64,000 nucleotides of DNA. It comes from Escherichia phage ST2. The notes under the pieces were generated by a model. The model saw only the letters and a program-made list of their open reading frames with translations, was not told where the DNA came from and made no database searches. This document shows, piece after piece, positions 1 through 64,000 of this stretch (positions within the stretch are counted from its first letter, which is position 1; every line of letters starts with the position of its first letter). The DNA lies in the sequence record OM982647; one strand, written 5' to 3'. A program made the translations under genes and the position numbers.

Positions 1-873
1 GAACCATGGGCTGCTAATGAAAATGAGGTGGGCTTCGCCCCACCGTATCCAACAGACTCGGTTTTAGGTGTAACAGATATGTGGACTAACATGATGGGTT
101 TAGTTAAAGTTATCCCATCTATGTTAGACTCGGTTATTCCTAGACGTGACTGGGGAGATATTCGTTATCCAGACCCTTATACATTCAAAATAAATGATAT
201 AGTCGTATGTAATACAGCCCCTTATAATGCTACTGAAGTCGGGGCCGGATGGTTAGTATATCGTTGCGTAGATGTTCCTGATGTTGGGATGTGTTCTATT
301 GAGTCTCTCGACAACAAAGAAGAATGTCTTAAATTAGGTGGTAAATGGACTCCATCTGTTAGGTCTTTAACCCCTCCTGAAGGCCGTGGAGATGCTGAAG
401 GGATTATCGAAGTTGGTGATGGATATATATGGGAGTATCTTTATGAGATTCCACCTGATGTGTCTATAAACCGATGTACTAATGAATATATAGTCGTTCC
501 ATGGCCGGAAGAAGTTAAAGAAGACCCTGCTCGTTGGGGATATGAAAACAATCTAACCTGGCAACAAGATGATTTTGGCCTTGTGTATAGAGTTAAAGCA
601 AACATAATTCGTTTTAAAGCCTATTTAGACTCAGTTTATTTCCCTAATGCAGCACTGCCTGGTAATAAAGGATTTAGACAAATTTCTATTATCACAAACC
701 CCTTGGAAGCTAAACTCCGTCCTAATGACCCTAATATAAAGGCTGAAAAGGATTATTATGACCCCAGAGATTTACAGCGTCATTCTGGTGAAATGATTTA
801 TATGGAAAACCGTCCACCTATTATTATGGCAATGGACCAAACCGAAGAGATCAATATTTTGTTTATGTTCTAA
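1..873 (+). CDS. 8: baseplate wedge protein gp8 (5'-partial, continues upstream of window)
   Basis: Frame 1 is open from nt 1 to TAA 871-873; translation (GFAPPYPTDSVLGVTDMW...PPIIMAMDQTEEINILFMF) is colinear with the C-terminal ~290 aa of T4 gp8. ORF-track start at 28 is an in-frame GTG, not the real start. Confidence 0.9.
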   Translation, partial: EPWAANENEVGFAPPYPTDSVLGVTDMWTNMMGLVKVIPSMLDSVIPRRDWGDIRYPDPYTFKINDIVVCNTAPYNATEVGAGWLVYRCVDVPDVGMCSIESLDNKEECLKLGGKWTPSVRSLTPPEGRGDAEGIIEVGDGYIWEYLYEIPPDVSINRCTNEYIVVPWPEEVKEDPARWGYENNLTWQQDDFGLVYRVKANIIRFKAYLDSVYFPNAALPGNKGFRQISIITNPLEAKLRPNDPNIKAEKDYYDPRDLQRHSGEMIYMENRPPIIMAMDQTEEINILFMF

Positions 874-877
874 TTTA

Positions 878-895
878 GGGAGACTTCGGTCTCCC
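878..895 (+). terminator. stem-loop GGGAGAC-UUCG-GUCUCCC followed by short U-run (putative intrinsic terminator after gene 8)
   Basis: Perfect 7-bp inverted repeat with UUCG tetraloop, 5 nt after the gene 8 stop; identical 18-mer recurs three more times in the window. Confidence 0.6.
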
Positions 896-902
896 TTTCG
901 TG

Positions 903-910
903 TATAAATA
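903..910 (+). promoter_or_regulatory. T4-type late promoter (TATAAATA) for gene 9
   Basis: Exact TATAAATA 26 nt upstream of the gene 9 ATG. Confidence 0.7.
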
Positions 911-935
911 GTATAAACTATTAAGGATTAGCCAC

Positions 936-1799
936 ATGTATATTCAAACTCCAAAACAATTGATTGACGTTGGCGAAATTGGTAACGCTTCTACAGGCGA
1001 TATCCTTTTTGACGGCGGTGTTAAAATAAACAATGATATAAATGCTATTTACAATGCGTTTGGTGACCAACGAAAAATGGCAACTGCTAATGGGACAGGA
1101 CCAAATGGACAAATAATCCATGCCACTGGATACTACCAAAAAGGAGGCCCTACCGATTATTTCACCCCTGTTCCAGTAGGAAGTAGACACGACATAGATG
1201 CTTCTACCGGTGGTGTTATTGTTACTGTTGCTAGAGGTGAACTCGGCGATTCCGTGGAATTTATAAATTCAAACGGATCAATTTCGGTAAATAACCCATT
1301 AAGTATCCAAGCATTAGATTCTATTAAAGGTGTTGCAGGTAATTTAGTTATAACCACACCTTATACTAAAGTTACTCTTCGTTGTATTTCTTCTGGTGCA
1401 GGCGGTTCAATATGGGATTATTCTACAGAAAGTATGTTTAGTCATACCGAAATTCCTGTAGACGGGACATGGAATATTATTTCAGACTATGTCAATATTC
1501 CTCTATTTTATAAAACTGAATATAATGCTGCTAAACTTTTGGTTACATGCCAATCTGCCAACGGCAGAAAAATTAAATCATGTGAAATAAATATTCTAAT
1601 AGATACAATTAATTCAAGAGTTATTTCAACCGAATACGCAGTGATGCGCGTTGGTAATGATAACGAAGAAGATGAAATTGCGAATATTAGTTTTTCGATA
1701 ATTAACAATTTTGCCACTATGACAGTTTCTTCACATATAAATGGTCTTCGAGTGGCAGCTAAAGTTATTTCAACTCAGAAAATTAGGGTCGCTCAATAA
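936..1799 (+). CDS. 9: baseplate wedge / long-tail-fibre attachment protein gp9
   Basis: 287 aa, colinear with T4 gp9 (288 aa): MYIQTPKQLIDVGEIGNASTGDILFDGG..., ...EYAVMRVGN..EEDEIANI. Confidence 0.95.
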   Translation: MYIQTPKQLIDVGEIGNASTGDILFDGGVKINNDINAIYNAFGDQRKMATANGTGPNGQIIHATGYYQKGGPTDYFTPVPVGSRHDIDASTGGVIVTVARGELGDSVEFINSNGSISVNNPLSIQALDSIKGVAGNLVITTPYTKVTLRCISSGAGGSIWDYSTESMFSHTEIPVDGTWNIISDYVNIPLFYKTEYNAAKLLVTCQSANGRKIKSCEINILIDTINSRVISTEYAVMRVGNDNEEDEIANISFSIINNFATMTVSSHINGLRVAAKVISTQKIRVAQ

Positions 1800-3613
1800 T
1801 GAAACAAAATATTAAAATTGGGAACGTCGTTGATGACGGACAAGGCGATTACCTTCGTCGTGGTGGTGCAAAAATTAATGAAAACTTTGATGAGTTGTAT
1901 TATGAATTAGGCGATGGCGAAGTTCCGTATTCCGCTGGTGCCTGGAAAACATACCATTCTTCAGATGGACTTAATTTAGCTGCTGAATGGGGTAAATCAT
2001 ACGCAATTGATACTTCAACAGGGCGTGTTTCTATAAATTTACCTAAAGGAACAGTGGAAGATTATAATAAAGTAATTAGAGCCCGTGATGTATTCGCCAC
2101 ATGGAATATTAACCCTGTAACATTAATTGCTGCCAGCGGTGATACTATTAAAGGTTCTTCTAGCCCAGTAGAAATCAATGTGCAGTTTTCAGACTTAGAA
2201 TTAGTTTACTGTTCTCCTGGGCGTTGGGAATACGTTAAAAATAAACAAATAGACAAAATTACTAGTTCTGATATTAGTAGTGTAGCTCGTAAAGAATTTT
2301 TAGTCGAAGTTCAAGGTCAAACTGATTTTCTTGATGTATTTGGGCCTGTTTCTTATAATGTGAATAATATCCGTGTAAAACATCGTGGTAACGAATTATA
2401 CTACGGTGACGTGTTCAGTGACAATAGTGACTTTGGTTCTCCAGGAGCTAATCCTGGTGAAATCGTTGCATTAGATGGTAAAAACATCCGTTTAAGACAA
2501 CCATGTAATATCGGCGACACCGTACAAATTGAAACCTTTTTAGATGGGATTACACAATTACGTAGTTCTTATTCTCGCCGCCAAATACGTATTTTAGATT
2601 CGAAATTAACAACCCGTCCTTCCTTAGAAGGAAGTGTATATGTCGCGGATTTGTCAACTTTGAAATCTATTCCTTTTTCGGCATTTGGAGTTAATCCTTC
2701 AGAACCGGTCAATACCAATTCTTTAGAAGTTCGTTTTAACGGTATTCTTCAAGAATTAGCTGGTACTGTTGGTTTACCTATGTTCAGGTGTGAAGGTGCT
2801 GATGCAGAAACTTCTACCGAGTGTTCAGCTTTAGGTGGGACTTGGGTTACATCTAACACCGATTATTCTATTGAATATGATGATAACGATGCAACTATTG
2901 CACGTGCTTTAGTCTTTGACCGTAAGTTTGAAGACCAAGACATTATTGATATTACATGGTTTAATAACGATTTAGGCACTTTATTAAGTATCGATGACAT
3001 TTTAGATACAACTGATGAAAGGTATGTCGCACAAGGTGCAACCGTAAATGTGACCGGCGATGTGGCTTTGACAGATTTCAATAATATCGGATGGCCTAAT
3101 GTAGAATCTGTTCCTGCATATAGCAGGGAATTCTCGTCTATTGCAAATATTTTTAACACCATTTACCCTGTCGGTACTATTTACGAAAATGCAGTGAACC
3201 CTAATAACCCAGCCACGTATTTAGGATTTGGCTCTTGGAAATTATGGGGACAAGGAAAAGTATTAGTTGGATGGAACGACGATATTAGCGATCCTAATTT
3301 TGCATTAAATAATAACGACCTTGATTCTAGCGGGAATCCTACACATACCGCCGGTGGAACAGTCGGAACAACGTCTAACACACTAACTAATTCTGATTTA
3401 CCTCCTACTCAAACTGACGAGAAAGTTCTTATTTCCGATGAGAACGGTACAATTATTATTGGTGGTTGTCAATACGACCCTGATGCAGAAGGTCCTATAT
3501 ACACCAAATACCGTGAAGGCCACGCCACAACGAATAGTACACACATACCGCCTCAAGCCGTAAATAATATTCAACCGTCAATTACCGTATATCGTTGGGT
3601 AAGGATTGCATAA
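1799..3613 (+). CDS. 10: baseplate wedge protein gp10
   Basis: 604 aa (T4 gp10 is 602 aa); position between 9 and 11; start overlaps gene 9 stop (TAATG). Confidence 0.93.
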
Positions 3614-4272
3614 TGACCATACTTAATACTAAAGCTGGAGTAATATCCCGCGAAGCAGATTTTTTAGGATTTAGAAAAAATCCTACTCAAATTGATATTT
3701 TAAACAACCAAGGCGTAGGTTCTGTAACCATTTCTCAATTGGCAAAAGGATTCTATGATGATAACGTAGAATCTGCAATAAACGATGTTCATAATATTGC
3801 TAGAGCAGATGTAGGAACAGTTACAATTAACACCTCAGGTGTATCTCCTGAAGGAACTTCACAGGTAGATTATTGGTCCTTTAGTGGAAGTGTAACTGAC
3901 CCTAGTTTGCCCGATGGAAGCCCTGTTATTGTAAAAGTTTACGGGCTTCCTGTTAATGCTACTGTAGGTATGACAGCCGACGAATTTGTTGTACAATTAC
4001 GTACTACTCTCCGGAATGCGATTTCCGACCAATTGGCTATTGCAGAGTATAAAGATGACCCTAATGTTGGGACTAGATTACAAATAACATATTTAGATAA
4101 CCAAAGACACGTACTCCCAACGTATTCCGCTTATGGTATCACGGTTTCTCAAGAAATAGTGTCTCAGGCTAAGTCCGGGTACGGCACTTGGAATTTACTA
4201 GGTGCACAAACCCTTACTCTTGACAACCATACTTCACCTACAACCTTTTATTATTTTGTGAGAACCGCATGA
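3613..4272 (+). CDS. 11: baseplate wedge protein gp11 (short-tail-fibre attachment)
   Basis: ORF-track frame 3595..4272; start set at ATG 3613 ([20 protein letters not shown]...) to match T4 gp11 (219 aa). ATG overlaps gene 10 stop (TAATG). Confidence 0.92.
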
Positions 4273-5819
4273 GTAACAATACATATCAACACGTTTCGAA
4301 CGAATCAGTATATGTTGAATTTGACCCGGTAGGGTCAAATTTTGATAGTTCAATAACCAATGTCCAGGCGGCCTTAGCCTCAATTAGCGCATATGGTGTT
4401 AAAGGTGTTCCGGACGCAAGCGAAGCAGAAAAAGGTGTAATTCAATTAGCGACAGAACAAGAAGTTCTTGATGGATTTAATAGTACTAAAGCCGTTACTC
4501 CCGCCACATTAAATGCAAGACTTCAGTATCCTAACGCGTCAGAAACACAGTACGGCGTAACTAAATATGCAACACAAGAGGAGGCCATTGCTGGCACTTT
4601 AGACACTGTTTCTATTACTCCGCTTAAATTAAACCAAACTATTGATAACACGTTCTCTACTCGTTATTCAACAGAAACAACTAACGGTGTTATTAAAATT
4701 GCAACTCAAACCGCTGCACTTGCCGGGTCTGATGACACCACAGCAATGACTCCGCTTAAAACGCAGCAATTAGCAATAAAATTAATTTCTCAAATAGCTC
4801 CTAATAACGACCCGGCTTCAGAATCTATTACCGGTGTTGTGCGTTTAGCTACGGTGGCTCAAACACGTCAAGGAACTCTTCGCGAAGGATATGCAATTTC
4901 CCCATATACCTTTATGAATTCTGTTGCAACACAAGAATATAAAGGTGTTATACGTCTAGGAACACAAGCGGAAATTAATAGTAATTTGGGAGATGTTGCT
5001 GTAACAGGTGAAACGCTAAATGGTAGAGGAGCTACCGGTTCTATGCGTGGAGTCGTAAAATTAACGACGCAGGCCGGTGTTGCACCCGAAGGCGATAGCT
5101 CTGGAGCATTAGCATGGAACGCAGATGTAATTAATACACGCGGTGGGCAAACTATTAATGGTTCTTTAAATTTAGATCACCTCACAGCAAATGGAATTTG
5201 GTCGCGGGGCGGAATGTGGAAAAACGGTGACCAGCCAGTTGCAACAGAGAGATATGCATCTGAACGTGTTCCTGTTGGAACAATTCAAATGTTCGCAGGT
5301 GATAGTGCTCCTCCAGGTTGGGTTTTATGTCATGGTGGGACCGTTTCTGGAGACCAATTTCCGGACTATCGAAATGTGGTTGGAACGAGATTTGGCGGTG
5401 ATTGGAATAATCCTGGAATTCCAGACATGCGAGGTCTTTTTGTTAGAGGAGCTGGCACAGGCAGCCATATTTTAAATAATCGCGGTCAAGACGGCTATGG
5501 AAAGGATAGATTAGGTGTAGGATGTGACGGCATGCATGTTGGCGGTGTCCAAGCACAGCAAATGTCATATCATAAACACGCTGGTGGATGGGGCGAATAT
5601 CAACGTCATGAGGCACCATTCGGAGCATCCGTATATCAAGGTTATTTGGGTACTAGAAAATACTCTGATTGGGATAATGCGTCATATTTCACAAATGACG
5701 GCTTCGAATTAGGTGGTCACCGTGACGCAACAGGCACTCTTAACCGTGAAGGACTTATCGGATATGAGACTCGTCCATGGAATATATCTTTAAATTATAT
5801 TATTAAAGTCCATTACTAA
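4269..5819 (+). CDS. 12: short tail fibre protein gp12
   Basis: 516 aa; six tandem ~35-aa repeats (GVI[QK]LAT[EQ]...) typical of T4 gp12/gp34 fibre proteins; position after gene 11. Confidence 0.93.
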
Positions 5820-5828
5820 GGGTAAAAA

Positions 5829-7271
5829 ATGATCGAATTAAAAAGTCTACCATACGTTGATGGCCCTCCTGATGAGGGTCAAAAACGTTTAAACTGGATT
5901 AAAAATTCAGAAGAAATAACTGGCGCTGATACGTTATACGGTTCTGAAGGAGTAATGAACCGTCCAATAACAGAAGTTCAACGAAATGTAGAAACAATTA
6001 ACGATAACGTTAAGACTATCGCAGAATCTTTAGATACCGCTAATGCTGATATTGTCACAATTAAAAGTATCTTGGATGTTTCTGGTGACGTAGATGCTTT
6101 AGCACAAATTGGACATAACACTGATGATATTGAAGTATTAAAACACACTGTAAATTCACACGGTGTTGATATTTTAAACACTGAAGAAAAACTAGATGAT
6201 ACTATTGCTAATATCGGAGTAGTTAATCCAGAAACAGATTCGGTGTATCGTACGGTGCGTAACGACCTTCTTTGGATTAAAACCGAATTAGGGCAATATA
6301 CTGGACAAGATATTAATGGTGTCCCAACCGAAGGTAATGAAAGCACCGGGATGAAACGACGTATTATTACTAACAGTTCAGTGTTGGTCGACCAAGGCGT
6401 TCGTTTAACCGAGTTAGAAAATAAATTTGCCGATTCTGACGTTGGGGCTCTGACAACCGAAGTTGAAAACCTCCGTCAAGAAATAGGTCCTAGACCATCG
6501 TTAACAGTACCGGTTTACACTCGTTTATCCGGTATTGATTCATCCATTTCTATCCAAACTAGAGATATTGCGGCATTAAAAGATTTTGTTGGATATCCTA
6601 ATTCAACCGCTATTAAAACTCAAGTCGAGGCCAATCGTCTTTCTATATCAACAATAAATTCAGACATTAACTCGCCTGGCGGTATTAAACCACGTTTGAC
6701 AACGTTAGAAACTACTATAGGCTCTCCAGATTTACCAACTACTCTTCAGGGTAAGATCAAATTAAATACCGATTCTATTTCAGGTATTAACACAGTTTTA
6801 GGTGTTGATTCTTCTAGTGGTTTACGTTTTAACGTAGCATGGCTCAATCAGGTGGTTGGCGTTGATTCAAATGGTGGACAACCTGAACCGGCTGGTTCAC
6901 TTTTATATAGGACTCGTATTCTTGAAACTGGTGTTACTGACCTAGGCAATAACATTCAAAACGTTCAAACCGAATTGGGAACTAATTCGTCCGGTATTAA
7001 AGGACAAGTGACTAGTTTAAATAAACTTATAAGTGGCACTAACCCAAACGGTCAAACCATAGAAGAACGTGGTATATTGCCAACAGTTAAAAACCATGAC
7101 ACAACAATTATGGCTTTAACTACGCGTGTTACCACTTTAGAAACAGACCTTGCTGCAGCAGAAGCTGAAATCCAAACTCTTAAGGACGCTGGATATATTG
7201 AAGATGCTCCTTCAGACGGTAAATTCTATGTTCGCAAAGATGGTGCATGGGTTGAACTTCCTACAGCTTAA
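5829..7271 (+). CDS. wac: fibritin (whisker antigen control), neck whiskers
   Basis: 480 aa; C-terminus GYIEDAPSDGKFYVRKDGAWVELPTA matches the T4 fibritin foldon ([27 protein letters not shown]); coiled-coil-like body. Confidence 0.95.
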   Translation: MIELKSLPYVDGPPDEGQKRLNWIKNSEEITGADTLYGSEGVMNRPITEVQRNVETINDNVKTIAESLDTANADIVTIKSILDVSGDVDALAQIGHNTDDIEVLKHTVNSHGVDILNTEEKLDDTIANIGVVNPETDSVYRTVRNDLLWIKTELGQYTGQDINGVPTEGNESTGMKRRIITNSSVLVDQGVRLTELENKFADSDVGALTTEVENLRQEIGPRPSLTVPVYTRLSGIDSSISIQTRDIAALKDFVGYPNSTAIKTQVEANRLSISTINSDINSPGGIKPRLTTLETTIGSPDLPTTLQGKIKLNTDSISGINTVLGVDSSSGLRFNVAWLNQVVGVDSNGGQPEPAGSLLYRTRILETGVTDLGNNIQNVQTELGTNSSGIKGQVTSLNKLISGTNPNGQTIEERGILPTVKNHDTTIMALTTRVTTLETDLAAAEAEIQTLKDAGYIEDAPSDGKFYVRKDGAWVELPTA

Positions 7272-7277
7272 TGAAAA

Positions 7278-7291
7278 GGGCCTTCGGGCCC
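7278..7291 (+). terminator. stem-loop GGGCC-UUCG-GGCCC after wac
   Basis: 5-bp GC stem with UUCG tetraloop 7 nt after wac stop; no strong U-run, so may be a processing or stability element rather than a terminator. Confidence 0.45.
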
Positions 7292-7303
7292 TAAAGGATT
7301 TAT

Positions 7304-8230
7304 ATGTCAGGTTATAATGCACAAAACCCTAAAGAATTAAAGGACGTAATATTACGTCGTTTAGGCGCTCCTATTGTAAATGTTGAATTAACTACAGACC
7401 AAATTTATGATTGTATTTCACGAGCGTTAGAACTTTATGGTGAATACCATTTTGACGGGTTGAATAAAGGTTTCCATGTATTTTTTGTTGATGACGAAGA
7501 AAAATACCGTCACGGCGTATTTGATATGCGTGGTTCTAACGTATTTGCCGTAACAAGAATTATAAGAACAAACGTTGGCTCTATTACTTCAATGGACGGT
7601 AATGCAACTTATCCTTGGTTCACTGATTTCCTTTTAGGAATGGCAGGTGTTTCAGGTGGTATGGGTAGTAATTGTGGTAAATTCTACGGTCCGAACGCTT
7701 TTGGCGCTGATCTAGGGTATTATTCTCAATTAGTATCTTATATGGGTATGCTTCAAGATATGATTGCTCCTCTTCCAGATTTTTGGTTTAACTCTGCAAA
7801 CGAGCAATTAAAAGTAATGGGTAACTTTAGACAGAAAGATGTCATTATCGTTGAATCATATGTTCGCTCTTATATCGAGACTCATAAGATGGTAGGAAAT
7901 ACAGTAGGTTATGGGCAGGTCGGTCCTCGTGATTCATGGTCTATTTCTGAGCGGTATGACAACCCGGACCATAATTTGGTCGGACGACGAGTTGGTGAAG
8001 ATCCTGCAACTAAACAAGGCGCATATAACAACCGCTGGGTTAAAGATTACGCAACTGCATTAGCTAAAGAGCTTAATGGACAAATTCTTGCTAAACATCA
8101 AGGTATGATGTTACCGGGTGGCGTCACTGTTGACGGTGTTCGATTAATTGAAGAAGCCCGTTTAGAGAAAGAATCTTTGCGAGAAGAGTTATATTTACTA
8201 GACCCTCCTGCAGGTATTTTGGTAGGTTAA
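7304..8230 (+). CDS. 13: neck protein gp13
   Basis: 308 aa (T4 gp13 is 309 aa); position wac-13-14. Confidence 0.92.
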
Positions 8231-8231
8231 T

Positions 8232-8996
8232 ATGGCAACTTATGATAAAAATCTTTTCGCCAAACTAGAAAATCGCGGTGGCTATTCTAAAACTAATGAA
8301 ACCGAGATTTTAAACAAATACGTGAACTTCAACAAATACGAAAATAGTCAAACCCTAGCTGATGTGTTAGTAGCAGAAAGCATACAGATGCGCGGTATTG
8401 AATGTTTTTATGTTCCACGTGAATATGTTGCCGTGGACCTTATCTTTGGTGAAGACCTTAAAAATAAATTTACTAAAGCATGGAAATTTGCTGCATATCT
8501 GAACTCTTTTGAAGGTTATGAAGGAGCGAAATCGTTCTTCAGCAACTTCGGAATGCAAGTTCAAGACGAAGTTACATTATCTATTAACCCGGGTCTTTTC
8601 AAACACCAGGTCAACAATCAGGAGCCTAAGGAAGGTGATTTAATATACTTCCCAATGGACAACAGTTTGTTTGAGATTAACTGGGTTGAACCATATGACC
8701 CATTCTATCAAGTAGGTAAAAATGCGATTCGTAAAATTACTGCAGGCAAGTTTATTTACTCTGGCGAAGAAATCAATCCGGTGCTTCAGAAAAATGAAGG
8801 TATCAATATACCTGAATTTAGTGACTTGGAACTTAACCCTGTTAGAAATCTTGACGGTATCCATGACATTAATATCGATGAATATTCTGAAGTTGAGCAA
8901 ATCAATTCAGAGGCAAGTGAATACGTTGAACCGTACGTAGTAGTTAACAACCGTGGTAGACAAAATTCACCATTTGACGATGGGTTTATGAATTAA
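8232..8996 (+). CDS. 14: neck protein gp14
   Basis: 254 aa (T4 gp14 is 256 aa); start 2 nt after gene 13 stop. Confidence 0.92.
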
Positions 8997-9023
8997 TAAA
9001 TAAATAAATAAGATAAAGCAAAC

Positions 9024-9041
9024 ACCGGTCGAAAGGCCGGT
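9024..9041 (+). promoter_or_regulatory. GAAA-tetraloop stem-loop immediately upstream of the gene 15 Shine-Dalgarno
   Basis: ACCGGUC-GAAA-GGCCGGU (7 bp with one G-U pair) followed directly by UAGGAG and the gene 15 ATG. Confidence 0.4.
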
Positions 9042-9049
9042 TAGGAGAA

Positions 9050-9874
9050 ATGATGTTTGGCTATTTTTACAACTCGTCGTTCAGGCGATATATCACAATG
9101 ATGGGCGATTTGTTTTCAAATATCCAAGTTAACCGTCAATTGTCTACAGGCAATAAATTAATTAGAGTTCCTATTACTTATGCATCTAAAGAGCACTTTA
9201 TGATGAAACTTAATAAATGGACCTCTATAAACTCACAAGAAGATGTGGCTAAAGTCGAAACTATTCTACCACGTATAAATCTCCAAATGGTAGATTTCGT
9301 TTATAACCCAACGTTTAAAACGAATATATTGAATAACTCTCTTTTGAGTAAATCGACTAAGGATATTGTAGACCAATACAACCCGTCACCAATTAAAATG
9401 ATTTTTGAACTGAGCATCTTTACTCGTTATGAAGATGATATGTTCCAAATCGTTGAGCAAATTATTCCATATTTTCAGCCGCATTTTAATACGACTATGA
9501 TTGAGCAATATGGGCAGGATATTCCATTTGAAAGGGATATTAAAGTCGTATGGATGTCAGCAGCAATGGATGAACAAATAGACGGTGATAATTTATCCCG
9601 TCGACGTTTAGAGTGGTCATTAACATTTGAAGTAAATGGATGGATGTATCCTCCGGTAGGCGCAGCAGAAGGCCTTATTAAAACGACTTATCTTGATTTT
9701 CATGCTAATGAACGAGACCTTCAAACAGCCGCCAGTGTTTTTGAATCAGTTGATACAGAAATTAAACCGAGAGACGTTGAAGCACAAGATTGGAATGGCG
9801 AAGTTGAACAAACTTATACTCATGATATTCCAATCCCGTCTCCACCAACCCCTCCTGGTCCTAGAAAACAATAA
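9050..9874 (+). CDS. 15: tail sheath stabiliser / tail completion protein gp15
   Basis: 274 aa; MMFGYFYNSSFRRY... matches T4 gp15 N-terminus (MFGYFYNSSFRRY...); true start may be the second ATG (9053). Confidence 0.93.
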   Translation: MMFGYFYNSSFRRYITMMGDLFSNIQVNRQLSTGNKLIRVPITYASKEHFMMKLNKWTSINSQEDVAKVETILPRINLQMVDFVYNPTFKTNILNNSLLSKSTKDIVDQYNPSPIKMIFELSIFTRYEDDMFQIVEQIIPYFQPHFNTTMIEQYGQDIPFERDIKVVWMSAAMDEQIDGDNLSRRRLEWSLTFEVNGWMYPPVGAAEGLIKTTYLDFHANERDLQTAASVFESVDTEIKPRDVEAQDWNGEVEQTYTHDIPIPSPPTPPGPRKQ

Positions 9875-9883
9875 GAGGTAAAT

Positions 9884-12200
<2,317 letters not shown>

Positions 12201-12227
12201 AAATAAAGCAAATTAAGAGGAATTAAA

Positions 12228-14210
12228 ATGGCACTTCTCTCTCCGGGCGTTGAGCTCAAAGAAACTACCGTACAGAGTACTGTAGTTAATAACTCCACTG
12301 GTACTGCTGCCCTGGCTGGAAAATTCCAATGGGGACCGGCATTCCAGATTAAACAAATCACTGATGAAGTTGCATTAGTTGATATGTTTGGTACTCCTAA
12401 TACGGATACAGCAGATTATTTCATGTCTGCTATGAACTTCCTTCAATATGGTAACGACCTTCGTGTTGTACGCGCAGTCGATCGTGATACTGCTAAGAAC
12501 TCATCTCCTGTAGCAGGTAATATTGAATTCACAATCTCTGCCACTGGTAGTAACTATGCGGTTGGTGATAAAATTATCGTTAAGTATTTGACCGAAACTG
12601 TTGAAGCAGATGGTTATGTCACTTCAGTTGATGTCGATGGTAAAATTCTTAACATTTATATCCCAACTGGTAAAATTATTGCTAAAGCGAAAGAAATCGG
12701 CGAATATCCTGAATTAGGTTCTAACTGGACCGCCGAAGTTGCCAGTTCTTCTTCTGGACTCTCTGGCGTTATTACAATTGGTTCTATCGTAACCGATTCT
12801 GGTATTCTGTTAACTGAAGTTGAAACTTCTGAAGAAGCTATTACTTCTCTAACTTTCCAAGAATCTATTAAAAAATATGGCGTCCCGGGCGTAGTTGCTC
12901 TTTATCCTGGTGAACTTGGCGACCAGCTCGAAATTGAAATCGTATCTAAAGCAGACTATGACAAAGGTGCTTCAGCCCAGTTAAAAATTTATCCTGACGG
13001 TGGCACTCGTGCATCTACTGCTAAAGCAATCTTTGGGTACGGTCCACAGACTGATGACCAATATGCAATTATCGTTCGTCGCAACGACGCGGTAGTCCAG
13101 AGCGTAGTTCTTTCTACTAAACGTGGTGAACGCGATATTTATGGTAGCAATATCTTCATTGATGATTTCTTTGCTAAAGGCGCAAGCAATTATATTTTCG
13201 CTACGGCACAAGGTTGGCCAAAAGGTTTCTCTGGTGTAATCAAACTGAATGGTGGCTTATCATCTAATGAAACGGTTGAAGCCGGTGATTTAATGGAAGC
13301 TTGGGATTTGTTTGCTGACCGTGAATCGGTTAATGCACAGTTGTTTATTGCTGGTTCTTGTGCTGGTGAATCTTTAGAAGTTGCTTCTACAGTTCAGAAA
13401 CATGTTGTAGCAATTGGTGATTCTCGTCAAGATTGCTTGGTTCTTTGCTCACCGCCACGTGCAACTATAGTCGGTATTCCTGTTAATCGTGCAGTTGATA
13501 ATCTGGTTGATTGGCGTACAGCGTCAGGAACTTACACTGATAATAACTTTAATATAAGTTCTACTTATGCTGCTATTGATGGTAACTATAAATATCAATA
13601 TGACAAATATAACGATGTGAATCGTTGGGTTCCATTAGCTGCTGATATCGCCGGTCTTTGTGCTCGAACAGACAATATTTCTCAGCCTTGGATGTCTCCA
13701 GCCGGTTATAACCGTGGACAAATTCTTAACGTTATTAAGCTTGCAATTGAAACTCGTCAAGCACAAAGAGATCGTTTGTACCAGGAAGCTATTAACCCTG
13801 TTACTGGTACCGGTGGTGATGGATATGTTCTGTATGGTGATAAAACTGCCACTTCTGTTCCTTCGCCATTTGACCGTATTAACGTACGTCGTTTGTTTAA
13901 CATGGTTAAAACGAACATTGGTTCGGCATCCAAATACCGCCTATTTGAATTGAACAACGCGTTTACCCGTTCTTCTTTCCGTACAGAGACTTCTCAATAT
14001 CTACAGGGTATTAAAGCTCTTGGTGGTGTATATAACTTTAAAGTTGTTTGTGATACTACCAATAACACCCCAGCAGTTATCGACCGTAATGAATTTGTAG
14101 CTACTTTCTACTTACAACCTGCACGCTCGATAAATTATATTACGTTGAACTTTGTAGCAACAGCAACTGGCGCTGATTTCGACGAACTGATTGGTGCTGT
14201 AGGTGGCTAA
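12228..14210 (+). CDS. 18: contractile tail sheath protein gp18
   Basis: 660 aa (T4 gp18 is 659 aa); MALLSPGVELKETTVQS... N-terminus as in T4. Confidence 0.97.
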   Translation: MALLSPGVELKETTVQSTVVNNSTGTAALAGKFQWGPAFQIKQITDEVALVDMFGTPNTDTADYFMSAMNFLQYGNDLRVVRAVDRDTAKNSSPVAGNIEFTISATGSNYAVGDKIIVKYLTETVEADGYVTSVDVDGKILNIYIPTGKIIAKAKEIGEYPELGSNWTAEVASSSSGLSGVITIGSIVTDSGILLTEVETSEEAITSLTFQESIKKYGVPGVVALYPGELGDQLEIEIVSKADYDKGASAQLKIYPDGGTRASTAKAIFGYGPQTDDQYAIIVRRNDAVVQSVVLSTKRGERDIYGSNIFIDDFFAKGASNYIFATAQGWPKGFSGVIKLNGGLSSNETVEAGDLMEAWDLFADRESVNAQLFIAGSCAGESLEVASTVQKHVVAIGDSRQDCLVLCSPPRATIVGIPVNRAVDNLVDWRTASGTYTDNNFNISSTYAAIDGNYKYQYDKYNDVNRWVPLAADIAGLCARTDNISQPWMSPAGYNRGQILNVIKLAIETRQAQRDRLYQEAINPVTGTGGDGYVLYGDKTATSVPSPFDRINVRRLFNMVKTNIGSASKYRLFELNNAFTRSSFRTETSQYLQGIKALGGVYNFKVVCDTTNNTPAVIDRNEFVATFYLQPARSINYITLNFVATATGADFDELIGAVGG

Positions 14211-14223
14211 TAAGACGCCTGAT

Positions 14224-14241
14224 GGGCTATTTCGGTAGCCC
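14224..14241 (+). terminator. UUCG-tetraloop stem-loop after gene 18
   Basis: GGGCUAU-UUCG-GUAGCCC 14 nt after the gene 18 stop, directly abutting the gene 19 late promoter. Confidence 0.5.
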
Positions 14242-14242
14242 A

Positions 14243-14250
14243 TATAAATA
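14243..14250 (+). promoter_or_regulatory. T4-type late promoter (TATAAATA) for gene 19
   Basis: Exact TATAAATA 73 nt upstream of gene 19 ATG. Confidence 0.65.
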
Positions 14251-14322
14251 TACTATATCGTTTAAAAATTAATTCTATGGGCATCCGGTTAATCCTAAGC
14301 CCATATTACTACAGAGGCTAAT

Positions 14323-14814
14323 ATGTTTGTAGATGACGTAACTCGTGCCTTCGAATCTGGTGATTTCGCTCGCCCTAACCTGTTCGAAGTAGAAATCTCT
14401 TATCTTGGGCAAAACTTTAGCTTCCAGTGTCGTGCTACTGCTCTTCCTGCTGCGATCGTTGAAAAGGTTCCTGTTTCTTATATGAACCGTAAAATTAACG
14501 TGGCCGGTGATCGTACATTCGATGATTGGACTATTACAGTAATGAACGATGATGCTCATAGCATTCGTCAGAAATTTGTTGATTGGCAAGGTATTGCAGC
14601 AGGACAAGGTAATGAAATTACCGGTGGTAAACCTGCTGAATATAAAAAGTCTGCTATCGTTCGTCAATTTGCTCGTGATGCTAAAACTGTCACTAAAGAA
14701 GTTGAAATTGTTGGCTTGTGGCCTACTAACGTTGGCGAAGTATCTCTTGACTGGGACAGCAATAACGAGATTGAAACGTTCGAAGTAACTCTTGCTCTTG
14801 ATTGGTGGGAATAA
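14323..14814 (+). CDS. 19: tail tube protein gp19
   Basis: 163 aa, same length as T4 gp19. Confidence 0.95.
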   Translation: MFVDDVTRAFESGDFARPNLFEVEISYLGQNFSFQCRATALPAAIVEKVPVSYMNRKINVAGDRTFDDWTITVMNDDAHSIRQKFVDWQGIAAGQGNEITGGKPAEYKKSAIVRQFARDAKTVTKEVEIVGLWPTNVGEVSLDWDSNNEIETFEVTLALDWWE

Positions 14815-14821
14815 TCTTGTT

Positions 14822-14835
14822 GGGGAGAAATCCCC
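14822..14835 (+). terminator. GAAA-tetraloop stem-loop after gene 19
   Basis: GGGGA-GAAA-UCCCC 8 nt after gene 19 stop; no U-run, so terminator function uncertain. Confidence 0.4.
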
Positions 14836-14862
14836 AGCTTCCCGTGATGACGGAGAAGTCCA

Positions 14863-14870
14863 TATAAATA
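14863..14870 (+). promoter_or_regulatory. T4-type late promoter (TATAAATA) for gene 20
   Basis: Exact TATAAATA 29 nt upstream of gene 20 ATG. Confidence 0.7.
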
Positions 14871-14898
14871 TAACTATAATTCCCATTCGGAGAATACA

Positions 14899-16470
14899 AT
14901 GAAATTTAATATCTTAAGTTTGTTTGCTCCATGGGCAAAAATGGACGAACGTGATTACAAAGACCAAGAAAAAGAAAATTTAGAATCGATCACCTCACCA
15001 AAATTAGATGACGGCGCTAAAGAATACGAAGTATCTGAAAATGAAGCACAGCAAACATATAATGCTATGTTTCAGAGAATGTTCGGTAGTCAAGAACCAG
15101 GGCTCAAATCAACCCGTGAATTAATTGATACATATCGAAATTTGATGACGAACTATGAAGTGGATAATGCAGTCTCTGAAATAGTTTCCGATGCTATCGT
15201 ATATGAAGATGATACAGAAGTCGTTTCTATAAATTTAGACAACACAAAATTTAGTCCAAATATAAAATCAATGATGTTGGATGAATTTAACGAAGTGTTG
15301 AATCATTTATCTTTCCAACGTAAAGGTTCAGACCATTTTAGGCGTTGGTATGTAGATTCTCGAATTTTCTTCCATAAAATTATTGACCCTAAACGCCCTA
15401 AAGAAGGTATTAAAGAGCTTCGTCGTTTAGACCCACGTCAAGTTCAATATGTCCGTGAAGTTATTACAACCACTGAAGCCGGTGTTAAAATAGTCAAGGG
15501 TTATAAAGAATATTTCATTTATGACACATCACACGAATCTTATGCTTGTGATGGACGCATATATGAAGCTGGCACAAAAATAAAAATCCCTAAAGCCGCG
15601 ATTGTTTATGCCCATTCTGGTTTAGTCGATTGTTGTGGTAAAAATATCATTGGTTATTTGCATCGGGCTATTAAGCCGGCGAACCAATTAAAACTTCTTG
15701 AAGATGCCGTCGTAATTTATCGTATTACTCGTGCTCCCGATCGTCGTGTATGGTACGTTGATACAGGTAATATGCCTTCAAGAAAAGCAGCAGAACATAT
15801 GCAACATGTTATGAATACGATGAAAAACCGTATTGCATATGATGCTACTACAGGCAAGATTAAAAACCAGCAGCATATTATGTCGATGACCGAAGATTAT
15901 TGGTTACAACGACGTGATGGTAAAGCAGTAACAGAAGTTGATACATTACCGGGTGCAGATAATACTGGAAATATGGAAGATGTACGTTGGTTCCGTAATG
16001 CGCTTTATATGGCTTTACGTATTCCTATTACCCGTATTCCAAGCGACCAAGGTGGTATACAGTTTGATGCTGGTACTTCTATTACACGAGATGAATTGTC
16101 ATTTGGTAAATTTATTCGTGAGCTGCAACATAAATTTGAAGAGATATTCCTAGACCCGCTTAAAACCAATTTAATTCTTAAAGGAATTATTACAGAAGAT
16201 GAGTGGAATGATGAAATAAATAATATTAAGATAAAATTTCATCGGGATAGTTATTTCTCGGAATTAAAGGATGCTGAGATTCTGGAGCGTCGCATTAATA
16301 TGCTTCAGATGGCCGAACCATTTATTGGTAAATATATTTCTCACAGAACAGCTATGAAAGATATTCTTCAGATGTCTGACGAGGAAATTGAACAAGAGGC
16401 TAAGCAAATTGAAGAAGAGTCGAAAGAGGCTCGTTTCCAAGACCCCGACCAAGAACAAGAGGATTTTTAA
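14899..16470 (+). CDS. 20: portal vertex protein gp20
   Basis: 523 aa; near-identical to T4 gp20 (524 aa) across the length ([18 protein letters not shown]...). Confidence 0.97.
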
Positions 16471-16706
16471 TGGACGATTTAATTCAAGCTATTAAATCAA
16501 ACGACCTCGTTGCTACTCGAAAGTTTTTTGAAAGTGCAATGGCAGAAAAAACGGTTCGTTTGATTGAAGCACGCAAAGCAGAAATCGCTTCTCAATTTTT
16601 GATTGAAGGCGAAGAACCTGAAGAAGAAAAGAAAGCTAAAGCTTCGGAAGACGACGCTGATGAAGGCGATGACGACGAAGACGAAGATGATGAGGACGAT
16701 GAATAA
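16470..16706 (+). CDS. 67: prohead core protein gp67
   Basis: 78 aa with acidic D/E-rich C-terminus; position 20-67-68-21 as in T4; start overlaps gene 20 stop. Confidence 0.85.
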
Positions 16707-17131
16707 TGTATCTTATCCCTGAATCTTATGAATTGGTACTCGAAAATGTCGAAGCACTTATTCCTGAAGCACAGGGCCGAATCGATGCATTGTCTTCTGC
16801 TCTCGATATTGACGATATAAATACTATTATCGAGAACATGCTTGAAACTGAAACGGATTTAGCTGTTGCAATGGCTTCCATTATTAATGAAGAACAGTTA
16901 AATGAGTTTATCGTTAAACATGTTTCTTCTCGTGGTGAAGTCACTCGCACTAAAGACCGTAAAACTCGTGAACGTAACGCGTTCCAAACAACTGGTCTTT
17001 CTAAAGCAAAACGTAGACAAATCGCTCGTAAGGTCGTTAAAGCTAAAAAAGCTAACCCTTCAGGCCAAGTTAAAGGCTTGCGTAAGCGTAAAAAGGCTCT
17101 TAAACGTCGTAAAGCATTAGGATTAAGCTAA
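16706..17131 (+). CDS. 68: prohead core protein gp68
   Basis: 141 aa (T4 gp68 is 141 aa); basic C-terminus; overlapping stop/start with 67 and 21. Confidence 0.85.
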
Positions 17132-17772
17132 TGAATAAACCCGAGTTACTTATTGAAACTTGGGGTCAACCCGGTGAGATTATTGATGGCGTTCCAATGT
17201 TGGAATCTCATGATGGAAAAGATTCTGGCTTAAAACCAGGGCTTTATATAGAAGGTATTTTTCTTCAGGCAGAGGTTGTTAACCGAAATAAACGTTTATA
17301 TCCTAAACGCGTTTTGGAAAAAGCAGTAAGTGACTATATTAAAGAACAAGTCGCAACCAAACAAGCCCTTGGAGAATTAAACCATCCACCTCGTGCAAAT
17401 GTTGACCCTATGCAAGCCGCTATCATTATTGAAGATATGTGGTGGAAAGGAAACGATGTATATGGACGTGCTAGAATTATTGAAGGCGACCATGGTCCCG
17501 GCGATAAATTAGCTGCTAATATACGAGCTGGTTGGATTCCAGGTGTTTCCTCTCGTGGTCTTGGTTCTTTAACCGACACCAATAAAGGGTACCGTATCGT
17601 GAACGAAGGATTTAAATTAACCGTCGGCGTAGATGCCGTATGGGGACCTTCTGCTCCAGATGCTTGGGTTACTCCTAAACAAATATCAGAATCAGAAAAT
17701 TCGGTGGAAACCACCAAAAACAGTGCTGATGAAGCATTTAAAGCTCTCGCAGAGAGTTTAAAAGCATTATAA
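17131..17772 (+). CDS. 21: prohead core scaffold protein and protease gp21
   Basis: 213 aa (T4 gp21 is 212 aa); position upstream of 22 and 23. Confidence 0.93.
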   Translation: MNKPELLIETWGQPGEIIDGVPMLESHDGKDSGLKPGLYIEGIFLQAEVVNRNKRLYPKRVLEKAVSDYIKEQVATKQALGELNHPPRANVDPMQAAIIIEDMWWKGNDVYGRARIIEGDHGPGDKLAANIRAGWIPGVSSRGLGSLTDTNKGYRIVNEGFKLTVGVDAVWGPSAPDAWVTPKQISESENSVETTKNSADEAFKALAESLKAL

Positions 17773-17775
17773 ATA
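17768..17775 (+). promoter_or_regulatory. T4-type late promoter (TATAAATA) for gene 22
   Basis: Exact TATAAATA overlapping gene 21 stop, 31 nt upstream of gene 22 ATG. Confidence 0.7.
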
Positions 17776-17805
17776 ATAATGTAATCTAAACCACAGGACA
17801 CTAAA

Positions 17806-18618
17806 ATGATCAAAGAACAACTTTTGAAAGAAGCTCAGAACATCGAGACTTCAGTTGCTCTTAATAGTGTTTTCGAATCAGTAGAACTGTCTCCGGACGT
17901 TAAAGCTAATTTCAGCACTGTATTCGAAGCCACCGTTAAGCAGGAAGCAGTCAAACTGGCTGAATCTCATATCAAAGCCATCGCCGAAAAGGCCGAAGAA
18001 GAAGTTGAAAAGGCCAAAGAAGATGCTGAAGAGAAAGCTGATAAAAAATTGGCTGAACAAGCTTCTAAATTCCTAGACCATCTTGCAAAAGAATGGCTCG
18101 CAGAAAACCAAATCGCAGTTGATAAAGGCATTAAAGCTGATTTGTTCGAATCCATGCTTGGTGGTCTGAAAGAACTGTTTGTTGAACATAACGTTGTTGT
18201 TCCAGAAGAATCTGTAGATGTTGTAGCAGAAATGGAAGAAGAGCTGGCCGAACATAAAGAAGAAACCGCTCGTTTGTTCGAAGAAGTTACCAAACGTGAT
18301 GCATATATCAATTACGTTCAGCGTGAAACCGCTATTAATGAAAGCGTAAAAGACCTGACTGAATCTCAGAAAGAAAAAGTTATTGGCCTGGTTGAAGGTA
18401 TGGATTATTCTGACGCATTTGGTACTAAGTTAACTGCTATTGTAGAAATGGTTAAAGGTTCTACTAAAGAAGAAGCCGCTATTACCGAAAGTATAAATAC
18501 AGTTGACAATGACGCTGCCGGTCTTAATTTTGTTGCCGAAGCAGTTGACACTACCACAACTCAGGTAGAACAGAATTCTAATGTAAGTTTATATGCGAAA
18601 GTCGCATCTCGTTTCTAA
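17806..18618 (+). CDS. 22: major prohead scaffolding core protein gp22
   Basis: 270 aa, E/K/A-rich helical protein as T4 gp22 (269 aa). Confidence 0.92.
   Translation: MIKEQLLKEAQNIETSVALNSVFESVELSPDVKANFSTVFEATVKQEAVKLAESHIKAIAEKAEEEVEKAKEDAEEKADKKLAEQASKFLDHLAKEWLAENQIAVDKGIKADLFESMLGGLKELFVEHNVVVPEESVDVVAEMEEELAEHKEETARLFEEVTKRDAYINYVQRETAINESVKDLTESQKEKVIGLVEGMDYSDAFGTKLTAIVEMVKGSTKEEAAITESINTVDNDAAGLNFVAEAVDTTTTQVEQNSNVSLYAKVASRF
18492..18499 (+). promoter_or_regulatory. T4-type late promoter (TATAAATA) embedded in the 3' end of gene 22, candidate promoter for gene 23
   Basis: Exact TATAAATA inside gene 22 coding sequence, 137 nt upstream of gene 23 ATG; no closer TATAAATA exists. Confidence 0.5.
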
Positions 18619-18635
18619 TTTAAAGGTTAACACAA

Positions 18636-20204
18636 ATGACTACTATCAAAACTAAAGCTCAGCTCGTAGACAAATGGAAAGAATTGCTGGAAGGTGAAGG
18701 CCTGCCGGAAATCGCTAATAGCAAGCAGGCTATTATCGCTAAAATCTTCGAAAACCAGGAAAAAGATTTCGAAGTATCCCCTGAATATAAAGACGAGAAA
18801 ATCGCTCAGGCATTTGGTTCTTTCTTGACCGAAGCTGAAATTGGTGGTGACCACGGTTATAATGCTCAGAACATCGCAGCAGGTCAAACCTCTGGTGCAG
18901 TAACCCAAATTGGGCCGGCAGTTATGGGTATGGTTCGTCGTGCTATTCCTAATCTGATCGCTTTTGATATTTGTGGTGTTCAGCCTATGAACAGCCCTAC
19001 CGGTCAGGTATTTGCTCTCCGTGCAGTATATGGTAAAGACCCTATCGCTGCTGGCGCTAAAGAAGCTTTCCATCCGATGTATGCCCCAGACGCGATGTTC
19101 TCTGGACAGGGTGCTGCTAAGAAATTCCCAGCTCTGGCTGCCGACACTACTACTGTTGTAGGTGATATCTATACTCACTTCTTCCAAGAAACTGGTACTG
19201 TATATCTGCAAGCTTCTGCTGTCGTAACACTTGATTCTGGTGCAACTGATGCAGCTAAATTAGATGCTGAAATTAAGAAACAAATGGAAGCTGGTGCACT
19301 GGTAGAAATCGCTGAAGGTATGGCTACTTCTATCGCTGAACTCCAGGAAGGTTTCAACGGTTCTACCGACAACCCGTGGAACGAAATGGGCTTCCGTATC
19401 GACAAACAAGTTATTGAAGCTAAATCTCGTCAGCTGAAAGCAGCTTACTCCATCGAATTGGCACAAGACCTCCGTGCAGTACACGGTATGGATGCTGATG
19501 CTGAACTGAGCGGTATTCTTGCTACTGAAATTATGCTAGAAATCAACCGTGAAGTTGTTGATTGGATTAACTACTCGGCACAGGTTGGTAAATCTGGTAT
19601 GACCCTGACTCCGGGTTCTAAAGCTGGCGTATTTGACTTCCAGGACCCGATTGATATCCGTGGTGCTCGTTGGGCCGGTGAAAGCTTTAAATCTCTGTTG
19701 TTCCAGATTGATAAAGAAGCAGTTGAAATTGCTCGTCAAACCGGTCGTGGTGAAGGTAACTTCATTATCGCTTCCCGTAACGTAGTTAACGTACTGGCTT
19801 CAGTTGACACTGGTATTTCTTACGCTGCACAGGGTCTGGCTTCTGGTTTTAATACCGACACTACTAAGTCTGTATTTGCCGGTGTACTTGGTGGTAAATA
19901 CCGCGTATACATCGACCAGTATGCTAAACAGGATTACTTCACCGTTGGTTACAAAGGCGCTAACGAAATGGATGCAGGTATTTACTATGCTCCTTACGTT
20001 GCACTTACCCCACTGCGTGGTTCCGATCCTAAGAACTTCCAGCCGGTAATGGGCTTTAAAACTCGTTACGGTATCGGTGTTAACCCGTTTGCTGAAAGTT
20101 CCCTGCAGGCTCCAGGTGCTCGCATCCAGTCCGGTATGCCGTCTATCCTGAACAGCCTTGGTAAGAACGCTTACTTTAGACGCGTCTACGTTAAAGGAAT
20201 TTAA
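18636..20204 (+). CDS. 23: major capsid protein gp23
   Basis: 522 aa (T4 gp23 is 521 aa); MTTIKTKAQLVDKWKELLEGEGLPEIANSKQAII... N-terminal propeptide and body as in T4. Confidence 0.98.
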   Translation: MTTIKTKAQLVDKWKELLEGEGLPEIANSKQAIIAKIFENQEKDFEVSPEYKDEKIAQAFGSFLTEAEIGGDHGYNAQNIAAGQTSGAVTQIGPAVMGMVRRAIPNLIAFDICGVQPMNSPTGQVFALRAVYGKDPIAAGAKEAFHPMYAPDAMFSGQGAAKKFPALAADTTTVVGDIYTHFFQETGTVYLQASAVVTLDSGATDAAKLDAEIKKQMEAGALVEIAEGMATSIAELQEGFNGSTDNPWNEMGFRIDKQVIEAKSRQLKAAYSIELAQDLRAVHGMDADAELSGILATEIMLEINREVVDWINYSAQVGKSGMTLTPGSKAGVFDFQDPIDIRGARWAGESFKSLLFQIDKEAVEIARQTGRGEGNFIIASRNVVNVLASVDTGISYAAQGLASGFNTDTTKSVFAGVLGGKYRVYIDQYAKQDYFTVGYKGANEMDAGIYYAPYVALTPLRGSDPKNFQPVMGFKTRYGIGVNPFAESSLQAPGARIQSGMPSILNSLGKNAYFRRVYVKGI

Positions 20205-20233
20205 TGCTTTAACGTTAAAATACATAACCTTAT

Positions 20234-20251
20234 GGGAGACTTCGGTCTCCC
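20234..20251 (+). terminator. intrinsic terminator GGGAGAC-UUCG-GUCUCCC + U5 after gene 23
   Basis: Perfect 7-bp stem with UUCG tetraloop followed by CAUUUUUGG, 30 nt after gene 23 stop; same 18-mer as at 878, 42737 and 57467. Confidence 0.75.
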
Positions 20252-20261
20252 ATTTTTGGTT

Positions 20262-20531
20262 TTATTTCTGTGCAATTTCGATGTAAGTTTTCAAAATATT
20301 TTGCCAATTAGGCATACCTTCTTGGACATATGCTGGAGAACCGTCTTTGTTTTTGAATGATGCAAGTTTATCAGTGGCCCAATAACCTTTAGCTCGAGCT
20401 TCAGAATCAACTTTCATCCATACTTTGTTGAAGGCATTACCATTAACTTTTGCACCATATTTTTCTACTAACTTAACTGCTTCAGCTTCCAGAACTTTTA
20501 AAGTATCTCTTAAGAAACGTGCTTTAGTCAT
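20262..20531 (-). CDS. hypothetical early protein (89 aa) in the 23-24 intergenic slot
   Basis: ATG start with GAGGAG Shine-Dalgarno, own early-type promoter upstream; no family recognised by eye; occupies the position of segD in T4. Confidence 0.55.
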   Translation of the reverse strand: MTKARFLRDTLKVLEAEAVKLVEKYGAKVNGNAFNKVWMKVDSEARAKGYWATDKLASFKNKDGSPAYVQEGMPNWQNILKTYIEIAQK

Positions 20532-20560
20532 TTTGTTTACTCCTCTGTAGTTGATAAGTC

Positions 20561-20591
20561 TATAGTATCACATACCAAATACGTTGTAAAC
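20561..20591 (-). promoter_or_regulatory. T4 early-type promoter (GTTTAC -35, 17-bp spacer, TGnnATACTAT extended -10) for the 89-aa ORF
   Basis: Minus-strand GTTTAC at 20586-20591 and -10 region at ~20561-20568; same architecture as other early promoters in the window. Confidence 0.6.
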
Positions 20592-20597
20592 AATCTT

Positions 20598-20605
20598 TAT
20601 AAATA
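20598..20605 (+). promoter_or_regulatory. T4-type late promoter (TATAAATA) for gene 24
   Basis: Exact TATAAATA 28 nt upstream of gene 24 ATG. Confidence 0.7.
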
Positions 20606-20632
20606 ATCTATATCACATAAGGAAAAAATGCA

Positions 20633-21916
20633 ATGAGTAAAATCCAAAAATTATTGCGTGAATCTACAACGTCTACTAGCAACTCAATCGGTCGCCCAAA
20701 TCTCGTTGCTTTGACTCGCGCTACGACTAAATTAATATATTCTGACATTGTAGCAACACAAAGAACTAATCAACCTGTTGCTGCTTTTTATGGTATCAAA
20801 TATCTTAACCCAGATAACGAATTCACATTTAAAACTGGTGCTACTTATGCGGGTGAAGTTGGATATGTAGACCGAGAAAAAATTACTGAGCTCACAGAAG
20901 AATCAAAAGTCACACTAAATAAAGGCGATTTTTTCAAATATAATAATATCGTCTATAAAGTGTTAGAAGATACACCATTTGCAGATATTCAAGAAAGTGA
21001 TCTAGAATTAGCTCTTCAGATTGCAGTCGTTCATTTAAAGGTACGGTTATTTTCAGATGCAGCGGTAACAAGCAAATTTGAAAGCTCTGGTAGCGAAATT
21101 TCTGATGCAAGATTCCAGATTAATAAATGGCAAACTTCAGTCAAATCTCGTAAACTTAAAACCGGCCTCACTGTTGAATTAGCGCAAGATTTGGAAGCGA
21201 ATGGATTTGATGCCCCTAACTTCTTAGAAGATTTGCTTGCTACTGAAATGGCTGATGAAATTAATAAAGATATTCTTCAGTCTTTAATTACTGTATCGAA
21301 ACGTTATAAAGTTACTGGAATTACTGACACTGGATTTATTGACTTGAGCTATGCATCCGCTCCAGAAGCAGGTCGTTCATTATATCGAATGGTGTGTGAA
21401 ATGGTATCACACATTCAAAAAGAGACAACTTATACTGCAACGTTTTGTGTAGCCTCAGCCCGTGCAGCTGCTATTCTTGCTGCTTCCGGTTGGTTAAAAC
21501 ATAAGCCAGAAGATGACAAGTATCTTTCACAAAATGCTTATGGATTCTTGGCAAATGGATTACCTCTTTACTGCGATACCAACAGCCCGTTAGATTATGT
21601 TATTGTGGGTGTTGTAGAAAATATCGGCGAAAAAGAAATTGTAGGGTCCATCTTTTATGCTCCATACACTGAAGGAGTAGATTTAGATGACCCGGAACAT
21701 GTTGGTGCATTTAAAGTTGTAGTTGATCCAGAAAGCTTGCAACCGTCTATCGGATTATTGGTTAGATATGCTTTATCAGCAAATCCTTACACAGTAGCAA
21801 AAGACGAAAAAGAAGCGAGAATAATTGATGGTGGGGACATGGATAAAATGGCAGGACGTTCAGACTTGTCTGTTTTACTCGGTGTTAAATTGCCTAAAAT
21901 TATTATAGATGAATAA
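20633..21916 (+). CDS. 24: capsid vertex protein gp24
   Basis: 427 aa, same length as T4 gp24; gp23 paralogue fold signature (…ELAQDLEA…). Confidence 0.95.
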   Translation: MSKIQKLLRESTTSTSNSIGRPNLVALTRATTKLIYSDIVATQRTNQPVAAFYGIKYLNPDNEFTFKTGATYAGEVGYVDREKITELTEESKVTLNKGDFFKYNNIVYKVLEDTPFADIQESDLELALQIAVVHLKVRLFSDAAVTSKFESSGSEISDARFQINKWQTSVKSRKLKTGLTVELAQDLEANGFDAPNFLEDLLATEMADEINKDILQSLITVSKRYKVTGITDTGFIDLSYASAPEAGRSLYRMVCEMVSHIQKETTYTATFCVASARAAAILAASGWLKHKPEDDKYLSQNAYGFLANGLPLYCDTNSPLDYVIVGVVENIGEKEIVGSIFYAPYTEGVDLDDPEHVGAFKVVVDPESLQPSIGLLVRYALSANPYTVAKDEKEARIIDGGDMDKMAGRSDLSVLLGVKLPKIIIDE

Positions 21917-21924
21917 ACGAAAAA

Positions 21925-21940
21925 GGGACCGTAAGGTCCC
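21925..21940. terminator. bidirectional intrinsic terminator between convergent genes 24 and rnlB
   Basis: A5-GGGACC-GUAA-GGUCCC-U5: GC stem flanked by A-run and T-run, so a U-tract follows the hairpin on either strand. Confidence 0.8.
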
Positions 21941-21947
21941 TTTTTCG

Positions 21948-22946
21948 TTATGATACTAATTCAATCCATGCAGGACGCAGAACATCTTGCACCATTCTAA
22001 TTAATTCTTTCTTAACAAGACTCGGGTCATCGGATGATGTTAATACAATACCTTCACGAGAAGTTTCTTCTAGAATATCTTTAACAGTCAATCCAGTCAC
22101 TTTACCGAAATCTTTTGGCGTTACAGCCCCAATCTTAGAAATCACATTATTAACACGATTTAATGTAACATAACAAGCTAGAACATCAAGCAAGTTTTTG
22201 TCAATTTCGGTTAATGGAACCTGAGTTTTAATAGGCTTATCAGACTTTTTCTTTTCACTGAATTTAGAGTTCTTGCACTTAATAGCTACACGAGTACCGT
22301 TTGGCAGCCATTTAGGGAAACAGGGCTTCAGAACATAACCTTCCGCAGTATTATTACCAATAACATTAGCATCAAATACACAATTATTTGCTTCGACAAG
22401 GTCTTCTGACGCAGTAGCATTATAAGCGGCTAAGACAGAATCAAGGTCGTTTGGAATCATGATAAGAGAATCAAATGTTCCACGTCCAAGCATTGGTGCC
22501 ATTTTAAAACCGAATTCATTACAGAAATCTTGCATTTCGTAATCGGTCAAATACGTATTATCACCACTTTCTGTATTGATAATGATATCGAACACATAAA
22601 AATCTTTTTCACCATAGTCAACACCTTTCTGGATTCCACCACCAGCGAATTCACCGAATACTTGATATGATACGGCTCGAGCTGCGTGCATTAATTCCTG
22701 AACGGCTTTAATAGCTTTATCATACTTTTTGAGTACTATTTCATAGCCATAAAAATCTTCTGCTGGAAGAATAGGGCCTGTGCGCTTGGCGCATGTGACG
22801 TTGTCACGTTCAATTATTAACGAGAAGTTAGTCCCATGGATTTTCTCACGTGCTACCCAAACACCAGTAGTCAAACCATTAGTGTAGAGTTTTTCAATAA
22901 ACTTAGAGTTGTAGTGGTTTTCAAGACTGCTGTATTTCTTAAACAT
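21948..22946 (-). CDS. rnlB: RNA ligase 2 (Rnl2)
   Basis: 332 aa; nucleotidyltransferase motif I K-I-H-G-T-N (KIHGTNFSL) near N-terminus; T4 Rnl2 is 334 aa; position 24-rnlB-hoc. Confidence 0.93.
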
Positions 22947-23037
22947 AAATCACCATTATAAATAATAATATCAAAATAATTAGCAGAGACTCTATCTCTG
23001 GCCCGATGTTTAATTTGAATGGATAGAACCTAGATTC

Positions 23038-23064
23038 ATTATACCATCAAAAAATGTAAAGCAT
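23038..23064 (-). promoter_or_regulatory. middle promoter (MotA box + -10) upstream of rnlB
   Basis: Minus strand reads aTGCTTTAc - 13 nt - TATAAT; matches T4 MotA-box consensus (a/t)(a/t)TGCTT(t/c)A spaced 11-13 bp from the -10. Confidence 0.6.
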
Positions 23065-23065
23065 A

Positions 23066-23317
23066 TTAGAACTTGATTTCTATCCAATGACCATCGCGCT
23101 GGTCGTGATTAATTTTATACTGAAAGCCATTATCACGTAACCACTGCCCGACTTGCTCGGTGATAGTTAAATCATTCTTTGACGGATAGTATGTAAATTG
23201 TGTCTGGCCTTTGTCAGCGGCTTTCTCTGCCATCACAGAGAAGTTAGTAATAAAATCTCTCAACAAATTGGCTTTAGTGGCCAGGGCCCTTTCTCTTAAT
23301 TCCTGTGCAAAACTCAT
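23066..23317 (-). CDS. hypothetical protein (83 aa), rnlB-hoc interval
   Basis: ATG-initiated ORF overlapping the next gene by 4 nt; occupies T4 24.2/24.3 position. Confidence 0.6.
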   Translation of the reverse strand: MSFAQELRERALATKANLLRDFITNFSVMAEKAADKGQTQFTYYPSKNDLTITEQVGQWLRDNGFQYKINHDQRDGHWIEIKF

Positions 23318-23508
23318 TTCTTCACCTTTTTATTAATCAGACGTTTACGGTATACAACTTTTTCTTTTGCTTTAAACTTTGACCGAGCTGTCTCGGCTTT
23401 AGTCCATAGTAATCCAACTTCTTTAGGTTGTAAACCGATTTTTTGAGCAATTTCTACGAATGAAAATCCCGCCTCATGTAATGTATAAACTTCAACTTCA
23501 GCTCTCAT
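23314..23508 (-). CDS. small helix-turn-helix-like protein (64 aa)
   Basis: ORF-track start 23514 is TTG; first ATG is at 23508. Sequence YTLHEAGFSFVEIAQKIGLQPKEVGLLW resembles an HTH DNA-binding motif; basic C-terminus. Confidence 0.55.
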   Translation of the reverse strand: MRAEVEVYTLHEAGFSFVEIAQKIGLQPKEVGLLWTKAETARSKFKAKEKVVYRKRLINKKVKK

Positions 23509-23589
23509 AATCAATCCCGTATTATTTGGTTTGTGCCATTATATACATCAATCTCAAGTTGTGTTTTGTATGCTTTAAAAACGAAGAAA

Positions 23590-23603
23590 GGGGCCGAAGC
23601 CCC
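23590..23603 (-). terminator. UUCG-tetraloop stem-loop after hoc
   Basis: On the minus strand GGGGC-UUCG-GCCCC, 7 nt after the hoc stop. Confidence 0.55.
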
Positions 23604-23609
23604 TTACGT

Positions 23610-24740
23610 TTATGGATATGTATAGATGATACCAGTTTCCAAAGCAGTTTTATGGATGATGTATCCATTACGTGATTCTTGAACATCAACTTCTGGATAG
23701 TCTTTCATCATCTTCTGAAGAGTGTAACGATGCAGGTAGTATTTACTATCTGGATCTTCAGTTTTCCAATCTTTACCTTCTTCAGTCATTTTTTGGATTT
23801 CATCCATAACCCACCAACCGCACCAGATATAAGCTGAAGTACGATGTGGAAGAGGATGAACATAAGGTAGTTCACCTTCTGGTTCTGGAGCAACTTTATC
23901 AGTCACTTGAACTTGACCTTCTGCTGTAATAGTTTTGCTATCATAATCAGTAGCAGTAACAGTAGCAGTAACTTCAATAGTTTGACTTCCAATAGATGAT
24001 GTATCAACGGTGTATACGTTAGTTGACCCTTCTACAGGAGAAGAATCTTTCTTCCATGAATAAGTAATTTGTGCTTCTTCTGGTGCACCAGTAACATTGG
24101 CTGTAAATGTAGCCGAAGCATCTTGTTGAACGTTAATAGAAGGAGGAGTCAATGTAACCTGCGGATTCATTGTCTTCTTATTAACTGTTAATGATACTTC
24201 ATTAGAAGTAACTGTTTTTGCGTCATAATCCGTTGCTGTTACTTGGGCTACGCATTTAATTCTTTTTACTCCACTTGTAGTTGGAGTGTAATTGAACGTA
24301 GCATTAGTTTCTCCACCAACCTGTGAATCATCTACATACCATTGATAAGTAGCGTTTGCGCCTGATGGCTGCGAAGCTAAAGCGGCCGTAAATTGAACCG
24401 GGGTTCCGATTACTCCTGCTGGAGGACTATCAGGAGTTACTGCTAAGGTAGTCGTTTGTGTCTTGTTTTGAACTGTGATAGTCGTAGTAATTTCTGCTGT
24501 TTCAACGTCAGTATCAGGAATAGTATTTGTTGCAACAACTTTAATTGTTTTTGTTCCAGCAGGTCCTTTTAACACATAATCAAAAGTTTCTGTCGATCCT
24601 ACTTGAGGAGCATCGTCTACACTCCATGCATAGGTAATAGTTCCACCTCCAGTTTCACCACTGGGCGTAGCAGTAAACTGCTGAGTCTGATCTATAACTC
24701 CAGTAGGTGTTTTAGGAGTTATATCAACTGTAAAAGCCAT
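23610..24740 (-). CDS. hoc: highly immunogenic outer capsid protein Hoc (Ig-like domains)
   Basis: 376 aa, same length as T4 Hoc; tandem Ig-like repeats (…TYAWSVDDAPQ…, …TYQWYVDDSQV…, …TYSWKKDSSPV…) and conserved C-terminal capsid-binding region (…PLPHRTSAYIWCGWWVMDEIQKM…). Confidence 0.95.
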   Translation of the reverse strand: MAFTVDITPKTPTGVIDQTQQFTATPSGETGGGTITYAWSVDDAPQVGSTETFDYVLKGPAGTKTIKVVATNTIPDTDVETAEITTTITVQNKTQTTTLAVTPDSPPAGVIGTPVQFTAALASQPSGANATYQWYVDDSQVGGETNATFNYTPTTSGVKRIKCVAQVTATDYDAKTVTSNEVSLTVNKKTMNPQVTLTPPSINVQQDASATFTANVTGAPEEAQITYSWKKDSSPVEGSTNVYTVDTSSIGSQTIEVTATVTATDYDSKTITAEGQVQVTDKVAPEPEGELPYVHPLPHRTSAYIWCGWWVMDEIQKMTEEGKDWKTEDPDSKYYLHRYTLQKMMKDYPEVDVQESRNGYIIHKTALETGIIYTYP

Positions 24741-24749
24741 AAGTTATCC

Positions 24750-25418
24750 TTATTTTAATGTTACGAAAGAAGAATTACGAGTTTCACGAATTAGAATTGA
24801 TCCATCGCGATTAATATAATAAATTAAGCTAAATAATGTTTGGTGAGCAGAAGCATGCACAAAACTAGTTGGGCGAGATTTCCAATCAGGTGTTTCGGCT
24901 ATCCATTGATAAATCCACCAAGGAACAGTAACATACCCTGGGCCTTTGCCTAATTTAATGAGTGTAGGACTAAAATTTTCAGGCAGAACAAATTTTACTT
25001 CTTTATTTACCTCTGCCTCAGGCTCTTTTTCAGATTCAACAACCTGAGTAATTGCTTCTTCGAATTTATCATGGTCGAATTCTTTTTCTTGTTCGACAAC
25101 TTCTAATACTTCAACTTGTTCTGTTGGAGAATCAAACAACAGAATAGCTTCTTCTTTAACTTCTTCGTTGGTGAAATTAACACCGTCCACATCATCTGCG
25201 GCAGTAATTAAATCGGTGATAGATAATCCATCAGTTTCAGGTAATGGTTCATCAGCCAGTGCGTTAAGAGCTTCTTCGATATCAATAACAATATTATCGA
25301 ATGATTTTGTTTTCTTAACACTAATGCCAAATTGTTTCGCATATTCGAACAGTTTAGCTTTGGCTTCCTTTTTATCAGAAAGAGCACGTAACTCTTCAAT
25401 ATAGTCTTTATCGATCAT
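24750..25418 (-). CDS. inh: inhibitor of prohead protease Inh
   Basis: 222 aa (T4 Inh is 226 aa); position hoc-inh-uvsW. Confidence 0.85.
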   Translation of the reverse strand: MIDKDYIEELRALSDKKEAKAKLFEYAKQFGISVKKTKSFDNIVIDIEEALNALADEPLPETDGLSITDLITAADDVDGVNFTNEEVKEEAILLFDSPTEQVEVLEVVEQEKEFDHDKFEEAITQVVESEKEPEAEVNKEVKFVLPENFSPTLIKLGKGPGYVTVPWWIYQWIAETPDWKSRPTSFVHASAHQTLFSLIYYINRDGSILIRETRNSSFVTLK

Positions 25419-25431
25419 GGTATTTCCTCAT

Positions 25432-25439
25432 TATAAATA
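25432..25439 (+). promoter_or_regulatory. T4-type late promoter (TATAAATA) for uvsW
   Basis: Exact TATAAATA 30 nt upstream of uvsW ATG; uvsW is a late gene in T4. Confidence 0.7.
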
Positions 25440-25468
25440 TAACTATATTTATTACATGGTAATTTGAC

Positions 25469-26983
25469 ATGACTGACATTAAAGTACATTTTTATGATTT
25501 TAGTCACGTGCGCATTGAATGCGACGAAAGTACGTTTTACGAACTTCGTGACTTTTTTAGCTTTGAAGCTGACGGGTACAAATTCAACCCGCGTTACAAA
25601 TATGGGAACTGGGATGGTAGAATTCGACTTTTAGATTACAACCGTTTGTTACCATATGGACTTGTAGGACAAATAAAAAAGTTCTGTAACAATATGAGTT
25701 ATTCTGTATGGATTGACCCTAAAATCTTTGAGACTGAAGACCTTACCAGGGAAGATTTTGACGCATGGCTTTCTAAACAAGAGATTTATTCAGGCAACTC
25801 CAAAATAGAACCACATTGGTATCAAAAAGATGCAGTATATGAAGGTCTGGTTAATCGTCGTCGAATTTTAAACCTTCCAACATCAGCAGGTAAATCACTA
25901 ATCCAAGCACTTTTAGCTCGGTATTATCTAGAGAACTATGAAGGTAAAATTCTCATTATCGTCCCTACAACAGCATTGACAACCCAGATGGCTAATGATT
26001 TTGTTGATTATCGCTTGTTTAGTCATTCGATGATTAAGAAAATTGGTGGTGGTGCTGATAAAGCTGACAAATCTAAAAACGACGCTCCAATTATTGTTGG
26101 CACATGGCAAACGGTAGTTAAGCAGCCTAAAGAATGGTTCTCTCAGTTCGGTATGATGATGAACGATGAATGCCACTTAGCAACAGGCAAAAGTATTTCT
26201 TCAATCATCTCAGGATTAAATAATTGCATGTTTAAATTCGGTTTATCTGGCTCATTAAGAGACGGAAAAGCCAATGTAATGCAGTACGTAGGTATGTTCG
26301 GCGAAATCTTCCGTCCTGTTAGCACGTCTAAATTAATGGAAGATGGACAGGTAACTGAGCTTAAGATTAATAGTATTTTCCTTCGTTATCCAGACGAATT
26401 CACTGTTAAATTAAAAGGTAAAACATACCAAGAAGAAGTTAAAATTATTACCGGACTAAAACGACGTACAAAGTGGATTGCTCAACTTTCGGTCAAATTG
26501 GCTAAGAAAGACGAGAACGCCTTTGTAATGTTTAAACACGTTACACACGGTAAAGAAATATTTGAAGCTATTAAAGAGCTTGGATACGAAAAAGTTTATT
26601 ACGTATCAGGTGAAGTTGATACTGAAACACGTAACGCGCTTAAAGTCATGGCAGAAAATGGTAAAGGCATTATTATTGTTGCATCATATGGAGTATTCTC
26701 TACTGGTATTTCAGTCAAGAATCTTCATCATGTTATTTTTGCCCATGGTGTTAAATCAAAAATTATCGTACTTCAAACCGTAGGTCGTGTGCTTCGTAAG
26801 CACGGTTCTAAAGCTGTTGCTACAGTTTGGGATCTCATCGACGATGCAGGTGTAAAACCTAAATCATTAAATACTAAAAAGAAGTATACTCATCTTAATT
26901 ACTTGTTAAAACACGGTATTGATCGTATCCAACGTTACGCTGATGAGAAATTTAACTATGTAATGAAAACAATTAATTTATAA
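25469..26983 (+). CDS. uvsW: UvsW RNA-DNA / DNA helicase (SF2)
   Basis: 504 aa; Walker A-like PTSAGKS, DECH box (MMMNDECHLATG), helicase C-terminal motifs; plus-strand island among minus-strand genes as in T4. Confidence 0.93.
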   Translation: MTDIKVHFYDFSHVRIECDESTFYELRDFFSFEADGYKFNPRYKYGNWDGRIRLLDYNRLLPYGLVGQIKKFCNNMSYSVWIDPKIFETEDLTREDFDAWLSKQEIYSGNSKIEPHWYQKDAVYEGLVNRRRILNLPTSAGKSLIQALLARYYLENYEGKILIIVPTTALTTQMANDFVDYRLFSHSMIKKIGGGADKADKSKNDAPIIVGTWQTVVKQPKEWFSQFGMMMNDECHLATGKSISSIISGLNNCMFKFGLSGSLRDGKANVMQYVGMFGEIFRPVSTSKLMEDGQVTELKINSIFLRYPDEFTVKLKGKTYQEEVKIITGLKRRTKWIAQLSVKLAKKDENAFVMFKHVTHGKEIFEAIKELGYEKVYYVSGEVDTETRNALKVMAENGKGIIIVASYGVFSTGISVKNLHHVIFAHGVKSKIIVLQTVGRVLRKHGSKAVATVWDLIDDAGVKPKSLNTKKKYTHLNYLLKHGIDRIQRYADEKFNYVMKTINL

Positions 26984-26997
26984 GGGCTTCGGCCCTT
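26982..26997 (+). terminator. UUCG-tetraloop stem-loop between uvsW and uvsW.1
   Basis: AAGGGC-UUCG-GCCCUU overlapping the uvsW stop codon. Confidence 0.45.
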
Positions 26998-27008
26998 AGG
27001 AGATAAAA

Positions 27009-27242
27009 ATGGTACTTGAATTTAAACAATTTTTATACGAAGCATCTATTGACGAATTCATGGGTAAAATTGCTAATTGTCATACCTTAGAAGGGCTTGA
27101 AGAATTGGAAGCTTATTACAAGAAACGTATAAAAGAAACGGAATTAAAAGATACAGATGATATTTCTGTCAGGGATGCCTTAGCAGGTAAGCGTGCCGAA
27201 CTTGAAGGCGACGATGATGAGGATGCGGAAGAAGACTTCTAA
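27009..27242 (+). CDS. uvsW.1: UvsW.1 small acidic helicase-associated protein
   Basis: 77 aa with acidic tail (…EGDDDEDAEEDF); T4 uvsW.1 is 76 aa at the same position. Confidence 0.8.
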   Translation: MVLEFKQFLYEASIDEFMGKIANCHTLEGLEELEAYYKKRIKETELKDTDDISVRDALAGKRAELEGDDDEDAEEDF

Positions 27243-27251
27243 TTAAAAAAA

Positions 27252-27274
27252 GGCCCGACCTTTTTGGAAGGGCC
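27252..27274 (-). terminator. interrupted stem-loop with U-tract after uvsY.-2 (between convergent uvsW.1 and uvsY.-2)
   Basis: GGCCCgaCC-uuuuu-GGaaGGGCC; on the minus strand it is followed by U7. Confidence 0.5.
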
Positions 27275-27299
27275 AAAAACCATAGGCAAAAAGGTAACA

Positions 27300-27467
27300 C
27301 TATAGTAAAAGTTGGGTTTCATTCAATTGCTCTTCTGAACTTTCTGAAACCGGCAATTGTTGGACATAATTATAACAAGGACCAGGATGTGCTGGACCTT
27401 TGTCTGTTTCAACAACCAATGCAGAATCGATTGGAGTTTTACAGACAACACAAATCTTATCTGACAT
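27300..27467 (-). CDS. small cysteine-containing protein (55 aa), uvsY.-2-like; absent from the ORF track (<60 aa)
   Basis: AGGAGG Shine-Dalgarno 6 nt before ATG at 27467; MSDKICVVCKTPIDSALVVETDKGPAHPGPCYNY... (CxxC ... H ... C); TAG stop at 27300-27302; late promoter 30 nt upstream. Confidence 0.6.
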   Translation of the reverse strand: MSDKICVVCKTPIDSALVVETDKGPAHPGPCYNYVQQLPVSESSEEQLNETQLLL

Positions 27468-27496
27468 GATTGCCTCCTAAGTTGAAATTACATATC

Positions 27497-27504
27497 TATT
27501 TATA
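27497..27504 (-). promoter_or_regulatory. T4-type late promoter (TATAAATA on minus strand) upstream of uvsY.-2
   Basis: Plus-strand TATTTATA overlapping the uvsY.-1 stop codon. Confidence 0.6.
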
Positions 27505-27724
27505 CCACTCGCATGCACATATCGATACCCATATCTTTTGTATAAAAATACTCGTCGATGTACCCGGCAAACTTCCCTTTAATATAAAGGACGTCTTCGC
27601 CACAAGGATGGTCTGCCAGGATACGAATATCCTGACGACGTAGACGATACTTTTCCATTAAGAATTTAATTTCAGTTTCAAATTCTTCATCATTATTAAA
27701 GGCATCTTCAATTGAGTACCGCAT
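27500..27724 (-). CDS. hypothetical protein (74 aa), uvsY.-1-like
   Basis: ATG start overlapping uvsY stop by 1 nt; position matches T4 uvsY.-1. Confidence 0.7.
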   Translation of the reverse strand: MRYSIEDAFNNDEEFETEIKFLMEKYRLRRQDIRILADHPCGEDVLYIKGKFAGYIDEYFYTKDMGIDMCMRVV

Positions 27725-28137
27725 TATTGCCCCGCTTCAAATTCTCGCATATCCTGGATATGTTTAAGTGCAAAACTACGAGACTTAACTGCGTCAAGTG
27801 CACCACTACAGAACTCAAGTAAAATTCCCCAGTATTGTAAAGTAGTCTCTATTTTAAGCACATCTTTATCTGCAGCCAGGACAGTTTTCATTTCGGATTT
27901 CTCGTATCGGTCCATACTGAATTCATCACCGTCACCTCGTCCCGAGTAGTAGTCTAATCTTGCTTTTAGAGCAGTTTTCTTCTGAGTCTCTATACGCAAC
28001 ATTTCTTTACGAATAAATGAGTGCTTACGTAGCCATTTGCTGTATAACTTAACATTATTCGCCGTCTCGTATTGCAACTTTGTCGTATCAATAACTAAGT
28101 CTGCGTCTAACTCTTCCTGTAAATCTTCCAGCTTCAT
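27724..28137 (-). CDS. uvsY: UvsY recombination mediator protein
   Basis: ORF-track frame 27724..28218; start set at ATG 28137 giving 137 aa (MKLEDLQEELDADLVIDTTKLQYETANNVKLYSKWL…YYSGRGDGDEFSMDRYEKSEMK…), colinear with T4 UvsY (137 aa). Confidence 0.93.
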   Translation of the reverse strand: MKLEDLQEELDADLVIDTTKLQYETANNVKLYSKWLRKHSFIRKEMLRIETQKKTALKARLDYYSGRGDGDEFSMDRYEKSEMKTVLAADKDVLKIETTLQYWGILLEFCSGALDAVKSRSFALKHIQDMREFEAGQ

Positions 28138-28192
28138 AATATTCTCTCTTTTAACTAATAATCTCCCGGCTGTATCGGAAGGACCTAAAACC

Positions 28193-28217
28193 ATTATACA
28201 TAGGTTGCCTTGAAGCA
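28193..28217 (-). promoter_or_regulatory. middle promoter (MotA box TGCTTCA + TATAAT) upstream of uvsY; candidate oriF-type origin promoter
   Basis: Minus strand reads aaTGCTTCA - 12 nt - TATAAT, overlapping the end of gene 25. In T4 the uvsY middle promoter drives the R-loop at replication origin oriF. Confidence 0.6.
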
Positions 28218-28616
28218 TTACACTCTATTGCTTGATGCTAACTGAAGTTTGATTTGTTCGATATCATCAGGGTTATCTACGACCGAAAATCTAATCTCTA
28301 CTATAACTGTATAGTCATCATATACTGGCGTTACACTTACAGAAAGTTTGTCGATGCGCGGCTCATAGTTACGGACGGCTGCCTGGATATTACGCTCAAT
28401 CGTATCGGCTGTAAGCGGTGTCATGTTCTCGAAAAGTTCATCAACCAAATCGCATCCAAATTCAGGGTCGAAGGGGCGTGAGCCTTTTCTAGTTGTCACT
28501 ATGCCAAGAAGACTATTTTTAATAGAACGAAGTCCTACAGAACGAGCAACGTCCTTGTTCCAATCCATACGCATTTCTGGGTCGATATCTGAATAAAGTT
28601 TATTGATATTAGACAT
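28218..28616 (-). CDS. 25: baseplate wedge protein gp25 (lysozyme-like fold)
   Basis: 132 aa, same length as T4 gp25. Confidence 0.93.
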   Translation of the reverse strand: MSNINKLYSDIDPEMRMDWNKDVARSVGLRSIKNSLLGIVTTRKGSRPFDPEFGCDLVDELFENMTPLTADTIERNIQAAVRNYEPRIDKLSVSVTPVYDDYTVIVEIRFSVVDNPDDIEQIKLQLASSNRV

Positions 28617-29242
28617 TATAGTAACTCAAAGAATTCTTTGAGGCCTCGTATTGTGTGAACGTGTGACGCCCCACATTTGGGACATTTAATAGGGGTTGCC
28701 AGATAAATTGATGGCGATACTAAAAGATTTTTAATATTGATCATGTCATCTTCTGTTATAAGACCGTAAAGGTCGTTTATTTCTGCTTCAGTTAAATCTT
28801 CAACAGGGATGGACTCTCCGTTGACAAAAACGGCCTCAATACATGAAGCAATCATTAATGCGATATTTTTATCGTCAAATAATTTAGGTTGACGGAACTT
28901 AATTTTAATACCACTAAACGAATACCAGGGATCGGCCTGTTCATCCAATTGAGTGTGCAATAAATTCATATAGACTTGAAACGAATGCCCACAGGAACAA
29001 TTCCAGGTGTGTTCTTGATTCACTTCACCTAACGAATGTGCCCACAGATTTACCAACAATAGCTCGGCTTCTTGTTTAGTCAAGTTTTTAGCATTAGAGC
29101 AATTAGTGATAATATTGTTCACTGCTGATTCAATAGTACCGGTAGCCCGCGCACCTATGAGTCCTAAATATTCTTTTAAAGTAAAGGCTCTACAATTCAC
29201 TTCTTTATCGCCTAAACGTACGGTAAACGTATATTTGTACAT
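28616..29242 (-). CDS. 26: baseplate hub protein gp26
   Basis: 208 aa, same length as T4 gp26; divergent from gene 51. Confidence 0.9.
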   Translation of the reverse strand: MYKYTFTVRLGDKEVNCRAFTLKEYLGLIGARATGTIESAVNNIITNCSNAKNLTKQEAELLLVNLWAHSLGEVNQEHTWNCSCGHSFQVYMNLLHTQLDEQADPWYSFSGIKIKFRQPKLFDDKNIALMIASCIEAVFVNGESIPVEDLTEAEINDLYGLITEDDMINIKNLLVSPSIYLATPIKCPKCGASHVHTIRGLKEFFELL

Positions 29243-29260
29243 GTTAACTCCTTTATTGTG

Positions 29261-29268
29261 TATTTATA
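29261..29268 (-). promoter_or_regulatory. T4-type late promoter (minus-strand TATAAATA) for gene 26
   Basis: Half of the 12-bp palindrome TATTTATAAATA; 19 nt upstream of gene 26 ATG. Confidence 0.6.
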
Positions 29269-29272
29269 AATA
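29265..29272 (+). promoter_or_regulatory. T4-type late promoter (TATAAATA) for gene 51
   Basis: Other half of palindrome TATTTATAAATA; 18 nt upstream of gene 51 ATG. Confidence 0.6.
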
Positions 29273-29289
29273 ATAGAAAAGGAGTAATT

Positions 29290-30042
29290 ATGGCTAATAT
29301 AATTCGTTGTAAATTACCAGATGGTGTTCATCGTTTCAAGCCGTTCACCGTGGCGGATTATAGAGACTTTTTACTAGTTAGAAATGATATCGAACATCGT
29401 TCGCCGCAAGAACAAAAAGAAATAATTGCCGATCTGATTGATGATTATTTTGGCGAGTACCCTAAAACATGGCAACCATTTATATTCCTGCAAGTTTTTG
29501 CAGGCTCTATAGGCAAAACAAAAGTTCCCGTTATTTTCACTTGCCCTAAATGCTCTAAAGAAAAAACTGCACCATTTGAGATATATCAAAAAGAACTAGT
29601 CGAACCTGAACTTGATGTTGCTGGTATAAAAATACGTTTTTCTTTCCCTGAAAAGTTTTATGACAATAAAGCATTAATGATAAGTGAAAACATAAAAGAA
29701 ATATATTATAATGATGAATGGTACCCATGGAATGATTTGACTGAAGAGAACCAAATCCAAGTAATAGAAGCAATAGACATTGACTCGCTCGAGAAGGTTA
29801 TTGCTTCTATGAACCCTATTAATTTGACCCTTAGATTAGGTTGTTGTGAACGTCATGTTAAAACATATACTGATATCTTAGAGGTTTTTAAATTGTTAGT
29901 TAACCCTGATGAGATTTTTACATTCTATCAGATAAACCATTCACTAGTAAAGAGTCAATACACATTGGATTCTATTATGCAAATGATTCCTGTTGAACGT
30001 GGTATTGCTTTAACATTAGTAGAAAAGGACCATAAAAAATGA
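29290..30042 (+). CDS. 51: baseplate hub assembly catalyst gp51
   Basis: 250 aa (T4 gp51 is 249 aa); two CxxC pairs (CPKCSKEK…CCERH). Confidence 0.9.
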
Positions 30043-31211
30043 CAGTATTCCAACGTCCAGGATATCCTAACTTAAGCGTTAAATTATACCAAGATTATTC
30101 GGCTTGGCAAGAAAATAGATACGTTGAACTCGCAGCAACAATAACAACTTTAACCATGCGAGATTCGCTATACGGAAGAAATGAAGGGATTCTTCAATTT
30201 TATGACACTAAAAACATCCACACTAAAATGGATGGTAGACAGATAGTCCAAATCTCTGTTTCAAATTCAAACACACCTCTCCAAGTTAGAACTCGAATTT
30301 ACGGATGTAGACATTATTCTGTGTCTGTGGACTCAAAAGGTGACAATATTATTGCAATTGAGCTTGGAACAATACATTCTATAGAGAACCTTAAATTTGG
30401 GCGACCATTCTTCCCAGACGCAGGAGAATCTATACGCGAAATGTTAGGTGTCATATATAAAGACCGTACATTAATTACTCCGCCAATAAACACTATTAAT
30501 GCTTATGTTCCTGATATTCCTTGGACAAGCACATTTGATGATTATTTGGCATATGTCAGAGAATTAGGACTTGCTACAGCGAGTGATAAGTTCGTATTCG
30601 TATGGCAAGATATTTTAGGTGTAAACATGATTGACTACGATACTCTTATTGGTCAGGAAGGCATTAAGATGATTGTAGGCGAGCCAAATACCGTAGGTCA
30701 GTATATTCAAGAGCTTGAGTATCCATTAGTATGGGATTTCACCTGGATGACTAAAGCTAACCAATTTACAAGAGACCCTATTAAAAACGCCACGATATTC
30801 GCCCATTCATTTTTAGATACATCTATTCCGGTTATTGTTACAGGCGATGGTGATAATGCTATTGTTGTGTCAAGATCTGGTGGATATTCCGAAATGACCT
30901 ATCGTAATGGATTTGAAGAAGCAAGTCGTCTTCAGACAATGGCCCAATATGACGGATATGCTAAATGCACTACTACAGGTAATTTTAACATAACGCCTGC
31001 TACTAAAATTATATTTGTTGACCAAAAGAACCAATTCAAATCCGAATTTTACGTAGATGAAGTTATTCATGAGTTATCAAATAACAACTCACAAACTCAT
31101 CTGTACATGTTTACCAACTCAATGGTGTTAGAACCTGTTAACCCAGTTAAGGTTAAAAATGAACTTAAATCTGATTCTACCTCTAAAGAAAATAATTCTA
31201 CCACAGTCTAA
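30039..31211 (+). CDS. 27: baseplate hub protein gp27
   Basis: 390 aa (T4 gp27 is 391 aa). Confidence 0.93.
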
Positions 31212-31692
31212 TAAAAAGGTAATGATTCCTAAATTAGGGCTCAAACATTATAATCTTTTAAAGGACGTTAAAGGTCCTGACGAAAACATGAAAATCTTAG
31301 CTGATTCTATTTGTAAAAATATGAGTCCGGCAGATTTTGATTTTGCATGTCTACACATATTGGAATTTAATAACAAACTTAAGTCTGAAGTTGAAAAAGA
31401 TGGATTCACTTATAAACTAGATGACGTCTATGTATGCCAACGAACAGAATTCCAATTTCAAGGTAATACTTTTTATTTTAGACCTCCAGGCAAATTTGAA
31501 CAATTCGCTACAATCAGTGAAATGCTATCAAATTGCTTAATAAAAGTTAATGACGAAGAGAAAGAAATTTCTTTCCTTGAGATGCCTGCTTTTGTAATCA
31601 AATGGGCAGAAGACCTTTCGACAACCATTGCTATTCCAGGCCCCAATGGTCCTATTAAGGGTATAGCAGAAATTATTGGATTGCTTGAATGA
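31159..31692 (+). CDS. 28: baseplate hub distal subunit gp28
   Basis: 177 aa, matches T4 gp28 ([11 protein letters not shown]…); overlaps gene 27 by 53 nt in another frame. Confidence 0.9.
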
Positions 31693-33461
31693 AACCTGAA
31701 GAAATGAAATCCATGCGTAGAAATAAGGTCATTGCCGATAATAAACCACAAAAAGTAGCTGCAACAGCAGCTACCGATTCATTAGAAGCATTGAATAACA
31801 TTTCATCAAAACTAGACGATGTCCAAGCCGCGTCTGAACTCACATCACAAAGTGTAGAAGATAAAGGCAATGGAATTATTGAATCAATTGGAGACTTAAA
31901 GAATTCGACAGATAATACTGCTGAAGGCACAGAGCTTATCGCAGAAGTTATTGAAAAACAAACTGAAGTCACTAAAAGTATAAACGAAGTTTCTAGTGCA
32001 ATAAGCTCTAAGTTAGACAGATTAGCTACATTATTAGAGCAAAAATTACAAACATCTACCGCTATTCAAAATACAGGAGGCACCTCTCTTGAAGTAATTG
32101 AGAACGCAATACCTGTTAAAGTGGTTGAGAACGAAACTTCTGATGAGTTGTTTAAAGCATTACCTACACCTGAAAAGATTGATAATAAGCCAGACGAAGA
32201 TTTCTTCCCGGTCCCGGTTCAAGAAAGTGCTAATTCTACTTCCGATTCTAAAAGCGGAATTAGCTTTAAATTGAGCGATAAAATTGCAATGCTCACCAAA
32301 ACAGTTCAAACCGGGTTTAATAAATCAATATCAATTTCAGACAGAATTGCTGGAATGCTTTTCAAATACACTATAACGGCCGCTATTGAAGCAGCAAAAA
32401 TGGCCGCACTTATTCTTGGTATTGTTATCGGTATTGATTTATTGATAGTCCATTTCAAATATTGGACAGACAAGTTCACTTCTGCTTGGGATTTATTTGA
32501 TGAAAACTTTACTAAATTCTCCGATGAAGCTAAAGAGTGGGGTAAATTCTTAAGTGATATATTCACTTCTATTGACTCGATAAAACAATTATGGGAAGCT
32601 GGAGACTGGGGTGGTTTAACCGTTGCTATTGTCAAAGGTGTAGGAACAGCATTAATGAACTTAGGTGAACTAATTCAATTAGGAATGGCTAAACTCTCCG
32701 CGTCTATATTGCGTGCTATAGGTTTTGGTGATACTGCGGACGAAATAGAAGGACGTGCTTTGGAAGGATTCCAAGAAACTACTGGGAACAAATTAAAGAA
32801 AGAAGACCAAGAGAAAGTCGCTAAATATCAAATGAAGCGTGACGATGGGGAATTAGGAACCGTTTCTAAAGGTCTTGATATGTTACAGCGCGGCAAAACA
32901 TTCGTTACTAACTGGGTTCGTGGTAATGACAATAAAGAAGAGTTTAGTACAAGCGATGAGCGTGCTGCGGAATCAGCAAAATTAAAAGAGTTACCTGAAG
33001 AGGAGCGTAAAGAAGCGTATATAAAAGCTAATGAAACTCGTGCGGCACTTGTTAGATTTGAGGATTATATCGATAAAATCGATATGACTAATCCGGAAAA
33101 TGCTAAAAACGTCGAGAAGTCTTATGCTGATTTAAGTAAACTTATTAAAGACCCTGAACTTAATAAAACTCCTGTTGTTAAAAAGGAATTAGATGCTAGA
33201 TTTGAAAAGCTAAATAATAAAATGGCTGAAGCCAAAAAGGCTCAGACAACAGTTAAGCCTGAATCTTCGTCTAAATCTCCGGAAGCAAAACAAGTTCAGT
33301 CAATAGAGAAAGGACGTGCTTCTGAATCTAAACAACAGCAACCGGTAGCGGCGATTAGTAACACAAATAATGTCGTCAAAAAGAATACCGTAGTCCAGAA
33401 TATGACCCCTGTAACAAGTACAACGGCTCCTGGAATTTTCCATGCCACCGGTGTTAATTAA
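31689..33461 (+). CDS. 29: tail length tape-measure / baseplate hub protein gp29
   Basis: 590 aa, same length as T4 gp29; internal hydrophobic segment. Confidence 0.93.
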   Translation: MKPEEMKSMRRNKVIADNKPQKVAATAATDSLEALNNISSKLDDVQAASELTSQSVEDKGNGIIESIGDLKNSTDNTAEGTELIAEVIEKQTEVTKSINEVSSAISSKLDRLATLLEQKLQTSTAIQNTGGTSLEVIENAIPVKVVENETSDELFKALPTPEKIDNKPDEDFFPVPVQESANSTSDSKSGISFKLSDKIAMLTKTVQTGFNKSISISDRIAGMLFKYTITAAIEAAKMAALILGIVIGIDLLIVHFKYWTDKFTSAWDLFDENFTKFSDEAKEWGKFLSDIFTSIDSIKQLWEAGDWGGLTVAIVKGVGTALMNLGELIQLGMAKLSASILRAIGFGDTADEIEGRALEGFQETTGNKLKKEDQEKVAKYQMKRDDGELGTVSKGLDMLQRGKTFVTNWVRGNDNKEEFSTSDERAAESAKLKELPEEERKEAYIKANETRAALVRFEDYIDKIDMTNPENAKNVEKSYADLSKLIKDPELNKTPVVKKELDARFEKLNNKMAEAKKAQTTVKPESSSKSPEAKQVQSIEKGRASESKQQQPVAAISNTNNVVKKNTVVQNMTPVTSTTAPGIFHATGVN

Positions 33462-33469
33462 GGATTATT

Positions 33470-34579
33470 ATGATTAGTGTAAAAGAAATAGTAGTAGATG
33501 CAAAGGATTTAAATAAAGCAATCCCAGTCTCAGAAAGTGCTGGGCAAAGCACTAAAACCGAAACAACTACTAAAACTTATGTTGCTCAATTTCCTACAGG
33601 AAGAGCAGCCGGAAATGACTCCACAGGAGACTTCCAGGTAACAGACCTTTATAAGAATGGATTATTATTTACCGCGTACAATATGTCTGCACGCGATTCA
33701 GGATCCCTCAGGAATTTACGTCCGGCATACGCCGGGACTTCATCTAATGGTATCATATCAGATTTAGCTGATAATGTGAAAGATGCAGTGACTAAATTCT
33801 CAAACGGATTGCTTCCTGCTGGAGCTAATAAATCTACTATAAATAAAACTCCTGTTGCCAATATCCTTTTGCCACGTTCCAAATCTGACGTTGATACAAC
33901 TTCACATCGTTTTAATGATATCGGTGATAGTCTTATTACTAAAGGTGGAGGTACTGCTACGGGTGTTTTAAGTAACATTGCTTCTACTGCAGTTTTTGGT
34001 GCATTAGATTCTATTACCCAAGGGCTTATGGCTGATAATAACGAACAGATTTATACGACTTCTCGTAGTATGTATGGTGGTGCCGAGAACCGTACTAAAG
34101 TCTTTACATGGGATTTAACTCCACGTTCAACTGAAGACCTTATGGCTATTATAAACATTTACCAGTATTTTAATTATTTCTCATATGGTGAGACCGGTAA
34201 ATCACAGTACGCCCAAGAGATTAAAAGTTATTTAGACGAATGGTACCGTTCAACGTTTATTGAGCCTATGACACCAGACGATGCTGTAAAAAATAAGACA
34301 TTGTTTGAAAAGATTACTGCGTCGTTAACAAACGTATTAGTTGTAAGCAACCCTACGATTTGGATGGTTAAAAACTTTGGACACACATCTAAATTTGACG
34401 GGTTAACTGATGTATTTGGCCCATGTCAAATTCAAAGCGTACGTTTTGATAAAACTCCAAATGGACAATTTAATGGTCTCGCTGTTGCTCCTAACTTACC
34501 GTCAACATTTACGTTAGAGATAACAATGCGAGAAATTATTACATTAAACCGTTCTTCACTTTATGCGGGGACTTTCTAA
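33470..34579 (+). CDS. 48: baseplate-tail tube junction protein gp48
   Basis: 369 aa (T4 gp48 is 364 aa). Confidence 0.92.
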   Translation: MISVKEIVVDAKDLNKAIPVSESAGQSTKTETTTKTYVAQFPTGRAAGNDSTGDFQVTDLYKNGLLFTAYNMSARDSGSLRNLRPAYAGTSSNGIISDLADNVKDAVTKFSNGLLPAGANKSTINKTPVANILLPRSKSDVDTTSHRFNDIGDSLITKGGGTATGVLSNIASTAVFGALDSITQGLMADNNEQIYTTSRSMYGGAENRTKVFTWDLTPRSTEDLMAIINIYQYFNYFSYGETGKSQYAQEIKSYLDEWYRSTFIEPMTPDDAVKNKTLFEKITASLTNVLVVSNPTIWMVKNFGHTSKFDGLTDVFGPCQIQSVRFDKTPNGQFNGLAVAPNLPSTFTLEITMREIITLNRSSLYAGTF

Positions 34580-35541
34580 TGTACTCTTTAGAAGAATTTA
34601 ATAACCAAGCTATAAATGCAGATTTCCAACGAAACAATATGTTTAGTTGTGTATTTGCTACTACACCATCAACCAAATCGTCTTCACTAATTTCGTCAAT
34701 TGGTAGTTTTGCTTATAATAACTTAGGGTTGGATTCTGATTGGCTAGGATTGACTCAAGGTGATATCAATCAGGGCGTAACAACCCTGATTACAGCAGGA
34801 ACACAGAAATTAATTCGAAAATCAGGTATAAGTAAATATCTGATTGGAGCAATGAGTCAACGTACGGTACAAAGCTTGTTAGGTGAGTTCACAGTAGGAG
34901 CTTATCTGATAGACTTCTTCAATATGGCATATAATAATACAGGTTTAATGATTTATTCTGTAAAAATGCCTGAGAACCGATTATCTTATGAAACAGATTT
35001 CAACTATAACTCACCGAACATCCGAATTACCGGTCGTGAAATGGACCCGTTAGTAATAAGCTTTAGAATGGATTCTGAAGCATCTAACTTTAGAGCAATG
35101 CAAGACTGGGTAAACTCAGTCCAAGACCCTGTAACAGGTCTTCGTGCTTTACCACAAGACGTCGAAGCAGATATTCAGGTTAATTTACATGCACGAAATG
35201 GTTTACCACATACCGCTGTCATGTTCACCGGATGTATTCCTGTTAGTGTCTCTTCTCCTGAGTTAACGTATGATGGCGATAATCAGATAACAGTTTTTGA
35301 TGTAACATTTGCTTATCGCGTTATGCAATCAGGTGCTGTAAATAGACAGGCTGCTTTAGAATGGTTGGAATCAGGACTTATTAGTAGTGTTTCAGGAATG
35401 TTTGGAAATAATCAGAATGATTCTGGACTAGGAAGTGCCGTATCAAGACTTTCTAGATTAGGTGGGACTGCTGGAGGTGTGTCTAATATAAACACATTGA
35501 CAGGTGTGGTGAATTCTGCGTCAAGAGTTTTAGGACTATAA
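34579..35541 (+). CDS. 54: baseplate tail tube initiator gp54
   Basis: 320 aa, same length as T4 gp54. Confidence 0.93.
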   Translation: MYSLEEFNNQAINADFQRNNMFSCVFATTPSTKSSSLISSIGSFAYNNLGLDSDWLGLTQGDINQGVTTLITAGTQKLIRKSGISKYLIGAMSQRTVQSLLGEFTVGAYLIDFFNMAYNNTGLMIYSVKMPENRLSYETDFNYNSPNIRITGREMDPLVISFRMDSEASNFRAMQDWVNSVQDPVTGLRALPQDVEADIQVNLHARNGLPHTAVMFTGCIPVSVSSPELTYDGDNQITVFDVTFAYRVMQSGAVNRQAALEWLESGLISSVSGMFGNNQNDSGLGSAVSRLSRLGGTAGGVSNINTLTGVVNSASRVLGL

Positions 35542-35548
35542 GAAAAAA

Positions 35549-35565
35549 GGGAGACGTTGTCTCCC
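35549..35565. terminator. bidirectional terminator between convergent gene 54 and the alt-distal ORF
   Basis: A6-GGGAGAC-guu-GUCUCCC-U3: near-copy of the recurrent GGGAGAC hairpin, flanked by A-run and T-run. Confidence 0.7.
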
Positions 35566-35574
35566 TTTAGGGGT

Positions 35575-35868
35575 TTATTTACGGAATGAAAGGAATGCTG
35601 GTGCTCGAAATGGAGTATCATCTTTAGAGTATTTAACTAATACGACCATTGGTACCTCTGTTTCTAAATGACCTGTCAATACACCGATAAAAATTTGATC
35701 AGTGTGCTCAGGGTCACGAAAGTTTTTAAGAGGTTCCATAGCAATATGGAATGCACCTGGGAATACTCGATTCAATTCGTCAATCACAGCTTCGTTAAAA
35801 ACATCATCTGCCGGGATAACATCTTCAACTACTAGTTCTTGACCATTAAAGCGAAGCATAGATTTCAT
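35575..35868 (-). CDS. hypothetical early protein (97 aa) downstream of alt
   Basis: ORF-track frame 35575..35940; start set at ATG 35868 preceded by GAGGAAAA Shine-Dalgarno, with early promoter just upstream. Confidence 0.6.
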   Translation of the reverse strand: MKSMLRFNGQELVVEDVIPADDVFNEAVIDELNRVFPGAFHIAMEPLKNFRDPEHTDQIFIGVLTGHLETEVPMVVLVKYSKDDTPFRAPAFLSFRK

Positions 35869-35898
35869 AACGTTTTCCTCATGTTGTTGATGAGATGA

Positions 35899-35927
35899 TA
35901 GTATCACACATCCATGTGTTTGTAAAC
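35899..35927 (-). promoter_or_regulatory. T4 early-type promoter for the 97-aa ORF
   Basis: Minus-strand GTTTAC (35922-35927, overlapping alt stop) - 17 bp - TGnATACTAT. Confidence 0.6.
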
Positions 35928-38014
35928 TATCCTTGGACAAATTTAAACGGAACTGATTCTAAATCCATTAAAGATGCTAACAATTTCAAACCTTTAGGTG
36001 CACTAGTTTTTTCTACAAATGAGGAGAACGATACCGGCTCATCTGATTCGATTTCACCCGCCATAGCAACCACCTCGCCTGTTTCCATGAGAACATCGCC
36101 GTCGTAAATGACAGCTTCATCCAACTGGTCCGAGGACATGACTTCAGCTTGAATAAATTTAAGGTTGGATTCTAAACCTGCACCGGTGTCAGATGACGCA
36201 TCTGTAATTTTATTTATCTGCAAGAGAATGCCTCTAGGCAAAATAATTTCTTGCTCATTAGGGTGATTACTCAACTGTCCTGGATAAATCACGTTAACTT
36301 TATGGGCGCCATCAATAGCCCATCCAACGTTAACACGGATTTGTTCTGGTGCATGCATAGCTGTTCTTACTTGACTAGGAGAAATGGTAACACCTTCGTC
36401 ATTATTGTCAATGTTAAGCTCTTTGCGAACTTCTTCAGGAGCAAGTCCAAGGGCAACGTTCTCTTTAAACCCGCCGAAAATAATAGGAGCTAGTGAAGTG
36501 GAAACATAGTTTCTGAAGTAGAATACCTTATTTTTAACCATTGCTTCGTAAATAGGCATTCTGATAGACTGAGCTCTATATAACGTTAGTCCTTCAGGTA
36601 AACGGTCTCCATTTAAAAACGCCGAATCAAGACCATCAATAGCGCGTTTAACTTCATCTTCATCCGCAACATCGTAAAAATCTGGTTTATAACGACCTAA
36701 CAACATATTATTGATATCGGTATACGCAGAAGAGGCATATTCACGAATAGCTCGTTTTTCAGCAACAGAGTATTGTTTAGGGTCCCGATTCATTGTTATA
36801 TTAAAGGTGCCTCTAGCCGATTCTCGTGCATAAGTATACATCACATTAGACAAGAACGCTGATTTACGTTGTTTCCAAGTTTTTTCAGATACTTCAGCTA
36901 AAACATCGTCGGCCAGTTGGAAATTATCACGTCTAAAATCTTCAAACCATTCGTCTTTAATAGAGTCTGCAATTTCGTTTGCAGCTTCAACAAAAGCAGC
37001 TAATGCTTTAACAGATGTTGTTTTTTCAGTTTTAATTTTCTTAGCAAACTTTTCTAAAGTTGGCTTAATAACACTACCATAAGAAACTTCATCAGCAAAT
37101 CTAAAGGATTCATCAATACGATTATAAATCTTATTTTCGATATCAGCAACTAAAGTGCCTTTTGCTGTGGATGATGCTTGGGCTAGTACGATTTCATATG
37201 CTTCAGGAAGTAATTCGGCTGTAGCCGGGCCACTAACTTCTTTAGCAGAATTTTCGTATTTCTGGAATAACTCACCTTCTTGGCGGTCAGCTTCTAAAGA
37301 TTGGCTTGCGGCAATAGCGCGCCGAGAAATTTTAGTACGAGCAATAACAGGCTTATCTTTACGTTTTTCTTCTACAGCAGCAATAGAACCAGCGATAGCC
37401 GTTTCTTTGGTGACCTTTTCGCCAGTCTTTTTACTCACATAAACTTCGCCAACATCAGAATCTACTTTCGTGTACAACTCTGTGTTAATGTTAGGGATGC
37501 CTTTAATATCTTCAATGTTGGCATTTTTACGAACCATCATCACATAGGTGTGTTTACCTGTGAATTGATACATTGCCGACAATACTTTAAAACGACCACC
37601 GGTTTTAGTAGAAACTAAACGAGCAAGAAGAGTTTGAAGTTGTTGTCCGCGTCCTTTCAATTTCTTGGTAGGGAATCTGAACAGAACCGCGTCCATACGA
37701 AGAGCTTTAACCTGTTCATATACTGTATTGAAAATGGTGTTGATTGCATCAATAGGAGCAGGACCAAGACCGTTTTTCAATTCAGCGAGATTACCCTTTT
37801 CAGACAGACTCATAATAACGACATGAGCATATTTGTCGCCAAGTTTAACTTGTTTTACAGCATCGCCTTCAGAAAGGTAAGAGAATAAGCGAACTACGAT
37901 GTTTGTATCGATATCACCAATTTTCCAGACTTGTGGAACTTTAGCTTTAGGGTTCAAATTGACGACAGGAAGACTGCCTTCAGATTCAAACACTTCATTT
38001 AATTGTTCAGACAT
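35927..38014 (-). CDS. alt: Alt ADP-ribosyltransferase (virion-packaged, modifies host RNA polymerase)
   Basis: 695 aa (T4 Alt is 682 aa); position 54-alt-30 as in T4. Confidence 0.92.
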   Translation of the reverse strand: MSEQLNEVFESEGSLPVVNLNPKAKVPQVWKIGDIDTNIVVRLFSYLSEGDAVKQVKLGDKYAHVVIMSLSEKGNLAELKNGLGPAPIDAINTIFNTVYEQVKALRMDAVLFRFPTKKLKGRGQQLQTLLARLVSTKTGGRFKVLSAMYQFTGKHTYVMMVRKNANIEDIKGIPNINTELYTKVDSDVGEVYVSKKTGEKVTKETAIAGSIAAVEEKRKDKPVIARTKISRRAIAASQSLEADRQEGELFQKYENSAKEVSGPATAELLPEAYEIVLAQASSTAKGTLVADIENKIYNRIDESFRFADEVSYGSVIKPTLEKFAKKIKTEKTTSVKALAAFVEAANEIADSIKDEWFEDFRRDNFQLADDVLAEVSEKTWKQRKSAFLSNVMYTYARESARGTFNITMNRDPKQYSVAEKRAIREYASSAYTDINNMLLGRYKPDFYDVADEDEVKRAIDGLDSAFLNGDRLPEGLTLYRAQSIRMPIYEAMVKNKVFYFRNYVSTSLAPIIFGGFKENVALGLAPEEVRKELNIDNNDEGVTISPSQVRTAMHAPEQIRVNVGWAIDGAHKVNVIYPGQLSNHPNEQEIILPRGILLQINKITDASSDTGAGLESNLKFIQAEVMSSDQLDEAVIYDGDVLMETGEVVAMAGEIESDEPVSFSSFVEKTSAPKGLKLLASLMDLESVPFKFVQG

Positions 38015-38054
38015 AGTGTTTTCCTTTTAGTAATAATTTATATTTATGCCAAAA

Positions 38055-38070
38055 AGAGCCCGAAGGCTCT
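38055..38070 (-). terminator. UUCG-tetraloop stem-loop upstream of alt
   Basis: Minus strand AGAGCC-UUCG-GGCUCU followed by U-rich stretch, overlapping the stop of the small ORF downstream of gene 30. Confidence 0.5.
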
Positions 38071-38258
38071 TAATCCACAATCGGGAGCAAAGTACGATAA
38101 ACTTCAAAATTAGGGCCTTTTTCGTACCCATTAACGTTATCTACGAAAACCCGATACGAATTTTCATTAGGAAAATCTAATATAATCTGAGAGCAAGAGG
38201 TGGAAACATCTCCACCATCCTTCTTAGCTACAATAACTGTTTCTAAATAAGCTTTCAT
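38070..38258 (-). CDS. hypothetical small protein (62 aa) between gene 30 and alt
   Basis: ORF-track frame 38070..38279 overlaps gene 30; first ATG is at 38258, overlapping the ligase stop as TAATG; weak ribosome-binding site. Confidence 0.35.
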   Translation of the reverse strand: MKAYLETVIVAKKDGGDVSTSCSQIILDFPNENSYRVFVDNVNGYEKGPNFEVYRTLLPIVD

Positions 38259-39751
38259 TATAAACCTGTCTGGGACCACGGTCCAAATACGTCTTCAAAT
38301 GAATCCGCTTCTGTTTTATCAAAACGGAACCCTTTAATAATTGGAAGGAAAATACCTACAGTACCTTCACGGCCTTTAGAATGAACCCAACCATTACATT
38401 CACAATCAGCGATACGTCCAATTAATTTACCTTCACGAGCTTCGGTCATTAATCGTTCACGGTCTAAATCATGACGCTCGTCTAAAGGAATAAGAACCTT
38501 TACACCATCAACTGTTTTATGAGTTGTATCTTTAAAACCTGAACCACAATCGGTTGTAATACGACGACAACGTGATACGAGTTCGACACCACCTAATTTG
38601 TTAGGGTCTTTAGAGTGTTCATAGTATCCTACAACTTCTAAAGCGATATCAATAACTTCTTTAAATTTAATTAGATTCTTAGAGCGTTTGTTTTCCCAAT
38701 ATGAATCACGGTTTTTAAGGATAATACCTTCAAGACCTTGGTCAACATATTTTTTATAAACCACTTTAGCTTCGTCAAGATTACGAACTAACTGATTTTC
38801 AATTGGCTCAATTCGCTTAAAGCCTTCAGCCATATTTTCAAGAGCAGCAAAACGAACATCGTATTTCTGACCTTTAATTTTGCCGTCAGAATAGACTTCA
38901 TCTAAAGGAACATAGTCCCAGGCTTGAAGAACCATACCTTCCGCTTCTTTAGGAGAAATAGTCCCTTGAAGAGATTTATTTGCTAAACCGTTTGAAGTGC
39001 TACGGTCTGCAACTTGTACTTCTTCGGATTCTTCATTATCACCAAATAAGAACGACAGGTCATTTCCTGAGCTCACAGCCTTTTTAATATCAAATGAATG
39101 ATAAACTAATTCACCGTCGATTAAAACCCCATTAGGGTGTCTTTCACGAGCTTCTTTAGTCATTTCCATTAGTTCATCTGCTAATAGAGTAAGACCATGG
39201 TATTCATTACCGGCACGAGAAAAGAATTGAACACCATCATCGCGAACTTCAGCGAAACAACGAGCACCATCGGCTTTTAATTGAGCAAATGCAGGCCATT
39301 TAATATTTTTAGTAATCAATTTCTCATCATATGCAGATGCTAACATCTGTGGCTGCAATTGAATAAGACCAGGCCACACCTTATTCGCGATAGACACTGA
39401 AGCACCTACTTCAAGGTCGCGCATCATTACACGACGAAGGACTTCTACATCATCAGGTTTACCATCAGCGATATAACCCATGAGCTCTTTAATTGCAGCA
39501 TTACCAGTGAGTTTACGAGTGGCTAATGTGAACTCAATAAAATCCAACATGTCATCTAATTCAAGAAGACCATACGCTTGAGACCTTTCACCTGGTCCTG
39601 GCCATTTCTTAATATAATACTGGATACCACGTGCATATGTTAAACGATACACACGTTCAAGTAATTTGTTGTCCTTATTTTTCTTAAGGATTTCTTGTTT
39701 TGTTTTAGTAGAACCGATCGCAGCTATTTGGTTTAAAATATCTAAAATCAT
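38258..39751 (-). CDS. 30: ATP-dependent DNA ligase gp30
   Basis: 497 aa (T4 ligase is 487 aa); adenylation motif I K-A-D-G-A-R (LKADGARCFAEV). Confidence 0.96.
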   Translation of the reverse strand: MILDILNQIAAIGSTKTKQEILKKNKDNKLLERVYRLTYARGIQYYIKKWPGPGERSQAYGLLELDDMLDFIEFTLATRKLTGNAAIKELMGYIADGKPDDVEVLRRVMMRDLEVGASVSIANKVWPGLIQLQPQMLASAYDEKLITKNIKWPAFAQLKADGARCFAEVRDDGVQFFSRAGNEYHGLTLLADELMEMTKEARERHPNGVLIDGELVYHSFDIKKAVSSGNDLSFLFGDNEESEEVQVADRSTSNGLANKSLQGTISPKEAEGMVLQAWDYVPLDEVYSDGKIKGQKYDVRFAALENMAEGFKRIEPIENQLVRNLDEAKVVYKKYVDQGLEGIILKNRDSYWENKRSKNLIKFKEVIDIALEVVGYYEHSKDPNKLGGVELVSRCRRITTDCGSGFKDTTHKTVDGVKVLIPLDERHDLDRERLMTEAREGKLIGRIADCECNGWVHSKGREGTVGIFLPIIKGFRFDKTEADSFEDVFGPWSQTGL

Positions 39752-40017
39752 TTGATGTCCTCGATTTTGGTTACGGTTCTATTATAAGCCACTTCATCTA
39801 GAAGCGATTTCAGCGTTTTCTGATAAGTGGTAATCCGTTTACCGAGTCCTTCAACGTAGTATTCTGAAATGTAGATGAACCCTTGTTCAACACACTCTTT
39901 AAATATTTCTGCGTCTTTTACTGAACGAAACAATGGCCAGTCTCGAAAGAACATGTTAACGTGACCGTAGTCACGCGTTGTGTTTTTACCATCTGTAATA
40001 TCATGAACTACAAACAT
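39748..40017 (-). CDS. hypothetical protein (89 aa), 30.1-position
   Basis: ATG start with AAGGGA Shine-Dalgarno; overlaps gene 30 start by 4 nt. Confidence 0.6.
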   Translation of the reverse strand: MFVVHDITDGKNTTRDYGHVNMFFRDWPLFRSVKDAEIFKECVEQGFIYISEYYVEGLGKRITTYQKTLKSLLDEVAYNRTVTKIEDIK

Positions 40018-40026
40018 AAGTATCCC

Positions 40027-40851
40027 TTAACAATTTATAGACCAAGTCCATTTAGACGAATCTAAAGGAAAGTTTTGAATCGTCCACCACGGCCGCATAT
40101 CGGTTGGTCCTGGGGTTCGCCAGGTATATGGAGTACGTGTTGTCGAGGGGCCACCAATTTGATTAGGCCATGCACCTGGACTTGTTGCACCAGATTCTTT
40201 AAGCAAATCCGCCAATCGTTTTAAAAGGTCTTCACGATCTGAATCTGAATTATGCTCGGGTGGAACCAAACGAGATTCAATATCATCCCACGTGTGTACA
40301 CGTTGTGCAGTGCGAGGAATATCATCACGTTCACCACGAGCCAACCAATAAATCGGTACATTAAGAATTTCTGCCGCATGGTCACAGTGATGAGCTAAAT
40401 CGTCAACGTAACAAATCACGTTATATTTTGTTTTAGCTAGTTCGAATAATTGTTCCTTTGAAGAATCATGACCACACATCATTACTTCAGAGAAAGCGCC
40501 TGGGAACAAAGCGTTCAAATTAAATTGTCTATTCAATCGAGCATCAATTGAATCACCTAGCGCCGTCACGGCTACAAAATTATAGTCTTCTTTTAGTTTA
40601 TTGATAACTCGAAGAGCATCCGAATAAGGCGCTAAGTAACGAATAAAATCAGAGCGATTATATTTTTCTATTAATTGTTTACCAAGGTTATCGTCGGTAT
40701 TGAACAGTTTACCAGGAGAAATAAATTTTTCGTCCTGAATCATTTTTAAAATATGTTCTAATGGAAGATTATATTTTTGGGCAAAATAAGGAAGCCCAGA
40801 TTGCCAGCTTAAACATACACCATCAATATCAGTCAAAATAGTAGGTTTCAT
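40027..40851 (-). CDS. HAD-superfamily hydrolase (5'-nucleotidase-like) with unusual Trp/Pro-rich C-terminal extension
   Basis: N-terminal HAD motif I (ILTDIDGVCLSW, DxDG), later aspartate-containing motif (VICYVDDL); C-terminal ~55 aa is W/P/T-rich and encoded by a locally GC-rich stretch. Confidence 0.75.
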   Translation of the reverse strand: MKPTILTDIDGVCLSWQSGLPYFAQKYNLPLEHILKMIQDEKFISPGKLFNTDDNLGKQLIEKYNRSDFIRYLAPYSDALRVINKLKEDYNFVAVTALGDSIDARLNRQFNLNALFPGAFSEVMMCGHDSSKEQLFELAKTKYNVICYVDDLAHHCDHAAEILNVPIYWLARGERDDIPRTAQRVHTWDDIESRLVPPEHNSDSDREDLLKRLADLLKESGATSPGAWPNQIGGPSTTRTPYTWRTPGPTDMRPWWTIQNFPLDSSKWTWSINC

Positions 40852-41300
40852 AAAGAGTCTCTTAATAGGTTTAACACATCAATAAATTCAACTTCGGTTA
40901 GTATTGTATCATCTTTTGTTAGGTGGCTGGCCATGCTGTGCTTCAAAATTTTTCCTTTAGAGGCTTGTAATGCATCACGAAACCCCTTGTTTTGGATCGC
41001 GGCTTCAAAATATGCATTTGTATATAATTCTTTCCACGCTTCGGAGTATCTTGAAAATGGAACTCCTAACCAGAAGAGAGTCCCACGGTCCTGAGCTCTT
41101 GCATAAGACCTTCCAGCTTGCTGTGCAGCCAATCCAGACAACCTGAATATACGTCTTTGTTGTTCAACATTTTTCACCTTACATCCTTGGAGAAATCCTT
41201 CAAGTCCTCCGAATTGAATACCATCCATGACGAAAGGCCATTGGGCGAAGTTACTTAATGCACATGACGGCCATGGAAAATTGCTTCTGATTTCAATCAT
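40848..41300 (-). CDS. NADAR / YbiA-like (DUF1768) domain protein
   Basis: 150 aa; ALSNFAQWPFVMDGIQFGGLEGFLQGCKV aligns with the E. coli YbiA core DFSNFAAWPIKVDGKTWPTSEHYFQAQKF. Confidence 0.75.
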   Translation of the reverse strand: MIEIRSNFPWPSCALSNFAQWPFVMDGIQFGGLEGFLQGCKVKNVEQQRRIFRLSGLAAQQAGRSYARAQDRGTLFWLGVPFSRYSEAWKELYTNAYFEAAIQNKGFRDALQASKGKILKHSMASHLTKDDTILTEVEFIDVLNLLRDSL

Positions 41301-41491
41301 AGTCTTTTAAGGCTTTTGATAACTTCTAATTCAGAACTCATGCGAACGTCTTCAGTTCCATCGACCCATAGGACGGTGTAGGCTTCTTTAATTTGAGTAT
41401 TACCTAATTTAAAAGCAGGTAGAACCTTTGAAATCATTCCAGGAATACCTATGCCTTTTAACTGGACTGTTTGCGATAAAAATAGTTGCAT
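41297..41491 (-). CDS. hypothetical protein (64 aa)
   Basis: ATG-initiated ORF overlapping neighbours by 1-4 nt in the early operon. Confidence 0.5.
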   Translation of the reverse strand: MQLFLSQTVQLKGIGIPGMISKVLPAFKLGNTQIKEAYTVLWVDGTEDVRMSSELEVIKSLKRL

Positions 41492-41778
41492 TAGAACCTC
41501 ATCTGGAACCCGTGTGATTTAACATTACCACCGTAGATGTCAGAGGTATTGACTTCACGGGCGGCACTATGGACGATATTGATATCGTGGTTGAGCTTAG
41601 TGATTGCTAAGGTATCACGGCCGTTAACAGTACGGAATTCTACCGGGCACACAACATCAGCATAAGCCTTAATAGATTCACGAGTAGGTTGTTTGTCGGC
41701 AGGAACGTCTTTACCTGCTTTAGAGAAAACAACTTCACAGAAATTTTTACGAGTATCGAAATAAGTGGTCATAAACAT
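41491..41778 (-). CDS. hypothetical protein (95 aa)
   Basis: ORF-track frame 41491..41811; the first 11 codons are the terminator hairpin at 41794-41809, so start set at ATG 41778 preceded by GAGGAAAA. Confidence 0.55.
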   Translation of the reverse strand: MFMTTYFDTRKNFCEVVFSKAGKDVPADKQPTRESIKAYADVVCPVEFRTVNGRDTLAITKLNHDINIVHSAAREVNTSDIYGGNVKSHGFQMRF

Positions 41779-41793
41779 AATATTTTCCTCAAA

Positions 41794-41809
41794 GGAGGCC
41801 GAAGCCTCC
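41794..41809 (-). terminator. UUCG-tetraloop stem-loop after the 121-aa ORF
   Basis: Minus strand GGAGGC-UUCG-GCCUCC followed by UUUGAGG; 10 nt after the stop at 41819. Confidence 0.5.
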
Positions 41810-41818
41810 ATTTTAAGA

Positions 41819-42184
41819 TTAGATATCGAATTCGTTAAGAACTACATCAAAGATTGCTTCGAGATGTTCAGGTTTAGCTCGGTTACTCAGGATATGACGA
41901 ATCCAAGTTTTAACCAGAAGTTTACGATTAACACCATTCCAGCAAGGATGAGTACCTAAATCACGTTGACGGAAATCGTCATCTAATGCAATTTTGAAGT
42001 TGGAACCTTCCATCGTGATTGAAACCGTGATGCCGTTTTCAAATCGCATATAAACGTAATTAGGAGTCATGCACTGTTCGATTTCACAAACTGAACCGTT
42101 ATTATGCTTCCATAAGCAAATAACTTCAGAAGAACCAGCGATACCGTTAGAAACATATTTACGTTCGAAGTTGGTGTAGTTCAT
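41819..42184 (-). CDS. hypothetical early protein (121 aa)
   Basis: ATG start with GGAGAA Shine-Dalgarno and own early promoter; no recognisable family. Confidence 0.6.
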   Translation of the reverse strand: MNYTNFERKYVSNGIAGSSEVICLWKHNNGSVCEIEQCMTPNYVYMRFENGITVSITMEGSNFKIALDDDFRQRDLGTHPCWNGVNRKLLVKTWIRHILSNRAKPEHLEAIFDVVLNEFDI

Positions 42185-42225
42185 TTTATTCTCCAGATGT
42201 TTAAGTTGTTTGTTGGTACAGGTCT

Positions 42226-42254
42226 ATAATAACATAACCTGTACCAAAGTAAAC
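42226..42254 (-). promoter_or_regulatory. T4 early-type promoter for the 121-aa ORF, -10 bracketed by a 9-bp inverted repeat
   Basis: Minus-strand GTTTAC (42249-42254) - 17 bp - TGTTATTAT; GGTACAGGT (42215-42223) and ACCTGTACC (42237-42245) flank the -10. Confidence 0.6.
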
Positions 42255-42258
42255 ATTT

Positions 42259-42630
42259 TTATTTGATTTTTGTCCACTTAGCTGAATCAATAACACCTTT
42301 TGCTTTAATCTTCTCAATTAATGACTCTGCGCGATTTCTGGCGTTTTCGTACCATACAACATCTTCAGAGTAACCAGTTTCTTCATCTTCGTAAGTTTTA
42401 GAACGAATACAGCCGTAAACTGTAGAATTCAGGCGGTAAATTTCACCAGTGAAAAAGTTTTCGATTTCGATATGATAACAAAAATCGTCTGAAGGGCCAT
42501 CAGGAGTTGTACAATAAACCACATCACCTTGAACTGAACGAACCATCCACTGTAACTCGTTAACAACTTGAGATTTATATCCATCATGGTCGCGGCATTT
42601 AATTGTAGCATTTAAATTGATAGTGTTCAT
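42259..42630 (-). CDS. hypothetical early protein (123 aa)
   Basis: ATG start with GGAGAA Shine-Dalgarno; early promoter-like sequence upstream (GTTTAC at ~42697). Confidence 0.6.
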   Translation of the reverse strand: MNTINLNATIKCRDHDGYKSQVVNELQWMVRSVQGDVVYCTTPDGPSDDFCYHIEIENFFTGEIYRLNSTVYGCIRSKTYEDEETGYSEDVVWYENARNRAESLIEKIKAKGVIDSAKWTKIK

Positions 42631-42736
42631 TTTATTCTCCGGTTGTTTTATTGATTAGGTGGTACAAGTCTATAGTAACACATCCTACAGGAGAGTAAAC
42701 ATCTTTTTAAACTTTTTCTGCCCTAAACGCACAAAA

Positions 42737-42754
42737 GGGAGACCGAAGTCTCCC
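42737..42754 (-). terminator. intrinsic terminator GGGAGAC-UUCG-GUCUCCC + U-run after the small basic protein gene
   Basis: Same 18-mer as after genes 8, 23 and 32; on the minus strand followed by UUUUGU. Confidence 0.7.
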
Positions 42755-42759
42755 TAAAA

Positions 42760-42939
42760 TTATGCAACAACCTTTCCAAAACGAGAAGCATCATCTCGAA
42801 GAACTGCACGTGCTCTGCGCATGATCTTCTCAACTGTTTGATTAATACGAGAGTTCGACCCACGCTTGTATCCAGCGCGTTTAGAGGTACCATCAACTTT
42901 CTTTTCAACTGCTTTCTTTGCTTTAGCTTGTTTTGCCAT
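42760..42939 (-). CDS. small lysine/arginine-rich protein (59 aa); not in the ORF track
   Basis: ATG 42939 with AAGAGA 8 nt upstream; MAKQAKAKKAVEKKVDGTSKRAGYKRGSNSRINQTVEKIMRRARAVLRDDASRFGKVVA; TAA at 42760-42762 followed 5 nt later by the strong GGGAGAC terminator. The overlapping track ORF 42723..42908 is in another frame and looks non-coding. Confidence 0.5.
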   Translation of the reverse strand: MAKQAKAKKAVEKKVDGTSKRAGYKRGSNSRINQTVEKIMRRARAVLRDDASRFGKVVA

Positions 42940-43152
42940 TATAAATTCTCTTTAAATGAAAATGCAGGACTTATTGACATTGCCTGCGCAAGCCCTCAAG
43001 GGGAACATAGGTTTTGAATATTTACCGACAGGATAACCATAAACCCGTCATCATACCAACCACGACTTAGACAGATAACCTTTTTCTGACGCGTGATAGT
43101 ACAAAATACATTCAAGAGGTACACCGTAAAACTGCCGGGGTCTTAAAACTAT

Positions 43153-43170
43153 AATGATTCGCAAATCATT
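43153..43170 (-). terminator. stem-loop after rIII
   Basis: AAUGAUU-cgca-AAUCAUU, 33 nt after the rIII stop, followed on the minus strand by AUAGUUUUAAG. Confidence 0.4.
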
Positions 43171-43202
43171 AATCAGACAGTTCGACGGCTCCTCGATTTA
43201 AC

Positions 43203-43451
43203 TTACTTCAGGGTAATAACAAAATGACGTACTGCTTTACGAGCCGCAGAAGCCAAAGGCTTAGCATATTTCAGTTCATCTTTTGCTTCCAGTTCAGAGG
43301 CCAATACAGCTTGGGCAGGGTTCAGATGTTTGAAATAACGCAGGATTTCCAATGCTTCGGCTTCAACATCAATAGATGCACCGTAGTTTTCGTGACCATT
43401 ATTCCATGCGTTTCGTTGCAGTTCAAGAGCGTGTTGTAATTGTTTAATCAT
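43203..43451 (-). CDS. rIII: rIII lysis-inhibition accessory protein
   Basis: 82 aa, same length as T4 RIII (MIKQLQHALELQRNAWNNGHENYGASIDVEAEALEILRYF…). Confidence 0.93.
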   Translation of the reverse strand: MIKQLQHALELQRNAWNNGHENYGASIDVEAEALEILRYFKHLNPAQAVLASELEAKDELKYAKPLASAARKAVRHFVITLK

Positions 43452-43567
43452 TTTAAATTCTCAATTCGAGATAATATTTAGTAGCCACGTTCGTCTGAAT
43501 TTCACCTTCTTTCGACAAGTCTCTCAGTTGTAGGCTACCGCTTAGAAGAGTGTTCTCTTCATATAGT

Positions 43568-43575
43568 TATTTATA
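43568..43575 (-). promoter_or_regulatory. T4-type late promoter (minus-strand TATAAATA) upstream of rIII
   Basis: Plus-strand TATTTATA immediately after the gene 31 stop, 117 nt upstream of rIII ATG; T4 rIII has early and late transcripts. Confidence 0.55.
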
Positions 43576-43908
43576 TCACTTATAAAGACACGGAATAGCT
43601 TTATAGTGGCATGTTACGAATTTCTGTTTAATTTCTTTAGGTTGTTTAAGTCCCAAAGCCACAAATGGATGTGGAACATTTCGAATTTGTCCAACTGGTA
43701 GTGGAGTCAAATCACCGACTTCAACAAAACCTTCAGGAACATCAGGACCTACAGAATGAACTACACATAGTTCAGGAACTTCACCTTGAACACGTTTACC
43801 AATCACAAGTCCTGATTCGGTAACTTCTTCATCACCTGCTTGAGCGGGTTCAGAAACCAGAATAACATATTCACCAACAGCACGAATTGGGAGTTGTACT
43901 TCAGACAT
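43576..43908 (-). CDS. 31: head-assembly co-chaperonin gp31 (GroES analogue)
   Basis: 110 aa; [61 protein letters not shown]… is near-identical to T4 gp31. Confidence 0.96.
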
Positions 43909-43938
43909 CTTATTTCCTTGTTGTTTGACGATAGATTA

Positions 43939-43964
43939 ATAATACCATACTATTCGTAAAGCAT
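43939..43964 (-). promoter_or_regulatory. middle promoter (MotA box + -10) upstream of gene 31
   Basis: Minus strand aTGCTTTAc - 12 nt - TATTAT, ~30 nt upstream of the gene 31 ATG. Confidence 0.55.
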
Positions 43965-43965
43965 A

Positions 43966-44262
43966 TTACATAAGAAGCAAACGTTCAACCGGAGTACCAT
44001 CAACCGAAATTACTTTATCAAGGCGGAAAGAACGCCACTGACCTAACTCGGTATCGAATGCTCGAACTGATTCACGAGGTTCATAACGAACTTCTGTTGC
44101 CGGATTGTTATTTTCATATTTGACTTCAAGTTCATCGCGCGAAGCAAACATAGTGCGTACCTCGCCGTTAGCCTTTTCAAATACAACACAATGAACGCCT
44201 ACAGACAGAATAGTTTTAATACGTTCACGAAGAACCATAGTTTCTTGTTCAGTTAAAATCAT
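43966..44262 (-). CDS. hypothetical protein (98 aa), 31.1-position
   Basis: ORF-track start 44274 is GTG inside cd; first ATG 44262 lies 1 nt after the cd stop (TAATATG). Confidence 0.6.
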   Translation of the reverse strand: MILTEQETMVLRERIKTILSVGVHCVVFEKANGEVRTMFASRDELEVKYENNNPATEVRYEPRESVRAFDTELGQWRSFRLDKVISVDGTPVERLLLM

Positions 44263-44263
44263 A

Positions 44264-44845
44264 TTATTCACCACAAAAGTTTCGAATTTGTTCCCAATTC
44301 AGAGAACGAAGATTATTACGAGAGTACTGAATTACTTCAATACCAGCTTGTTTTAGAATGTCGGCCCAATTTTCAGGAGATCTGTCATATAATTCTGCGT
44401 ATACAACCTTTTTAATACCTGACTGCGTAATAGCTTTAGTGCAATCAGGACACGGAGAAAGCGTAGTATATAACGTAGCACCTTCAATAGAATTACCTTT
44501 ACGAGCTGCAAACAAAATTGCATTCAATTCCGCATGGATTTCATTATTAGCAGACCATGCACTATGAGCGGCCCGATGTTCTTTAGCCAAAACAAAATTA
44601 TCCACCCGTCCAAATGCTGTAGTGCCTTCTTTATGCCCAGCAACGATGACCGGGCTTGGTTTATTCTTCAACCAACCGTTTTCGGATGCATGTTCGCAAC
44701 AGTTTGTACCACCTGAAGGAGAGCCATTATAACCTGTAGAAATAATGCGTCCATCTTTTTCAATGACGGCACCAACTTTCCATGAACAACATTTTGATTC
44801 TTGAGAAATCAGATATGCAATCTGAAGGTATGTGCTAGCTTTCAT
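44264..44845 (-). CDS. cd: dCMP deaminase
   Basis: 193 aa, same length as T4 Cd; zinc-binding deaminase motifs HAELNAI and SPCPDCTKAI. Confidence 0.95.
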   Translation of the reverse strand: MKASTYLQIAYLISQESKCCSWKVGAVIEKDGRIISTGYNGSPSGGTNCCEHASENGWLKNKPSPVIVAGHKEGTTAFGRVDNFVLAKEHRAAHSAWSANNEIHAELNAILFAARKGNSIEGATLYTTLSPCPDCTKAITQSGIKKVVYAELYDRSPENWADILKQAGIEVIQYSRNNLRSLNWEQIRNFCGE

Positions 44846-45837
44846 TATTGAACCTTATTAATATAAGTTAACAGCTCTTTAGTTTGTTCCCAACTGATGC
44901 ACGCATCGGTAATGGAAACGCCATAGGACATATTATCAGAAATTTTTTGATTTCCTTCATGTAGGAATGATTCTATCATAATTCCTTTGACCAAATCATT
45001 AGCTGCTAAATTTTTACCAATACCAATTTGATTGCTATAATGCCCATCAGCGTTTGCATGGCTACAGTCAACCATTACATAATGATTCAGACCTACTGCC
45101 CTTGCTTTGTTAGAAGCTTCTTGAATATCAGAAGAATGATAGTTCGGGCCGTTGGTCCCGCCACGCAATACGATATGCGTATTCTGATTACCTTCAGCTT
45201 CAACAATGCCTACAGTACCATCGACGTCCATACCCATATACCGATGAGGCCAGGCGGCACTATACATCGCGTCTGTAGCTACTTTAATAGAACCATTGGT
45301 TGCGTTCTTGAAGCCTACGCACATCGGTAGACCTGAAGCAATTTCACGATGTGTCTGACTTTCAGTCGTACGGGCGCCAATAGCAACCCATGAGAAAATA
45401 CCAGAAAGATACTTAATCGTGAATGGGTCTAATACTTCAGTTGCTAATGGAAGTCCCATACGTAGAAGTTTACGACACAATGTTCGTGCAACTATAAGAC
45501 CGTGGTTCATATCAAAACTTCCGTCAAGATATGGATCATTTACAAGACCTTTCCAACCTACGGTAGTTCGAGGCTTTTCAAAATAAACGCGCATCACTAA
45601 CAGAACATTAGGAAGACGAGTTTGAAGTTCAGCCAGACGTTTGCCGTATTCAACAGCAGCAATAGGGTCATGAATTGAACAAGGACCTACAACAATAAGT
45701 TTGCGTGGGTCTTCACCATTCATAATCGAATTAACTTGTTCGCGATGAGAAGCCACTTGTGATGCGTAAGCTTCCGACAAAGGAATAATCTCAGCCAGTT
45801 CTTTTGGAGAAATAAGTTTTCCGACGACAGGTAACAT
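44845..45837 (-). CDS. 3-deoxy-D-arabino-heptulosonate 7-phosphate (DAHP) synthase, class I-alpha (AroG/AroF/AroH-like)
   Basis: 330 aa with the DAHP synthase signature blocks GPCSIHD, VYFEKPRTTVGWKG, IGARTTESQTHRE, HIVLRGG, IESFLHEGNQ, ITDACISWE; AAGGA Shine-Dalgarno 6 nt before ATG; stop overlaps cd start. Confidence 0.9.
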   Translation of the reverse strand: MLPVVGKLISPKELAEIIPLSEAYASQVASHREQVNSIMNGEDPRKLIVVGPCSIHDPIAAVEYGKRLAELQTRLPNVLLVMRVYFEKPRTTVGWKGLVNDPYLDGSFDMNHGLIVARTLCRKLLRMGLPLATEVLDPFTIKYLSGIFSWVAIGARTTESQTHREIASGLPMCVGFKNATNGSIKVATDAMYSAAWPHRYMGMDVDGTVGIVEAEGNQNTHIVLRGGTNGPNYHSSDIQEASNKARAVGLNHYVMVDCSHANADGHYSNQIGIGKNLAANDLVKGIMIESFLHEGNQKISDNMSYGVSITDACISWEQTKELLTYINKVQ

Positions 45838-45957
45838 AACAATCCTTAGGAGATATAAACAGATTCTGATTCAACAATACCTTTAACCGGATTAGACAGG
45901 CTAAGTTGGTAGTGCTCAGATTTATGACCATTCTCGATAGTAATTAGATAGCTCTCA

Positions 45958-46194
45958 TTATAGTGTTCCATATACTCGAGTTGCTTCAACAAGACCATCA
46001 CTGCCTAATTTAAGATTAGTAATTTGGTCACCATCTTTAGGATTAACGATTATGAGAAAAGAACGTGGAGATTCTTGAATAACTCGTAATGTTGCATCCT
46101 GGAAACGTTCAGATACTTTATTAATCAAAGTCTGAGCGAACTCTTTTACTTTAACATGAAATTCTTGAAGCGTGATAGGTTTTTCACTTAACAT
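45958..46194 (-). CDS. hypothetical early protein (78 aa)
   Basis: ATG start with GAGGAAAACAGA leader and early promoter upstream. Confidence 0.55.
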   Translation of the reverse strand: MLSEKPITLQEFHVKVKEFAQTLINKVSERFQDATLRVIQESPRSFLIIVNPKDGDQITNLKLGSDGLVEATRVYGTL

Positions 46195-46253
46195 TCTGTT
46201 TTCCTCATTGTGTTGGTAGAGTCATAGTATCACAACTCCACCATGTTGTAAAC

Positions 46254-46529
46254 TTAAATTGCAAAACATTTAATTTCTTGTGAATCGAAATCAACTTCGC
46301 ACTGAATTACTAGTTCAGCATCAAGTCCAAACACAACAATCACATGAGCCGAGCTGGGCAACAGTGTAACAGACACAGAATCCACTTGGTCAGGCACCAG
46401 CGTATTCAAAACGTAGAGTAGTTCAGAGTGGATCTTAAGCTCGGTAGCCGTGTCCAGCTTATCAAAGAAATGATTTGCGATAATCTGACTAAAAACGACC
46501 TTTACAATTTCAGAATATTTAGGGAACAT
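46254..46529 (-). CDS. hypothetical protein (91 aa)
   Basis: ATG-initiated ORF in the cd-pseT accessory interval. Confidence 0.55.
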   Translation of the reverse strand: MFPKYSEIVKVVFSQIIANHFFDKLDTATELKIHSELLYVLNTLVPDQVDSVSVTLLPSSAHVIVVFGLDAELVIQCEVDFDSQEIKCFAI

Positions 46530-46536
46530 AATTACC

Positions 46537-46761
46537 TCAGTGTACAGTATTTACTTTAACTCGAACAACAAATTGCTCGGTCGGTTCGCCTACAGGAACA
46601 AACTCTACATGATATTCGCCTTTGTAACGAGTATTCAGGTCGTTACGAATTTCGGTAAGCTTGTTGATTAATGTAGAACTCATATTAAGTCCCACTAGTT
46701 TACGAAGCATTTTGTATGCTTCATCTTCGATTTCATGATGTTTATCGCACATAGTTTTCAT
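46537..46761 (-). CDS. hypothetical protein (74 aa)
   Basis: ATG-initiated ORF in the cd-pseT accessory interval. Confidence 0.55.
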   Translation of the reverse strand: MKTMCDKHHEIEDEAYKMLRKLVGLNMSSTLINKLTEIRNDLNTRYKGEYHVEFVPVGEPTEQFVVRVKVNTVH

Positions 46762-46932
46762 TTAACCATTCAATTGCCTGGTCGACGTTATCAAATATAC
46801 CACCGTCCAAACGTTCTTCATACTCATAGTCCAGCACATCAATACCGAACTGTCCATTTACTAAAGGCCAGGCTACAAACAAATATTCTTTATGCTGTTC
46901 GATGGCCTCAATCACTTCATATAATCGTTTCA

Positions 46933-46933
<1 letters not shown>
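46742..46933 (-). CDS. hypothetical acidic protein (63 aa)
   Basis: ATG overlaps the pseT stop by 1 nt (coupled translation); 20-nt overlap with the next ORF. Confidence 0.5.
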
Positions 46934-48019
<1,086 letters not shown>

Positions 48020-48020
<1 letters not shown>

Positions 48021-48319
48021 TATTTTATTCCTAAGAAAGTTTCAAGAATACGAATGTTATGCTCGCGCCGGTCTTTATTAATTTCAGCAACGTTTTTATT
48101 AATTGACGTACTTCTAACGTTTGAAGAAATAAATTTAATCATATGACTTTTGAGTTGTTGCAAATCCAACCCTTTTTCTTTAGCAGCTTTACGAAGAGCT
48201 TTACCTGCTTCATCTAGTGCCTTTGCTGCATCTTTATCATAATTGCCAAGTGACATTCCACGGCAGATATCAATATACTCATCCGACCGTTTGATGTAAT
48301 TCTCTAGTAATGTTTTCAT
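48020..48319 (-). CDS. hypothetical protein (99 aa)
   Basis: ATG start with GAGGAAA Shine-Dalgarno; early promoter upstream (GTTTAC at 48372-48377). Confidence 0.55.
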
Positions 48320-48376
48320 TTAGATTTCCTCAATTATCCATAGGAGCATTATACTCTGCTCCCGAGAGTTTGTAAA

Positions 48377-48601
48377 CTATTTTACTAAAGATTCAATATA
48401 CTCATGAAGAGCTTTAGTCGCTACTGCCCACTTATTCTGATATTCATTTTTCAGATTAGCACGAGACTGAACTAACAAGCGGTCATTAGTCGGAGGCAAA
48501 GATTCTAATCGTTGAATCTGGCGCCCATAAATCATAGCCGCCATTTCAGATTCATAGATAAGCCCTTTAATGTATTCATGCTGTTCTTTAGTCATTGGCA
48601 T
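48377..48601 (-). CDS. hypothetical protein (74 aa)
   Basis: ATG start with GAGGAAAAA Shine-Dalgarno; overlaps the o-spanin gene end. Confidence 0.55.
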   Translation of the reverse strand: MPMTKEQHEYIKGLIYESEMAAMIYGRQIQRLESLPPTNDRLLVQSRANLKNEYQNKWAVATKALHEYIESLVK

Positions 48602-48882
48602 TTTTCCTCTTTTAAACCACTACGATAATAACATATCATAGTCTTCTGGTCATGTACATATCTTTTTACGTCATTTAACCAGATACGAAATTCTTGAGAG
48701 TCTTCAAACGGCATTCCAACCCATGGATTACCATCAATAACCTTTACTTGCCATTTCTGGTTATATTCAACAATAGATTCAGGCCATGACGGATGTAAAG
48801 TTTCTTTAGGGCTTAAGGGCACATCCTGGGCACATCCAGCCAAAATGCCAATAGATAATACAACTGCGGTTAATTTAATCAT
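48592..48882 (-). CDS. o-spanin (outer-membrane lipoprotein spanin subunit), T4 pseT.2 equivalent
   Basis: 96 aa; signal peptide with lipobox (MIKLTAVVLSIGILAGC AQ); immediately downstream of the i-spanin gene, overlapping by 4 nt. Confidence 0.75.
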   Translation of the reverse strand: MIKLTAVVLSIGILAGCAQDVPLSPKETLHPSWPESIVEYNQKWQVKVIDGNPWVGMPFEDSQEFRIWLNDVKRYVHDQKTMICYYRSGLKEEKCQ

Positions 48883-49235
48883 TCTGAGAGCTTCCTGAGG
48901 TCTTCTGCAAAGGAATCGAAGGACTTGTTGATTTGTTTTTCGACCAATCCTGGTTTACTTGCCACCACGTTCTTCTTCTTCGAATCCTTACGGAGCTTTT
49001 CATTTTCGGCCTTAAGTTGGTCAACTAAAACACGGTTCTTATAAGTCATTTCTTCGATTGACTGATATTGAACCTTGAAGTCGTCTAATACTTTAGCATT
49101 GTTTTTAGCGGTCTCTTTGACAGAAGCTAATTCAGTATTCAACGAATCAACTTTGTTGTTTAAGACAACTATTGTTACCGTAGAAACTAGAGCAAAAGCT
49201 GCTACTATAGCATAAATCGGATTTACTTTAAGCAT
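48879..49235 (-). CDS. i-spanin (inner-membrane spanin subunit), T4 pseT.3 equivalent
   Basis: 118 aa; N-terminal transmembrane helix (IYAIVAAFALVSTVTIVVL) then coiled-coil-like periplasmic domain. Confidence 0.75.
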   Translation of the reverse strand: MLKVNPIYAIVAAFALVSTVTIVVLNNKVDSLNTELASVKETAKNNAKVLDDFKVQYQSIEEMTYKNRVLVDQLKAENEKLRKDSKKKNVVASKPGLVEKQINKSFDSFAEDLRKLSE

Positions 49236-49723
49236 GTTTTAATAATCTCAATGATTTCATCTCGGGATAATCCATTGATAAGAACGGTTTTCAAACCATC
49301 ACACTGGATTTTGTACGATTCAAACAATACACACAACTCTTCTGCTGTATGATACGGACTTGAAATTCCGAGGCGGTTGAATTTGTCGGTAAGAGGGTCG
49401 CAAATAATGTAGAATTTTATACCTGCGATATGTACGTTTGGTTGACTAATATTAATGAACACATTAGCGTCATATTTAGTCAAATTGTTTTGAAGAAATT
49501 CTACCATGGCATTAACTGCTTCCGGCATTGCTTCACGTTTCTCTTCAGCGTATCGGGTGGAATACTCTTTTTGTTTTACTTTCTTTTTAAGATTTTTGGC
49601 CAGTGTAACACGTAGGTCAGTAAGATAACCAACTGGACGTCCTTTCTTAAAGACCCGGATTCCGTCAGTTGTATCTCCAAAAGCGGTTACGACCATATCG
49701 TTAGTAATCAATTGCATATTCAT
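49223..49723 (-). CDS. alc: Alc (host transcription terminator on cytosine-containing DNA)
   Basis: ORF-track frame 49223..49786; start set at ATG 49723 with GAGGAG Shine-Dalgarno, giving 166 aa (T4 Alc is 167 aa); position between rnlA and spanins. Identity by position and length. Confidence 0.8.
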   Translation of the reverse strand: MNMQLITNDMVVTAFGDTTDGIRVFKKGRPVGYLTDLRVTLAKNLKKKVKQKEYSTRYAEEKREAMPEAVNAMVEFLQNNLTKYDANVFINISQPNVHIAGIKFYIICDPLTDKFNRLGISSPYHTAEELCVLFESYKIQCDGLKTVLINGLSRDEIIEIIKTCLK

Positions 49724-49753
49724 AATTTTCTCCTCGTGTTGTTGATAAAAGCC

Positions 49754-49783
49754 ATAGTAACACCTTCCTTGGTGTTTGTAAAC
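49754..49783 (-). promoter_or_regulatory. T4 early-type promoter upstream of alc
   Basis: Minus-strand GTTTAC (49778-49783) - 17 bp - TTACTAT, directly after the rnlA stop. Confidence 0.55.
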
Positions 49784-49785
49784 CA

Positions 49786-50919
<1,134 letters not shown>

Positions 50920-50966
50920 TCAGTTAGTTTTTTTTAAATTGTACCACAATCCTTGTGGTGTGTAAA

Positions 50967-51377
50967 CTACTTTTTCTTATGTTGGATATTCCAAGGCGGG
51001 TTGAACTTTTTGATAAAAAGCGGTTCTTCAAGGTCCATTGTTGCGATGGTCATTGAACCAAGTTCGTTGGTGACTGAAAGGTCAAAACATTGGCGGGCCC
51101 AGAATTCAACCTTTTTTCCTTGCATTAAGGCATCCAAAATCATAAGTGATTTTCTTGAATCTGAAGTCTGGTCTTTTCGATTTATGGCTGTTCGATAATA
51201 GTTAATGCGTTTCTTTAAATTCTTGGTTTTACCAATATACACAAGTTCGTCATCTATAGCAATAGCGTATATGACATTTTTCTTATTAGGGACATCAACT
51301 GTTTTAATTGTTGCATCTTCTAATAGCTCCAATTCTGTATATTTAATAAAGGAATATTCGGCGGCAATATCTTTCAT
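50967..51377 (-). CDS. denA: endonuclease II (GIY-YIG family, host DNA degradation)
   Basis: 136 aa, same length as T4 DenA; GIY-YIG-like segment VIYAIAIDDELVYIGKTKNLKKRINYY. Confidence 0.9.
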   Translation of the reverse strand: MKDIAAEYSFIKYTELELLEDATIKTVDVPNKKNVIYAIAIDDELVYIGKTKNLKKRINYYRTAINRKDQTSDSRKSLMILDALMQGKKVEFWARQCFDLSVTNELGSMTIATMDLEEPLFIKKFNPPWNIQHKKK

Positions 51378-51385
51378 AATAAAGT

Positions 51386-51399
51386 GGGACCGAAGTCCC
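51386..51399 (-). terminator. UUCG-tetraloop stem-loop between nrdB and denA
   Basis: Minus strand GGGAC-UUCG-GUCCC, 5 nt after the nrdB stop. Confidence 0.5.
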
Positions 51400-51403
51400 G
51401 TCC

Positions 51404-52579
51404 TTAGAAATATTTTTTGTATGAATTGATTACATTTTGGTCTACATCATTATCAATTTGTGCGACAAGATAAGAACTGATTTCAACTTCCTGAGGAGCT
51501 GCTTGAACTAAATCAGAGTTCAGATATTCACGAATCCAAGGATACGGATGTTTGGTCGGAGCATCAGTGATTGGGCATGGCAAACCACACTGTTTCATAC
51601 GAGACACAGTCAAGTAATCAACAAAAGCACACATACTCTGCGTATTGATACCCGGACATGTACCATCTTTAAAGAGGTGTGCAGCCCATTCCTTCTCTTG
51701 TCTATTTACTTCCATAAAAATGTCAACTGCTTCTTGTTCACATTCTTTAGCAATTTGAACCCACTCATCACCATCGGTACCGGACTGAAGTTGACGGATA
51801 ATGTACTGAGTACCCTTGAGGTGGAGTTGTTCGTCGCGAGCAATGAACTTCATAATCTTTGCATTACCTTCCATAATTTCCATATTTTTATGGAAGTTGA
51901 AAGTACATGCAAATGATACGTAAAAACGAATAGCTTCTAAGGCGTTGATAACATGCAAACAGAGATAAAGAGACTTCATTAAATCACGCTTGGCGTTAAA
52001 CATTATTTCTTCGTACATCTCAATATCATTCTGCTGGCATGAGCCTATTGAATACTCATAATTTTCCTTAGCATTTTCCCAATGACGAGTCTTGACTAGA
52101 ACATCATCATAATATTTGCCGATTGATTCCGCACGTTTCATAATTGCTTCATCTAATACAATCTCATCAAATACCTTCGATGGATCAGTATAAAGATTTC
52201 GCATGATATGAGTATATGAACGAGAGTGAATGGTTTCACTGAATGTCCATGTAGCAACCCATGTATCTAATGAAGGGTCGGAAAGCAATGCCATAAGTAC
52301 CGCAGATGGTGCCCTGCCTTGGATAGAATCCAATAATGATTGATACTTAAGGTTGTTCGTAAAGATGTTCTGTTGGAACTGTGGAAGCTTATTGAACTGC
52401 GCAGAGTCCAACATCAAGTTTACCTCTTCAGGGCGCCAAAAAAACGACAATTGCTTTTCAATAAGCTCTTCAAAAACTTTATGGCGTTGAATATCGTAAC
52501 GCGCCAGACCAAGACCGGAACCGAAGAACATTGGTTCATTCAAAACATCAACTTTTTGGGTATTAAAAACTGTACTCAT
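51404..52579 (-). CDS. nrdB: ribonucleotide reductase small (beta) subunit, intronless
   Basis: 391 aa continuous ORF (T4 NrdB is 388 aa); no intron or I-TevIII-like ORF interrupts it. Confidence 0.95.
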   Translation of the reverse strand: MSTVFNTQKVDVLNEPMFFGSGLGLARYDIQRHKVFEELIEKQLSFFWRPEEVNLMLDSAQFNKLPQFQQNIFTNNLKYQSLLDSIQGRAPSAVLMALLSDPSLDTWVATWTFSETIHSRSYTHIMRNLYTDPSKVFDEIVLDEAIMKRAESIGKYYDDVLVKTRHWENAKENYEYSIGSCQQNDIEMYEEIMFNAKRDLMKSLYLCLHVINALEAIRFYVSFACTFNFHKNMEIMEGNAKIMKFIARDEQLHLKGTQYIIRQLQSGTDGDEWVQIAKECEQEAVDIFMEVNRQEKEWAAHLFKDGTCPGINTQSMCAFVDYLTVSRMKQCGLPCPITDAPTKHPYPWIREYLNSDLVQAAPQEVEISSYLVAQIDNDVDQNVINSYKKYF

Positions 52580-52595
52580 TATATTCTCTCAATAG

Positions 52596-52613
52596 TGACT
52601 CATCCATGAGTCA
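52596..52613 (-). repeat. 18-bp palindrome TGACTCAT-CC-ATGAGTCA in the nrdA-nrdB intergenic leader
   Basis: Perfect 8-bp arms around a 2-bp centre, 17-35 nt upstream of the nrdB ATG. Confidence 0.5.
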
Positions 52614-52629
52614 ATTATAAACAAAATTC

Positions 52630-54885
52630 TTAAAGCTTACAAGCGGAGCAATCTTCAGCTTTAGGCGTTTCTAACTCATAGTCATCTGTACCAGAACCAT
52701 CTCGAGTGTTATGATAGTAAAGGTTCTTACCACCAAAGTACCAGAAGTAAAGCAAGTCATCAAGCATTACAGACATTGGCACTTTGCCTTTCTCAAAGAC
52801 TGAAGGGTCGTAGTATGTATTAGCAGAAGCAGATTGGCACACCCATTTTAACATGATAACAACTTGTGTCAGATAAGGCTTATTACCTTTCTTAGCGAGT
52901 TTCCACGCATAGTCATAAAGACCCATGTTGTGTTCAATATTAGGAACTACTTGACGGAAATTACCTTCTTTAGATTCTTTAATACTTACTGGGCCACGAG
53001 GTGGTTCAATACCATTTGTGCTATTTGAGACCTGGCTGCTTGATTCGCATGGCATGAGAGCACTGAGTGTACTGTTACGAATCCCGTGTTCTTTAAGTTC
53101 GGCTCGTAGTTCTTCCCAATCACATACATAGTTTGGGGCTGCGATTTGGTCAATCTTTTTATTGTACCAGTCGATAGGTAATTCGCCTCGAGACCATTTA
53201 GTGTCTGAATAATACTCGCAACGTCCTTTTTCTTTGGCAAGTTTGATTGACGCTTTGATAAGGCCATATTGTAATCTCTCAAACAATTCATGAGTCAAAT
53301 CGTTAGCATCTTCATATGAAGCAAAGTTAGAAGCTAACCAGGCTGCATAGTTAGTAACACCAACACCTAGGTTTCGACGCTTTTTAGCTTTTAAAGCTTC
53401 TGGAACCGGATAATCTTGATAGTCTAACAAGTTATCAAGTGCACGTACTTGCACTTCAGCAAGTTCATTAATTTTATCTTGGTCTTGCCAATCAAATTTA
53501 TCAAGAACAAAAGCAGAAAGAGTGCAAAGTCCAATTTCTGCGTCAGGACTATTAACATCATTAGTTGGAATAGCTATTTCACAACATAGATTGCTCTGAC
53601 GAATAGGAGCTTTTTCACGAATAAATGGAGTGTAGTTATTTGTGTTATCAACAAACTGTGGATAAATTCGAGCAGTGCCAGAACGTTCAGTCATGAACAA
53701 TTCAAAGAGTTCTAGTGCTTTGATTCTTTTCTTTCTGATTGTTGGATCTTTTTCAGCTTTCTCATAAAGCTCACGGAATTTATCTTGATCTTCAAAGAAC
53801 GAGTAGTATAGTTCGCCTGACATTTCGTGAGGGCTAAATAAAGTAATATAATCATTTTTACCAAGGCGTTCCATCATAAGGTCATTAATCTGAATTCCGT
53901 AGTCCATATGTCGAATACGGTTTTCATCCACGCCTTTGTTATTTTTCAGAACTAATAGGTTCTCTACTTCTAAGTGCCACATCGGATAATACGCTGTAGC
54001 AGCACCGCCACGAATACCACCTTGAGAACAAGATTTTACTGCAGTTTGGAAATGTTTCCAGAATGGAATAACACCCGTATGTCGAACTTCACCCATACCG
54101 ATCTTAGAACCTTCCGCACGAAGCATACCAACGTTGATACCGATACCAGCTCGTTTAGAAATATATTCGATAATTGATGCTGAAGTTTTGTTAATAGATT
54201 TTAACGAATCACCAGCTTCAATAACTACACAACTAGAGAACTGGCGAGTCGGAGTACGAGCACCTGCCATAATTGGAGTAGGCAATGAAACTTGATGAGT
54301 AGAAACGGCATCATAAAAACGAATAATATGTTTCAAACGGTCACGAGTTTCGTCTTGATGTAAAGCCATGCCAATAGCCATAATAGCAAACTGTGGAGTT
54401 TCATAAATCTTCCCAGTTGTTTTATCTTTAACTAGATATTTTTCTTTAAGCTGCATAGCGCCAGCATAAGTCAGGTCAAAGTCTCGTTCATGTTTAATCT
54501 GTGAATCGAGATAAATGATTTCTTCTGCAGAATATCTAGACAACAACTCAGGGTCGTATTTGCCTTCATTAACACAATAAGAAATATGGTCGATAAAAGC
54601 AGGCGGTTCAAACTGCCCATATACATCTTTACGAAGTGCAAACATTAGCCCTTTGGCGGCGACATACTGATAATCAGGTTCTTCGACAGAAATCGAGTTA
54701 GCTGCAACTTTAATACAAATCTTCTGGATATCTTTGGTGCTCATCCCATCAACAAGATGGGTCTTAATTTCTTCGTACAATTCATATGGGTCAATTTGTG
54801 TTCCTTCACATTGCCAAGTTAATACTTGAATAATTTTCTGTGCATCAAAATTTTGGGATACACCACTGCTCTTAGTTACTTGCAT
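52630..54885 (-). CDS. nrdA: ribonucleotide reductase large (alpha) subunit
   Basis: 751 aa (T4 NrdA is 754 aa); N-terminal ATP-cone and class Ia catalytic core. Confidence 0.97.
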   Translation of the reverse strand: MQVTKSSGVSQNFDAQKIIQVLTWQCEGTQIDPYELYEEIKTHLVDGMSTKDIQKICIKVAANSISVEEPDYQYVAAKGLMFALRKDVYGQFEPPAFIDHISYCVNEGKYDPELLSRYSAEEIIYLDSQIKHERDFDLTYAGAMQLKEKYLVKDKTTGKIYETPQFAIMAIGMALHQDETRDRLKHIIRFYDAVSTHQVSLPTPIMAGARTPTRQFSSCVVIEAGDSLKSINKTSASIIEYISKRAGIGINVGMLRAEGSKIGMGEVRHTGVIPFWKHFQTAVKSCSQGGIRGGAATAYYPMWHLEVENLLVLKNNKGVDENRIRHMDYGIQINDLMMERLGKNDYITLFSPHEMSGELYYSFFEDQDKFRELYEKAEKDPTIRKKRIKALELFELFMTERSGTARIYPQFVDNTNNYTPFIREKAPIRQSNLCCEIAIPTNDVNSPDAEIGLCTLSAFVLDKFDWQDQDKINELAEVQVRALDNLLDYQDYPVPEALKAKKRRNLGVGVTNYAAWLASNFASYEDANDLTHELFERLQYGLIKASIKLAKEKGRCEYYSDTKWSRGELPIDWYNKKIDQIAAPNYVCDWEELRAELKEHGIRNSTLSALMPCESSSQVSNSTNGIEPPRGPVSIKESKEGNFRQVVPNIEHNMGLYDYAWKLAKKGNKPYLTQVVIMLKWVCQSASANTYYDPSVFEKGKVPMSVMLDDLLYFWYFGGKNLYYHNTRDGSGTDDYELETPKAEDCSACKL

Positions 54886-54972
54886 ATATTCCTCAGTATA
54901 GGTTGATAGACATTACTCCAAACGGGATAGTATTTATCCCGTTAATTTATTATACACTTTTAAACTGAAGCG

Positions 54973-55227
54973 TTAATTATCCTCAGCAATAATTTCTTTA
55001 TATTCTTTAGGAGTCAAGACCGTGATATCGAAATAAACCAATGGTTCTTTTTCCATACCGTAACCACCACAAAATTCACGATATTCATAAATTCGTTCGT
55101 GTGAATGACAAATGAATCGTTCACCTTTAACTGTGATTTCACTATTCGGTGAAGGGATATCTAGTTCGGTAGGATTTTTCATTTCAAAAATTGTGGTGCC
55201 ATATGAATTAATAAAACGTAAAATCAT
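54973..55227 (-). CDS. hypothetical protein (84 aa) between td and nrdA
   Basis: ATG start overlapping td stop by 1 nt; contains CxxH…C spacing; no recognisable family. Confidence 0.55.
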   Translation of the reverse strand: MILRFINSYGTTIFEMKNPTELDIPSPNSEITVKGERFICHSHERIYEYREFCGGYGMEKEPLVYFDITVLTPKEYKEIIAEDN

Positions 55228-56923
<1,696 letters not shown>

Positions 56924-56984
56924 TTTATTCTCCTTCACTTTTATTTGATAGGGCTACTATAACATAGCCCTATCTTGTTATAAA

Positions 56985-57377
56985 CTACTTTTTAAAAGTT
57001 TTTTGCAAAAGTTCGATGATTTCGTCGACGTTGGTTTCATCTACGATACAATGGATTTTTGTTACACCTAAAGTTATACCTTCGTTAGAAGGTTGAGGCT
57101 TTACTAAATCTACCTCAGTAAAGTATTTGAACTCGTCAGGATAAATCTCAAAATAAGTTTCAATTTCACCACCGGCAGAACATACAGTACCATCTTCCAT
57201 AGTTACACTTACTACGTTTGACGTATCGCTATCATAATCAGGTTCCATTCCGTTTACAACAAAACTAGGCCCGTGGAGTTCAATCAATTTTAACATCTTA
57301 GCGTTATTGTGTGGTGCTTCTTGAACAAAGTCATCTTTAAATAAAGGGTTAATGATATAAGATTTTCCGATTTCCAT
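56985..57377 (-). CDS. hypothetical protein (130 aa), frd.2-position
   Basis: ATG start with GAGGAAA Shine-Dalgarno and own early promoter. Confidence 0.6.
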   Translation of the reverse strand: MEIGKSYIINPLFKDDFVQEAPHNNAKMLKLIELHGPSFVVNGMEPDYDSDTSNVVSVTMEDGTVCSAGGEIETYFEIYPDEFKYFTEVDLVKPQPSNEGITLGVTKIHCIVDETNVDEIIELLQKTFKK

Positions 57378-57406
57378 TTTGATTTCCTCATGTTGTTGAT
57401 AAGTCT

Positions 57407-57435
57407 ATACTAACACATCCAGGGAAGAAGTAAAC
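57407..57435 (-). promoter_or_regulatory. T4 early-type promoter for the 130-aa ORF
   Basis: Minus-strand GTTTAC (57430-57435) - 17 bp - TAGTAT region; same conserved leader as other early promoters. Confidence 0.55.
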
Positions 57436-57466
57436 AACTTTTTAGGCAATTTACAGATACTCAAAA

Positions 57467-57484
57467 GGGAGACCGAAGTCTCCC
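57467..57484 (-). terminator. intrinsic terminator GGGAGAC-UUCG-GUCUCCC + U-run after gene 32
   Basis: Same 18-mer as at 878, 20234 and 42737; begins 7 nt after the gene 32 stop; followed on the minus strand by UUUUGAG. Confidence 0.75.
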
Positions 57485-57490
57485 GATTTA

Positions 57491-58390
57491 TTATAGACCA
57501 GCTAACAGGTCATCGAGGTCGCCATCATCAGAGGATGAGGTAGAGCTCATGAAGTCGTCTTCAGTTTTTGCAGAACTAAAGGCTTCCATGTCTTTATCAA
57601 AATCGTCAAGGTCAGAAGCAACTTTATCTGCAACAGAAGCTGCGGCTGCTGCACCACCAAGAGCGGCAGTACCAAGAACCTTAGCGAAAGATTCATTTAA
57701 TTTTTCAAAGGATTTAAACTGGTCTTTAGCCGTCAAAGTAGTAAGATCTACCATCTGGTCATATAGTTCTTTCTGGAATGCTTCATCATTAATACGAGGA
57801 ATTTCAGATTGACCCAAGAATTTAGATTCATCATAGTTGCTAAAACCGGAAACCTGCTTAGCTTTCAGAACGAAGTTAGCACCTTCAAACGGACAAGTAA
57901 CATCAACTGGAGTTTCACCCATTTCGGTATCAACTGCAATCATTGCATTGATTTTGTCCCAAATCTTTTTACCGAAACGATATTTAAATACTTTACCTTC
58001 GTTATCTGGAGCTTGAGGGTCTTTAACAACCAGAATATTAGCCCAATAAGAAGTTTTACGTTTCAGTTGAGAATATTCATTTTTGTTGGTATTGTACAGG
58101 TCATTTTTACTAATGTACTGACATACAGGACAAGAGTCGTAATCACCGTGTGTAGAAGAGCAATTTTCAATATACCATTTACCATTTTTCTTGAAACCAT
58201 GGTTAACAAGAATTGCAAATGGTAGTGCATCATCAGTTTTTGCTGGCAAGAAACGAATTACCGCTTGACCATTACCTGATGCATCTAGCTTCAGCTTCCA
58301 TTCGCCTTTATCTTCTGAAGAGAAACCTTTGTTACCGTTCAGTTTAGCCATTTGAGCAGCGAGGTCAGCAGTAGATTTACGTTTAAACAT
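57491..58390 (-). CDS. 32: single-stranded DNA-binding protein gp32
   Basis: 299 aa; [36 protein letters not shown]… near-identical to T4 gp32; acidic C-terminal tail. Confidence 0.97.
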
Positions 58391-58469
58391 TATATTTACC
58401 TTTATTTAGATTATTTAATTTATTTACAGTTGGTTGCTACGACACTTATACCTCGTAGCTGGTACGATT
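58391..58469 (-). promoter_or_regulatory. gene 32 translational operator: AU-rich unstructured leader plus upstream pseudoknot-forming hairpin
   Basis: Leader reads …AGCUACGAGGUAUAAGUGUCGUAGCAACCAACUG-UAAAUAAAUUAAAUAAUCUAAAUAAAGGUAAAUAUA-AUG; in T4 gp32 binds this repeated UUAAA-type region nucleated at a 5' pseudoknot. Confidence 0.6.
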
Positions 58470-58477
58470 TATTTATA
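58470..58477 (-). promoter_or_regulatory. T4-type late promoter (minus-strand TATAAATA) upstream of gene 32
   Basis: Plus-strand TATTTATA 80 nt upstream of the gene 32 ATG. Confidence 0.55.
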
Positions 58478-58506
58478 AAGTAATTTTAACACACAAGAAA
58501 TAAAGC

Positions 58507-59160
58507 TTAATACTTACACGATTTGATTGTTTCTATGAACAATTTCTTAGCAGCATTTCCATCGATTTGAAGTATTTTTCGATATGCCTTTAATTTGGTA
58601 GAATAATTTTGCCAGACTAAGTTATCGGTGAGTTCGTCGTGCTTATCTATAATATTCAAGAATGAATCCAACAACAAGAAGGTTTCAAACGAAATTATAT
58701 TGCTTTGTAGCAATTTAAATATGTAGCTCGACTGAACTTTATTATTATAATCAAATATCTCTTGAAGCGCACTAACTTCAACTTTCTTACTGAAATAGTA
58801 GATGTTACGTACATCTTCAGCAAACGTCTCCTTGGCTTGTTTGAGACGTCCAATATATTCCCTATAGAAAACTAATGCATCAGCGTCTGATATCTCACCA
58901 ATCCATGCATCTTGGTTAGCAACTAAGTTACTGATGAATATCAAAGTGAGTTCCTTTAACTTATATTTCTCTGCTAGTTTCTCAAAGAAATATTTATCTC
59001 GGCGTTTTTGATACGCATTATCCGAAACACGCATGCACCAGTTATATTTGATTACGTCATACCGACCATTAAAATGTTGTTTGCACATCAAGTATAGTTT
59101 GTATACCGATTTTCCGTTAATATAACGTTCTCCATCAGGAGGCATGCGTATTTTAATCAT
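58507..59160 (-). CDS. 59: gp59 helicase loader (loads gp41 onto gp32-coated DNA)
   Basis: 217 aa, same length as T4 gp59; position 33-59-32. Confidence 0.93.
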   Translation of the reverse strand: MIKIRMPPDGERYINGKSVYKLYLMCKQHFNGRYDVIKYNWCMRVSDNAYQKRRDKYFFEKLAEKYKLKELTLIFISNLVANQDAWIGEISDADALVFYREYIGRLKQAKETFAEDVRNIYYFSKKVEVSALQEIFDYNNKVQSSYIFKLLQSNIISFETFLLLDSFLNIIDKHDELTDNLVWQNYSTKLKAYRKILQIDGNAAKKLFIETIKSCKY

Positions 59161-59495
59161 AATAAGAAATCTAACGTATTAGTTTTTTCACCACGAGCAA
59201 CTGATGGGCGAAGCATGTTTTCGTCAATTGCTTCGCTTGTAATTTTTTCAACAATTCCTGTAGGAATAAATTTAGCAAATTGTGTTTCTGGAATAGAATT
59301 TTCTTCCAAGAAAGCAGTTGTTGCTTCTAAATAAGACATACCAAATTTTTCAACCATGGATTCGATAATGAATCCGTTTTCTTGTCGGTCAAGCAATTTA
59401 GCGATATCATCTTTATCGTGTTTTACTGCTAATTCTTGTTCAGATAAACCGGCCTCATCAACCGGTTTAATATCACTTAGTGAAAACTGTGTCAT
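59157..59495 (-). CDS. 33: gp33 late-transcription co-activator
   Basis: 112 aa, same length as T4 gp33; overlaps gene 59 start by 4 nt. Confidence 0.9.
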   Translation of the reverse strand: MTQFSLSDIKPVDEAGLSEQELAVKHDKDDIAKLLDRQENGFIIESMVEKFGMSYLEATTAFLEENSIPETQFAKFIPTGIVEKITSEAIDENMLRPSVARGEKTNTLDFLL

Positions 59496-59742
59496 AAAGC
59501 TCGACTACCTCTTCGTTTTCAGCTTCAAATTGGTCACGAGCGTCTTTATGATAAAGAGCTAACAAACGATTAAACATTTTTCCATCGACACCAAGCTCTT
59601 CTTTAGCACGAGTACGAATGTCTTTAATCAGTTCGTTATAACCAGAAATTTTAAGTTTGTTATCGGAAGCTTCCTTGACTAGTTTAGCCAGTTCTTCACC
59701 ATGCACATCTTGATTAAATTCAACTGCTTCTTTCTTAGCCAT
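59473..59742 (-). CDS. dsbA: DsbA double-stranded DNA-binding late transcription enhancer
   Basis: ORF-track frame 59473..59760; start set at ATG 59742 (MAKKEAVEFNQDVHGEELAKLVKEASDNKLKISGYNELIKDIR…), 89 aa as T4 DsbA. Confidence 0.88.
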   Translation of the reverse strand: MAKKEAVEFNQDVHGEELAKLVKEASDNKLKISGYNELIKDIRTRAKEELGVDGKMFNRLLALYHKDARDQFEAENEEVVELYDTVFTK

Positions 59743-59749
59743 GTTTACC

Positions 59750-60667
59750 TCAGAATTCATTAATTACACTTGTTAATTTAGAAAGACCAGATTTTACAAA
59801 GTATGAATAAATCTTGCCTTTAGGTTGTTGTTTATATGAGTTATAATACTCTATAATGGTTGAAGCAATATTATCAGGGATATAATCAAAATCAATGAGA
59901 ACCAAATTTTCTTGGTACCGTTTATATTCTTCTGCACTTAATAATACTTCAGCTTGAGAACGATCATTGGCAATTGCTTCAATGATCGTTGTTTTCATGC
60001 TTGGAGTTCGTTCGCCTTCAACTCGAGTAAACCAGAAATCACCACGAACTCGAACAGACGCAACACCATCTTTACGGTCGCCTTTAAGAATTTTAGTCAT
60101 GCAATCAATTTCGGCAGAACCATTCTTAATTTTAACCCATTTTTTCTGCGGTGGTGACCACTGTTTAACGTTAGGGTATTTGTGTAATTGTGTAAAGTCA
60201 CCATCTGATGCAACAATACATACCTTATGACCAGCTAATGACAAATATTTAGTTAATACACCGATATGGTCATCCGCTTCATACTTGTCAATATCCATTA
60301 CAACGTATGGCATGTATTTCTTAATCTCATCAACAACTTGACGGAGCGCAGTAAAATATCCTTCCCAATCCCACTTTGAAGCTTCACGATCGGTTTTACG
60401 ATTTTTCTTGTAATAGTAAGCAAAGTCACGACGCCAATAACCTGAAGTAGCATTATCCATACACAATACAAATTTTGTATAGCCTTGCTTACGGAACATC
60501 ACTACGTTTTTACGAATTGAATTCAAGATTACATGGCGAACCATCGGAACAGTAATTTTATCGCCGTCTTCAAAGTTGTTTAATGCAGCTGCCAATGCAA
60601 TGTTACTAAAGTCGGCAAGTGCAATACCTTCTTTGTAATCTTCATCCAACATCATTTCTAAATCCAT
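59750..60667 (-). CDS. rnh: RNase H (5'-3' exonuclease / flap endonuclease)
   Basis: 305 aa, same length as T4 RNase H; FEN-family acidic clusters. Confidence 0.95.
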   Translation of the reverse strand: MDLEMMLDEDYKEGIALADFSNIALAAALNNFEDGDKITVPMVRHVILNSIRKNVVMFRKQGYTKFVLCMDNATSGYWRRDFAYYYKKNRKTDREASKWDWEGYFTALRQVVDEIKKYMPYVVMDIDKYEADDHIGVLTKYLSLAGHKVCIVASDGDFTQLHKYPNVKQWSPPQKKWVKIKNGSAEIDCMTKILKGDRKDGVASVRVRGDFWFTRVEGERTPSMKTTIIEAIANDRSQAEVLLSAEEYKRYQENLVLIDFDYIPDNIASTIIEYYNSYKQQPKGKIYSYFVKSGLSKLTSVINEF

Positions 60668-60735
60668 ATGAACCTCTTGTTCAGTTAGTCAACTTGGACT
60701 ATAGTAACATACTAGTTCGAAAGCGTAAATAGTCT

Positions 60736-60743
60736 TTTACTCA
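60736..60743 (+). promoter_or_regulatory. T4-type late promoter (TATAAATA) for gene 34
   Basis: Exact TATAAATA 35 nt upstream of the gene 34 ATG. Confidence 0.7.
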
Positions 60744-60777
60744 TTTATAAATAGTAAAATAGAACACATAATGATAA

Positions 60778-63700
60778 GAGGACTACCATGGTTGACATCA
60801 AACGTAAGTTCAGGGCCGAAGATGGTCTTGACGCAGGCGGTGATAAGATAGTTAACGTTGCGCTTGCTGACCGCACAGTTGGCACCGATGGCGTGAACGT
60901 TGACTTTTTGGTGCAAGAAAACACCGTACAGAATTATGACGATACGCGCGCGTATACAAAAGATTTTATTGTTCTTTATGATAATCGTTTTTATCAAGCT
61001 TTAAGCGATATTCCAGCTCCGGCAGGCCCTTTCTCTTTGGCTAAATGGAAGGCAACTCGTACAGATGCAGAATGGATTACAGTTCAAGGCGGAGATTTCC
61101 AATTATCAGTAGGTAACTCTATTGCGGTTGATACTTCAGCTGGCACTGATATTAATTTCACTTTGCCTCAAAATCCTTTAGATGGCGATACAGTTATTTT
61201 GTCTGATATTGGCGGTAGAGTAGGCTATGTAAAAGTTCAAATTACTGCAGCGGCTCAAAGTATTGTAGACTTTAGAGGACAACAGGTTCGTTCAGTTTTA
61301 ATGACGCACCCAAAATCTAAAATGGTCTTCATTTTTAGCAACCGCCTATGGCAAATGTATGTTTCTGATTACGAACGTAATGCAGTCACAGTAACTCCTG
61401 CCACGCCATATCAAGCGCAACCTAATGATTTTATCATTCGACGTTTTACATCAGCCGCTCCTATTAATATTACATTGCCTCGTAATGCTAATAATGGCGA
61501 TATTATTAATTTAGTGGATTTAGACAAATTAAACCCATTATATCACACAATTGTCAAAACTTACGATGAAACAACTTCTATACGAGAAGCTGGTGTTCAT
61601 GTAGCAGAAGGACGTAATACTGCGGAAGCATTCTTTGTTTATGATTCTGCCAATAGTTTATGGCGTGTTTGGGAAGGTGACCAGAAATCTCGTTTACGTA
61701 TAGTTCGTAATGATACTGATTTACGCCCTAATGAAGAAGTTCTTGTTTTTGGAACTAATAATGATACAATCTCGACGGTAAATCTTACTTTGCCTACAGA
61801 TATTTTGTCTGGCGATACTGTTAAAATATCGTTGAATTATATGCGTAAAGGGCAAACTGTAAAAATTAAAGCTGCTGAAGGCGATACAATTGCTAGCAGT
61901 ATTTCTTTATTACAGTTCCCAAAACGTTCGGAGTATCCACCTGATGCACAATGGGTTTCTGTTAGTGAGCTGGAATTTAATGGTGATACTTCGTATGTAC
62001 CTGTACTTGAGTTATCTTATATAGAAGATTATTCATCTGAAACAAAATATTGGGTAGTTCAACAAAACACCGTAACCGTCGAACGAGTCGATGCATCGAG
62101 CAATACCACTCGAGCTCGTTTAGGTGTTATTGCTCTTGCTTCTCAAGCGCAAGCAAATGTCGATTTAGAAAATGCTCCTGGTAAAGAACTGGCTATTACT
62201 CCGGAAACATTAGCAAATCGTACAGCAACTGAAACTCGTCGTGGTATTGCTCGTATTGCAACAACTGCACAAGTTAACCAGAATACCGATTTTGCATTCC
62301 AAGACGACTTGATTATTTCTCCTAAGAAATTGAACGAACGTACAGCAACCGAAACCCGTAGAGGTGTTGCTGAAGTTGCAACTCAGGCTGAAACTAATGC
62401 CGGAACAGATGACACCACTATTATTACTCCTAAGAAATTGGATGCCCGTCAAGGTTCTGAAGTTTTATCTGGTATTGTAAAATACACATCTACGACTGGT
62501 ACTACAGCTGCTACTATTCGTGGTAATGCTGGGACTAACGTTTATAACAAAGCCGTAGATAATTTAACTATTTCTCCAAAGGCCCTTGACCAATATAAAG
62601 CTACCCCTACTCAGCAGGGTGCAGTAATTCTTGCTATTGAAAGTGAAGTTATCGCTGGCGAATCACAGGCCGGTTGGGCTAATGCTGTAGTGACCCCTGA
62701 AACTCTGCATAAGAAAACTTCTACTGATGGACGTATTGGTTTAATTGAAATTGCTACGCAAGCAGAAACTAACACTGGAACTGATTATACTAGAGCAGTA
62801 ACGCCTAAGACGTTAAACGATAGGAAAGCTACGGAAGGATTATCTGGCATAGCCGAAATTGCTACGCAAGTTGAATTTGATACTGGAACTGATGATACTC
62901 GTATCTCGACTCCACTGAAAATTAAAACTCATTTTGATTCTTCTGACCGTACCAGTGTTAATTCTGATTCCGGACTTATTGAAGAAGGAACCTTGTGGAA
63001 CCATTATACTCTTGATATTTCTAAAGCAAATGAAACACAACGTGGTACACTTCGCGTAGCGACCCAGGCAGAATCTAATGCAGGAACTTTAGATGATGTT
63101 CTTATTACTCCTAAAAAGCTTTTAGGGACTAAGTCCACTGAAACGTCTGAAGGCGTAATTAAGGTTGCTACTCAGGCTGAAACTGTAACAGGAACTTCTG
63201 CTAATACTGCTGTATCACCTAAGAATTTAAAATGGATTGTTCAATCAGAACCATCATGGACTGCTACTACGGCAATTCGTGGATTCGTTAAAACTTCATC
63301 TGGTTCTATTACATTTGTTGGTAATGATACAGTTGGTTCAACACAATCTTTAGAATCATATGAGAAAAATAGCTATGCGGTATCACCATATGAATTAAAC
63401 CGTGTACTTGCTAACTACTTACCGTTGAAAGCTAAAGCAGCTGATAGTAATTTGTTAGATGGTCTAGATTCTCTTCAGTTCATCCGTAGAGACATCGACC
63501 AGACGGTTAATGGTTCTTTAAGTCTTACTAAACAGACCAACCTGAGTGCTCCTTTAGTATCTACAAGCACTGCTTCTTTTGGTTCCGAAGCATCTGTTAC
63601 TCGTAGATTAACTCTTAATGATTCTAGCGGTTCTGAAATAATTTTCACTAAAGGAACCCAATCTCTTAGTAATAAAGAGAATTTCGTTGTTAGAGCATGG

Positions 63701-64000
63701 GGTAATAGCGCTACAGATGGTGCCCGTGATACAGTATTTGAAGCGGGTGATGAAACCGGATACCATTTCTATTCTCAGCGCGCTGCTGATAATAGAGTAT
63801 CATTTAATATTAATGGAACACTTTATTCAACAGGTATTGTTTCTACAAATGGATTAAATGTTACAGGTGTTTCTACCTTTACAGGGCCTATTAGTGCTAC
63901 AGGCGAAATTGTTTCTAGTTCTCCTATTGCATTCAGAGCTATTAACGGTAACTATGGTGTTATGCTTTATAATGCTGGTAACAGTTCTTATATTGCATTA
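60778..64000 (+). CDS. 34: long tail fibre proximal subunit gp34 (3'-partial, runs off the window)
   Basis: ATG at 60778 with AAGAGGA Shine-Dalgarno; frame open to the window end (>1070 codons); MVDIKRKFRAEDGLDAGGDKIVNVALADRTVGTDGVNVDFL… and tandem RRGIARIATTAQ / RRGVAEVATQAE repeats match T4 gp34. Not in the ORF track because no stop lies in the window. Confidence 0.95.

Follow-up and report, generated by a model that had tools for sequence, protein, structure and literature searches.

The window analysed here, 64,000 nucleotides of Escherichia phage ST2 DNA (sequence record OM982647), contains on its minus strand an open reading frame that a preliminary description, made from the letters alone, had read as a 330-residue class I-alpha DAHP synthase lying between cd and pseT, translationally linked to cd and preceded by a good Shine-Dalgarno sequence. 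The arrangement is as described: the frame opens with ATG and occupies exactly the coordinates that had been given, cd lies downstream and pseT upstream with small ORFs in between, and both the base shared with the cd start and the Shine-Dalgarno sequence are present. The features of the locus are as follows.

44264 to 44845, minus strand: cd, encoding dCMP deaminase (Pfam dCMP_cyt_deam_1, E 1.7e-26, and the annotation of a 98%-identical phage), directly downstream of the DAHP synthase gene and translationally coupled to it.
44843 to 44847, minus strand: TAATG junction, in which the DAHP synthase stop TAA (44847-44845) and the cd start ATG (44845-44843) overlap by one base.
44845 to 45837, minus strand: coding sequence of a phage-clade type I-alpha DAHP synthase (PHROG 5045), 330 aa with an ATG start, assigned from the ORF, family scores, catalytic residues and an AlphaFold model.
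44849 to 45948, minus strand: 1.1-kb segment absent from RB69, comprising the DAHP synthase gene and about 110 bp upstream; homology to RB69 resumes on both sides.
45843 to 45847, minus strand: Shine-Dalgarno sequence AAGGA (45847-45843), 5 nt before the ATG and overlapping the stop codon (TAA) of the 41-aa ORF upstream, read from the sequence.
45846 to 45971, minus strand: 41-aa ORF with no function assigned, between the cd.2 homologue and the DAHP synthase gene. It is annotated in Bas46, and PEi20 and F48 lack it at this position.
45958 to 46194, minus strand: cd.2 homologue (DUF7320; Pfam E 6e-36), first gene of a putative early transcription unit.
46224 to 46252, minus strand: sigma-70-type promoter-like site, GTTTAC-17 nt-TACTAT with TG, from a scan match and homology to the T4 cd.3-cd.2 gap.
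46933 to 47832: pseT, upstream of the DAHP synthase gene; the interval holds four small ORFs of the cd.2-cd.4 type and the 41-aa ORF.

Around these features, nrdAB, td and frd lie a few kb from the DAHP synthase gene, and no tRNAs were found in the window. The cd.2 homologue is 88% identical to RB69 cd.2 and 63% identical to T4 cd.2. The promoter-like site is homologous to an early promoter given in a note of the T4 record (Pe133295, between cd.2 and cd.3); taken as a whole, the promoter scan gave no more matches than shuffled sequence did. No terminator was found on the minus strand between this site and the DAHP synthase gene. Because an early-gene block (cd.2, the 41-aa ORF, the DAHP synthase gene and cd) lies downstream of this T4-early-promoter homologue, the enzyme is probably made early in infection, alongside nucleotide-metabolism enzymes.

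All six signature blocks on which the family assignment had been based are present in the translation, GPCSIHD at residues 51-57, KPRTTVGWKG at 88-97 and IGARTTESQTHRE at 153-165, followed in the C-terminal half by HIVLRGG at 221-227, ESFLHEGNQ at 289-297 and ITDACISWE at 309-317. The class I-alpha assignment is borne out by the profile matches together with a complete catalytic set. The ORF matches Pfam DAHP_synth_1 (PF00793) with an E of 4e-75 (252.6 bits against a cut-off of 25.5) and TIGR00034 aroFGH with 428 bits (cut-off 173), and it also passes the subfamily cut-off of PRK12755 (455 bits against 343). The match to PHROG 5045, whose category is 'moron, auxiliary metabolic gene and host takeover', runs the full length of the protein (606 bits, residues 1-330 against profile positions 8-337 of 341). 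KDO8P synthase, the other branch of PF00793, was rejected: NCBIfam returned DAHP synthase models only, and the motif is KPRTT, where KDO8P synthases carry a KANRS-type motif in place of the KPRT of DAHP synthases. The closest solved structure is that of E. coli AroF (6agm, E 7e-105). The AlphaFold model (pLDDT 93.3, pTM 0.92) has the DAHP synthase fold and superimposes on the solved DAH7PS structures 4hso, 1gg1 and 8e0u with a TM of 0.96 and an rmsd of 1.3-1.4 A; a (beta/alpha)8 barrel with the beta6a/6b insertion is predicted, with the hairpin strands at 198-203 and 209-214.

By alignment to AroG, the metal-ligand Cys, His, Glu and Asp are all intact, as had been claimed: phage C53, H260, E289 and D311 correspond to AroG C61, H268, E302 and D326. 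These ligands are invariant in all phage homologues, and the ORF and its catalytic residues are intact in every member. The residues that we take to form the PEP- and E4P-binding set in AroG (R92, K97-T100, G163-R165, K186 and R234) are kept in the phage protein as R83, K88, P89, R90, T91, G154, A155, R156, K177 and R225. With these residues in place, the phage protein would be expected to convert PEP and E4P to DAHP and Pi.

The annotation of the gene is already known, and the copy in the window is an ordinary member of its clade. A 100% identical protein occurs in phages PhAPEC2 and AV115, and a homologue is present in 212 GenBank phage records; the novelty that had been suggested does not stand, since many phage records in GenBank, as well as PHROGs, already annotate it as DAHP synthase. 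The preliminary description was right that this is an extra gene relative to T4, where its slot holds the unrelated cd.1 (cd.1 as a DAHP synthase remnant was rejected, with no similarity, E = 12). RB69 is also without it: cd abuts cd.2 in the RB69 annotation, and blastn of the window against RB69 aligns 43901-44848 at 95.6% and 45949-46700 at 82.5%. The reading of the gene as a lineage-specific insertion had to be abandoned, because it is long-resident, adjoining cd in at least five T4-like (Straboviridae-type) genera, with T4 and RB69 lacking it. Two genome papers mention the phage gene in passing, as a domain or an AMG. In the searchable literature, we found no enzymatic, genetic or metabolomic data on any phage DAHP synthase, and the phage DAHP synthase records and papers found report no allosteric-site signature or experiment; the clade-wide allosteric-site change described below is an addition of the present analysis. 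The gene co-occurs with the Mosigvirus arabinose-5-phosphate isomerase cluster in several genera (PEi20, CIP9, EcS1, CBH8 and phiP4-3). RB69 has the isomerase but no DAHP synthase, and Klebsiella phages, with 25 DAHP synthase records, do not rank in the top ten organism names for the isomerase, where they have 3 records at most. The overlap seems to reflect phylogeny and not function.

The region before GPCSIHD had been described as 10-15 residues shorter than in AroG and AroF, with possible feedback insensitivity proposed on that ground. The N-terminus is indeed shorter, by 7-9 residues and not 10-15: 50 residues precede GPCS in the phage protein, compared with 58 in AroG, 59 in AroF and 57 in AroH, and with a median of 58 in 90 bacterial relatives. 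In the alignment, AroG D6 and D7 and AroF N8 have no counterpart, and the full N-terminal extension, which contributes to the neighbour's inhibitor site, is missing. The canonical pocket is missing as well, with AroG P150, Q151, S180 and F209 replaced clade-wide by I141, K142, P171 and Y200, a change that lowers the expectation of AroF/G-like regulation and would leave the identity as a DAHP synthase untouched. When residues that are fixed within the phage clade and differ outside it were sought without bias, only seven sites emerged (in AroG numbering, P150 to Ile, Q151 to Lys, D155 to Gly, L156 to Ile, S180 to Pro, F209 to Tyr and T223 to Ala), all of them clustering in or beside pocket-forming segments and four belonging to a set of ten positions with published inhibitor contact or feedback resistance (hypergeometric P about 1.4e-5). 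At AroG positions 147/150/151/180/209/211, every protein of the phage clade reads P-I-K-P-Y-G, barring three single-position variants (PIRPYG, PPKPYG and SIKPYG). P-Q-S-F at 150/151/180/209 is kept by nearly all bacterial relatives and other viral homologues; the few exceptions have V, A or G at 150, H or E at 151, or T at 180, and one viral pair (L023/L024, PPNPYG) has part of the phage-clade signature.

These positions are well known from the bacterial enzymes. P150L, S180F and F209A/S make AroG feedback-resistant, Q151/Q152 and S180/S181 contact the inhibitor, and D155 stabilises the site (PMC9529685); PMC5784704, citing Jossek 2001, gives aroF(fbr) as Asn8 to Lys. The phage replacements (P to I, Q to K, S to P and F to Y) are not the amino acids of the laboratory mutations. 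Because the pocket is rebuilt in every clade member and 7-9 N-terminal residues are lost, the phage enzyme is most likely insensitive to feedback by aromatic amino acids; the original guess is plausible, and the pocket substitutions support it better than the N-terminal shortening alone. Relaxed selection on the regulatory pocket is ruled out, as the substituted residues have a mean entropy of 0.18 bit in the phage clade versus 1.01 for the whole protein. Since they rank among the most conserved residues of the clade, a maintained function, whether a new ligand or a structural lock, would fit the conservation at least as well as simple loss of regulation.

In the explanation that we prefer, to which as a whole we give a probability of roughly 0.6, the ORF product is a type I-alpha DAHP synthase from the AroF lineage, metal-dependent and catalytically competent, that is expressed early, is probably feedback-insensitive and feeds the host shikimate pathway. 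Its product would be processed to chorismate by pre-existing host enzymes, because the phage has no other annotated shikimate enzyme, and chorismate would go on to Phe, Tyr and Trp, possibly also to folate or quinone precursors. No other shikimate or aromatic-pathway gene is annotated in PhAPEC2 1-50 kb with Bas46 1-72 kb and 121-169 kb, which jointly amount to the whole genome and in which many ORFs are 'hypothetical'. If insensitive to feedback, the enzyme would sustain carbon flow into the pathway once host gene expression is shut off, an effect that would match what engineers obtain with a single aroG(fbr) or aroF(fbr) gene, one deregulated DAHP synthase being their route to higher shikimate flux (PMC9529685). 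Any physiological benefit would be conditional, because neither RB69 nor T4 needs the gene to thrive.

The competing accounts differ over where the gene came from, what controls the enzyme and what the phage gains from it. The gene might be suspected to be a host aroF or aroG captured recently, bacterial sequence contaminating the assembly, or a passenger decaying without function, because the closest solved relative is E. coli AroF and one database cluster representative (P0001) is labelled 'Escherichia coli'. However, the protein is 51/47/44% identical to E. coli AroF/AroG/AroH, its gene has a GC3 of 29%, similar to the flanking phage genes and unlike the 50% of aroF, and it holds the same position in five genera, with a divergence that tracks cd, gp31 and rIII identity across them. 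The phage proteins form a monophyletic clade (NJ bootstrap 100/100), every member has an intact ORF and intact catalytic residues, and dN/dS between genera is 0.15-0.18, indicating purifying selection (the near-identical Mosigvirus copies have too few substitutions for a meaningful value). These observations refute such an origin, which we regard as almost certainly wrong; the gene belongs to an old phage lineage, and the statement in the preliminary description that it is not a recent host capture is upheld.

An active enzyme could still be allosteric and answer to a different effector, e.g., an anionic or phage-specific metabolite, with flux following the infection state and not aromatic amino acids. 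This would suit the Lys gained at AroG 151 and the Asp lost at 155, the near-invariance of the pocket across genera that are 56-77% identical overall, the concentration of the clade-fixed changes around it and the predicted retention of the beta6a/6b regulatory hairpin, and the neighbouring cd is itself allosteric, activated by hm-dCTP according to the T4 record note. However, the sequence names no candidate ligand, the phage protein has lost the N-terminal residues closing the pocket in AroF and AroG, which points to an open or dismantled site, and packing or dimer-interface constraints could equally explain the strong conservation, so that we consider a new effector unlikely, if worth keeping in mind. 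The benefit might also lie away from aromatic amino acids, with E4P and PEP drained so that the non-oxidative pentose-phosphate pathway is pulled towards pentose phosphates for nucleotides, or with chorismate raised for folate, which T-even phages need for dTMP and hm-dCMP synthesis. The gene sits within a nucleotide-metabolism block, coupled to cd and a few kb from nrdAB, td and frd, and feedback-insensitive flux would suit a sink; yet this argument is purely contextual, the regional gene order being inherited from the T4-like backbone with many unrelated small ORFs, and RB69 and T4, which lack the gene, synthesise these nucleotides too, which leaves this benefit distinctly improbable. We retain the early, probably feedback-insensitive enzyme feeding the host pathway. 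On the broader question, we lean slightly towards a distinct, ancient DAHP synthase subfamily in T4-like Enterobacterales phages, with a pocket that has been rebuilt and not merely lost, either naturally feedback-resistant or re-tuned to a new effector, through which the phage would control carbon entry into the host shikimate pathway.

For annotation nothing changes, as the phage records already say DAHP synthase. What is gained is a testable hypothesis of modest weight on the rate-controlling enzyme of aromatic biosynthesis in easily handled coliphages (BASEL Bas46/47 and PhAPEC2), with RB69 as a close natural relative without the gene and with substitutions at sites where mutation is known to abolish feedback inhibition. 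If it is true, a lytic phage would be overriding host allosteric control beyond supplying an enzyme, a clean mechanistic example of an AMG that acts via escape from host allostery and is tractable in E. coli K-12, and metabolic engineers would have a ready-made natural fbr DAHP synthase.

Compared with known systems, the gene is the same as the annotated phage DAHP synthase of PhAPEC2, AV115 and PHROG 5045, at the same locus adjoining cd. It shares with the Tyr-sensitive E. coli AroF (PDB 6agm/6agl) the type I-alpha class, 51% identity, the metal and substrate residues, Gly at AroG-211, Pro at AroG-147 and a score above the PRK12755 cut-off. Unlike AroF, it is 26 aa shorter, through 9 N-terminal residues, internal deletions of about 5 and 3 and a shorter C-terminus, and the Tyr contacts Q152/S181 have become Lys/Pro, P151 Ile and F210 Tyr, with no counterpart of Asn8. 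The DAHP synthases of giant-virus MAGs (IMG/VR GVMAG contigs) are likewise type I-alpha, with 41-48% identity and intact metal ligands; in contrast to the phage proteins, they have the canonical P-Q-S-F and full-length N-termini, many being prephenate dehydratase fusions of about 650 aa, and they are a separate acquisition. As in the laboratory alleles aroG(fbr) (P150L, S180F, F209A/S, L175D and D146N) and aroF(fbr) (N8K), the phage clade is altered at 150, 151, 180 and 209 and is without the Asn8 region; unlike them, it carries Ile, Lys, Pro and Tyr, naturally fixed and strongly conserved, and its resistance is a prediction.

The 330-residue ORF between cd and pseT encodes a type I-alpha DAHP synthase (DAHPS), as the preliminary description had proposed from six motif blocks, all of which are present in its translation. 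The protein matches Pfam DAHP_synth_1 (E 4e-75), and its scores lie well above the cut-offs of the NCBIfam models TIGR00034, the aroFGH equivalog (428 vs 173 bits), and PRK12755 (455 vs 343 bits), and under those of the AroG- and AroH-specific models. Alignment to AroG shows that the metal ligands (C53, H260, E289 and D311 in the phage protein) and the PEP/E4P residues (R83, K88-P89-R90-T91, G154-A155-R156, K177 and R225) are all conserved. The closest solved structure is the Tyr-sensitive AroF of E. coli (6agm, E 7e-105), with the N. meningitidis enzyme and AroG ranking behind; identity to K-12 AroG, AroF and AroH is 47, 51 and 44% (MAFFT alignment), bearing out the marked divergence from AroG and AroF noted earlier. 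An AlphaFold2 model built with 56 homologues as input (mean pLDDT 93.3, pTM 0.92) contains the barrel and the beta6a/6b hairpin (198-203 and 209-214), and Foldseek against the PDB places it at TM 0.96 and rmsd 1.3-1.4 Å to the DAH7PS structures 4hso, 8e0u, 1gg1 and 1qr7. The original reading as a real DAHPS gene was thus correct, and we infer that the product is almost certainly an active enzyme. Besides the inhibitor pocket, two segments show far stronger conservation among the phage-clade proteins than among bacterial ones: an N-terminal helix with a QV..HR motif (phage 23-35, AroG 31-43) and a shortened NQKISDNM loop that follows the metal-ligand Glu (phage 294-306, AroG 307-321).

At the inhibitor pocket, AroG positions 147, 150, 151, 180, 209 and 211 read MPQSFS in AroG, PPQSFG in AroF and MGQSFS in AroH, and nearly all of the ~95 nearest bacterial relatives carry PPQSFG or a close variant. 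The DAHPS proteins of the phage clade carry PIKPYG throughout, bar three single-position variants (PIRPYG, PPKPYG and SIKPYG), and T4-like contigs in IMG/VR have the same type of pocket. A scan of the whole alignment for columns in which the phage clade is fixed at 92% or more, the other sequences are fixed for a different residue at 80% or more, and residues are almost never shared returned seven positions (AroG 150, 151, 155, 156, 180, 209 and 223). Four of them (150, 151, 180 and 209) are among ten AroG inhibitor-contact or feedback-resistance positions, including P150L, Q151, S180F and F209A/S, from the introduction of a 2022 protein-engineering paper (PMC9529685), which also describes AroG D155 as a salt-bridge residue stabilizing the inhibitor region. 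The chance of at least four overlaps is ~1.4e-5, in a test that is not fully blind because P150, Q151 and S180 had been noticed by eye before the list was taken. The phage N-terminus is indeed shorter, as first described, although by 7-9 residues rather than 10-15 (50 before GPCS vs 57-59 in AroH, AroG and AroF). In the AroG/AroF alignment, the stretch absent from the phage enzymes holds AroF Asn8 and AroG Asp6/Asp7, the latter presumably contacting bound Phe in the AroG-Phe structure. The classical aroF(fbr) allele changes Asn8 to Lys, according to PMC5784704, citing Jossek et al. 2001. Decay of the pocket is ruled out by its uniformity in the phage clade, with a mean entropy of 0.18 bit over 20 pocket residues vs 1.01 for the whole protein, and the new residues themselves are therefore under strong constraint. 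We put the probability that the phage enzyme escapes aromatic amino acid feedback at roughly 0.6.

Other viral homologues (n = 58, mostly from giant-virus MAGs) nearly all keep P-Q-S-F. The main exception is a 262-kb, jumbo-sized viral contig (IMGVR_UViG_3300028829_003504; loci L023 and L024), whose 349-aa DAHPS (ORF 2956..4005 in L024) bears part of the phage signature in the form PPNPYG (AroG Q151, S180 and F209 replaced by N, P and Y); the ENA-contig protein P0022 has PPKPYG. These pockets could be transitional forms, or the same site could have changed convergently. On putatively viral giant-virus MAG contigs in IMG/VR (L039, L043, L048, L053, L055, L059-L062, L064, L066, L067, L070-L072 and L074), proteins of ~590-680 aa continue from DAHP synthase into a C-terminal extension, which in L039 (IMGVR_UViG_GVMAG-M-3300023179-115, ORF start near 3001) contains a prephenate dehydratase domain (PDT, E 8e-17); the canonical residues of the inhibitor site are retained in these proteins.

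The features of the locus are as follows.

Features around the DAHPS gene (window coordinates)
43966-44274, minus: gene 31.1 homologue (Pfam WYL_2, Sm-like SH3 barrel)
44264-44845, minus: cd, dCMP deaminase, next ORF downstream of DAHPS (Pfam)
44845-45837, minus: DAHPS, 330 aa, ATG start (ORF listing)
44849-45948: segment missing from RB69 (blastn vs RB69)
45847-45843, minus: Shine-Dalgarno AAGGA, 5 nt upstream of the DAHPS ATG (sequence reading)
45846-45971, minus: 41-aa ORF between the cd.2 homologue and DAHPS, its stop overlapping the DAHPS Shine-Dalgarno
46252-46224, minus: promoter-like site GTTTAC-17 nt-TACTAT in the cd.3-cd.2 gap (alignment with T4)
46933-47832: pseT, PNKP kinase and phosphatase domains (Pfam)
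48020-48319, minus: 99-aa ORF preceding pseT in the direction of transcription (Bas46 annotation)

The DAHPS stop overlaps the cd start in a TAATG junction, which, like the Shine-Dalgarno sequence, agrees with the preliminary description. Between pseT and DAHPS lie cd.2 (DUF7320) and cd.3 (DUF7355) homologues, identified by profile matches, two more small ORFs (one cd.4-like) and the 41-aa ORF. The last falls within the RB69-missing segment, is labelled hypothetical in Bas46 and is not found at the corresponding position in PEi20 or F48. The 99-aa ORF is a 'putative homing endonuclease' in 98%-identical Bas46, and RB69 has a different small ORF there. In the window, 31.1 is followed directly by cd, without the 31.2 that T4 and PEi20 have there.

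The suggestion of a local insertion did not hold, since five genera have DAHPS at the same position, flanked by the cd.x ORFs and by cd, sometimes with a homing endonuclease or small ORF interposed.

DAHPS at the cd locus (identity to the window copies)
Mosigvirus: genus of the window
Kanagawavirus PEi20: DAHPS 76%, cd 83%
Marfavirus F48: DAHPS 67%, cd 80%
Bragavirus vB_SdyM_006: DAHPS 59%, cd 67%
Gualtarvirus PSTRCR_121: DAHPS 62%, cd 65%

Across these four phages, DAHPS divergence parallels that of cd, gp31 and rIII. T4 has in this slot the 112-aa cd.1, unrelated to DAHPS (BLASTP E = 12), and in RB69, of the same genus as the window, cd abuts cd.2 (annotation). An NJ tree of 123 sequences groups the 25 phage-type proteins in a single clade in 100/100 bootstraps, with AroF as the nearest E. 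coli isozyme; the top bacterial matches, from scattered phyla, reach only 50-55% identity. The gene's GC (41%) and GC3 (29%) resemble those of cd and pseT (aroF: 52% and 50%), and comparisons between genera give dN/dS values of 0.15-0.18, with dS close to saturation. The simplest account is that an AroF-type gene was acquired once, long ago, was then passed on vertically over a long period, and was lost or replaced in the lineages of T4 and RB69. In PhAPEC2 (NC_024794 27303-30191), outside the window, there are genes labelled 'phosphoheptose isomerase' and 'arabinose 5-phosphate isomerase', which in Mosigvirus genomes sit between uvsX and gp43 and which we take to be the arabinosyl-hmC modification cluster of RB69 type; the isomerase occurs in 275 phage records, and its genera overlap with those of DAHPS in several cases but not throughout.

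DAHPS is probably part of an early transcript together with cd, because the promoter-like site aligns with T4 GTTTAC...TATTAT, at which the T4 record has an early promoter, and the minus strand shows no terminator-like site from there to cd. The annotations of the PhAPEC2 and Bas46 genomes list no other shikimate enzyme, and the phage would therefore supply solely the flux-controlling first step. Most likely, a DAHP synthase produced early in infection would ignore Tyr and Phe feedback and push PEP and E4P into the later shikimate steps, carried out by host enzymes. That the benefit lies in supplying aromatic amino acids or chorismate we regard as an even bet. The main rival, in which the rebuilt and conserved pocket takes a different effector, draws on the same low pocket entropy. 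A second rival places the enzyme's point in draining E4P and PEP, or in supporting folate production for the neighbouring nucleotide pathway, to which cd belongs. Both rivals, like the main reading, are compatible with the sequence evidence.

On novelty, which the preliminary description had left unsettled, the gene turns out to be catalogued already. Among 212 GenBank phage records with a homologue, 139 are at least 95% identical (PhAPEC2 and AV115, 100%), and the labels are mostly DAHP synthase or aldolase, with one 'aroF'. The surrounding 5 kb matches Escherichia phage ChristianSchoenbein (BASEL Bas46, Mosigvirus phapec2) at 98.2% identity, and the copy there is labelled 'putative aldolase'. 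The literature yielded passing mentions and no experimental study of phage DAHPS: the domain is listed in the genome paper of phiC120 (PMC8022965), and a paper on Klebsiella phages classes the Kanagawavirus KLB31 homologue as an amino-acid AMG, speculating on aromatic amino acid supply (PMC11845039). The gene as such is already known, because it is widely annotated; the clade-wide rebuilding of its allosteric site is the unreported element, and it offers a specific, cheap experiment in a standard E. coli K-12 phage system.

Follow-up and report, generated by a model that had tools for sequence, protein, structure and literature searches.

Results

The nrdA-nrdB spacer of Escherichia phage ST2

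We analyzed a window of 64,000 nt from Escherichia phage ST2 (OM982647), the whole stretch of DNA considered here, in which the genes nrdA and nrdB both lie on the minus strand (Table 1). A first-pass annotation, made from the sequence alone, had assigned these two genes, and both assignments are borne out by the open reading frames and by the annotation of Straboviridae phages that are 99% identical (e.g., CAU_ECP01, LH01, and LF82-9). It had also described a perfect 18-bp palindrome upstream of nrdB, and this palindrome is indeed present, inside the 50-nt spacer between the two genes and 17 to 34 nt 5' of the nrdB ATG. The palindrome (8+2+8) reads TGACTCATCCATGAGTCA on the plus strand and TGACTCATGGATGAGTCA on the minus strand, and on the latter, which is the coding strand, it can be split as TGACTCAT-GG-ATGAGTCA. 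From the last nrdA codons to the nrdB start codon, the minus strand runs ...TGT AAG CTT TAA-GAATTTTGTT-TATAAT-TGACTCA TGGA TGAGTCA-CTATTGAGAGAATATA-ATG.

Table 1. Features of the nrdA-nrdB junction and of two further junctions in the window
Feature	Position	Strand	Description
nrdA (ribonucleotide reductase large subunit)	52630..54885	-	Open reading frame; annotation of 99%-identical phages; stop codon at 52632..52630
MotA-box-like GTAAGCTTTA	52631..52640	-	8/10 matches to wwwTGCTTtA; last nrdA codons and stop codon
sigma70 -35-like TTGTAA	52642..52637	-	Overlaps the MotA-like box
-10 box TATAAT of predicted nrdB promoter	52614..52619	-	Directly adjoins the hairpin (0 nt); consensus scan
Stem-loop (18-bp palindrome)	52596..52613	-	5' arm UGACUCA 52613..52607; loop UGGA 52606..52603; 3' arm UGAGUCA 52602..52596
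Apex U-CAUGGAUG-A	52600..52609	-	Exact match to (A/U)CANGGANG(U/A) and to AuGGAug
Predicted +1	52607	-	Invariant A, 7th nt after the -10 box; from -10 numbering and sequence
nrdB translation initiation region	52577..52590	-	Shine-Dalgarno-like GAGAG 52590..52586; ATG 52579..52577
nrdB (ribonucleotide reductase small subunit)	51404..52579	-	Open reading frame; annotation of 99%-identical relatives
Second apex-motif hairpin	49776..49759		rnlA/alc junction; inside early-promoter spacer
Third apex-motif hairpin	35919..35906		alt/DUF5498 gene junction; inside early-promoter spacer

When folded as RNA, the palindrome forms a stem-loop with a folding energy of -8.0 kcal/mol that is present in both the minimum free energy (MFE) and the centroid folds, and its four-base loop becomes the hexaloop AUGGAU once an A-U pair opens. 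The nrdB Shine-Dalgarno (SD) sequence and ATG are outside the helix and largely unpaired in the MFE fold, which means that inhibition of nrdB, if it occurs, would have to involve a protein bound to the RNA. Reading the leader for a pseudoknot partner of the loop, we found no UCC able to pair with the GGA. Within the window, the 18-mer has no repeat copy beyond this one, palindromes with perfect arms of at least 8 bp and a center of at most 2 nt number 6 versus 4.5 expected from Markov shuffles, and the 81-nt fold around the palindrome has a z-score of only -0.78. Since the palindrome count and fold score are unremarkable, the significance of the element derives entirely from comparative data.

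Several simple identities for the palindrome were considered. The Rfam search assigned no family, with csRNA as the sole match (21 bits versus a 57-bit cutoff, E = 2.5, opposite strand), a sub-threshold chance match. A mini-ORF starting from the AUG within the hairpin was rejected, as it is not conserved (Tequatrovirus has ACG). NrdR boxes are 16-bp palindromes (acaCwAtATaTwGtgt), usually in tandem, found at nrd promoters. A scan with this consensus, allowing up to 3 mismatches, found no match near the site and a single match in the window, at 62040, versus 1.8 expected by chance, in agreement with the first-pass judgment that the palindrome is not an NrdR box.

A predicted nrdB promoter overlaps the hairpin

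The hairpin directly follows a predicted -10 box for nrdB, a point that the first-pass annotation had missed. Our consensus scan identified TTGTAA-17-TATAAT, with 10/12 matches and its end at 52614, and a MotA-box-like sequence lies 11 bp 5' of the -10 box. MotA boxes have the consensus wwwTGCTTtA and a spacing to the -10 box of 12 +/- 1 bp (PMC2988021). We predict that the MotA-like box and TATAAT together form a middle promoter for nrdB. When the published numbering of the -10 box (-12 TAtaaT -7; PMC2988021) is applied, nrdB transcription is predicted to start at A 52607, within the hairpin, which would span positions -6 to +12 of this promoter. Because the predicted start is inside the hairpin, RNA started at the promoter would lack the 5' arm, and only nrdA read-through transcripts would be able to fold the hairpin. 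In phages in which the TATAAT adjoins the stop codon (UGA-UAUAAU; Tequatrovirus, locus L019), no convincing MotA box was found at 12 +/- 1 bp, so the assignment as a middle promoter is firm only within the AAGCTT-TAA class, to which the window belongs.

The hairpin is conserved by covariation among T4-like phages

We gathered nrdA 3' junctions from 12 GenBank phages and 45 IMG/VR loci. The combination of TA(T/G)AAT and a hairpin just after the nrdA stop codon was present in 41 of 58 nrdA-3' loci, representing 25 distinct sequences, and in all 25 of these variants the hairpin begins 0 to 2 nt 3' of TA(T/G)AAT. The phages that carry it belong to at least nine groups, among them the Mosig-, Dhaka-, mobE-less Tequatro-, Karam-, and Jiaodavirus groups as well as Serratia CHI14/Kosakonia Kc304, Enterobacter CIP9, Yersinia TG1/phiR1-RT, and Yersinia fHe-Yen9-01. 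The comparison with T4 and its relatives that the first-pass annotation had proposed thus found the palindrome region conserved as a hairpin in the relatives but not in T4 itself, an absence that the annotation had not noticed. The element is missing from T4 because mobE, whose start codon overlaps the nrdA stop codon, replaces the spacer; mobE also removes the element in LF82-7 and several IMG/VR loci.

The half-sites of the palindrome differ by phage group (TGACTCA, TGGACCA, GAGGACA, TGGCTCA, AGGGATA, and TACCACA), with complementarity alone being maintained, and the stem sequences are wholly different between groups (GACTCA, GGACCA, AGGACA, GGCTCA, GGGATA, ACCACA, and GCTCA). We computed covariation on a 32-column alignment (A2) of the 25 distinct sequences. 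Paired cells make up 87% of this alignment, double changes occur in 6 of 7 pairs, G.U pairs are few, and the covariation score is 0.63, compared to 0.22 for shuffled alignments (0/500); slid controls did not exceed 0.16. The RNAalifold consensus consists of 5 pairs, all with compensatory changes, that close a 6-nt ANGGAN loop. In this respect, the RNA stem with a 4-nt loop that the first-pass annotation had offered as its second choice was essentially right.

The apex shows the opposite pattern to the stem. All 25 variants have A15, G17, G18, and A19, and 24 of the 25 have C14 and G21, so that columns 14, 15, 17, 18, 19, and 21 have an information content of 1.76 to 2.0 bits, compared to 0.5 to 0.9 bits for the stem columns, while columns 16 and 20 and the outer stem columns are variable. 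The innermost pair of the palindrome, T16-A19, is not retained, since column 16 is C in 12/25 variants. The conserved unit is a 5- to 7-bp stem closing an A-N-G-G-A-N loop and not the 18-bp perfect palindrome; the apparent selected unit is C-A-N-G-G-A-N-G atop an arbitrary helix, whose stability ranges from -3.3 to -10.6 kcal/mol among the relatives. On this evidence, the palindrome region is very probably a selected stem-loop.

Other hairpins occupy the same junction elsewhere, with GAAA, UUCG/UUCA, and GUAA loops in Krischvirus (E. coli phages), Serratia PS2, and Acinetobacter phages. As these include the E. coli Krischvirus phages, the GGA loop is lineage-specific and not dictated by the host. 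The sequence directly 3' of the hairpin also depends on the phage and can be nrdB, 1 or 2 small ORFs, a 263-amino-acid ORF, or a homing-endonuclease ORF of 485 to 488 amino acids. The stop and start codons of the small ORFs overlap those of nrdB, which suggests that they may be translationally coupled to it.

The hairpin apex matches the CsrA/RsmA consensus

The window apex, UCAUGGAUGA, fits the consensus for CsrA/RsmA sites, (A/U)CANGGANG(U/A), exactly, and among 27 junction variants, 19 have the full match, 7 have the core, and 1 has ANGGAN only; the match is post hoc, having been recognized after the pattern was seen. We took the consensus from five papers (PMC7652899, PMC6849547, PMC5864733, PMC5207318, and PMC5694010). 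In this five-paper set, the CsrA SELEX consensus is RUACARGGAUGU, with a hexaloop and with 100% conservation of both ACA and GGA; nuclear magnetic resonance (NMR) analysis of RsmE describes an ANGGAN hexaloop, with optimal contacts to (A/U)CANGGANG(U/A); Salmonella CLIP-seq places AUGGA within apical loops; and E. coli CLIP-seq finds AuGGAug in a short stem-loop.

The distance from the loop GGA to the next start codon is 18 to 36 nt in relatives with a correctly identified start, whichever gene follows, and in the window the GGA precedes the nrdB ATG by 26 nt. Loci L012 and L028/L030 were mis-scored by our script; by eye, their GGA is approximately 21 to 22 nt 5' of the small-ORF start. A second GGA is present in the SD sequence of the next gene in 13/27 variants, 9 to 10 nt before the AUG, and it is absent from the window (SD sequence GAGAG), RB69, and Dhakavirus. 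A second, lower-affinity GGA overlapping the SD sequence, which lets a CsrA dimer bridge both sites, is typical of targets that CsrA represses. According to the CsrA SELEX and target literature, a second GGA in the SD sequence is not obligatory for every CsrA target.

With E. coli CsrA as the query, a tblastn search of 50,697 phage records gave 88 matches, none of them in an Escherichia or T4-like phage, so a protein that binds the loop would be either the CsrA of the host or a phage protein not yet known. In the literature that we could search, no paper connects CsrA with gene control in T4-type phages. CsrB, the RNA sponge of CsrA, is unusually stable in T4 infection (PMC9697503), which shows that the Csr system is perturbed and means that free CsrA may be limited. 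We had considered that CsrA might be freed as CsrB decays after host shut-off, an idea that the stability of CsrB contradicts (PMC9697503). We regard binding of CsrA to the hairpin loop as a tentative proposal with somewhat less than an even chance of being correct.

The apex recurs in promoter/stem-loop cassettes

Composite cassettes of a promoter and a stem-loop, termed PeSL (promoter-early) and PmSL (promoter-middle), are known in T4-like phages (Arbiol 2010, PMC2839356; Comeau 2014, PMC4122927). In these papers, the stem-loop is seen as a terminator or attenuator, and the cassettes are described as recombination linkers around inserted, deleted, and replaced ORFs. [quoted passage not shown]

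Two more hairpins with the CANGGANG apex are present in the window (Table 1), both within spacers of T4-early-type promoters (GTTTACA-N17-TACTAT). Other lineages also have the hairpin at the alt junction, and its stems covary among them (ACA/TGT, GCAC/GTGC, and ATCC/GGAT). In the complete genome of Mosigvirus TH58, the sense strand of the early genes has 12 such hairpins, compared to 1.3 +/- 1.1 in Markov-shuffled sequences (~9-fold; shuffle maximum, 5 in 100), a count that may be inflated, as many GGA-loop hairpins in early-promoter spacers may share ancestry by cassette duplication. The antisense strand of TH58 has 2, and control apexes gave 0 to 4. Most of the TH58 hairpins are in TTTACA-N17-TATAAT spacers, and the position of the apex relative to the -35 and -10 boxes differs between copies.

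We conclude that the nrdA-nrdB element is probably one of the PeSL/PmSL type that acts in RNA. The architecture of a promoter plus a stem-loop is already known; what is previously undescribed is the CsrA-type loop, which is invariant and is found again at many cassettes.

Discussion

The reading that we favor is that the palindrome would be the stem-loop half of a PeSL/PmSL-type composite cassette, acting as RNA and not as an operator in the DNA. The middle promoter predicted for nrdB would initiate within the 5' arm, so the hairpin would fold only on the longer nrdA read-through transcripts and not on nrdB mRNA started at the promoter. The folded hairpin would mark the nrdA/nrdB boundary, host CsrA would bind its loop, and bound CsrA would alter the translation and/or stability of the following gene. 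In this way, the phage could set NrdB output derived from the promoter apart from that derived from nrdA read-through, and the hairpin may add weak attenuation or a barrier to 3' exonucleases, as PeSL stem-loops do. We place the probability of this proposal as a whole at about 0.45. The start site, the action at the RNA level, the binding by CsrA, and the direction in which expression would change are all inferred.

The hairpin might instead be a plain structural stem-loop of the PeSL type with no protein reader, which would attenuate or terminate nrdA transcription or block 3' exonucleases while the promoter restarts nrdB, its loop being kept by stability or by cassette ancestry. We consider this explanation unlikely, though a serious contender: PeSL stem-loops are described as terminators or attenuators, one of them equaling rrnB T1 in the reduction of lacZ expression; the T4 mobE hairpin at the equivalent place terminates 30 to 50% of transcripts and has been proposed to balance NrdA and NrdB; and distant T4-like phages carry hairpins with UUCG or GNRA loops here, some with U runs. 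Against it, a consensus scan of 52300..52900 gave nothing resembling a terminator, the stem is followed by CUAUUGAGAG, and the stems among the relatives are weak. As there is no U tract, the stem has a folding energy of only -8 kcal/mol, and Wilson and Edgell report no terminator in the spacer of mobE-less phages, terminator activity is doubtful. A purely structural role also leaves unexplained why C-A-N-GGA-N-G is invariant on a stem that has been completely altered in six or more ways. To our knowledge, NGGA is not an unusually stable loop class.

A reader other than CsrA would account for that invariance, with the loop being recognized by a phage-encoded or other RNA-binding protein as a phage-specific translational operator or processing signal across cassettes. 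In support, the invariant apex shows enrichment on the sense strand, the GGA loop follows lineage and not host, and T4-type phages encode the RNA-binding regulators RegA, RegB, and gp32 (PMC3014915). However, no known T4 RNA-binding protein has such specificity: RegB needs 11 single-stranded nucleotides (GGAGRAYARAA) and is blocked by structure, and RegA sites are AU-rich and located at the AUG. The apex would also have to fit the CsrA consensus exactly by coincidence, and the tblastn search gave no CsrA homologue in any Escherichia or T4-like phage record. We therefore judge this alternative to be quite improbable.

The first-pass annotation had preferred to read the palindrome as the operator of a dimeric DNA-binding protein. 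The element might act as DNA in this way, over the start of the nrdB promoter, or as a hairpin or cruciform recombination linker for cassette swaps. Its span across positions -6 to +12 of the predicted promoter would suit an operator, the recombination mediated by PeSLs (including the crossover in a loop) and the status of this junction as an insertion hot spot would suit a linker, and covariation alone cannot tell RNA hairpins from single-stranded DNA hairpins. The operator reading is not supported, however. The half-sites are not conserved and the invariant center is asymmetric, with A15 in 25/25 variants and T at the mirror position in only 19/25, which argues against a symmetric dimeric operator; in addition, G.U pairs break the DNA symmetry, and the shifting position of the apex relative to the -35 and -10 boxes in other copies means that promoter geometry is not conserved. 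Action as DNA in either form is, in our view, very unlikely.

Finally, it is scarcely credible that the palindrome arose by chance or is a site of RegB cleavage. In favor of these readings, about 4.5 palindromes of this kind are expected in 64 kb, and RegB occasionally cuts GGAU, which is present in the loop. However, covariation across at least nine phage groups excludes a chance palindrome, and we rejected a RegB/S1 site since RegB/S1 needs a single-stranded A-rich tail and acts poorly on GGAC and GGAA, whereas none of the 25 variants has G as the fourth base (U, C, or A instead) and the 3' flank is paired and not A-rich.

The subunits of ribonucleotide reductase must be balanced, and a conserved RNA element is found exactly at the nrdA/nrdB boundary of mobE-less T-even phages. 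PeSL and PmSL cassettes have so far been viewed as a promoter, a terminator, and a recombination linker, and the sense-strand-enriched CANGGANG loop suggests an added signal for protein recognition. If CsrA reads the loop, this would be the first link of the Csr system to the gene expression of a T4-type lytic phage and a simple route by which a phage could sense host physiology. A broader version of our proposal is that T-even-type enterobacterial phages build hairpins for host CsrA into their cassettes, at nrdA-nrdB and at a dozen early junctions, such that only read-through RNA would carry the sites, as the promoter of each cassette would initiate within its hairpin or past it, and the host Csr system, and with it the physiological state of the host, would decide between protein made from read-through and from promoter-initiated transcripts. 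We see this generalization as doubtful.

Among known CsrA/RsmA sites, the hairpin in the glgC leader, the hairpin at the hcnA ribosome-binding site, and the CsrB repeats resemble the nrd element in being short hairpins with an ANGGAN loop closed by C-G. Many relatives, with a second GGA in the SD sequence, also resemble glgC in layout, in which CsrA forms a bridge from the hairpin to the SD sequence; the window, which has no second GGA there, does not. The nrd stems, at 5 to 8 bp, are longer than those of most SELEX ligands (4 bp or less), and the nrd element differs from known CsrA sites in being on the transcript of a virulent phage, in overlapping a promoter, and in its predicted restriction to read-through RNA; it is a candidate site by sequence.

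Compared with published PeSL and PmSL cassettes, the nrd element shares an intergenic location, between the nrdA stop codon and the nrdB ATG; a composite of a sigma70-type or Mot-box promoter with a stem-loop, the promoter here being a sequence match; a stem-loop in a described position relative to the promoter, here 0 nt after the -10 box; the presence of similar cassettes elsewhere in the same genome; and a junction that borders ORF insertion, deletion, and replacement. It differs in lying in the conserved nrd core and not in a hyperplastic region, and its invariant CANGGANG apex is mentioned in neither paper ("GGA" occurs 0 times in Arbiol 2010). It also lacks an AT-rich upstream element, because the sequence upstream is nrdA coding sequence. 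Such an element is "generally" present in PeSLs and is not listed for PmSLs (PMC2839356/PMC4122927), and we have therefore filed the nrd element as PmSL-like and not as a strict PeSL.

In T4 itself, an intrinsic terminator in mobE is followed by a separate nrdB middle promoter, an arrangement proposed to balance nrdA and nrdB transcripts (Wilson and Edgell 2009). Like the nrd hairpin, this terminator is a few tens of nucleotides 3' of the nrdA stop codon with an nrdB middle promoter after it; unlike the nrd hairpin, it combines a GC-rich stem of 9 bp with a U tract and is located within a coding region, and the two are not homologous. A further parallel is offered by the T4 genes e, soc, 49, and I-TevI, for which RNA started at the promoter lacks the 5' arm and longer upstream transcripts fold an inhibitory helix (PMC3014915). 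The nrd hairpin is like these in having a promoter, here with a predicted start, within or against the structure, and it is unlike them in leaving the SD sequence and AUG outside the helix, whereas theirs sequesters the SD sequence and/or the AUG.

Hairpins and insertions at the nrdA-nrdB junction of related phages

Distant T4-like phages (junction loci L042 and L048-L057) were found to carry different hairpin types at the same position, the 3' end of nrdA. In Serratia phage PS2 and L048, these hairpins have UUCG or UUCA loops and are followed by U runs, and by their sequence they look like terminators. At this position, Krischvirus ECD7 has a GAAA hairpin between TTGACG and TATAAT, and Acinetobacter phage AbTZA1 has GUAA hairpins after TAAAAT. 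A hairpin of some type is near-universal at the nrdA 3' boundary, while the GGA loop is not.

The nrdA-nrdB junction is also an insertion hot spot, as seen at loci L004, L010, L011, L012, L013, L025-L029, L031-L033, L037, and L043. T4, LF82-7, and other phages have mobE in place of the whole spacer; elsewhere, a 263-amino-acid ORF, one or two small ORFs, or a 485- to 488-amino-acid ORF annotated as a homing endonuclease lies between the conserved hairpin and nrdB. The stop and start codons of the small ORFs overlap with those of nrdB, which suggests translational coupling. In two Dhakavirus genomes, PSD9 (L006) and IME341 (L007), the GenBank nrdB start (519.. and 525.., respectively) is an ATG within the hairpin, ATGGATGAG..., that adds 10 in-frame codons. 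Comparison with other genera points to the downstream ATG (MSTVFN...) as the real start, so both annotated starts look like misannotations.

GGA-loop hairpins at other gene junctions

We found two further hairpins with the CANGGANG apex in the window. The one next to alt, which encodes an ADP-ribosyltransferase, is embedded in an early-type promoter, within the spacer of GTTTACA-N17-TACTAT, with a GGA-containing SD sequence 35 nt downstream, and the one upstream of alc also occupies the spacer of a GTTTACA-N17-TACTAT promoter.

Hairpins and associated gene positions in the window
Feature	Position	Strand	Location or remark
ACA[CATGGATG]TGT, second CANGGANG hairpin	35906..35919	-	alt/DUF5498 gene junction
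alt	35927..38014
DUF5498 gene start	35868
AACAC[CAAGGAAG]GTGTT, third CANGGANG hairpin	49759..49776	-	between rnlA and alc
alc start	49786		mechanical ORF list
alc start, likely true	49723		ATG preceded by SD GAGGAG
AACGGGATA...TATCCCGTT, 9-bp hairpin	54921..54943		spacer immediately upstream of nrdA start (54885)
GC-rich T4-style hairpin, C(UUCG)G loop	877..896
GC-rich T4-style hairpin, C(UUCG)G loop	14222..14243
GC-rich T4-style hairpin, C(UUCG)G loop	20232..20253
GC-rich T4-style hairpin, C(UUCG)G loop	42736..42755

Other lineages keep the alt-junction hairpin with covarying stems (GCAC/GTGC and ATCC/GGAT). It is missing from the Enterobacter CIP9-like phages L064 and L066, in which the promoter spacer instead holds CTCGAATGAACG. 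The opening codons of the ORF that follows, ATGCGTTCATTCATTCGAG, are complementary to this sequence, so that on read-through transcripts the two could pair over a long range and hide the start codon. The rnlA-alc hairpin is missing at the same junction of Tequatrovirus loci L076-L080.

The hairpin upstream of nrdA lacks a GGA loop. The C(UUCG)G hairpins, for example, AGGGAGAC TTCG GTCTCCCT, are a separate second class of intergenic hairpins in the phage genome.

In a whole-genome census of Escherichia virus TH58 (Mosigvirus; MT446423.1, L081-L084), the early-gene sense strand contained 12 CANGGANG-apex hairpins versus 1.3 expected, and the antisense strand contained 2. Gene junctions hold 10 of these 12, and most of them lie within TTTACA-N17-TATAAT spacers. 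Several are near-identical cassettes, such as those at 62168 and 105599, which suggests that they arose by duplication or gene conversion of the type associated with PeSL, the promoter-early stem-loop cassettes of T4-like phages.
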